A DNA stretch of 36,261 bases from a virus (lineage: Duplodnaviria; Caudoviricetes): the IMG/VR virus record IMGVR_UViG_3300030037_000041, one strand, 5' to 3'. The translations under genes and the position numbers were made by a program. The notes beneath the pieces are model-generated. The model was not told where the DNA came from, searched no databases, and worked only from the letters and a program-made list of their open reading frames with translations. Below are positions 1 to 36,261 of the stretch, piece after piece (within the stretch, counting starts at the first letter, position 1; each line of letters begins with the position of its first letter).

Positions 1-282
1 ATGACGTATTCAGGTATACACAAAGCTTTAAAAGGTAAAGGGCTAACGTGGGCTATCGCAGCTAAAGCGATGGGGTGTACCCCCCAGCATCTTATGAGTG
101 TGTGCGCTCGTAGAATAGATAGTCCGCGCATTGCGAAAGCTGTTTCTTTGTTAATTGGCAAAGAGGTTGGGGATGTTTTTGACGATAAACCTAAATACCT
201 AATTGATAAGAAACAAGCACGTGAAGAAAAGATATCGGCTGCAACCGCATTACTAAAAGAAGCGGGCTTAGCGGCAGCGTGA
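1..282 (+). CDS. ner: Ner-like HTH DNA-binding repressor
   Basis: 93 aa with HTH-like IHKALKGKGLTWAIAAKAMGCTPQHL and SPRIAKAVSLLIG; first gene of the early operon. Confidence 0.7.
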   Translation: MTYSGIHKALKGKGLTWAIAAKAMGCTPQHLMSVCARRIDSPRIAKAVSLLIGKEVGDVFDDKPKYLIDKKQAREEKISAATALLKEAGLAAA

Positions 283-341
283 TGAGCAATAGAACGTACA
301 TGAATCATTTTTTATCCCTTGGTTTAGTGAGTGATGATTTC

Positions 342-370
342 AGCTTATCGCTGAATTTCGGAACGCGCAA
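342..370 (-). promoter_or_regulatory. Putative leftward sigma70 promoter (pRE/pE-like)
   Basis: Minus strand reads TTGCGC (370-365), 17 nt, TAAGCT (347-342), followed by AAGGGA and an ATG at 308. Confidence 0.4.
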
Positions 371-396
371 TCAAACAATTTAGAACTGATATCGCG

Positions 397-879
397 ATGC
401 AAATTCCAAAAACACAAACAGCTTGGAAACGTCTTCAGCCATCTAATTTACGCGATGCGCTTAGGTTAACTAAACAGTATGCAAGAGCATTCAAACGTTT
501 AACTGTTCCGGCCATTGCTGAGCTTATGGGGGAGACGGAAGAAACGCTTTATAAATGGCTTTCAACGGGGCGCATGCCCGTTACTCTTGTGCCTGTTTAT
601 GAGCATATTTGCGGCATTGATTATGTGACTCAATATCTCGCATATCGCAATTACAAACTGATTATTGATATACCCACAGGAAAGGCTGCGAGCGAAGTTG
701 GAATGGCTGAATTGCAAAAAGTTTCAGCCGAGGCAATGAGTCTTTTAATTGCGCATTATCAAGATGGCGACAACCTCGAAAAAACCACCGAAACACTCAC
801 GCAACTAATGGGCGGGGTTGCCTACCATCGTGAAAACATTCAGGCACAACCTGATTTATTCGCAGGTGAGGAAAAATGA
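397..879 (+). CDS. Phage regulatory protein, CII-like, with N-terminal HTH
   Basis: TVPAIAELMGETEETLYKWLSTGRMP HTH; lies between ner and the transposase. Confidence 0.6.
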   Translation: MQIPKTQTAWKRLQPSNLRDALRLTKQYARAFKRLTVPAIAELMGETEETLYKWLSTGRMPVTLVPVYEHICGIDYVTQYLAYRNYKLIIDIPTGKAASEVGMAELQKVSAEAMSLLIAHYQDGDNLEKTTETLTQLMGGVAYHRENIQAQPDLFAGEEK

Positions 880-1193
880 TGAATGAATGGTATTCAGCAT
901 CGTTTTTAGAAGGTATGAAAGGCATGTCAATTAGCAGGCGTGTAATTTTTGATAGAGCAAAAAAAGAAGGCTGGAAATCACGCCCAAGAAAAGCACGTGG
1001 TGGTGGTAGTGAATACCATATTTCAAGCTTACCTAGAGTAACTGTCAATCAGCTTCATAAAATACATTTGGCTAATAAAAAGGTTGATTTAAAGCACGTA
1101 AAGCAATGCCCATTACTACCGCTGCGTCTATTTGTGAATAGGGTTAAATCGTGGCTTTTTAATATTCGTATCGTCGGTAGGGGAAAGCTATGA
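876..1193 (+). CDS. Stand-alone Mu-type HTH (MuA I-alpha-like) protein
   Basis: N-terminal ~55 aa closely match the MuA N-terminus (NEWYSAS...GWKSRPRKARGGGSEY vs NEWYSAS...GWESRPRKAQGGGKEY). Confidence 0.8.
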   Translation: MMNEWYSASFLEGMKGMSISRRVIFDRAKKEGWKSRPRKARGGGSEYHISSLPRVTVNQLHKIHLANKKVDLKHVKQCPLLPLRLFVNRVKSWLFNIRIVGRGKL

Positions 1194-3358
1194 ATGAATG
1201 GTATTCAGCCTCGTTATTGGCAGGGCTTCCAGGCATGTCACAAAACAAACGCGTCATCATCAAAAAAGCCACCAAAGAAGGTTGGGAATCACGCCCAAGA
1301 AAAGCTCAGGGCGGCGGAAAAGAATATTTCCTTGGCAGTTTACCGATACAAACACAAGCAGCTTTGGTTGGCATGCACGGGAGTGAACAATCCTCCCAAA
1401 CGAGTGACGCTGCAAGCGACAAAAAATCAGCAGCGTCACTCACCCCTTTTAACTATGACAGCGACACACTTTGGAGCCGATACGATAAAAAACCAGCCAG
1501 CCAAAAAGATGAAGCAAACCGCCGATTCACACTCTTGCAAAGCGTTTTAACGCTCACTAAAAACAAGGTTTCATTAGTGGCCGCGATGAAAGCGGTGGGT
1601 GAGCAAAACAATGTCAGCTGGCGAACAATTCAAGGCTGGTATCACGGCAAAAATGGTAAGCCAGGTATAAAGCATTACAACGCATCAGATTGGCTCCCAG
1701 CGTTGTGCCCTGAGCATGTCGGTAGAACATCAAAAGCTAGCTGTGATGAACGTGCATGGGAATTCATAAAAGCTGACTATTTACGGCCCGAAAAACCCAC
1801 AGCAAGCGCCTGTTTTTGGCGTCTAAAAAGAGCAGCTGAAGAACATGTCTGGGCAATACCAGCTCAGCGCACATTAGAACGTCGCCTTAATGATATACCT
1901 CGCACAATTAGAGTGCTCAAACGGGAAGGAGAAAGCGCACTCGTCGCACTTTATCCAGCCCAAGAACGTACCGTAAAAGACATCCATGCATTGCAATGGA
2001 TCAACGGCGATGGCTACCAACATAACGTGTTCGTTAAATGGCCAGGCGAAGACAAACCCGTACGTCCAAAAACATGGTTCTGGCAGGATATTCACAGCCG
2101 CAAAATACTGGCATATCGGGTCGATTTATCAGAAAACACCGACAGCATTAGATTGTCATTTGGTGACCTCGTTGATAACTACGGAATCCCCGAACATGTC
2201 GTCATCGATAACACCCGAGCAGCGGCTAACAAATGGATGACCGGTGGGGTCAAAAATCGTTATCGTTTTAAGGTCAAAGAAGATGATCCGCTCGGCTTAT
2301 TCCCAACACTTGGAATCACCATTCACTGGACATCAGTCATCGCTGGAAAAGGCCACGGCCAAGCCAAGCCGATTGAACGCTCATTCGGTGTCGGTGGCAT
2401 CGGTGAATACGTCGACAAACACCCAAAGTTTGCAGGGGCTTATACGGGTGAAAACCCAATGGTAAAACCTGAAAATTACGGCAAAACAGCCGTGCCAGTT
2501 GAAACGTTTTTAACAACCCTTCAAGAAGAAATAACAGCGTGGAATTCACGCCAAAAAAGACGCACAGAAATGTGCGCAGGAATCAAATCATACGACCAAG
2601 CATTTAATGACTCATACGAGACATCAATCGTCCAAAAAGCCAATCCCGAACAACGCCGATTATGGATGCTAACAGCCGAAGCGATCAGAGTTAAAAAAGA
2701 CGGCTCATTTACATTAGATGCTGGCTCCGCAAAAGGCATCTCAAAGAACCGCTACAGCGCACTAGAACTACTCGAATATGTCGGTCATAAAATCGTCGTC
2801 CGATTCGATCCACAAGATCTGCATGGCATCGTTTACGCCTACACATTAGATAACCGATTTATCGGCCATGCCGCTTGTATTTCCACTACCGGATTTGGCG
2901 ACACAGAAGCAGCAAGATCATTCAACCGCCAGCGTGAACGCTTTGTAAAAGCCAGTAAATTAGCCGCTAAGGCAGAAACACAAATGAACATTATCGATGT
3001 TGCTGATCGACTACCCGTAATAGAGCAAACAAAAACACCCGCAGCAACCGTCGTGCGTCCATTAAGGCCCGACCTAAAACTTGGTCGCCCAGTGCCAGAG
3101 CCACAATTATCAAACCAAGATGAAGCCGATATTTTGGACTTCCAAAAAAGCTTTGAAACAAAAGAAGTGGATGTACGTGAAGACGGCCCACACGAACGTT
3201 ATGAACGCTGGGCACTGTTAAATAATCAGCGTAGCGCCAGTGAACAATTAAACGAAAAAGACGAGAAGTTTTGGCGTGTATACCCCAAGGGTGACGAATA
3301 CAGGTCAATGAGAGATTTCTACGCAGATTTTGAAGGAGTCATGGATCTTGATGCGTAA
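1190..3358 (+). CDS. Mu-type DDE transposase MuA
   Basis: I-alpha HTH and I-beta/gamma domains; catalytic motifs INGDG, VVIDNTRA and KPIER; C-terminal VRFDPQDL. Confidence 0.95.
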   Translation: MNEWYSASLLAGLPGMSQNKRVIIKKATKEGWESRPRKAQGGGKEYFLGSLPIQTQAALVGMHGSEQSSQTSDAASDKKSAASLTPFNYDSDTLWSRYDKKPASQKDEANRRFTLLQSVLTLTKNKVSLVAAMKAVGEQNNVSWRTIQGWYHGKNGKPGIKHYNASDWLPALCPEHVGRTSKASCDERAWEFIKADYLRPEKPTASACFWRLKRAAEEHVWAIPAQRTLERRLNDIPRTIRVLKREGESALVALYPAQERTVKDIHALQWINGDGYQHNVFVKWPGEDKPVRPKTWFWQDIHSRKILAYRVDLSENTDSIRLSFGDLVDNYGIPEHVVIDNTRAAANKWMTGGVKNRYRFKVKEDDPLGLFPTLGITIHWTSVIAGKGHGQAKPIERSFGVGGIGEYVDKHPKFAGAYTGENPMVKPENYGKTAVPVETFLTTLQEEITAWNSRQKRRTEMCAGIKSYDQAFNDSYETSIVQKANPEQRRLWMLTAEAIRVKKDGSFTLDAGSAKGISKNRYSALELLEYVGHKIVVRFDPQDLHGIVYAYTLDNRFIGHAACISTTGFGDTEAARSFNRQRERFVKASKLAAKAETQMNIIDVADRLPVIEQTKTPAATVVRPLRPDLKLGRPVPEPQLSNQDEADILDFQKSFETKEVDVREDGPHERYERWALLNNQRSASEQLNEKDEKFWRVYPKGDEYRSMRDFYADFEGVMDLDA

Positions 3359-3420
3359 AAAAAGGAACCCACCGAAGTGGGCAATAAAAAGATAGCTATC
3401 TGCAAATAGCTGAGGAAATT

Positions 3421-4182
3421 TTGATGCAAAAAACAAACGTTGTCAACATTGATGAGTTACAAACAACATCCACAACAGCGCCATTAAAGAATGTTGCTCT
3501 ATGCAACAGACTATTAGAAATGGCCATCAACAGACCCACCCACTTACCGGGCATGGTCTGTTTTTACGGGCCACCAGGTTGGGGTAAATCATTCGCTGCT
3601 GCGTACACGGCTAATAAGCACAGTGCGTATTACATTGAGTGCAAATCCACTTGGACACGTAAAGCCATATTGATCGCAATTCTAAAAGAAATGGGCATTG
3701 TGCCAGCAACGGCCATTTATGAAATGACAGATCAAGTCAGCGAGCAGCTGGCTGTATCGGGCAGACCATTAATAGTCGATGAAATGGATCATATCGTTAA
3801 CAAAAAAGCCGTTGAAATTGTTCGCGATATATACGAAGGATCTAACGCCGCTATTTTAATGATCGGCGAAGAAAGCATTGAAACCAAACTACGCAAATGG
3901 GAACGCTTTCACTCTCGCATGCTCGCATGGCAACCAGCCCAACCAGCGGATCTAGCAGACGCCATGCATTTGGCGCGGCTGTATTGCAAGGACGTAACAA
4001 TAGCAGACGACTTAATGAAGCTGATACAACAACAAAGCGGCGGTGTGGTGAGACGTATATGCGTCAATCTTAATCTAGTAGAACAAACAGCCATCAACAT
4101 GGGTGTGGATAGCATCACCAAAAAAGACTGGGCAAATAGAGACATGTACACCGGATCGGCTCCAACAAGGAGGGTCTGCTAA
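3421..4182 (+). CDS. MuB-like AAA+ transposition ATPase
   Basis: Walker A GPPGWGKS and Walker B LIVDE; directly after the transposase; start may be the ATG at 3424. Confidence 0.9.
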   Translation: MMQKTNVVNIDELQTTSTTAPLKNVALCNRLLEMAINRPTHLPGMVCFYGPPGWGKSFAAAYTANKHSAYYIECKSTWTRKAILIAILKEMGIVPATAIYEMTDQVSEQLAVSGRPLIVDEMDHIVNKKAVEIVRDIYEGSNAAILMIGEESIETKLRKWERFHSRMLAWQPAQPADLADAMHLARLYCKDVTIADDLMKLIQQQSGGVVRRICVNLNLVEQTAINMGVDSITKKDWANRDMYTGSAPTRRVC

Positions 4183-4769
4183 TGCCTAGTAAACCCGTAC
4201 ACCTAACTGCAGCTGGTGATAAAAATGACCGCCAAGCAGTCTGGGAAGTGATAAGAGCACTCGGAAAAAATGGTGCTAAATTCACCCTAAAAGACATCGG
4301 TAAGAAAATGCAGTGGGCAGCACAGGACAACCGCCTGTTCACTTACTTACGCTGTCTAGAAAAAGGGGACTATCTTGAGGTTGTTAAAAAGCCTTATCAA
4401 GAGAATATTTACACACTCTTAATTGATAAAGGCGTTGATGCGCCAAGGCTAAAATACGATGGCACAAAAGTCACGCAGGGCACAGGCCGCGAGCAAATGT
4501 GGCGAACAATGCGAATATTAAAAACGTTCAGCGCCAAAGACCTTAGCGTATCGGCTAGCAGCGAAGCGCATTCAGTCAAACTGGCTGAGGCAAAAGACTA
4601 TTGCCACCACCTAAGAAAGGCAGGTTATTTGAAAGGTGGCCCAAAAGAAGGCTACGTATTTTTAGCATCACGTTATACAGGGCCAAGGCCACCCCAAATA
4701 CAGCGCACAAAATCAGTGTTTGATCCTAACTTAGGCAAAGTCGTCTGGCCGGAGGTTGATCATGAATAG
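4182..4769 (+). CDS. Mu-like phage early protein with two putative winged-HTH domains
   Basis: Two similar segments (RQAVWEVIR.../REQMWRTMR...); coupled to MuB. Confidence 0.6.
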   Translation: MPSKPVHLTAAGDKNDRQAVWEVIRALGKNGAKFTLKDIGKKMQWAAQDNRLFTYLRCLEKGDYLEVVKKPYQENIYTLLIDKGVDAPRLKYDGTKVTQGTGREQMWRTMRILKTFSAKDLSVSASSEAHSVKLAEAKDYCHHLRKAGYLKGGPKEGYVFLASRYTGPRPPQIQRTKSVFDPNLGKVVWPEVDHE

Positions 4770-5109
4770 TAAAAACTGGCTAGAAGTGTTGGCGGACGCT
4801 TGCGCGGAAACATCACAATCACGTGTGTCCATGCGCCTAAAACAACCGGACGGCTTCCCATCCCCAACCGTCATTAATCAGGTGTTAAAGGACAAATATC
4901 CGGGCCGTAAAGACCGCTTAAAAGCCCTCGTCGAAGGCGTTTATATGAACAGAACGGTTATCTGCCCCGTATCCGATGAAATTAGTAGCGACGTGTGCGA
5001 AGAAAATCAATCACGCCCATTTATCAACACCAACCCGATCCGCGTGCGGCTATTCAAAGCCTGCCGTGGAGGCTGTCCGCATTCAAGACTGGAGAAAGAC
5101 CATGCATAA
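4756..5109 (+). CDS. Early protein, HTH plus Cys cluster
   Basis: SQSRVSMRL...SPTVINQVL HTH-like segment; CPV...C...CRGGC. Confidence 0.55.
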   Translation: MIMNSKNWLEVLADACAETSQSRVSMRLKQPDGFPSPTVINQVLKDKYPGRKDRLKALVEGVYMNRTVICPVSDEISSDVCEENQSRPFINTNPIRVRLFKACRGGCPHSRLEKDHA

Positions 5110-5362
5110 AGCACATGAGCACTTATTTAAAAACCTAACCGCAGCACGCAAATGTGTCAGAGCGCTCGATGAGATGGATATCGTCATAACGTCGCTCGAT
5201 TTGTCGGGCAGCAAGCCGCGAGTTGTAGTCGTTAACGACGCAAAGTGTCGGCAGCTAAAAGCTGTTGGTAGAACATTTAAAAACAGCCATTTTAACCATG
5301 AGCGCTGCATGACAACCGTGCTCGAAGGTTGCCAAGTTGACTACACCGTTCGCGGCCACTAA
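5102..5362 (+). CDS. Hypothetical early protein
   Basis: GGAG RBS precedes the ATG at 5102, which overlaps the previous gene's end. Confidence 0.6.
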   Translation: MHKAHEHLFKNLTAARKCVRALDEMDIVITSLDLSGSKPRVVVVNDAKCRQLKAVGRTFKNSHFNHERCMTTVLEGCQVDYTVRGH

Positions 5363-5384
5363 TTAAAACCAAAGGAAAAAAACA

Positions 5385-5996
5385 ATGATACCCACAGAAC
5401 CTCAATACAAAACAAACGCCCTAGGCCACCTAGTCCCGCTGCACATGGTTAAAGAAATAGACCAAGATCGCGACCAACTCATCAGCGAACTATTTGATCA
5501 AGCCAGCGTACTGCAAAAACAAATGCAAACCTTCAAAACCCACTCAATGGGCGACGTAACCGCCTTCGTAGAACTTGTCGCTGAAAAATACCAAGCCAAA
5601 CTAGGCGGCAAAAAAGGCAACATCAGCCTACTTAGTTTTAATGGTTGTCAGAAAATACAAATATCCATCCAAGAACACCTCCATTTTGACGAACGCATAC
5701 TCGCCGCCAAAGAAGTTATCTACGCCTGCGTAGCAAAATGGACAAAAGACTCAAACGACAACGTAAAAGCCCTAATAGACCTCGCCTTCAAAGCCGACAA
5801 AGACGGCAGGCTTGCCACGGGGAAAATCCTCAGCCTCCTTAGGCTAGAAATAAACGACCCCGACTGGGAAAACGCCATGGAAGCCCTAAAAGACTCCATC
5901 CAAATAATCGGCAGCACCTCCTACATACGTTTTTACCAGCGGCCAAATGCCGACGCAAAATTTCAACAAATAGGCCTAGACCTAGCCGCCATGTAA
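5385..5996 (+). CDS. DUF3164 family Mu-like early protein
   Basis: NALGHLVP, GGKKGNISLLSFNG and YIRFYQR motifs; AAGGA RBS. Confidence 0.85.
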   Translation: MIPTEPQYKTNALGHLVPLHMVKEIDQDRDQLISELFDQASVLQKQMQTFKTHSMGDVTAFVELVAEKYQAKLGGKKGNISLLSFNGCQKIQISIQEHLHFDERILAAKEVIYACVAKWTKDSNDNVKALIDLAFKADKDGRLATGKILSLLRLEINDPDWENAMEALKDSIQIIGSTSYIRFYQRPNADAKFQQIGLDLAAM

Positions 5997-6128
5997 CAAA
6001 CAAACGTTAGCACACTGAGCGCCAAGGAAACCGTGGCGATAAACGGAACCAGCAGAGGCAGCTCTCCGGTTGTTGATCTGCCGCCTAGCCCGCGTCACGG
6101 GCAACTTACTCAATAGCGAGAGATAAAC

Positions 6129-6341
6129 ATGAACGCAGCAATACTTGGCAAAAGCGCACGACTACAAAAAGTATATAACTTATTAGCCGATGGTCGAGAG
6201 TACTCAACCCGCGAAATCATCGCCCATGCGGATGTTTGTGCGGTTAACTCAATCATCTGTGAGCTAAGAAGCAATGGATGCGAGATAACCTGTCGCCGCG
6301 ATTGTGATGCGTGGTATTACAAAATGGAGCCAGCAAAATGA
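6129..6341 (+). CDS. Small winged-HTH protein
   Basis: YSTREIIAHADVCAVNSIICELRSNG HTH-like pattern. Confidence 0.55.
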   Translation: MNAAILGKSARLQKVYNLLADGREYSTREIIAHADVCAVNSIICELRSNGCEITCRRDCDAWYYKMEPAK

Positions 6342-6802
6342 GCCAGCCAAGCAAAGAACAGTGGGTAGAAATAACCGAACAAATGGATTCGCTTTATTCA
6401 TCAGTTTTCTTGCGTTGTGATGGGTATCTATTGGTTACCAGCATGGGGCGTAACAAAAATAAGCTGGAGATTAATATCTACATCAACGGCGTTATGAAAG
6501 GTGAATGGATCGGCTGTTATAGAACAGACAATGAGTTTAGCGATATTCAGCGGAAATTTTGCAAAGTATCAAAAATGGCTATTTGGAGCAAAAAAGAGCT
6601 CGCATCTCTAGAGAAGATATGGGGTAAGCGCGAAGCGAAAAAGCGAGGTTATTACAATAAGAATCTCTTTGTCTCGCCATCTTGGGGTTCTGCAAAACGC
6701 CTAGTCAGTCACCTCAAAAAACACAATCAAAACATCGAAGTCCTAACGCCTGAAGAATATGAAAAGGCCATCGAAGCACTTCCCAAAGAGGACGCAGCGT
6801 GA
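6338..6802 (+). CDS. Hypothetical phage protein
   Basis: ATGA overlap with the upstream gene; GGAG RBS. Confidence 0.6.
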   Translation: MSQPSKEQWVEITEQMDSLYSSVFLRCDGYLLVTSMGRNKNKLEINIYINGVMKGEWIGCYRTDNEFSDIQRKFCKVSKMAIWSKKELASLEKIWGKREAKKRGYYNKNLFVSPSWGSAKRLVSHLKKHNQNIEVLTPEEYEKAIEALPKEDAA

Positions 6803-7206
6803 ACAGGGCCACCCTAATAAAACTCGTTCACGCAGGTGCGCGCCATGCCTTTAATGATGAAGATGCACGTAAAAACTGGCAAGAAAGCAGGACGGGGCAC
6901 CGTAGCTGTAAAGACATGACAGATGCACAGCTAGAAAACCTAGTGGCAGAACTGAGGCGTAAAAAAGCCCTTAAGCCCTTGCAGAGAAAAGCCCAGACAG
7001 CAAAAAAAACACCGGCTGACAAAATCCGAGCGTTATGGATCGACATGCATACCAGCGGCTTACTGCACGATGGGTCAGAAAAAGCACTGGGGAAATACCT
7101 ATACCGCATGACCGGTCGCTATAAAGCCGAATGGATCCCCTTACCTGATGCCATGCGAGTAATTGAAAGCCTGAAGAAATGGCGTATTAGATTAGAAGAT
7201 AAATAG
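6799..7206 (+). CDS. gemA: GemA (Mu gp16, DUF1018) family protein
   Basis: TGHRSCKDMTDAQL, KIRALW, SEKALGKY and VIESLKKW motifs. Confidence 0.85.
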   Translation: MNRATLIKLVHAGARHAFNDEDARKNWQESRTGHRSCKDMTDAQLENLVAELRRKKALKPLQRKAQTAKKTPADKIRALWIDMHTSGLLHDGSEKALGKYLYRMTGRYKAEWIPLPDAMRVIESLKKWRIRLEDK

Positions 7207-7209
7207 GAG

Positions 7210-7404
7210 ATGATCACCATGCGTACCCCGACAGTTATTTACGAAGCATTACCCAATATCTACCTCTTTCTGGCCGTACTAACCGCCTATAAATTGCCCA
7301 GCGCCTTGGTCTCCGTTGTTATGTTTTTAGCCGCAGCTTACCTGGTTAAAAAATGGCGAACAAATAACCGTAACAAACGAACAGTCAAACGGCGAGTCAG
7401 ATGA
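7210..7404 (+). CDS. Small membrane protein
   Basis: Two hydrophobic stretches and a basic tail; AGGAG RBS. Confidence 0.55.
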   Translation: MITMRTPTVIYEALPNIYLFLAVLTAYKLPSALVSVVMFLAAAYLVKKWRTNNRNKRTVKRRVR

Positions 7405-7622
7405 TTCAAGTCGCGATCCTTATTAGTGGGCTAGCCGCCATCTGGTTAGCAACGCATAAATGCCCTAAGCATCAGCGTTACGCCTGTTTGTTTGGCTTGG
7501 CTGGGCAACCCTTTTGGATCGTTAGCGCATATACCACCGAGCAATGGGGAATCTTAGTGCTCGCTATTATGCACGTGATTGTATGGGCGTCATCGTTCCA
7601 TCGGCATTGGTTGAAAATATAA
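7401..7622 (+). CDS. Small membrane protein
   Basis: Three hydrophobic segments with GLAGQPFW; its stop codon lies within the first attC core site. Confidence 0.6.
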   Translation: MIQVAILISGLAAIWLATHKCPKHQRYACLFGLAGQPFWIVSAYTTEQWGILVLAIMHVIVWASSFHRHWLKI

Positions 7623-7678
7623 CGCCTGTTAATAAGCTGCTGCGCTCTTTGCAGTCGGTTTGATAAACCTTGTTATAC
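7617..7678 (-). repeat. Integron attC-like site 1
   Basis: Minus strand GTATAAC-AAGGTTTA-TCAAACCGACTGC-loop-GCAGCAGCTTA-TTAACAGGC-GTTATAT; the + strand folds with unpaired G and T. Confidence 0.75.
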
Positions 7679-7699
7679 GATTAATTTTAAGGAGTTTTT

Positions 7700-7888
7700 A
7701 TGGAATATATGGAGAGAAGAATGCAGGATATTTATGATGGTTTTGATGCAAAGGTTTCTCAATTAGACCCGTTCATTAATGATTTGTTAGTTGCTTGTAA
7801 AAAGCACGGTATTGATAACGATGATCTCAATTTTGTTACGGAGCTATTTAATAAGGGCTACATGCCTAAATTAAATGGGGACGTATAA
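7700..7888 (+). CDS. Cassette-borne hypothetical protein (62 aa)
   Basis: AAGGAG RBS; bounded by GTTATAC (7672) and GTATAAC (7883); AT-richer than its neighbours. Confidence 0.7.
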   Translation: MEYMERRMQDIYDGFDAKVSQLDPFINDLLVACKKHGIDNDDLNFVTELFNKGYMPKLNGDV

Positions 7889-7943
7889 CGCCCACATATA
7901 AGCGGTGGCGTCTTTTGCCATCCGCTTGATTAGCTTGTTAGGC
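7883..7943 (-). repeat. Integron attC-like site 2
   Basis: Minus strand GCCTAAC AAGCT AATCAAGCGGATGGC AAAAGAC GCCACCGCTTATA TGTGGGC GTTATAC; same layout as aadA7-type attC. Confidence 0.85.
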
Positions 7944-7962
7944 ATTTTAAAGGATAAGAAAA

Positions 7963-8430
7963 ATGAAAATTGAAAGTACACAGATAACAAAATTAACACT
8001 AAGTGACCTTGATAATTTAGACCCCGTTTCTGTTATTGCGGAAGACATTGCAAATGGTAGGGGGAAAATAAGTTTCGAATGTTACGGCAAAGCATTTAGC
8101 GCATATTGGGGAGGAATGGGCGACAACACGATTGCTGAGTTTTTTTGCTCTTGTGACGAACACTATATTGCCAGCAACGTAAGCGGTATGGATTCAGAGG
8201 TTTATGACATTGACGCTATTCGAAAGGCGGCAGAAGAAAAAGGCATTGAATGCCACCGAGATGACCCTTGGAATGATTACGAGTTTATGGATGCCATGTA
8301 TGGCGGCGACATGAGTGACTGGCACTACAACCTACCTAGAATGCCGAACCACGAATACGAATATTTATGCCGAATCATAAAAGCAGTGCAGGTAGGACTT
8401 ACGGAGCAAGCGGCCTGCAAGGCTGCCTAA
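7963..8430 (+). CDS. Cassette-borne phage-type hypothetical protein (155 aa)
   Basis: AAGGA RBS; bounded by GTTAGGC (7937) and GCCTAAC (8425). Confidence 0.75.
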   Translation: MKIESTQITKLTLSDLDNLDPVSVIAEDIANGRGKISFECYGKAFSAYWGGMGDNTIAEFFCSCDEHYIASNVSGMDSEVYDIDAIRKAAEEKGIECHRDDPWNDYEFMDAMYGGDMSDWHYNLPRMPNHEYEYLCRIIKAVQVGLTEQAACKAA

Positions 8431-8476
8431 CAGCGTATTAAGCGGCATTAAATTCCCCTTAATACGATATTAAAGC
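8425..8476 (-). repeat. Degenerate attC or attI-position site
   Basis: GCCTAAC followed by inverted repeat CGTATTAAG/CTTAATACG; no closing GTT core and no bulged bases. Confidence 0.5.
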
Positions 8477-8527
8477 CCCAAAGCGGGAATAACCCAGTAT
8501 AAAAAACATAAAGGCCGCAACAAAAAA

Positions 8528-9088
8528 ATGAGCAAAAAAAGATTCATCCAAAGCGCATCAGCCATACTACTTTTTCAAACAGGTGAAAAACCTTGTGTTG
8601 ATAAAGCCGTTAGATATGCCGAAAAGCTATGGGAAAAGCTCACCGAAAAAGGCTATGGCGCGTCAACAAAAGAGCACCGGCCGCGCAGCAGCAGAGACTA
8701 CTACAAACTGTTAAGCGAGCATCAGCGCAAAGCCTTTAACTTGTTCTGGAACGCCTTTGGCCATAAGCATGGGCGTGATGGAGCCGCTATGCGCTTTGGG
8801 CAATTGGGCGAACTAACATCAGCCGAGTATAAAATTATTATAGAGGCAGCAAAAAAAGAATCACTTAGGCAATTGCCGTACGGGCAAAGCCGAATCATGG
8901 CTCAAGGCTGGCTAGAAGAAAAACGCTATAACGACTACACCCCAGCACAAAAATCAAAAGCCTCAAGTCAGGTCGGAAAAAGTAATCTGCGCAATGAGAT
9001 GGCCAGTTTGAACCAGCTGCAATCAGCAGCGCCTTCGCCAACTATGGCTAAACGAATTAAAGAAATTGAGCGAAAGCTTAAGGCATAG
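8528..9088 (+). CDS. Hypothetical DNA-binding protein
   Basis: FNLFWNAF...K...AQGWLEEKRYND resembles the C-terminal motif of phage replication-initiator-like proteins. Confidence 0.5.
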   Translation: MSKKRFIQSASAILLFQTGEKPCVDKAVRYAEKLWEKLTEKGYGASTKEHRPRSSRDYYKLLSEHQRKAFNLFWNAFGHKHGRDGAAMRFGQLGELTSAEYKIIIEAAKKESLRQLPYGQSRIMAQGWLEEKRYNDYTPAQKSKASSQVGKSNLRNEMASLNQLQSAAPSPTMAKRIKEIERKLKA

Positions 9089-9468
9089 TGATGGAGTTGC
9101 CTGATTACCTTTCACAAAACTCACGATATATTGCCGAAGAAATAGGCTTAGACGGCCTGATGAGGCTAGTAAAGCGCTATGGTGGATTAGTGATAAGAGT
9201 TTCAGAAAAAAGCGACTTAAAAGAAACGCTCACCGAGGGTCAATACAAACATTTCTTGCATATTTTTCGTAATGAAAAGCTATTTATTCCACGTCTACAG
9301 GCAAAGAAAAATCAACTAACAAAAGCAGAAACGCAACGTCTAGCGCAGCAAGGCATGACCAGAGCAGCTATTGCAAGAAAGCTCTGCGTGACTGAGCGTA
9401 CCGTTTATAATCGCTTGTCGTCTGATGCGGATGAAAACGACAAGCATCAAGGTGATATTTTCAAATAA
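9088..9468 (+). CDS. Mor/C family transcription activator
   Basis: LP...EIGLDGLMRLVKRYGG...LFIP plus C-terminal HTH TRAAIARKLCVTERTVY; precedes the late genes. Confidence 0.85.
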   Translation: MMELPDYLSQNSRYIAEEIGLDGLMRLVKRYGGLVIRVSEKSDLKETLTEGQYKHFLHIFRNEKLFIPRLQAKKNQLTKAETQRLAQQGMTRAAIARKLCVTERTVYNRLSSDADENDKHQGDIFK

Positions 9469-9493
9469 ACGTCAAAATGACAAGGAGCAAAAA

Positions 9494-10006
9494 ATGATGT
9501 GGTTTTATGTTTTTTTAGCATTATGGGCAGTCGCGGCAATAGCCTTTCGCATGAATAAGCAAAGCGTGGTTATCACCATTGGCGGTGGTTTTTTAGTGGG
9601 GTTATTGCTTTTTATGGTGGGTTACTTCATTAATAGTTTGATAACACCGGATGAAATTAAAAGTAAGGCAATAAAGCCCCAAGGTAACGCTGAGGCCATC
9701 CAACATATACGCAACAATTGGGGCAAGTTAACTAACTATTGCCCGGGTATAAACAAATATCAAAAAGACCTCACCTTTAAGCGTGTTGAGTTTACCGGTC
9801 TTGACCAGTGGGCAACGGCTGTATTGCGTGTAAATGACAATCCAGACAGAGAGTTAAGGCGTTATAGAGCCGCAGGCCATAACTGCTTTTTTGCTATTTC
9901 ACCCGATGGGCGTGAACTGACTATTTCGAAAAGTATGTGTGTTGCCTTATGCCTAGATAAAGAGGTGCCTTATTCAAGCGGTGCTGACTATGTTACAAAG
10001 TTTTAA
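9494..10006 (+). CDS. Membrane-anchored accessory (moron-like) protein
   Basis: AAGGAG RBS before 9494; two N-terminal TM helices and a Cys-containing soluble domain. Confidence 0.65.
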   Translation: MMWFYVFLALWAVAAIAFRMNKQSVVITIGGGFLVGLLLFMVGYFINSLITPDEIKSKAIKPQGNAEAIQHIRNNWGKLTNYCPGINKYQKDLTFKRVEFTGLDQWATAVLRVNDNPDRELRRYRAAGHNCFFAISPDGRELTISKSMCVALCLDKEVPYSSGADYVTKF

Positions 10007-10113
10007 TGAAAAAATTAATATGCAAACTAGTCGGTTATTGGCAATAACAAAATTGCCCATAGTTGCACTCGAACTCGTGACGTGCTTAACTAAAAAAAGG
10101 TAAGTAAACACAC

Positions 10114-10162
10114 ACACCCTGAACTCTTTCAGGGTGTTTTCACATGCTCATTTTGCCATCAT
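10114..10162 (+). promoter_or_regulatory. Late (lysis) promoter with Mor/C-type dyad
   Basis: ACACCCTGAA-CTCT-TTCAGGGTGT, then -10-like CATCAT at 10157; the motif recurs at about 19790. Confidence 0.7.
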
Positions 10163-10168
10163 GATTCC

Positions 10169-10690
10169 ATGAGCAAATTTAGAGCAATTACCCGCATTCA
10201 ATCCATTGTTATTCACTGTTCGGCTACGCCTAATGGTCGCCGAACAACCGTTGAAGATATTGACGACTGGCATAAAAATCGGAATTTTAAGCGTAACCCA
10301 GAGCTAGCAGGCAATCATATGCCGCACTTGGGCAGCATTGGCTATCACCATGTCATTTACGCTAATGGCGCAACGGGCAATGGCCGTCGTTATTGTGAAA
10401 CAGGCGCGCATACGCTTGATGTCAGCTACCCAAAAGGCGATGGTCGCCGCTACCAATACAACAATAATTCGATCGGTATTTGCATGGTGGGCACAGACCT
10501 ATTTAGTTTTGAGCAATGGGAAACGTTGCGCGTGTTGATTAAAGCGTTAAAAGATGAATTCCCGAGCATTACCAAAGTGATTGGCCATCGGTCAATTAAC
10601 CCAAATAAAACCTGCCCAGGGTTTAACGTTAAAACATGGTTGAGTGGCGGCATGCTCGCCCCAGCAATGCATATTTTGGAGTCGCCATGA
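10169..10690 (+). CDS. Endolysin, N-acetylmuramoyl-L-alanine amidase (Amidase_2)
   Basis: IVIHCSAT, IGYH, GAH, SIGICMVG and GHR...KTCPGF motifs. Confidence 0.93.
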   Translation: MSKFRAITRIQSIVIHCSATPNGRRTTVEDIDDWHKNRNFKRNPELAGNHMPHLGSIGYHHVIYANGATGNGRRYCETGAHTLDVSYPKGDGRRYQYNNNSIGICMVGTDLFSFEQWETLRVLIKALKDEFPSITKVIGHRSINPNKTCPGFNVKTWLSGGMLAPAMHILESP

Positions 10691-11172
10691 GGTTGGCATT
10701 TTATAAGGGTAAAAGCCTTTCTTCACGATTAATACGTCGGAAAACACGAGGCAAATATTCACATGTTGGCATTATTTTTAGCGATGGGCGAATTTTGGAA
10801 GCATGGTTTTCAACAAATTCTGTGCGTTGGATCGACAACTTGTCCGATGGGCACACCGAAGGAACAGAGGTCGATATATTCGAAATTAATGGGCAAGTTG
10901 ATGAAGCGGCGGGGCTTAAGTTTGCTTTAAAGCAAGTCGGTATGCCATATGGCCATATGAAAATCATTCGGTTTATGACCTACACCAATCGCGGCAACCC
11001 TTTTAACTGGATATGCTCTGAAATTGCTCTCGCGCTGGTTCGAACGGCAGGCGTTAGCTTGTTGGCGCGGGTAGAAGCATACAAAGTGTCGCCGTCCATG
11101 CTGTCTTGGTCTCCCTATTTAATCTTTAGCGAGACGATTACAACGACCAAAGCAGGTAAAAAAATTGGATGA
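10687..11172 (+). CDS. Permuted papain-like (YiiX/YaeF, NlpC/P60 superfamily) enzyme
   Basis: YSHVG precedes GMPY and WICSE, giving the His-before-Cys order. Confidence 0.8.
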   Translation: MRLAFYKGKSLSSRLIRRKTRGKYSHVGIIFSDGRILEAWFSTNSVRWIDNLSDGHTEGTEVDIFEINGQVDEAAGLKFALKQVGMPYGHMKIIRFMTYTNRGNPFNWICSEIALALVRTAGVSLLARVEAYKVSPSMLSWSPYLIFSETITTTKAGKKIG

Positions 11173-11395
11173 CATAGATCGCGCTAATGCGCTTGCTGAA
11201 ACACGCAGAAAGGCAGCGATCAGCAATATTGTTAACCGACCCCAATTAGCTCAGCAATGTGTTGATGGTGAAGTTGTATGCCTTGATTGCTGTGAAGAGA
11301 TCCCCTTGGATCGACTAGAAAAAACACCAACGGCGGCGCTGTGTGTGCCATGTAAAGAAAAAAGGGAATTGAAAGGTAAACAGTATGGACGTTGA
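11165..11395 (+). CDS. TraR/DksA C4 zinc-finger protein
   Basis: DDIDRA N-terminus; CLDCCEEIPLDRL...LCVPC. Confidence 0.9.
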   Translation: MDDIDRANALAETRRKAAISNIVNRPQLAQQCVDGEVVCLDCCEEIPLDRLEKTPTAALCVPCKEKRELKGKQYGR

Positions 11396-11711
11396 AAAAA
11401 TAGGTTTGGCCATTAAGGTTTTAGAGTTTGCGCTGGTTGTTTCCGGTTGTATTTATGCATGGTGGAACTCAAAAACCCGTGCAACTAAGCAAGGGTTTGA
11501 TGAGGTTAATGGGCGTGTAAATGGCCATGAAAACCGCCTTAATTTAATTAAGCAACGACTTGATAGCTCACCGAGCCATAAAGAAATAGGTGAAGTGCAT
11601 CAGCGTGTAGATCAAATAGGTCAAGCAGTCACCGGCATTCAGGGGGAAATGAAGCAAATGAACAATACATTGCAACTTATTCAGCAATCATTACTGGAAG
11701 CTAAACGATGA
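11385..11711 (+). CDS. Mu gp25-like (DUF2730) TM plus coiled-coil protein
   Basis: N-terminal TM helix, coiled coil and synteny. Confidence 0.65.
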   Translation: MDVEKIGLAIKVLEFALVVSGCIYAWWNSKTRATKQGFDEVNGRVNGHENRLNLIKQRLDSSPSHKEIGEVHQRVDQIGQAVTGIQGEMKQMNNTLQLIQQSLLEAKR

Positions 11712-12004
11712 GCTACGCGAAAATAGTATCAGAAGATATTCGACGAAGGGTTCTCGAAATCCTTGAGTCTGACCCCGATTTTTCACACAACGAAGGGATT
11801 ATCCAGCAAGCCTTGGGCTTTGTTGGCCACAACATTAGTAGTGATAAATTACGCACAGAACTGGCGTGGCTTAACGAGCAAGGGTTAATCAGCACGCAAG
11901 ATGTGTCTGGCGTGGTGATTGCGAAGCTTACCACGCGTGGTGAAGATATAGCGCTGAATCGTGGCAGTGCGCCCGGCGTTGCAAGGTCTAGGCCGCAGGG
12001 TTAA
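11708..12004 (+). CDS. Mu gp26-like winged-helix protein
   Basis: SSDKLRTELAWLNEQGLI...LTTRGEDIA...PGVAR. Confidence 0.8.
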   Translation: MSYAKIVSEDIRRRVLEILESDPDFSHNEGIIQQALGFVGHNISSDKLRTELAWLNEQGLISTQDVSGVVIAKLTTRGEDIALNRGSAPGVARSRPQG

Positions 12005-12007
12005 GTT

Positions 12008-13489
12008 GTGTCTTTAGAAACACTATCTCCCGATGCATTACTTGCTAACGTAGGCTTTTCAAGCTGCACACTTGGCGATTTAACCAGTGATCCCGATGCG
12101 GGGGATGCCAGTTGGTGTATTGCCAGCGATAACAATACGAATACAGAAGTTCGTGTTTCATTCCCCACCCCGTCCGGCGCACCTAATATTGGGGCAGCGT
12201 TACAAAATGCCAAAGCCGAAGTACGTCGAACCACCGGATCAGGTACAACTGACCCTACCGCACATCTTGAATTATGGGAAAACGGTGTGTTGGTTCGTGC
12301 TGGGTCTGATGTTGCTATTTCATCAGATGTGGCGCAGATTTTACAATTTGATTTTGATGCCAGTGAGCTCGCTAATGCAGACGGTTCTTTAGTTGAACTT
12401 CGAGTTGTTGCCACTAAATCAGGTGGTTCACCCGCAAAACGCTCTGCCGTTGATGTTGGCGGTATCGAATGGAACGCCGATGTTGCAGCAGCGGCGATAA
12501 ATTTAACCGCAGCGGATAGCGATTCAACCCCCTCTATTGATAGTGGCGCCATTACTCAAACTCACGGATTAACCGGTTCAGATGCCACCGAAACAGGCAC
12601 AACCGATAACGGTACCATCAGTCAAACTCACGGATTAAGCGGAACCGATGCCGATCAAACAGGCGAGGCAACCACAGGCGTGGCCAGCCAAACGCACGGA
12701 TTAACAGGAACCGATGCAGATGCCACACCAGCGGCCGATACGGGCGCGGTTAGCCAAACAATTTCACACAACCTGGTAGCGCAAGATGCAACATCAACCC
12801 CAACGATTGATACCGCTGGCATTGCTCAGTCTCATGCTTTATCCGGCAGTGATTCAAGCGCAACCGGCGATAATGAAGCTGCAAACATCTCACAAGCACA
12901 GCAACTATCAGGAGTGGATGCTGACAGTTCAACCAGTGCCGATACCTCGGCCATTACGCAACAACATGATGTTCTTGCTCAGGGCGCAGACGCAACACCC
13001 TTGGCGGACACTGGCCAAATCAGTCAAGGGCACGGTTTATCTGGAGCCGATGCGAGCGAAACCGGCGCTCTCGACAACGGCAATATCTCCCAAACTCATA
13101 CGCTATCTGGTAGCGATGCCGAGGCCACCGCCAGTGCTGACACCGGAATAATTATCTCGTCAGGTGCGCATGAATTAACGGCAGCTGACTTAATAGCGAC
13201 CCCGTCTATTGATGGGGCCGCTATTACTCAAACTCATACATTGACTGGAGCTGATGCCGAACAAACTGGCGAAGCAGCAGCAGGCCAAACTAGCCAAACA
13301 CACCAACTTTCAGCAACCGATGCGCAAGCAACAGCCAGTGCCGGTAGCGCTAATCTAGCAGACATTGGCATTGGCAAAATAACAAACCCCAGCATCGTCA
13401 ATATCAGCAGCTTTAAAGCGACCAAAGCCTTAAAGCAGCTTAAAGCCGTACAAAACATAGCCTCTCAACGAACCATTAAAGCAGCTTAA
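12008..13489 (+). CDS. Repeat-rich putative virion fibre or decoration protein
   Basis: About 13 tandem 22-aa repeats (ISQTHxLSGxDAxxTxxxDxGx) after a globular N-terminal domain. Confidence 0.65.
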   Translation: MSLETLSPDALLANVGFSSCTLGDLTSDPDAGDASWCIASDNNTNTEVRVSFPTPSGAPNIGAALQNAKAEVRRTTGSGTTDPTAHLELWENGVLVRAGSDVAISSDVAQILQFDFDASELANADGSLVELRVVATKSGGSPAKRSAVDVGGIEWNADVAAAAINLTAADSDSTPSIDSGAITQTHGLTGSDATETGTTDNGTISQTHGLSGTDADQTGEATTGVASQTHGLTGTDADATPAADTGAVSQTISHNLVAQDATSTPTIDTAGIAQSHALSGSDSSATGDNEAANISQAQQLSGVDADSSTSADTSAITQQHDVLAQGADATPLADTGQISQGHGLSGADASETGALDNGNISQTHTLSGSDAEATASADTGIIISSGAHELTAADLIATPSIDGAAITQTHTLTGADAEQTGEAAAGQTSQTHQLSATDAQATASAGSANLADIGIGKITNPSIVNISSFKATKALKQLKAVQNIASQRTIKAA

Positions 13490-13504
13490 AACAGGAGTTA
13501 AATC

Positions 13505-13891
13505 ATGCCTAAGTACTTCCATCCAGACGTTTTAGATAGCGGACTGAACAACATTAAAACCAATGCAGATAATCTGCATTTAATTAAAAACTACGCGGCT
13601 GCAGATAGCTATGCAACCGTTATTGGTAATAGCGTTGCTAGTGCCGCCACTGTTTCTGGTGATTACGTTCTTGGCAACCAAGGTGTTAATGGTCGCCAAT
13701 TAGCAACACCGGCTAAAGCGCCAAGTGCTTCCGCTTCATCAATAGGTGGCGATGATTTGCATATTGCCTATGTGGATAGCGTCGGTTTAAAAGTATTAGC
13801 GGTAACCGATGAGACATCGGATCAGGTGATCACATCGGGTAACGCGGTAAACATCCCGACATTAAATCTTAAAATGAATCAGCCCGTTTAA
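13505..13891 (+). CDS. Putative structural protein
   Basis: AGGAG RBS; beta-rich, similar in character to tail or collar accessory proteins. Confidence 0.55.
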   Translation: MPKYFHPDVLDSGLNNIKTNADNLHLIKNYAAADSYATVIGNSVASAATVSGDYVLGNQGVNGRQLATPAKAPSASASSIGGDDLHIAYVDSVGLKVLAVTDETSDQVITSGNAVNIPTLNLKMNQPV

Positions 13892-13898
13892 TTGATCA

Positions 13899-14198
13899 AT
13901 GCACTATATCTGGCTGGGGCGTGACAATGCGTTAGAACTGCAACTGCAAGATGCTGGCGCAGTCATTGATCACTCGGCTATCACGCGTGTGGAAGTTGAT
14001 TTGGGCGGTGGAACCGTATTGGACAGTGATACGAATGCAGCGTGGTTTGACCTAACTAAAACCGACAGACTTGTTTTTAAGTTGGGTCAGTCAAGTGTTG
14101 CAGCGGGTCAGTATCGTGCCCGACTCATTATATATACCCCAGATTATCCAAATGGCCTGATCTGGGGCGATCAACCTGAAGACATGGTATTTAACTAA
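13899..14198 (+). CDS. Small beta-sandwich putative structural protein
   Basis: GRDN.LELQL...GQYRARLIIY pattern; coupled to gp27. Confidence 0.5.
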   Translation: MHYIWLGRDNALELQLQDAGAVIDHSAITRVEVDLGGGTVLDSDTNAAWFDLTKTDRLVFKLGQSSVAAGQYRARLIIYTPDYPNGLIWGDQPEDMVFN

Positions 14199-14746
14199 TG
14201 GCCAGACAATCCTCAATAGACAAATTACCCCCCGAGTTTCGTGATGCGCTGAATGAATTGCTGCGAGACCCTCGTGTCACCCAGCTTGATGCCGCTCAAC
14301 GCGTTAATGAAATGCTTGAGCAATCGGGTGAAGACGAGCGCGTTAGCAAAAGTGCGGTAAATCGTTATGCCATTCAAATGGATAAGGTGGGCGCAAAGCT
14401 GCGCCAAAGCCGCCAAGTGGCTGAAATGTGGATCGGAAAGCTCGGTAGCGAGCCGTCCGGTCAGGTCGGACACCTGTTGAACGAGGTGGTTAGGAACCTT
14501 GCTTTTGATACTGCTATTGCGCTATCAGAAGGTGATGAGCCGGTAGAGCCGAAGCTGATTAAAGAGCTGTCTATTGCCATTGAACGGCTAGAAAAAGCCA
14601 GCTCAGAGAATGAGAAACGTGCAGCTGAAATACGCCGTAAAACGGCAGAGGAAGCGGCTGATAAAGCAAGTGAAAAAATGTCCGAGCAAGGCATGAGTGC
14701 CGAATCAATTGCAACGATTAAGCGTGACATTCTGGGTATCGCTTAA
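14198..14746 (+). CDS. Mu gp27-like terminase small subunit (DUF3486)
   Basis: MARQSSIDKLP...VSKSAVNRY. Confidence 0.88.
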   Translation: MARQSSIDKLPPEFRDALNELLRDPRVTQLDAAQRVNEMLEQSGEDERVSKSAVNRYAIQMDKVGAKLRQSRQVAEMWIGKLGSEPSGQVGHLLNEVVRNLAFDTAIALSEGDEPVEPKLIKELSIAIERLEKASSENEKRAAEIRRKTAEEAADKASEKMSEQGMSAESIATIKRDILGIA

Positions 14747-14747
14747 C

Positions 14748-16256
14748 GTGGGTATTTCAGACAGCATTTTATTGCCGTATCAAAAGGCATGGGTCGCAGA
14801 TGATTCCGAGCTAAAGATTGCTGAAAAATCACGGCGTACAGGTTTAACCTGGGCTGAAGCGGCCGATGCTGTTTTATGTGCGAGTGCAAACAAATCTGCC
14901 GGAGGATGTAATCATTTCTACGTTGGCTCTAATAAAGAGATGGCGATTGAATTTATCGATGCCTGTGCAATGTGGGCTAAAGCATTTAATAAAGCAGCCA
15001 GCGAAATAGAAGAGGGGATTTTTGAAGATGAAGATAAAGACATTCTCACCTTTACCATTCGTTTTACCTCAGGTTTTAAAATACAGGCGCTTAGTTCAAG
15101 GCCATCAAACTTGCGGGGCCGTCAAGGTAACGTAACCATTGACGAAGCGGCATTTCATGAGCACCTAGATGAAGTATTAAAAGCCGCGTTAGCATTAACC
15201 ATGTGGGGCAGCAAAGTTCGTCTTATCTCTACGCACAACGGCTACGACAACACATTCAATGAAATAATACAGGACAGTCGGGCGGGTAAAAAACGTTACT
15301 CCGTGCATCGAATCACACTGGATGATGCGTGTGAGCAAGGCCTGTACAAACGTATTTGTAAAGTGCGCGGCGTCGAGTGGTCTCAGTCATTAGAAGATCA
15401 ATGGATTAAAAATCTACTCAGTGACACGGCATCAACCGAAGATGCGTTAGAGGAATATGGTTGTGTCCCAAAACAAGGCGGCGGTGCTTACTTGTCCAGG
15501 GCATTAATTGAATCCCGTATGTATGGCGCGCCCGTTATCCGCTACAGCGCCACAGATGACTTTAACAATTGGCCAGAGCATTTACGTGAAGCTGAAATAC
15601 GTGACTGGTGTGAGCAAAACTTACTGCCTTTATTATCGAAACTAGATAAAGAATGCACCAGTGCCTATGGTGAGGATTTCGGTAGAACAGGCGATTTAAC
15701 GGTTCTAGCACCTATGCTGACAGACAAGCAACTTAGGCGAACAGTTCCGTTCTTCATTGAGCTGCGTAATATGCCATTTAAGCAACAAGAGCAGATCCTT
15801 TTTTACCTTGTAGATAGGTTGCCTCGTTTACGGGGTGGTGCTTTAGATGCACGTGGTAACGGTCAGTATTTAGCGGAGCAAGCACGTCATCGATATGGCT
15901 CATCATACGGTGAAGAAATAATGTTAAGCCAGTCCTGGTACTTGGAAAACATGCCGCGCATGAAAGCAGGTTTTGAAGATGATTTGATTCGATTGCCTCG
16001 CGACCAAGATGTTCTGAACGACTTGCGAGCCATTCAGGTTATTAAAGGCATTCCAAAAATTCCGGATGGCAAAACAGCCAGTAAATCTGGTCAACGACAT
16101 GGTGATGCGGCCGTGGCTGTTTGTTTAGCCTGGTATGCCAGTTGTTCAGATGCAGCCCCCATTGAATTCACCCCAGCACCCGATAAAGCCAGCCGTTGGG
16201 ATGTTAATCCAGACGATGACGACGATATCAGTTCAAACATAGGAGGAGCGTGGTGA
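14748..16256 (+). CDS. Terminase large subunit (Mu gp28)
   Basis: LLPYQKAW, KSRRTGLTW, IDEAAFH, GEDFGRTGD and HGDAA; probable GTG start at 14748. Confidence 0.95.
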   Translation: MGISDSILLPYQKAWVADDSELKIAEKSRRTGLTWAEAADAVLCASANKSAGGCNHFYVGSNKEMAIEFIDACAMWAKAFNKAASEIEEGIFEDEDKDILTFTIRFTSGFKIQALSSRPSNLRGRQGNVTIDEAAFHEHLDEVLKAALALTMWGSKVRLISTHNGYDNTFNEIIQDSRAGKKRYSVHRITLDDACEQGLYKRICKVRGVEWSQSLEDQWIKNLLSDTASTEDALEEYGCVPKQGGGAYLSRALIESRMYGAPVIRYSATDDFNNWPEHLREAEIRDWCEQNLLPLLSKLDKECTSAYGEDFGRTGDLTVLAPMLTDKQLRRTVPFFIELRNMPFKQQEQILFYLVDRLPRLRGGALDARGNGQYLAEQARHRYGSSYGEEIMLSQSWYLENMPRMKAGFEDDLIRLPRDQDVLNDLRAIQVIKGIPKIPDGKTASKSGQRHGDAAVAVCLAWYASCSDAAPIEFTPAPDKASRWDVNPDDDDDISSNIGGAW

Positions 16257-17827
16257 AAACACGTGAGCAATTAAGAGATTATCTAGGGCGCTCAGTTAAG
16301 CGCCGTGAATTAGATGAAGACCAAACATCACGCATTCAGGGTTTAAACCGTGAATTTGCAGAGCATCCATCGCGTGGTCTAACACCTGGTCGATTAGCGT
16401 CTATTTTATCAAATGCTGAACAAGGCAATCTGATCGAGCAATGCGATTTGTTTGAAGATATGGAAGAAAAAGATTCTCATATCTTCACTGAGCTATCTAA
16501 ACGTAAAAAGGCGTTAGTTGGGCTTGATTACCACATTAAAGCCCCACGAAATGCCAGTAAAGCAGAAGAAAAAGCAGTCGATCAGTTAGCAGAGTGGTTT
16601 GACGATATTGATGACTTTGAAGACTTATTATTGAACATGGCTGATGCAATAGGTAAAGGCTACTCAATGCACACAATCGAGTGGCAGCATGTCGGCTCGT
16701 TGCGCTTGCCGAAGTTTCACCATAAGCCACCTCGTTGGTTTACGGTGGATCCAGAAGAGCAAGACAAGCTGCTGTTGCGTACTAACGATGGCAAGAATGA
16801 GGAGCTAATCCCGTTCGGCTGGGTTAAACATGTTCACAAAGCAAAATCGGGCTATCTGGCCCGTGGTGGTTTGCACAGGGTTTTAGCGTGGCCCTTCTTG
16901 TTTAAGAATTACTCAGTGCGTGATTTGGCTGAGTTTTTAGAGATTTACGGCATACCGGCAAGGCTGGGAACCTACCCACGTGGCGCAACACCTAATGAAA
17001 AAATGACACTGTTACGCGCAGTGACAAGTATTGGCCACAATGCCGCTGGGATTATCCCAGAAGGCATGATGATGGAATTCAAAGAAGCCGCCAAAGGCTC
17101 CGGCGAAGCGTTTAAGATCATGATGGACTGGTGCGAAGAGTCGGTATCAAAAGCGGTGCTCGGTGGCACATTAACCACTACGGCGCAATCAACCGGCTTG
17201 GGGTCAGGTCTCGGTGATATCCATAACGAAGTACGTCATGACATCTTAACCAGCGATGCCCTGCAAGTTGCTAGCACGTTAACACGCGATGTGGTCTGGC
17301 CCATGTGCGCATTGAATTTGAACGGCATTGATCCACGTCGGGTGCCTAAGGTTGTTTTTGAAACCGAAGAAGCTGAAGATATTGTAATGATGTCGGAAGC
17401 GCTGCCAAAGCTAGTTGGAATTGGAATGCGGATTCAATCAAAGTGGGCGCATAAGAAAATGCAGATCCCCGAAGCTGAAGAAGGCGAGGAAGTTTTATCG
17501 GTGACGCCCGTTAACCTTGCCCCACCCGTGCCAACAAAATTAGCGGCGGCAAAAGCAACGGTAGGCAATGGTGAGGCATTGGATGAAATTGATCAATTTA
17601 ACCAGCAGCTATTAAAAGAGGGCCAGCCGATTATCGATAACATGATCGATACCGTGAAGCGTTTGCTCGATGACTCCATTGAACAAGGCCACGATATGCA
17701 ACAGTTTCAAAACAGGCTGCTAAGCGTTTATGGCGATATGGATTCAGACGAATTAGCCAGCGTGATGCAACTCGGTTTAGCAGCGGCAGATTTGGCGGGT
17801 CGGTTTGATGTTAATCAGCAAAATTAA
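16250..17827 (+). CDS. Portal protein (Mu gp29, DUF935)
   Basis: HPSRGLTP, FEDMEEKD, FLEIYGIP and SKAVLGGTLT. Confidence 0.95.
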   Translation: MVKTREQLRDYLGRSVKRRELDEDQTSRIQGLNREFAEHPSRGLTPGRLASILSNAEQGNLIEQCDLFEDMEEKDSHIFTELSKRKKALVGLDYHIKAPRNASKAEEKAVDQLAEWFDDIDDFEDLLLNMADAIGKGYSMHTIEWQHVGSLRLPKFHHKPPRWFTVDPEEQDKLLLRTNDGKNEELIPFGWVKHVHKAKSGYLARGGLHRVLAWPFLFKNYSVRDLAEFLEIYGIPARLGTYPRGATPNEKMTLLRAVTSIGHNAAGIIPEGMMMEFKEAAKGSGEAFKIMMDWCEESVSKAVLGGTLTTTAQSTGLGSGLGDIHNEVRHDILTSDALQVASTLTRDVVWPMCALNLNGIDPRRVPKVVFETEEAEDIVMMSEALPKLVGIGMRIQSKWAHKKMQIPEAEEGEEVLSVTPVNLAPPVPTKLAAAKATVGNGEALDEIDQFNQQLLKEGQPIIDNMIDTVKRLLDDSIEQGHDMQQFQNRLLSVYGDMDSDELASVMQLGLAAADLAGRFDVNQQN

Positions 17828-17977
17828 AAAGCGCGTGAGCGCGCGTTTAAGCGACGATAATAAAAAACTGCTATCAACGTACGTGTTTTTTAAGAACGCA
17901 AAATTTAAACGGGAGTTAAATGGGTCGTCGTCGATGTTTAAAAGCTGCTCACCCCTCAATTTGCAGGTTTCAGCCTA
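17828..17977. other. Candidate strong gyrase site (SGS)-like element
   Basis: 150-bp non-coding gap near the genome centre, with GCGCGTTTAA and roughly 10-11 bp phased TTTAAACGGG/GTTAAATGGG. Confidence 0.4.
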
Positions 17978-19192
17978 ATGCCTGCAAAATACGGCTCATT
18001 AGCATTTCAAGAAGCGATTGATTTCTTTCGTGACAAAGTTCGTGTGCCAACGGCAGCGTGGACAGATATTTGGGAAGGCCAACATGCTCGGGCATTTACT
18101 ATTGCCGGGGCGATGAAAGATGATATTTTACTGGATTTTCAAACCGCCCTGGATAAAAGCATTGCTGATGGTGGCAGCTTAAGAGATTTTCGTAAAGATT
18201 TTGATAGCATTGTCGATAAGCATGGCTGGGGCTATAACGGTGGCCGAGATTGGCGAACGCGAGTAATCTACGAAACAAATCTATATCAGGCGCATAACTC
18301 AGGTCGCTACACTCAAATGCAGAAAGTGAAGCGGTCGCGTCCTTATTGGCGTTACCGTCATAATGATGCGGTAGAGCATCCGAGGCCAGAGCACCTAGCG
18401 TGGGATGGTTTGATATTAAGTGCAGAGGACCCATTTTGGGATACGCATTTCCCAGCTAATGGGTGGGGGTGTAAGTGTTTCGTCCAGAGCCTAAACGAGC
18501 GTGACATTAACAAGTTGGGTAAAACCATCCCAGACAAAGCGCCCGCTATTAAATATGAAGAAAAAACAGTCGGTATTAGAGGTCCGTCACCCAGAAAAGT
18601 AAAAGTGCCCCAAGGTATTGACCCCGGCTTTGCCTATAATCCCGGCAAGGCTGCTTTTGGAGAAGCGCTGTCTGATGATGTAATGGCTGAGTGGAAAAAA
18701 ACCAAGAATGCGTGGCAGCCGCTAAATACTGCTGGTTGGGCAGAAGCTGGGCGTCCAAAGCAGATACCCCTGAATGCTACTCCAGTGAAGCTGGCTGCAA
18801 GACTAAAAACAAAAGCAGAGGTGTTGGAGCTGCTGCAAAAACAGCAAGGCGATCAGAAATTGTATTCGCCAGGTGGTATTCCGGTCACCGTCAGGTCTAA
18901 ACAACTCGCTAGTCATATTGATCCAAACCGCTCAGAGTATTTACCATTGATTGATGATCTATTAACAAATCCATATGAAGTCTGGCTGTCTTTCGAGAAG
19001 CACAAAGGCACGGGGAAAATCAACTTGCGCGCAAGATTTATCAAAGGTTATGAGTTTAAGAAAGGTAAGTTTGTATTGTTGGTAGCCAACGCGAGAAAGG
19101 GACAGCTAGAAGGTTTTACCTTTATACCAACATCAGATAATAAGTATATCCAGAACCAGCGTTTAGGAGAATTGGTGTATGGGGATGAATAA
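17978..19192 (+). CDS. Head morphogenesis protein MuF (gp30) with C-terminal PBECR-like nuclease extension
   Basis: RAFTIAG, RPYWRY, RPEHLAWDG and PANGWGCKC; tail HIDPNRSEYLPLIDDLLTNPYEVW...FTFIP...QRLG. Confidence 0.85.
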   Translation: MPAKYGSLAFQEAIDFFRDKVRVPTAAWTDIWEGQHARAFTIAGAMKDDILLDFQTALDKSIADGGSLRDFRKDFDSIVDKHGWGYNGGRDWRTRVIYETNLYQAHNSGRYTQMQKVKRSRPYWRYRHNDAVEHPRPEHLAWDGLILSAEDPFWDTHFPANGWGCKCFVQSLNERDINKLGKTIPDKAPAIKYEEKTVGIRGPSPRKVKVPQGIDPGFAYNPGKAAFGEALSDDVMAEWKKTKNAWQPLNTAGWAEAGRPKQIPLNATPVKLAARLKTKAEVLELLQKQQGDQKLYSPGGIPVTVRSKQLASHIDPNRSEYLPLIDDLLTNPYEVWLSFEKHKGTGKINLRARFIKGYEFKKGKFVLLVANARKGQLEGFTFIPTSDNKYIQNQRLGELVYGDE

Positions 19193-19291
19193 TAGAATAG
19201 GGCCCTCGCTCCCAACGTACCAGGCGGGCGGGCTTTCAATGCTATGGGTGTACGCACCAGCATATCAGCCGAACCTTCATAGTAAAGCGTA

Positions 19292-19732
19292 ATGGCTGGC
19301 GCATCAATAAGTATTAACGCAGAGTTTAACGATCAACAAGTGGTAGATGCGTTCAGGCGTTTGGTAGACAAGGCTGAAAACTTAGAACCTGTGTTTGCAG
19401 ATATTGGTGAAGCACTATTAAATAGTCACCGTGATCGTTGGGACCGGCAAGAGTCGCCCGATGGCGAACCGTGGGCTAAGCTAGATCCGAAATATCAGGC
19501 ACGTAAGAAAAAGAACGCGGGGAAAGTTCTTGTATTGGAAGGGTTAATGCGTGACACACTGGCTTACAACGTAAGCGCCTCAAGGCTAGAGCTGGGAACA
19601 AACTTTGTCCAGGGCGCAACACACCAATTCGGCGATAAAAGCCGTGGTATACCAGCGAGACCTTTTCTAGGTATAAGCGATGAAGATGAAGTTGAAATAT
19701 TAGAAATATTGCGCGATCATTTTACCTTGTAA
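19292..19732 (+). CDS. Virion morphogenesis protein gpG (gp31)
   Basis: SPDGEPW, GTN...ATHQFG and IPARPFLG. Confidence 0.92.
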   Translation: MAGASISINAEFNDQQVVDAFRRLVDKAENLEPVFADIGEALLNSHRDRWDRQESPDGEPWAKLDPKYQARKKKNAGKVLVLEGLMRDTLAYNVSASRLELGTNFVQGATHQFGDKSRGIPARPFLGISDEDEVEILEILRDHFTL

Positions 19733-19787
19733 AAGTGATGGCTTGCCTTAGATGGTAATTGAAGTTAATCTAATTTAAGGCGTGAGC

Positions 19788-19839
19788 AAAAAACCCTGAA
19801 ACTCTTCAGGGTTTTTTTGTGCCTTGCATACTGTAATTT
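19788..19839 (+). promoter_or_regulatory. Late (PI-like) promoter with Mor/C-type dyad; may double as a terminator
   Basis: AAAAAACCCTGAA-ACTC-TTCAGGGTTTTTT, then -10-like TAATTT at 19834. Confidence 0.7.
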
Positions 19840-19845
19840 ACGCTC

Positions 19846-20922
19846 ATGACTATACGCAAGAGCCCCTCACAGACAACCGCAATCGCAGTTTGCAGTTTTG
19901 CCATTAAACCAGGTAACGCTTTGCAGATTTTTCCTGCGTCTGATTTTCGTGGTTCTAGCGGTCGACCTCTTGGTTTAAAGTCGTGGAAAATTAATGGCGA
20001 CATTGCACAAAAAATAATCACTCTCGTGGCTGCAAAAGCTAACGACCTACTGATTGATTACGAACACCAAACATTAGAAACCGAAAACAACGGCCAAGAA
20101 GCCCCCGCGTCTGGCTGGATAAAGCGCGCGTCGCTTGAATGGCGTGAAGGTGAAGGTTTATTTGCTAACGACTACAAGTGGACGGCAAAAGCTAAAGGCT
20201 ATATCGATGGCGATGAATACCGCTATCTATCCCCCGTTTTCTCATACAACAAAAAAACTGGCGAAATTATCGACCTGCTGCATATCGGCTTAGTAAATAC
20301 CGCTGATATCGATGGCATGGATCAAGTGGCCGCCGCTAAATTTTCCAACCAACCCAATAATCAGGAGATCCAAATGGATGAAGAGCTGAAGAAATTACTG
20401 GGGCTAAGCAAAGACGCGACACAGGAAGAAGTGATCGCAGCTTGTAAAGCTATCCAGGATAAAAACGAAGCGAACGAAACAGAAATTGTCGCATTAAAAG
20501 CAAAAGTGCAAGAAGGCAACACGGAAGTGGCTGCGTTAAAAGCAACATCAGGCATAGTCGACCCGGCTAAATTCACCCCCAATGAAGTGGTTGAAGAGCT
20601 GAAAACACAGGTAGCAGCACTCAAGCTATCGGTTGATAAAGGCGAAGTTGATGACCTAGTAACGGTTGCATTGAAAAACGGCCAACTCATTCCTGCGCAA
20701 GAAAAATGGGCGCGTGACCTTGCAAAGCAGCACGGCGTTGCCGCGCTAAAAAGTTATGTCGATTCAGCGCCAGAAATTGCCGCTTTAAAAGGCCAGCAAA
20801 CCGATGGCCGCACGTTTGATAAAGATGGCAAAGCAACCTTGACGGCAGATGAAATTGCAATTTGTAAGCAGCTGAACATCTCGGAAGACGATTACGCAAA
20901 CTCACTAGAGGATGAAAAATAA
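19846..20922 (+). CDS. Prohead protease I (gp32)
   Basis: IDYEHQT, APASGW and EYRYLSPVF. Confidence 0.93.
   Translation: MTIRKSPSQTTAIAVCSFAIKPGNALQIFPASDFRGSSGRPLGLKSWKINGDIAQKIITLVAAKANDLLIDYEHQTLETENNGQEAPASGWIKRASLEWREGEGLFANDYKWTAKAKGYIDGDEYRYLSPVFSYNKKTGEIIDLLHIGLVNTADIDGMDQVAAAKFSNQPNNQEIQMDEELKKLLGLSKDATQEEVIAACKAIQDKNEANETEIVALKAKVQEGNTEVAALKATSGIVDPAKFTPNEVVEELKTQVAALKLSVDKGEVDDLVTVALKNGQLIPAQEKWARDLAKQHGVAALKSYVDSAPEIAALKGQQTDGRTFDKDGKATLTADEIAICKQLNISEDDYANSLEDEK
20374..20922 (+). CDS. In-frame internal scaffold protein (gpZ-like)
   Basis: AGGAG at 20363-20367 and an in-frame ATG at 20374, as in Mu I/Z. Confidence 0.7.
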   Translation: MDEELKKLLGLSKDATQEEVIAACKAIQDKNEANETEIVALKAKVQEGNTEVAALKATSGIVDPAKFTPNEVVEELKTQVAALKLSVDKGEVDDLVTVALKNGQLIPAQEKWARDLAKQHGVAALKSYVDSAPEIAALKGQQTDGRTFDKDGKATLTADEIAICKQLNISEDDYANSLEDEK

Positions 20923-21323
20923 TGACTGCTCTAAATAAAGATAGAAACACGGCCAAGCGTGCGGGAGCGGTTCATAACGACCCTGTAGCAGCCAGCGCCA
21001 CCATTTTTGCCGGTTCCATTACGGTGCTAAATGCTACTGGATATGCCGCCCCTGGCACAACCGCGATAGGTTTAACAGCTCGCGGACTTTGTCAGAAACA
21101 AGTTGATAACAGCGCCGGTGCCGATGGTGATTTAGCCGTTGATACGCAGCCAGGCATTTATCAATTAGCGAATGACGGTTCAGTCACACGTACTGACATT
21201 GGCGGTACAGCGTACATCGTTGATGACCAAACGGTTGCTAATACAGACGGCACAAATACTCGTTCAGCAGCGGGAATAATCACAGACGTAGATGCCGATG
21301 GTGTCTGGGTTCAAATCGGTTAA
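20922..21323 (+). CDS. Head decoration (cement-like) protein
   Basis: Gly/Ala-rich, YIVDDQTV...GVWV; lies between the protease and capsid genes. Confidence 0.7.
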   Translation: MTALNKDRNTAKRAGAVHNDPVAASATIFAGSITVLNATGYAAPGTTAIGLTARGLCQKQVDNSAGADGDLAVDTQPGIYQLANDGSVTRTDIGGTAYIVDDQTVANTDGTNTRSAAGIITDVDADGVWVQIG

Positions 21324-21335
21324 TCGGAGAAATTC

Positions 21336-22382
21336 ATGAAAAAAATTAAATATGTTATTTGGTCGCTACTAGCTTGCATTGTAATAGCTGCATGCGCGGG
21401 GCCAGTTTTCGCATCACCAGAAATGGGGGTGGGTGCGGTTCCGCTTGAAATGGGTTCGGCCATTGGCATGCTCGGTATGCTGGTTAACAGTGCATCCATT
21501 AAGACCATTTTTACCGGCCTTAAAACGATCTTTAATCAGGCGTTAAAGGCTAAAACAGGTGAGTGGCAAAAAACCACCATGGAAGTGCCGTCAAGCGCCG
21601 CTGGGGAAGATTACGCTTGGTTGTCACGTTTCCCTCGCTTTCGCAAATGGGTGGGTGATAAGCAGATTAAAAATATTGCCGCTGGCAAGTACTACGTTAA
21701 AAACGAAGACTGGGAAGCAACGGTTGCAGTAGATCGTAATCATATTGAAGACGATCGATTGGGTATCTATAACATTCAGGCGCAATCAGCCGGTGATTCA
21801 GCTGCTGAGTTACACGATATTATTTCTGATGATTTAAAGAATAATGCGTTTGTAAACACTTGCCTCGATGGCCAGTACTTCTATGACACAGATCATGACG
21901 TTAACGGTGCATCAGTCAGCAATAAAATGACCAAAGCCTTATCGAATGCAACATTGGCATTAGCCGAGGCAAGCATTGGCGCGGCACGTGTGGCCATCGG
22001 TAAATTGACGGACGAAGAAGGTGCGCCTTTACGCATGAAAGCAGACTTGCTTGAAGTGCCCCCTGCGCTGGAAACGATAGCGAACATGTTGGCTAATTCA
22101 GACAAATTAGCGGATGACACGCCCAACCCATATAAGGGCACGTTCACCGTATTAGTAAACCCTGGTCTGGTAAGTGATACCGCTTGGTTCCTACACGTGA
22201 CCACCAATGTGGTTAAGCCTTTCATTGTTCAAATGCGTAAGCGCCCTGTGTTTGTTAACCAAACGAGTATGGAAAACGACGATGTATTCAATAAGCGTGA
22301 ATACAAGTTTGGGGCCGAAGCGCGAGCAACCGGTGCTTATGGCCTATGGCAGTTAAGTCACGGTTCCACGGGTACGACTTAA
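21336..22382 (+). CDS. Major capsid protein gpT with hydrophobic N-terminal extension
   Basis: EDYAWL, WVGDK, VDRNHIEDD, DGQYFYDTDH and KPFIVQ; the Mu-like core begins at MLVN (21477). Confidence 0.93.
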   Translation: MKKIKYVIWSLLACIVIAACAGPVFASPEMGVGAVPLEMGSAIGMLGMLVNSASIKTIFTGLKTIFNQALKAKTGEWQKTTMEVPSSAAGEDYAWLSRFPRFRKWVGDKQIKNIAAGKYYVKNEDWEATVAVDRNHIEDDRLGIYNIQAQSAGDSAAELHDIISDDLKNNAFVNTCLDGQYFYDTDHDVNGASVSNKMTKALSNATLALAEASIGAARVAIGKLTDEEGAPLRMKADLLEVPPALETIANMLANSDKLADDTPNPYKGTFTVLVNPGLVSDTAWFLHVTTNVVKPFIVQMRKRPVFVNQTSMENDDVFNKREYKFGAEARATGAYGLWQLSHGSTGTT

Positions 22383-22400
22383 TCGTTAACCGGTAAATCA

Positions 22401-22428
22401 ACGGGCGGTATGACACCGCCCGTCTTTT
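22401..22428 (+). terminator. Rho-independent terminator after the capsid gene
   Basis: ACGGGCGGT-ATGAC-ACCGCCCGT followed by CTTTT. Confidence 0.7.
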
Positions 22429-22448
22429 AAATCTAGAGGACTAAGATT

Positions 22449-22724
22449 ATGACGTCAAGAAGCCCAAAACCAGCGACTAAAAAAGTTAACCAGGTAACGG
22501 ATGATTCTAAGGTGACTAAAGCACCAGAAGCACCAGAAGCTAAAGAGGTAGATGTTTTATTCATCCAATCAAAAGGTGAACGCTTTAGACGCTGTGGCCG
22601 TGAGTTCAATAAAAACGGCGAAGGCATCCCATTGGATAGCTTAACCGAAGAAGAAATTGCCACGTTAGAAAGCGAGCCGCAGCTAAGCTGCCAACGTACG
22701 ACGGCTGAAAAAGCGGCTGAATAA
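22449..22724 (+). CDS. Mu gp35 / HI1506-like protein
   Basis: FRRCGREF...LESEPQL. Confidence 0.8.
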   Translation: MTSRSPKPATKKVNQVTDDSKVTKAPEAPEAKEVDVLFIQSKGERFRRCGREFNKNGEGIPLDSLTEEEIATLESEPQLSCQRTTAEKAAE

Positions 22725-23143
22725 TGAGTTATTGCACGCTACAGGATCTACGTGATCGATACGGTGATGATGAGCTGATACAGCTCACAGATCGCACCAA
22801 TATCGGCACGATCAATGAATCGGTTGTTAACCGCGCCGTTGCCGATGCAGACGGTGAAATTGATGGTTATTTAGGTGGTCGTTTCAATGTTCCAGCAGAT
22901 CCGATCACTAAATCATTAGTCCGTGTAGCGTGCGACATTTCTCGTTATTACTTATATGACGACGGTGCAACTGAGGCAGTTGTCCGTCGTTATAACGATG
23001 CGGTGAAGTTCGTTAAATCAATCGGCAAAGGCGAAATATCCATCGGTGTGGATGCTGCTGGCGAAGCTCAAGAAAGCGAAAGCCTAGCCATTATGCAATC
23101 AGGCGGCAGTGTGTTTAACCGCAAAGACAAGAGCTTTATCTGA
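22724..23143 (+). CDS. Head-tail connector gp36 (DUF1320)
   Basis: MSYCT...ELIQLTD...EIDGYL...CDISRYYL. Confidence 0.9.
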   Translation: MSYCTLQDLRDRYGDDELIQLTDRTNIGTINESVVNRAVADADGEIDGYLGGRFNVPADPITKSLVRVACDISRYYLYDDGATEAVVRRYNDAVKFVKSIGKGEISIGVDAAGEAQESESLAIMQSGGSVFNRKDKSFI

Positions 23144-23700
23144 TGAGTATAGTCGCTGTTGAGGATCACTTGATCAGTAAAACCAAAGCAATGTTTGGCG
23201 GCTATTTGAATAAGGTTCAAGTGTTACCTAACGCACTTAATTTAGGTGTTTTGAAAACCATGTTGCCCGCTGCACCAGCGGTTTATTTTGCGTTTCTTGG
23301 TGGGAGCGCCGGCGAAGGTGACGCAAGAATAAATGGGCGTTTTGATGCCTACGTAATCACGCGACATGTAGGCAATGATGAGGCCCGTAGGCGCGGTGAC
23401 AGCACTACTATTGGGGCTTATGACATTATTCAAGGACTGATACCAGAATTGCACGGGAGCACGGTTGATGGTGTTGGGACTCTACAGTTTAAGAGCGTGA
23501 GTAATCTTTTCTCAATCCAGCTGGAAGAAACATTTAAGGCTGCATTTTATGCGCTAAGTTTTGAACTTCCAAATATGCCATTTCCAGATGTCGTTGATGA
23601 CACGCTGGAAAACTTTATCACCTACCACGCAGAACACTCAATGACCGAGGGCGATAAAGAGCCACTGGCCATTGATGAATTAACTTTACCTCAAGAATAG
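23143..23700 (+). CDS. Mu gp37-like tail terminator (DUF1834)
   Basis: PAVYFAFLGG motif and synteny. Confidence 0.75.
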   Translation: MSIVAVEDHLISKTKAMFGGYLNKVQVLPNALNLGVLKTMLPAAPAVYFAFLGGSAGEGDARINGRFDAYVITRHVGNDEARRRGDSTTIGAYDIIQGLIPELHGSTVDGVGTLQFKSVSNLFSIQLEETFKAAFYALSFELPNMPFPDVVDDTLENFITYHAEHSMTEGDKEPLAIDELTLPQE

Positions 23701-23709
23701 GAACCCAAT

Positions 23710-23901
23710 ATGAGCAAGCAAGATGGAAAGATTTTTGTAAAACCCACCAACCCAAAAGTGATGGTTCGCAACCCTGAACGTGGTGGTCACTTAAACAGCG
23801 ACGGCGAATATGTGCCTAAAAATGCTTATTGGCAACGTCGTATCAACGATGGCGATATCGCTGAAGCAAAACCATCCACTAAAAAAAGTATTAAGGAGTA
23901 A
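23710..23901 (+). CDS. Mu gp38-like (DUF2635)
   Basis: VRNP...GEYVP...YWQRRINDGD. Confidence 0.88.
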   Translation: MSKQDGKIFVKPTNPKVMVRNPERGGHLNSDGEYVPKNAYWQRRINDGDIAEAKPSTKKSIKE

Positions 23902-23904
23902 ACC

Positions 23905-25371
23905 ATGCCTATTTCATTTAATGAAATCCCCGCCGCACTTCGTATCCCTGGTACGTATGTTGAATTTGATAACCGCCTTGCCGGTAATGCAGCCATTGAT
24001 TTTAAAGTATTGGTTATTGGCCAACGTTTAGCTGCCGGTAGCGTAGCCGCGGGCATTGCGACACGCGTTAATACACAAGAGCAAGCCGAGGAGTACTTTG
24101 GCCGCGGTTCAATGCTTGCCGAACAAATTAAAGCGATTAAAAACGCTGAACAATTTATTGAAACCTATGCCATTGCACTGGATGAAGATGGCGCAGGTGC
24201 TGAAGCAGCTGGCACCCTGACCGCTACCGGCCCGGCAACCGCAAATGGAACGTTGGCTATTTATATAGGTGGAACCCGTGTGTTAGTGGGCGTTCAATCC
24301 GGCGATGTGCAAGATGATATTGCCACCGCAATAGCGGCTGCGATAAATGCCGACACTACATTATCGGTTACAGCCGTTGTCAACGGTGTTACCACCAATC
24401 AAGTGGATATCACGTGCCGTTGGAAAGGTGAAACCGGTAACGACATCGATCTGCGAATGAATTACTTTGACGAGTCAATACCAGAAGGTGTTGGCGTAAC
24501 CATCGTAGCGATGGCCGGTGGAGCAACAAACCCAGATATCAGCACCACCATCGCCGCATTAGGCGACGAATGGTACAACTGGATGGTAATGCCGTTTACC
24601 GATGCGGCCAATTTAACCTTGCTCGATGCTGAACTCGATTCACGTTGGGGGCCTATGCGTCAAATCGGCGCACGTGCTTTTACTGCATATCGTGGGTCAC
24701 ACGCGGTTAGCGGCACCTTTGGCAATACACGCAACAACCCACATGTGACATGCATGGCGACCAATACATCGCCACAGCCTCCTTATATATGGGCGAGTGT
24801 GAATGCGATTATTGGCGCCAAGTACTTGTCGATTGACCCAGCGCGTCCTTTGCAACGTTTAAAGCTCACAGGCATTAAAGCCCCGGTTAAAGAAATTCGC
24901 TGGACAGACACTGAGCGCAACCAATTATTGTTTGATGGTATTGCTACTTACACCGTTGCACACGATGGCAGCGTGATAATCGAGCGTCAAATTACGATGT
25001 ATCAAAAGAATGCGTCCGGCATTTCGGATGATTCATATCTCGATATCAACACACCGGAAACCTTAGAGCGCATTCGCTTTGAGCAACGTGCCATGTTTGC
25101 TCAAAAATACCCACGCCACAAATTGGCTGAAGACAGTATGCGTGTTGCGCCTGGTCAAGCGATTATGCAGCCGAAAATCGCAAAGTCTGAATTGTTGGTG
25201 CTGTACACCGAGATGGAACAAAAAGGCTGGGTGCAAGACTACGAAGGTTATAAAGAAGCCTTATTAACTGAGGTTGATGTTGATGATCGCTCGCGTTTAA
25301 ACATCTACGACTCACCGCAGTTGGTTGGCCAAATGCGCGTAACAGCAATTCATAACGAATTTCGTCGTTAG
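23905..25371 (+). CDS. Tail sheath protein gpL
   Basis: ISFNEIP...PGTYVEFD, FGRGSML, DPARPLQ and ERNQLLFDGI. Confidence 0.95.
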   Translation: MPISFNEIPAALRIPGTYVEFDNRLAGNAAIDFKVLVIGQRLAAGSVAAGIATRVNTQEQAEEYFGRGSMLAEQIKAIKNAEQFIETYAIALDEDGAGAEAAGTLTATGPATANGTLAIYIGGTRVLVGVQSGDVQDDIATAIAAAINADTTLSVTAVVNGVTTNQVDITCRWKGETGNDIDLRMNYFDESIPEGVGVTIVAMAGGATNPDISTTIAALGDEWYNWMVMPFTDAANLTLLDAELDSRWGPMRQIGARAFTAYRGSHAVSGTFGNTRNNPHVTCMATNTSPQPPYIWASVNAIIGAKYLSIDPARPLQRLKLTGIKAPVKEIRWTDTERNQLLFDGIATYTVAHDGSVIIERQITMYQKNASGISDDSYLDINTPETLERIRFEQRAMFAQKYPRHKLAEDSMRVAPGQAIMQPKIAKSELLVLYTEMEQKGWVQDYEGYKEALLTEVDVDDRSRLNIYDSPQLVGQMRVTAIHNEFRR

Positions 25372-25392
25372 ACAACAATAAGGAAAAAGATC

Positions 25393-25746
25393 ATGAGTGG
25401 ACAAATAACAGGAAAAGTCGTTATACGCGTTGACGGTGCTGTGTTACCGACTGAAAACAAAGCAACGCTTGCGGGGGCTGGTGTCACCAGAACCCCAGAA
25501 GCGCACGGTGGGAAGACTTACTTCAGCGAAGAAGAGACACCGCCATCGTTAGAAGCAACGGTGTTAATCACAAAGGATACGGATGTTTTTGCATTAAACA
25601 AAATCACCAATGCAACCGTGTTTTTTGAAGCCGATACAGGCCAGCAATACATTATGCGTAATGCGTTTACTACCGAGGTGGTGCCACACGATGGCAGCGG
25701 TAAAACGCCGTTAAAAATGTCGGCTGAAAGTGTGGATAAAATTTAA
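25393..25746 (+). CDS. Tail tube protein gpM
   Basis: 117 aa directly after the sheath; ITG...VDG. Confidence 0.85.
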   Translation: MSGQITGKVVIRVDGAVLPTENKATLAGAGVTRTPEAHGGKTYFSEEETPPSLEATVLITKDTDVFALNKITNATVFFEADTGQQYIMRNAFTTEVVPHDGSGKTPLKMSAESVDKI

Positions 25747-26135
25747 TGAGCATCGTTGAGGTTCCTCTAGAACACGGCCTTAAGCTAGGTGAAGCTATTT
25801 TAAAAGTAGCTACCTTACGTGAGTCCACTGCCGGTGATGTTATTGAAGCGCAGGAAGAAGCAGAGAAATTAATCATGGTACCGGATGAAAATGGTCAGCT
25901 TCAGCCGCAACTTGTGCCCAGCCCAACAATGGTGGGCGTACATGTGCTGAGGCGGCAAATTAAGTCGATCGATGATGTGTCTGGCCCGTTGTCATTGGAG
26001 CAATTAAAAACCCTGCACCCTGAAGACCTGAATGCCCTACAAAACATGGCCAATAAATTAGATCAGGCGGCAGAAGTCGTTGCGGAGGCAATAGAAACGC
26101 GGGGGCGATCTGATCAGTCTGGCGAAAACGCTTGA
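25746..26135 (+). CDS. Tail assembly chaperone (gp41)
   Basis: LEHGL...LRESTAGDVIEA; ends ETRGR at the slippery site. Confidence 0.85.
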   Translation: MSIVEVPLEHGLKLGEAILKVATLRESTAGDVIEAQEEAEKLIMVPDENGQLQPQLVPSPTMVGVHVLRRQIKSIDDVSGPLSLEQLKTLHPEDLNALQNMANKLDQAAEVVAEAIETRGRSDQSGENA

Positions 26136-26247
26136 TCGGTTAACACTGGTTATTGCCATTCGCACAGGCTGGCAGCAACAGCAGCTGCATAAACTGAGTA
26201 TTCGACGTTATTTAACTTATTTAGGGCATTTAAAAACAATTCAATGA
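26100..26247 (+). other. -2 programmed frameshift site and extension ORF (gp41.5-like)
   Basis: CGG GGG CGA at 26100-26108; the shifted frame reads GDLISLAKTLDRLTLVIAIRTGWQQQQLHKLSIRRYLTYLGHLKTIQ to TGA at 26245-26247. Confidence 0.8.
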
Positions 26248-27992
26248 ATGATATCAAGACCAGTGTCGTTGTTGATCTATCGGGCAACCTAGCTCGCAAC
26301 GCTAAAAAGTATGAAAATTCTTTGGGAAACTTCTCAAAGAATGGACAGCGGCACTTGTCACGCTTAAGCCGTGTGGCCGGTTCTACTGGCCGCATGCTTA
26401 GTAGAGCCGGTAATCGTTATACCGCCTTAATTGGCGGGGTTGCGGGTGTTGCGGTGGGCAAACAACTCATTAGCCTGGAACGACGCTTTACACGTTTAGG
26501 CATTCAGTCTAATAAATCAGCTGATGATATGAACAGGCTGAAGAATGAAATTTATGACGTAGCCAATGCACCGAATATACGCGTTGATCCATCTGAAATA
26601 ACATCGGCTATTGAAGCGATAGTTGAAAAAACAGGTGATCTGGATTTTGCTCGTCGTAATATCGATAATATCGGCCTTGCGATACAGGCCACCGGTGCAA
26701 GTGGCTCAGCCATTGGCGAAATTATGGCCGAGTTCCAAAAAATGGGCATAGTGATTGATAAGGACGTTATCACTGCACTGGATACGTTAAATGTACAAGG
26801 CAAAGAAGGTGCGTTCACCTTAGAAAACCTAGCGGCGCTTGGGCCACGTGTAGTAACTGCTTACACCTCTATGGGGCGTGGTGGTGTTCAAGCAATTCGC
26901 GAAATGGGTGCAGCTTTGCAAGTTATTCGTCAAGGCACAGGCACGTCAGAAATGGCCGCCACTGCCTTTGAGGCAATGCTACGGACGCTGGGTGATGATA
27001 AAAAAGTAAAGATGCTGCAAAAAGGTGGCATCAAAGTATTTGATGTTGAAGCGTTAAAGCGAGGCGAAGAAATACTACGACCAATTAACGAATTGATGGT
27101 CGAGATTGTTGAAAAAACAGGTGGTAAGAAAACGTTACTGAGTAAGGTTTTTGAAGCGGAAGCAGTTCGTGCTTTTAATGCCGCGAGTTCTGAGTTTCAA
27201 AGAACGGGTGCAGTGGCCAGCATGGATAAATTCATGCAAGTGCATGCCGATGGAACCACGACCTTAGATGATTCGTCACGTGCCGCTAAAGATGCTGCAG
27301 GCAGTGTGGAAATGCTATCAACGGCATGGAAATCATTTGCCGACAAAACATTCTCTGGCCCCCTTAAAGATGCATCCGAATTACTCGACAAATTAGGCAG
27401 CGAGAGAACTGGGAAAATCATCAAGGGAGCCGCCATTGGTGTTGGTGGCTTGATTGCAGGTTCATTGGCTGTGAAAAGCGTGGGTGTTGTTAAAGATGTC
27501 GCTGGCTTATTTGGTAAAGGTAAAAAATCGGGCATTGCTGGTGCGTTAAGCAGTGCTGGCGCCACGCCTGTTTATGTGGTGAATATGCCAGGTGATGGTT
27601 TAAGAAAAGGCGCGAAAAAAGGCTTTAGAACAGGCTCATCATTGAAAGACAGAGTGGCTAAAAAAGCATCTTTATTCAATACCAAAAGCACATTGAAATT
27701 AGGTGCCGCTGGTTTAGGTACCGCTTCTTTAGCGGCGACTGCAGCGGGCGCTGTTGGCTATGGCGTAGGCACGGGCATTTATTCACTGATAGACGAAACA
27801 TCGTTTGCAGATACATTGGGTTCTGTTATTGCTAAAACGCTGGCCGCATTGGGTAACAACGAAGCACAAGCAGCGGTTGCTGCATCAAAATTGCACATCG
27901 AGGTGAGTGACAAACGGGTGCAGGTTAAAAAAATACAAGGCGAAAACTTAGACATTCAAGTTGATGCCGGCATGGCAATGGCGGCTGGCTAA
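26244..27992 (+). CDS. Tape measure protein
   Basis: 582 aa, Ala/Gly-rich, TPVYVVNMP; synteny. Confidence 0.9.
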   Translation: MNDIKTSVVVDLSGNLARNAKKYENSLGNFSKNGQRHLSRLSRVAGSTGRMLSRAGNRYTALIGGVAGVAVGKQLISLERRFTRLGIQSNKSADDMNRLKNEIYDVANAPNIRVDPSEITSAIEAIVEKTGDLDFARRNIDNIGLAIQATGASGSAIGEIMAEFQKMGIVIDKDVITALDTLNVQGKEGAFTLENLAALGPRVVTAYTSMGRGGVQAIREMGAALQVIRQGTGTSEMAATAFEAMLRTLGDDKKVKMLQKGGIKVFDVEALKRGEEILRPINELMVEIVEKTGGKKTLLSKVFEAEAVRAFNAASSEFQRTGAVASMDKFMQVHADGTTTLDDSSRAAKDAAGSVEMLSTAWKSFADKTFSGPLKDASELLDKLGSERTGKIIKGAAIGVGGLIAGSLAVKSVGVVKDVAGLFGKGKKSGIAGALSSAGATPVYVVNMPGDGLRKGAKKGFRTGSSLKDRVAKKASLFNTKSTLKLGAAGLGTASLAATAAGAVGYGVGTGIYSLIDETSFADTLGSVIAKTLAALGNNEAQAAVAASKLHIEVSDKRVQVKKIQGENLDIQVDAGMAMAAG

Positions 27993-29140
27993 TGAGTTGG
28001 CGAGATAGCTATACCGGTGGCGGTAAATTCCGCAATGTTGAGTTCCTGGTCAAATCATCCAGTACTCAATTTGGCCGCCGCAAAGTGGTGCATGAATATC
28101 CAAAAAGAGATACTCCTTACGTAGAAGATATGGGTTTGAAAGCCCGTGAGTTCACGCTTGAGGCGTTTGTGATAGGTGAAAATTACCACACGCAGCGCGA
28201 TGCGTTAATGGACGCAATTGATAAGGCTGGCGCGGCTACTTTAGTACATCCTTACCTCGGTACCATGCGTGTTGATGTGCTAGATGCGCGTCAACGTGAA
28301 GACAGTCAACACGGTGGCCGTTGTCAATTCACCCTTACGTTGGTGATAGCAGGTAAAAACAAATACCCTGATCAACAGATTGATACTCAAGCGGTGGTTG
28401 ATGCACAAGCTAACTTGTCACTTATTGAAATAAAGAATGACTTCATTAACGCGTTTAACGCAGTCGGTTTAGTGGCGGCTCATGCACAAGAGCTTGAAGC
28501 CGAATTAGACCAGATTATTACACTCATCAGTGGTCAGATTGGATCTGTTTTAGAACCTATCACGTCATTGATTTATACCCCTGCAAGTCTTGCAACGGCA
28601 TTACTCGGTTCGGTGAGCAAAATAAGCGCCGCTGCGAGCAGTCCAACATCTGCATTTAAGTTGTACCGCCCCTTGCTAAATAGCGACACCAACAGCCCGT
28701 CTATTCCAGCGACAACGGCCAGTCGCATTCAACAAACAACCAGTGCAGCCGCGGTGCATGCTTTGGTTAAGCGCAGTGCCTTGGTTGAAGCTGCCAGAGT
28801 ATCTAGCCAAATAGATTATTTGACGTATGACGATGCGATTACCATGCGTAATGTGCTGCTTGATGAGCTCGATGTGCAAATGCGTACCGATGACGTGAGC
28901 GACGTTGTTTTTAATAGCCTATTAGATTTACGAGCTGCCGTTGTTAACGATATTCGTACACGCGGTGCTGATTTATCACGCTTGAGCACACATGTCGCAC
29001 AGGCCGTTCAACCTGCTTTGGTGATCGCTCATCAGCTATACGGTGATGCGAATCGTGAAGCTGAATTGATTAGCCGCAACAACATTCACCACGCTGGGTT
29101 TATGCCAGCCAGTGAGCCGTTGGAGGTGCTGAATGTCTAA
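27992..29140 (+). CDS. DNA circularization protein gpN (gp43)
   Basis: GRRKVVHEYP...VEDMG, LVHP.LG and PALVIAHQLYGD. Confidence 0.92.
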   Translation: MSWRDSYTGGGKFRNVEFLVKSSSTQFGRRKVVHEYPKRDTPYVEDMGLKAREFTLEAFVIGENYHTQRDALMDAIDKAGAATLVHPYLGTMRVDVLDARQREDSQHGGRCQFTLTLVIAGKNKYPDQQIDTQAVVDAQANLSLIEIKNDFINAFNAVGLVAAHAQELEAELDQIITLISGQIGSVLEPITSLIYTPASLATALLGSVSKISAAASSPTSAFKLYRPLLNSDTNSPSIPATTASRIQQTTSAAAVHALVKRSALVEAARVSSQIDYLTYDDAITMRNVLLDELDVQMRTDDVSDVVFNSLLDLRAAVVNDIRTRGADLSRLSTHVAQAVQPALVIAHQLYGDANREAELISRNNIHHAGFMPASEPLEVLNV

Positions 29141-30179
29141 TGTTCGGTTAAAAGTGGATGGTGTTATTCACACGGGCTGGCTGAAAGTTCGCTTGTCTTT
29201 TTCAATGGAAAGCATTGCCAATCGTTTTAGCTTAACCCTCACCGACAAATGGTCGTCAGGTTCTTCACCACGGGCTATTAACATGGGTGCGGCGTGTGAA
29301 GTGTGGATTGATAATACAAAGGTGATCACCGGTTACATTGATGACGTAACGCCCAATTACAATGCAAGCCAGCATACGATTGTGGTCACTGGGCGCTCTA
29401 AAGCGGGTGATTTGGTGGATTGTACGCACAAGGATGGACAGTCCTTTGATACTCAAACTTTAAAGCAAGTAGCTGACACGTTATGTAAGCCATTTGGTAT
29501 TAAGGTTTTAGTTTCTGAAGGTGTGGATATTGGCAAGCCGTTTGGTATAGCTGATGCGATTGAAACAGGTGAGAGCATTTTCGAGTTTCTTGAGCAAAAA
29601 GCACGTATCCGGGCATTGCGTATTGTGAGCAATATTGAAGGCGATATTGTGATTACCCGAGCCAGCAAAAACCGTATTAATACACCTTTGATATTGGGTG
29701 AAAACATTCTTAGTGCTTCCGGTGAATTTAGCCAACGTGACCGCTTTAGTGAGGTCTCTGTATTAGGTTCCCAAAGTGGTGATGATAATACTTGGGGGGC
29801 AAGTGCAGCTCATATTAAAGGTACGTATTCAGATAAGGCAATCGGCAGACACCGCCCATTAGCGATACTTGCTGATAGCAGCTTAACGCTTGACGATGCA
29901 AAAAAACGCGCTCAGTGGGAAGTTAATACACGTTATGGCCGTAGCAAAGGCATTGTTTATACCGTCAATGGTTGGCAGCACAAAACCGGCTTATGGCAAC
30001 CTAATTTTTTAGTGTCTGTGCAAGACAGCTATACCGATATTGATGGCGACTTATTAATCAGTGAGGTTGTTTTAGTCATCGATGACGGCGGCGAACTGGC
30101 AGAAATAAAAGTGATGCCTACAGAAGCGTTTGAGTTGATCGAATTACCTGAACCTGCGGAGGATGTCAGTGGATTCTAA
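29133..30179 (+). CDS. Baseplate hub gpP (gp44)
   Basis: ITGYID, GRSKAGDLVDC, GENIL and LWQPN. Confidence 0.92.
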   Translation: MSNVRLKVDGVIHTGWLKVRLSFSMESIANRFSLTLTDKWSSGSSPRAINMGAACEVWIDNTKVITGYIDDVTPNYNASQHTIVVTGRSKAGDLVDCTHKDGQSFDTQTLKQVADTLCKPFGIKVLVSEGVDIGKPFGIADAIETGESIFEFLEQKARIRALRIVSNIEGDIVITRASKNRINTPLILGENILSASGEFSQRDRFSEVSVLGSQSGDDNTWGASAAHIKGTYSDKAIGRHRPLAILADSSLTLDDAKKRAQWEVNTRYGRSKGIVYTVNGWQHKTGLWQPNFLVSVQDSYTDIDGDLLISEVVLVIDDGGELAEIKVMPTEAFELIELPEPAEDVSGF

Positions 30180-30621
30180 ATCAATGTCTCGCTTATTAAA
30201 TAACATGCTTAAGCCGCTGTATCGTCGTATTCGTTTATTGCAACGCCGTGGTGTTTTAACCAATAGCAATAGCGCGCCGAAAATGCAAACCGTACAGGTT
30301 CAACTGACGCCTGAACTGATTTTGGAAATGGAACATTTTGAACCGTATGGTTTTAGCTCTAACCCTCAAAATGGTGCGGAGCCTATTGTGTCCAACATCG
30401 AAGGTAAGAGCCACCCTATTTGCTTGATTGTTGCGGATCGCCGGTATCGGTTAAGCGGTATGAAAAAAGGTGAAGTGGCTTTATCAGATGATCTTGGTCA
30501 GAAAATACATTTAACACGTGATGGTATTGAAATGGTATCTGCTTCAGGTGCGTCATCCATAGTCATATCAGATGCCGGTATTGTTATTACGACACCCTCA
30601 TTTGATTTAAACGAGGGTTAA
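30163..30621 (+). CDS. Baseplate spike gpQ (gp45), short form
   Basis: EHFEPYGFSS, DRRYR and GEVAL.DDLGQ; no C-terminal HxH apex. Confidence 0.88.
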   Translation: MSVDSKSMSRLLNNMLKPLYRRIRLLQRRGVLTNSNSAPKMQTVQVQLTPELILEMEHFEPYGFSSNPQNGAEPIVSNIEGKSHPICLIVADRRYRLSGMKKGEVALSDDLGQKIHLTRDGIEMVSASGASSIVISDAGIVITTPSFDLNEG

Positions 30622-30890
30622 TGATGCCAGGAATAGCATGTAAATCAGTCGATAGCGCAGGTGGCGTACAGTTGAATGGGGGGCAAGGTTTTTGCCGAAT
30701 CAACGGGGACAACATTGTGCTGCTAGGTGACCCTGTTCAAGGGCATGGCAACGCGCCACATGCGTCGCCTGTGATGGTAGAGGCGTCTTCGTTTGTTCGT
30801 ATTAATGGTGTCGCTGTTTGTATTGAAGGTAACGCAGCATCGTGTGGGCATACAAGCACTGGGCGCGGTTTCGCAAGGATAAGTAATTGA
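30621..30890 (+). CDS. PAAR-like spike tip protein
   Basis: RING...GD...H...H...VRINGVAVCIEG..ASCGH. Confidence 0.78.
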   Translation: MMPGIACKSVDSAGGVQLNGGQGFCRINGDNIVLLGDPVQGHGNAPHASPVMVEASSFVRINGVAVCIEGNAASCGHTSTGRGFARISN

Positions 30891-30891
30891 T

Positions 30892-31326
30892 ATGGATGCT
30901 GCATTAATACAAACAGGTGGTCGCTTTGATATTGCTTTGGATGGCCCCGATTTAAAACACGACGATGGTTTACGGACGACTATTTTAATCAGTTTATTTA
31001 CCGATGCTCGCGCACATGAAGACGATGTGTTGCCGAGCGATGACGGGGATCGTCGAGGTCACTGGGCGGATAGTTTTAGTGAAACAAGTCTGGGTTCAAG
31101 GCTCTGGTTATTAGAGCGTGAGAAGACCTTAGACGATGTTTTACAACGCGCACAAGAATATGCCAGTGAAGCTTTGGAATGGCTAATTGATGATGATATT
31201 GCAGAGGCTATTAATGTAACTACTGATTGGTTTGAAACAGGCAAATTAGGCATCTACATCACGTTGACTAAAGGCGATGGAAGTACCTGGCAAGACACAT
31301 TTAACTATGAATTAAAGGCAGCTTAA
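30892..31326 (+). CDS. Baseplate protein gp46
   Basis: ISLFTDARA, RGHWAD and GSRLWLL.REK. Confidence 0.92.
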   Translation: MDAALIQTGGRFDIALDGPDLKHDDGLRTTILISLFTDARAHEDDVLPSDDGDRRGHWADSFSETSLGSRLWLLEREKTLDDVLQRAQEYASEALEWLIDDDIAEAINVTTDWFETGKLGIYITLTKGDGSTWQDTFNYELKAA

Positions 31327-32403
31327 ATGGCATTTAATAGACCAAAAATTACCGAAATAATGAGTCGTATTGAAGCGGATATTGATTCACGCTTAGATGG
31401 TTCTGATCCTAAATTACGAGCAGCCTTATTGAATGCGGTAATGAACGGTGTTGCAGCTGTATCGCATGGCTTACACGGCCATTTAGATTGGCTAAGCCTG
31501 CAGATTATTCCTGATACGGCAGACTCTGAAATATTAGAGCGACATGCCAGCTGGTGGGGCATTACGCGCAATAAAGCAACCAGCGCGATTGGCTTAATTG
31601 ATTTTGTAGGCACCGATGGTGCTGTTATCGGCACAGATATTCTCTGGGTGCGATCTGATGGCGTTGAGTTTGAAATTGACCAAGAAGTAACCATCGTTGC
31701 AGGGGTTGCCTCGGTATCTGTTACTGCGGTGATTGCCGGTAGCGATGGCAATACGGCGGCAGGATCTAAATTAACACCGATAACGCCATTGGCAGGTATC
31801 AATAGTGAAGCGATCGTTGATGCATCTGGCTTAACTGGCGGCACCGAGATTGAAAGTCTTGATTCATTGGGTGATCGTTTGCAAGAACGCGTACAGCAAA
31901 CCCCGCAAGGTGGTGCAAAGGTTGACTATATTAAATGGGCAAAAGAAGTACCTGGCGTAACCCGTGTTTGGCCGTTTGGCCTATGGATGGGCGATGGCAC
32001 AGTAGGCGTGTTCTTTACCCGCGACGATGATGTTACGTTGATACCCGATGCAGGCGAAGTAACAACAGTACAAGACTATATAGATAGCGTTCGTCCTGTA
32101 ACCGCTGATGTGATCGTCATGGCGCCAACAGAAGCGGCCCAGGCGATGACCATTCAGCTATCACCTAACACCACAGCTGTTCAAGCGGCCATTGAAGATT
32201 CCTTAAACGACCTGTTTAGGGTAGAGGCTCAAGTTGAAGACGGCACTGGGTCGGGTACAGTTTTAATTAGCCATGTCCGCGAAGCAATCTCCATTGCTAC
32301 CGGTGAAAACAACCATATTCTAGTGTCACCGAGTACGGATATAACCCTAAGCGCAGGTGAGCTATCAACGCTTGGCGCAATCACTTGGCAGGCGATTCCT
32401 TAA
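31327..32403 (+). CDS. Baseplate J-like protein gp47
   Basis: PDTAD, GG...ES and PQGGAKVDYIKWA. Confidence 0.93.
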   Translation: MAFNRPKITEIMSRIEADIDSRLDGSDPKLRAALLNAVMNGVAAVSHGLHGHLDWLSLQIIPDTADSEILERHASWWGITRNKATSAIGLIDFVGTDGAVIGTDILWVRSDGVEFEIDQEVTIVAGVASVSVTAVIAGSDGNTAAGSKLTPITPLAGINSEAIVDASGLTGGTEIESLDSLGDRLQERVQQTPQGGAKVDYIKWAKEVPGVTRVWPFGLWMGDGTVGVFFTRDDDVTLIPDAGEVTTVQDYIDSVRPVTADVIVMAPTEAAQAMTIQLSPNTTAVQAAIEDSLNDLFRVEAQVEDGTGSGTVLISHVREAISIATGENNHILVSPSTDITLSAGELSTLGAITWQAIP

Positions 32404-32990
32404 TGCATAACGCGCAAGAATACACCCATCAGCTAGGCCAGCTTATGCCGCGAGGCGTTCTATGGGATGACCTCACACAATCAGATTCTGAGTTCATGAA
32501 TTGGATGGGCACATTGGCGCAAGAGTTTGCGCGTATTGATGCCCGTGTATCTGATTTGATCGATGAAACAGACCCTCGCAGCATGTTTGAAATGTTGTAC
32601 GACTGGGAGCAATACTTAGGCTTGCCAGACAAATGTATTGGACAGGCTGAAACGCTCGAACAACGCCGTGAAGCCGTACTTGAATTACTCACATCCGTAG
32701 GTGGTCAGTCACGCCAATATTTTATTGATCTGGCCTTAAAAATCGGCTTTGTAATCACCATTATCGAATTTGACCCGTTTACGGTAGCAGGTTCAGTTAA
32801 TGAATTAATTTATGGCCAAAACTGGCAGTTCGCTTGGCAGGTTAATGCCCCGGCTGAAACGGTCACTGAACTAACAATATCCAGCGATGTTAATACCGCA
32901 CTCGCAAGCTGGGGGAATACCCGACTTGAGTGCGTTCTTACACGCTTAAAACCCGCTCACACAATAATTTTATTCAGCTATGGAGGCTAA
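32403..32990 (+). CDS. Baseplate protein gp48 (YmfQ/DUF2313)
   Basis: LMPRG..W, WE..LGLPD.C and KPAHT. Confidence 0.92.
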   Translation: MHNAQEYTHQLGQLMPRGVLWDDLTQSDSEFMNWMGTLAQEFARIDARVSDLIDETDPRSMFEMLYDWEQYLGLPDKCIGQAETLEQRREAVLELLTSVGGQSRQYFIDLALKIGFVITIIEFDPFTVAGSVNELIYGQNWQFAWQVNAPAETVTELTISSDVNTALASWGNTRLECVLTRLKPAHTIILFSYGG

Positions 32991-32992
32991 TA

Positions 32993-33979
32993 ATGGAACC
33001 ACGTAATTACGAAGATGGAGCAGCTGGAACACCGCCGCTTGTTCCGTCTACACCATCAACTGGATACCCAACAGAGGGCAACCCTCAGTCGGCCATTCCA
33101 GCTACTAAACCAGGAGCACATTGGTTTTACAAAATAGGTGAGTCACTGAGAAATGTCATCACAACGGCAGGGTTAACACCTGACGATGGCGACCTTAATT
33201 TGGTACAAAAAGCGATTGTTAAAATTGTTGGCCAAAGCAACCATGTGGTGCGTTTGGACGGTGCGACATTCGCCCCCGCAGTAGCCGACGGAAATGCTGT
33301 TTATTGGGATGAAGGTAACAGCCGATACGATAAAGCCATTGCAGATGCTACCGATAAACAAGACGTTGTCGGCTTTGCTGATGTGACCAATAGCCTTGTG
33401 GAAGCCTTTGGACGCTCTGATCTATTTAGTGGATTAACGGCAGGCTCTCGGTATTACTTATCGGATGCTACAGCAGGGGCTATTACGACGGTGGCGCCTG
33501 CTGAAAAAGTGATGCTAGGACTGGCTAAGTCAGCAACCACATTGTTTGTGGATATCGACCCTGATTCATCTGTTGTTGCTGCAAGCGAAACGGAGGCGGG
33601 TGTGGTCGAGAGGTCATCGCAAGCTGAAACAGATAATTTAACCGATGACATACGCTATGTGTCGCCACTTAAAATGGGGTTTGGTTTTTCAAGTTTGTTG
33701 GCTACCAATGGTTATATTGTTTTCCCTTCGTGGCTTGGCGGATTAATTATTCAATGGGGGAAAGAAATGGCATCTGCGAGTGTTACTAAAACAGTTACAT
33801 TTCCAATAGCTTTCCCTACTGAAATATTTATTGCGACAGCGACAGACGGGTCGGCTTCTGGGTCATTATATGTTGTAGGTATTGATATTTTAGATTCTGT
33901 TTCTAATAAATCAAGCATGCTCATTCGCGGGAGTTCTACAGGTTTAGGTACGTTTTATTGGACGGCGATAGGTAAATAA
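32993..33979 (+). CDS. Tail fibre protein with gp53-like C-terminal domain
   Basis: Mu gp49-like N-terminus (GNP..AIPAT) and C-terminal GLIIQWG...FPIAFP...WTAIG. Confidence 0.85.
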   Translation: MEPRNYEDGAAGTPPLVPSTPSTGYPTEGNPQSAIPATKPGAHWFYKIGESLRNVITTAGLTPDDGDLNLVQKAIVKIVGQSNHVVRLDGATFAPAVADGNAVYWDEGNSRYDKAIADATDKQDVVGFADVTNSLVEAFGRSDLFSGLTAGSRYYLSDATAGAITTVAPAEKVMLGLAKSATTLFVDIDPDSSVVAASETEAGVVERSSQAETDNLTDDIRYVSPLKMGFGFSSLLATNGYIVFPSWLGGLIIQWGKEMASASVTKTVTFPIAFPTEIFIATATDGSASGSLYVVGIDILDSVSNKSSMLIRGSSTGLGTFYWTAIGK

Positions 33980-33980
33980 T

Positions 33981-34523
33981 ATGAAAAAAATCACACTAAA
34001 ACAAAACGGTACATTTGACCACGTTTGGCTTAAATCAATTCACACTATCCCAGAGTCAGCCATTGAAGTAAGCAATGCTGATTTTATGTTGCTGTCTCAA
34101 AACACGAACAGCAAACGCTATGACATTGCCACTGCTACGGTGCTAGATTATGTGCCTGATTTCGTGATTGGGGATGCAAAAAACATTAAACACAGTGAAA
34201 TTAGAACCGCGTTTAATACCGGTTCTGTATTACCGGTAACCGATGCCAATAGTGATGTGTGGAGCGGTGGTTTTGATTCTGCTTTAAAAATTGATGCGGC
34301 GAAACGGATGGCGGAAATGGCGGGGTTAACGGCTGTTTCTATATTTGATGCGGCGAATGTGGAGCATGCGTTAAGCCTTGCTGAAGCGGATGTAGTTATT
34401 TTGACCTTGGGCGCGGATTACCAAACAAAATTCGCACAAAAACAGGCATTAATGACGGCGGTTGATGCGTTGGGCGAAACAGCCACACAGGCTGATTTGG
34501 ATGCGATTGTGGTGGCGTTTTAA
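33981..34523 (+). CDS. Tail fibre assembly-like protein (DUF4376-like)
   Basis: IPESAIEVS N-terminus, DAANVEHALS; directly follows the fibre gene. Confidence 0.65.
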   Translation: MKKITLKQNGTFDHVWLKSIHTIPESAIEVSNADFMLLSQNTNSKRYDIATATVLDYVPDFVIGDAKNIKHSEIRTAFNTGSVLPVTDANSDVWSGGFDSALKIDAAKRMAEMAGLTAVSIFDAANVEHALSLAEADVVILTLGADYQTKFAQKQALMTAVDALGETATQADLDAIVVAF

Positions 34524-34525
34524 TT

Positions 34526-34903
34526 ATGTGCCAATGTGAACCCGTTCGCTGGTCTGAACTATCAGCAGCAGAACAAGAAAAATACGGCAATGGTTGTGGC
34601 CCACGTCGGTTCCCAAGATGGTTGATCAATTGGCTGTTCGGCTGGTTATTTGAAGCCAGCTGCAGAAGGCACGATTTCGGTTATGCACGAGGTGGATCCA
34701 AAGCGGATAAAACAGCGAGCGATAAAGGCTTATACAACGCCATGATTCGCGATGCTGCGGTTCTGCTTAAAGACCGTAAATTACTGCAATACCTAGCCGC
34801 GCTATTAGTCGCAGTCGTGTTTTATTTAATAGTGGTGGCGCTCGGATGGGTCAGATTTGAATACGGCCCATACAAAACCAAAGAACAAATACTCAAGCAA
34901 TAA
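34526..34903 (+). CDS. Phospholipase A2-like protein with C-terminal TM segment
   Basis: NGCGP...ASCRRHDFGY...D..L motif. Confidence 0.6.
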   Translation: MCQCEPVRWSELSAAEQEKYGNGCGPRRFPRWLINWLFGWLFEASCRRHDFGYARGGSKADKTASDKGLYNAMIRDAAVLLKDRKLLQYLAALLVAVVFYLIVVALGWVRFEYGPYKTKEQILKQ

Positions 34904-34915
34904 AAGAAAAGAAGC

Positions 34916-35044
34916 GACCAGTCTGATGCATCAACATCGGACTGGTCACCAACCCACAGGAATACAGCCTGTGAGCCAGTCAAGGCTTCCCGCCGCGTCG
35001 ACGCAGCAAAGGAAGCCTAGCACAAATATAAATAAAGGCTCACA
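34916..35044 (+). ncRNA. Structured RNA leader of com
   Basis: Three hairpins (34916-34947, 34955-34973, 34983-35018) plus an 8-bp alternative pairing with the start region. Confidence 0.6.
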
Positions 35045-35184
35045 TGATCGAAGTACGATGCAATCGCTGCAGTAAATTATTAGCTAAAGCGTTATTCAAA
35101 CAGATAGAAATTAAATGCACCCGCTGCAAAACAATTAATTTTCTGAAGGCCAATGAGCCTACCGTCACGATATGGGTTAATTGA
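35044..35184 (+). CDS. com: Com family zinc-ribbon regulator (46 aa; missing from the ORF track)
   Basis: MIEVRCNRCSKLLAKALFKQIEIKCTRCKTIN. Confidence 0.92.
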   Translation: MIEVRCNRCSKLLAKALFKQIEIKCTRCKTINFLKANEPTVTIWVN

Positions 35185-35204
35185 GCCATATGAATAATTA
35201 TATA

Positions 35205-35233
35205 TTGACACATGAAAAGTTAAGGATTAGTAT
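35205..35233 (+). promoter_or_regulatory. Sigma70 promoter
   Basis: TTGACA, 17 nt, TAGTAT. Confidence 0.75.
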
Positions 35234-35271
35234 TCACTTACTATCGTCATATTGTTCATGTGTTATCCTCC

Positions 35272-35358
35272 TTATGGTGGGATGAGAAAGGGAAATATAA
35301 AACCTTCGGGAAATACCCTTCGCCGAGCACTTTTTGACGGTAGTTGAGTCCTGCCACT
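35272..35358 (+). ncRNA. C4/CI-like antisense RNA
   Basis: Closing stem TGGTGGGAT/GTCCTGCCA; arm with cUUCGg loop; ccg-loop-cgg arm; unpaired parts are complementary to upstream and downstream targets. Confidence 0.6.
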
Positions 35359-35407
35359 CCTTATTTATGATGGTGGCAAAACTACTAAAATCAAAAAGGA
35401 GGCCATC

Positions 35408-35653
35408 ATGGCTAGTAATTCAACAGATATTATCGAAGCGCTTGACCGCTTACACGAAACCCAGCACTCATATGCCGCCATAAGAGATTTGCTTAATCAG
35501 GCTGCAAATTCTTCCAACCATGAGAGCTGCCTCGATAGCGTGGGAACCAACAACTTACTCAATTTATTTTGCCTAGTTTACGACTCAATGGAAGAAGCAA
35601 TTACAAAATTAGATGATGCTCACAGGCTTGGAAACTTTCGAGTGGTGAGCTGA
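35408..35653 (+). CDS. Hypothetical 81-aa helical protein
   Basis: AAGGAGG RBS overlapping the antisense target. Confidence 0.7.
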   Translation: MASNSTDIIEALDRLHETQHSYAAIRDLLNQAANSSNHESCLDSVGTNNLLNLFCLVYDSMEEAITKLDDAHRLGNFRVVS

Positions 35654-35655
35654 TT

Positions 35656-36261
35656 ATGAGCGCTAAACAGCCTTCAGCGGAAAAGCGTTGCCAAGCTATT
35701 GAGGCTGGACTGGTGTTGATTAAATCCGGATTGCCACCCACGAAGGCATGGGAGACTGTAGGCAAGCAGTTTAATGTTCATAAGAACGTTGTTTATCGGT
35801 GGTATGGAGCAGTGCGTGGTAAGCCTCGACAGGAATGGTTGGATATATTGACGGCGAAACATAAAGGACGGACAGTAACCGCGCCTTTTAGTGAGAAAGC
35901 TTGGGACTATTTTCTTGATGCTTACAGCAAGAGTAGCCCGCCCAGCATGTCAGAGGCTTATGAAAAAACGCTTGTAGAATCACGTCTGCAAAACTGGTCA
36001 TTTCCCTCGGTCAGAACTGTCCAGCGTAGAGCTAAATTATCAGGCATTTCTAGGCGGTATATGTATGACATTCACGATGACGTTTGGGAGTGCTTTTTAA
36101 AGATCTATAAGGCGATGTCACAGCCTAGTTTTTCATTAGCTTATAAGGAGACGTCTGAGGTAGCTAAAAAGAACGGTTGGCAGATGCCATCATATGATGC
36201 GTTTCGACTGCTATATAACATGAAGGGTTTCGAGTTAAGGACTATTTACGACAACGATTAA
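35656..36261 (+). CDS. Stand-alone MuA end-binding domain protein (I-beta plus two I-gamma-like), no catalytic core
   Basis: Aligns by eye with the end-binding region of this phage's MuA (AWDYFLDAY..P...W.FPSVRTVQRR vs AWEFIKADY..P...WAIPAQRTLERR); second copy VWECFLKIY...WQMPS. Confidence 0.75.
   Translation: MSAKQPSAEKRCQAIEAGLVLIKSGLPPTKAWETVGKQFNVHKNVVYRWYGAVRGKPRQEWLDILTAKHKGRTVTAPFSEKAWDYFLDAYSKSSPPSMSEAYEKTLVESRLQNWSFPSVRTVQRRAKLSGISRRYMYDIHDDVWECFLKIYKAMSQPSFSLAYKETSEVAKKNGWQMPSYDAFRLLYNMKGFELRTIYDND

Follow-up and report, generated by a model that had tools for sequence, protein, structure and literature searches.

It is fairly probable, in our judgement, that the early operon of the Mu-like prophage described here carries two gene cassettes bounded by reversed attC sites and a likely attI-like docking site (the dock), with the integron integrase of the host likely being used in trans to add and remove cassettes. 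The reversed sites are confirmed below from their sequence, and the borrowing of the host enzyme is what we infer from the parts found together in one genome. An earlier sequence-only reading had seen the operon as a capture platform that borrows a host integrase; the reversed attC sites, the lack of a phage integrase, the uninterrupted host IntI, the dock and the occurrence of cassette 1 elsewhere favour that proposal, but the sister phage differs by the whole block.

The window (the whole stretch of 36,261 nt that we analysed) is a Mu-like prophage in which MuA, MuB, the late activator and Mu-type head genes are present (PHROG 310, 296, 836, 113, and 328), and it lies on the minus strand of a complete 2.56-Mb host genome (G000), with the prophage repressor just beyond the left end of the window. 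The cassette feature sits inside the early operon between a gene of 73 codons (7401-7622) and a gene of 186 codons (8528-9088), and the local phage genes are all on the + strand. We found no match to PF00589 or TIGR02249 in the 36,261-nt window, and all eight PF00589 matches in G000 fall outside the prophage, in keeping with the earlier claim that the window encodes no tyrosine recombinase. Elsewhere in the prophage we noted a 493-residue ORF (12008-13489) without a PHROG or Pfam match, located between the lysis-side genes and the small terminase, and a second, short MuA-like ORF at the right end (35656-36261). By eye there were tRNA-like fragments near both prophage ends (G000:C1 about 1669350 and 1631550); ARAGORN found no whole tRNA on the flanks at these positions.

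The reversed attC sites and the genes between them

Site 1 (7617-7678, 62 bp) and site 2 (7883-7943, 61 bp), both of which the sequence-only reading had picked out as attC, have their bottom (recombining) strand on the + strand. On + the elements of each follow in the order TAAC core, spacer, left box, short hairpin, unpaired T, two base pairs, unpaired G, spacer and GTTA core, and each has the inverted core boxes RYYYAAC and GTTRRRY plus inner L boxes. In site 1 the unpaired T and G of the right arm are at 7655 and 7662 (spacers 7/6, predicted crossover 7622|7623); in site 2 they are at 7921 and 7928 (spacers 7/5, predicted crossover 7888|7889), and this second site has a loop, GTCTTTT, like that of host sites. 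We ran a covariance model, trained on 11 attC bottom strands of the host and its genus with the phage sites excluded, on both strands. Site 1 (30.7 bits, E 3e-5) and site 2 (40.4 bits, E 1e-7) were matched on + alone, with nothing on the minus strand over the sites, and after these two the next of the 16 matches in the window scored 16.4 bits. As a control on the strand call, the same model puts the published M16-3 integron and CALIN, as well as TJE1, in the standard orientation. Since the matches lie on the strand of the genes, the sites are reversed relative to them, and the earlier claims as to position, identity and the strand of the unpaired G and T all stood. [quoted passage not shown] A site nearly identical to site 1 occurs in another viral locus (L103), and sites nearly identical to site 2, with other flanks, occur in run X4.

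Several other lines of search were set aside. A third model match (35026-35097, E 0.12) was rejected as an attC, as it overlaps the start of a small zinc-finger ORF and is without a core, and a loose TAAC-N-GTTA pattern was uninformative (12 matches versus 8 expected by chance). Folding energy was dropped as a strand test since it did not tell the strands apart (-6.8 versus -6.2 and -14.9 versus -13.3 kcal/mol for the strand pairs). Compared with shuffled sequences, site 1 folds no better (z -1.35) and site 2 has z -4.6; in constrained folds the probability of the recombining fold was 0.015 and 0.006 for the two phage sites and 0.014-0.40 for host sites, which puts the phage sites at the low end. 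The spacers (7/6 and 7/5) are longer than the 6/5 of host attC sites. Spacers of 7/6 were present in 7 of the 15 viral matches of a pattern search (two of the seven belonging to one array), and 7/5 spacers were met in this window alone; because the 7/6 type recurs in other phages, we take it for a kept variant and not plain decay.

The left boundary gene (7401-7622, +) encodes a 73-residue small membrane-type protein (PHROG 2421), and its stop codon, TAA, supplies the left core of site 1. Under the reversed reading, cassette 1 extends over 7623-7888 and holds a 62-codon gene (7700-7888, +) that belongs to no family, has its own ribosome-binding site and has six homologues (64-87% identity). 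Cassette 2 (7889-8430) holds a 155-codon gene (7963-8430, +) of phage family PF26211 (phiTE_072-like), which has no known function. To the right, the 186-codon gene (8528-9088, +) is a conserved phage gene with 16 viral relatives and lies outside the cassette system. Because the genes are on the attC bottom strand, not the top as in standard cassettes, attC precedes the gene and three genes stop at TAA|C; this layout, with the crossover right after the stop, had been proposed for the two cassette genes, and the 73-codon gene proved to end likewise. On the other strand of the cassettes the longest stop-free stretches are 32 and 58 codons. The locus is not a complete integron, as intI does not adjoin attI and the genes are on the bottom strand. 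The sequence-only reading had also pointed to 7-mers that are exactly complementary around each cassette gene and inexact at the two ends of each attC. These are as it described, but as a cassette signature they are weak evidence alone, because either orientation would produce them and the pool is dominated by a few.

Neither cassette gene was found elsewhere in G000, a search of 300 other genomes of the order did not turn up the cassette 2 gene, and the cargo looks, from these searches, to be drawn from a phage pool and not from host arrays. Our scan for promoter-like and terminator sequences gave matches at chance level, with no promoter-like site at the dock. Contigs of RNA libraries from one study span parts of both cassette genes, although these could be DNA. 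Cumulative GC skew places the attC bottom strand on the template of the lagging strand at both phage sites and at 13 of the 15 in the host. Replication of Mu starts mostly at its left end, and this too would expose the + strand. A bottom strand on the lagging-strand template favours folding, raises recombination and accompanies small arrays, according to the parts of PMC5371416 that treat it.

The probable attI-like dock and the integron of the host

At 8425 the sequence-only reading had placed a third attC half-site, and here we depart from it: the element (8425-8476) is instead an attI-like site on the minus strand. Its core is GTT (predicted crossover G8431|T8430), its spacer has 5 bases, and it has a left box and, upstream, an A/T-GGG-AATT block resembling that of the host attI. 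When scored against 10 attI sites of the genus it ranked first of the 709 GTTR positions in the window, with a mean score of 30.4 against 21.5 for the next position and a background of 8.2 (sd 4.2), and it was the best nhmmer match in the window (E 0.12). Genome-wide, its nhmmer match was not significant (E 8.8, 7.6 bits) and the eight attI copies of the host scored 34-53 bits; the dock aligns with the crossover-proximal half of the attI model alone.

We compared the dock with the 400 bases upstream of integron integrases, having dropped 1 of 19 genus loci and 3 of 30 other loci for a short flank or no candidate; the 30 loci from other families were the best-scoring IntI matches of 151 genomes, not a random draw. 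Among these 45 integrase-adjacent regions the top match was the attI of this very host (score 39), and the 18 genus loci (median 27, best 39) scored higher than the 27 loci of other families in the order (median 16, best 27), in a comparison where the attI sites of the genus share the A+T richness of the dock and related loci do not count as independent. The dock of the distant Mu-like phage L021, the one reciprocal control and from a phage whose host is not identified, had the opposite preference (genus median 17, best 24; other families 24 and 37), resembling attI of other families in the order. Pairs of non-cognate attI and IntI are generally inefficient, as stated in sections of PMC8946536. 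On these comparisons of sequence, and since it has the place, strand and register that an attI would have, the third element is likely better taken for an attI-like dock similar to the attI of the host itself.

Across viral contigs, a 16-base dock pattern gave 56 loci (21 with attC matches and 35 without), near which 38 of 42 attC matches, by hand count, lie on the same strand and on the array side; these 38 come from 17 loci on 11 contigs, or about nine distinct phages. The dock motif thus terminates reversed arrays in other phages, and its core is common to those docks; scores of pattern-found docks against this dock would be circular and were not used. The L021 locus (8480-9210) lies in a complete 38.8-kb Mu-like provirus without a tyrosine recombinase and consists of one reversed cassette, a direct duplication of roughly 170 bp and the dock.

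As for the integrase, the sequence-only reading had suggested a search for intI in the host, and G000 proved to have one that is uninterrupted (TIGR02249, 427.5 bits, positions 1-315, no stop), accompanied by attI and six cassettes and located ~0.8 Mb from the prophage cluster. An IntI above the cut-off was found in 18 of 22 genomes of the family. G000 contains eight attI copies (C1 546619, 1131185, 1799828, 1803204, 2062118, 2130636, 2521873, and 2461940) of two sequence types, one beside intI and seven without it, several of which head short cassette arrays. Seven of eight gaps between host attC sites are standard, none is reversed and one is unclear. At one attI copy the first host cassette is reversed (L049:116-574, G000:C1 2062116-2062574), its 152-codon gene, of no PHROG family, having its stop TAA|C directly at attI. 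The loops of the host attC sites match those of the phage sites. In the host integron (L048, G000:C1 2458900-2461960) the first cassette recurs as the fifth and is followed by three short tandem core copies; to judge from sequence, the repeat and the core copies are a sign of past integrase activity. No match to a LexA box was seen upstream of the host intI, nor any match to a dif pattern. There is also an integrase fragment with an internal stop (G000:C1 1166407-1166673), which matches the IntI model in its C-terminal part with 113 bits.

These host sequences bear on two other explanations. That a piece of a chromosomal attI array of the host was captured upside down, with cassettes whose genes were reversed by chance being retained, is very unlikely: neither cargo gene occurs in the host arrays, gene 2 belongs to a phage family and was not found in the 300 other genomes of the order, the host gaps are nearly all standard, and the dock has diverged much further than any of the host copies and has a core common to the docks of other phages, even though the scattered attI copies (seven of eight without intI), the single reversed host cassette, the host-type attC loops and the published prophage M16-3, described in its report as having a host-type attI and a CALIN, would all suit such a capture. 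We think it extremely improbable that the sites are used by a recombinase other than the host IntI, such as the integrase of a co-infecting phage or another host tyrosine recombinase; the host has seven further PF00589 matches and the phage spacers are unlike those of host sites, but the unpaired G and T are at canonical attC positions, the dock fits the host attI type, and the experiments described in PMC9892861 found reversed PH101 sites to work with IntI1.

Related phages and change at the locus

Viral contigs, scanned three times by protein and once by DNA, yielded a single sister phage, L009, and there was none among 50,697 GenBank phages; the other 13 matches of one viral-contig scan were rejected as short chance matches. 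L009 has 25 bp where the window has a 907-bp block (7616-8522), its breakpoints being 7 bp and 92 bp off the crossovers with homology resuming at 8523, and it carries a 96% identical copy of the 73-codon gene. A contig of run X6 is of the same empty type, run X9 yielded a 166-base piece only, and the region is absent from all 21 other genomes of the family. The sequence-only reading had looked to related Mu-like prophages for cassettes varying exactly at the TAAC junctions and had counted breakpoints elsewhere against itself. This expectation was disappointed, as the sister is without the whole block and its breakpoints are off the crossovers, which tells in part against the reading, though at the level of the platform and not of a single cassette; the platform as a whole is variable. 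No holder or relative examined had gained or lost one cassette by itself: over 8,186 bp L077 does not differ at all, and every holder of the full stretch has the same cassette content. No excision joint was found in the contigs of 8 of 11 runs (three possibly the source), and contigs drop rare forms. Among distant Mu-like relatives there was no attC match at the corresponding position, although L021 has one 2 kb downstream.

These observations lend some weight to a different history, which we nevertheless hold to be rather unlikely, in which an integron integrase built the dock and cassettes while they were in another phage, and illegitimate or short-homology recombination then carried them into this phage as one block of 0.9 kb, so that they would be expressed and no longer shuffled. 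The empty forms with breakpoints off the crossovers, the identical content of every full-stretch holder, the weak folds and the long spacers would all be expected of such a passenger, and a homologue of the left boundary gene is a reversed cassette elsewhere (L094/L102), ending in the same 8 bases. However, the two sites, the reading frames of both genes and the core of the dock are all intact, spacers of the 7/6 type persist in other phages, and the dock finds its best match in the attI of the present host. In addition, the 25-bp filler of L009 resembles a shortened dock (14 of 200,000 shuffles, with a pattern chosen post hoc), and as a dock-like remnant it would make the empty form the derived one. 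We rejected the idea that the cassettes had inserted at a GTT occurring by chance in the L009 allele, as neither junction retains the flanking bases of L009.

Other phages tell more about the cassettes themselves. A homologue of cassette 1 (82%) occurs in L078, a metagenome contig whose early genes are of lambdoid type. It lies there among five sites that the model calls reversed, and the sequence past both flanking sites is unrelated to the window; cassette 1 is recognisable by its sequence as a mobile cassette, being the same unit in another context with its boundaries at attC. The attC body that travels with gene 1 may be the upstream or the downstream one (identity 0.65 and 0.70; 90th percentile of the background 0.68). 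For cassette 2, none of 20 viral homologues has an adjacent attC model match, though one looks attC-flanked by eye, and the PF26211 gene is free of attC in nearly all other phages examined. Taking 12 viral loci and the window together, 22 of the 43 gaps between sites are reversed, 5 are standard (four of them from L105) and 16 are unclear, and 38 of the 43 have exactly complementary ends; L094 was omitted from this count as a duplicate of L102, and single sites give no gap. We also noted that a chromosomal attC of the host's genus (L035:3248-3311) is nearly the reverse complement of L078:3271-3332, which lies in the reversed array of an unrelated phage.

Proposed mechanism and comparison with known arrays

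According to the relevant sections of PMC8946536 and PMC4889954, IntI recombines attI, as double-stranded DNA, with the bottom strand of attC in folded form, the joint being at G|TT, and most attI/IntI pairs are cognate. In the borrowing that we favour, the host IntI would bind the dock as double-stranded DNA, together with the + strand of an arriving circular cassette in folded form, and would cut at G|TT, inserting the cassette at 8430|8431. Insertion there would place the newest gene at the array end away from the early promoter, and cassette 2, because it adjoins the dock, is likely the newest. Recombination of attC with attC would excise cassettes. Lying as it does on the attC bottom strand, each gene would be expressed from the early transcript, using its own ribosome-binding site, and a cassette promoter would be unneeded. 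With the reversal, genes would be oriented along phage transcription and the recombining strand would still be exposed. Host-type cassettes landing in the phage would be silent, and the cargo would likely come from a pool common to phages of related marine hosts, not from the host's standard cassettes.

A wider proposal, which we put forward tentatively and with some doubt, is that phages run a mirror-image integron on the host enzyme, with a dock tuned to the host attI type, reversed polarity acting as a filter, and ordinary phage genes such as those of PF26211 turned into cassettes. Polarity could act as a filter because phage cassettes in host arrays and host cassettes (including defence genes) in the phage dock would both be antisense and silent. 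If true, integrons would also drive the turnover of phage accessory genes, in a gene pool separated from that of the host by strand polarity, and conversion of the PF26211 type would offer a handle on how cassettes are made. What this case contributes is the cognate host integron in the same genome as the phage array, together with the crossed comparison of docks with attI sites; with phage, dock, cassettes, host IntI and attI in one complete genome, the borrowing of a host integron can be addressed with cognate parts.

Bacterial CALINs, as defined in PMC4889954, resemble the window in that each has two attC sites or more and lacks a nearby intI; half of CALINs were in IntI-encoding genomes and mobilisation in trans was proposed, in the part of that report (Cury et al. 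2016) which deals with them. The window differs from those described there in its likely attI at the end, its reversed genes, its transposable-phage carrier and its predicted expression from a phage operon on the side away from the dock. Sedentary chromosomal integrons, including that of the host, share with the window the attC anatomy, the G|TT crossover, an attI-like entry and the loop type, whereas the window has no intI, no dock promoter and bottom-strand genes, and its newest cassette is predicted to be farthest from the promoter (sections of PMC8946536 and PMC5371416). In the Shewanella prophage M16-3 (MZ568829), as far as its report describes it, a host-type attI likewise heads an integrase-less cassette array, but this prophage is P2-like and cryptic, has its own complete integron and carries standard cassettes that run against the phage late genes; its attI is one base off the chromosomal attI, whereas the dock of the window is diverged.

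Our survey of the open-access literature turned up CALINs in phages, but reversed arrays, a host-matched dock and such arrays in Mu-like phages were nowhere described in it. Qi et al. 2023 described 17 phage CALINs with IntI1 recombination for five of six sites, in the portion of PMC9892861 on these assays, where two sites of phage PH101 recombine with attI1 via IntI1, the bottom strand better than the top. PH101 (also H101, of Pseudoalteromonas) is like the window in having a reversed phage attC cluster without intI, but it is a lytic phage of 132 kb and the window is a Mu-like prophage. The passages of PMC9892861 on PH101 call its layout typical and contain no dock, no remark on reversal and no link to a host IntI or attI. 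By our strand calls, the reversed layout is already present in this published and assayed phage, unremarked in those passages: in the PH101 CALIN (NC_029094 75919-77987, L205) the model made four attC calls on the strand of the annotated genes, each upstream of its gene and hence reversed.
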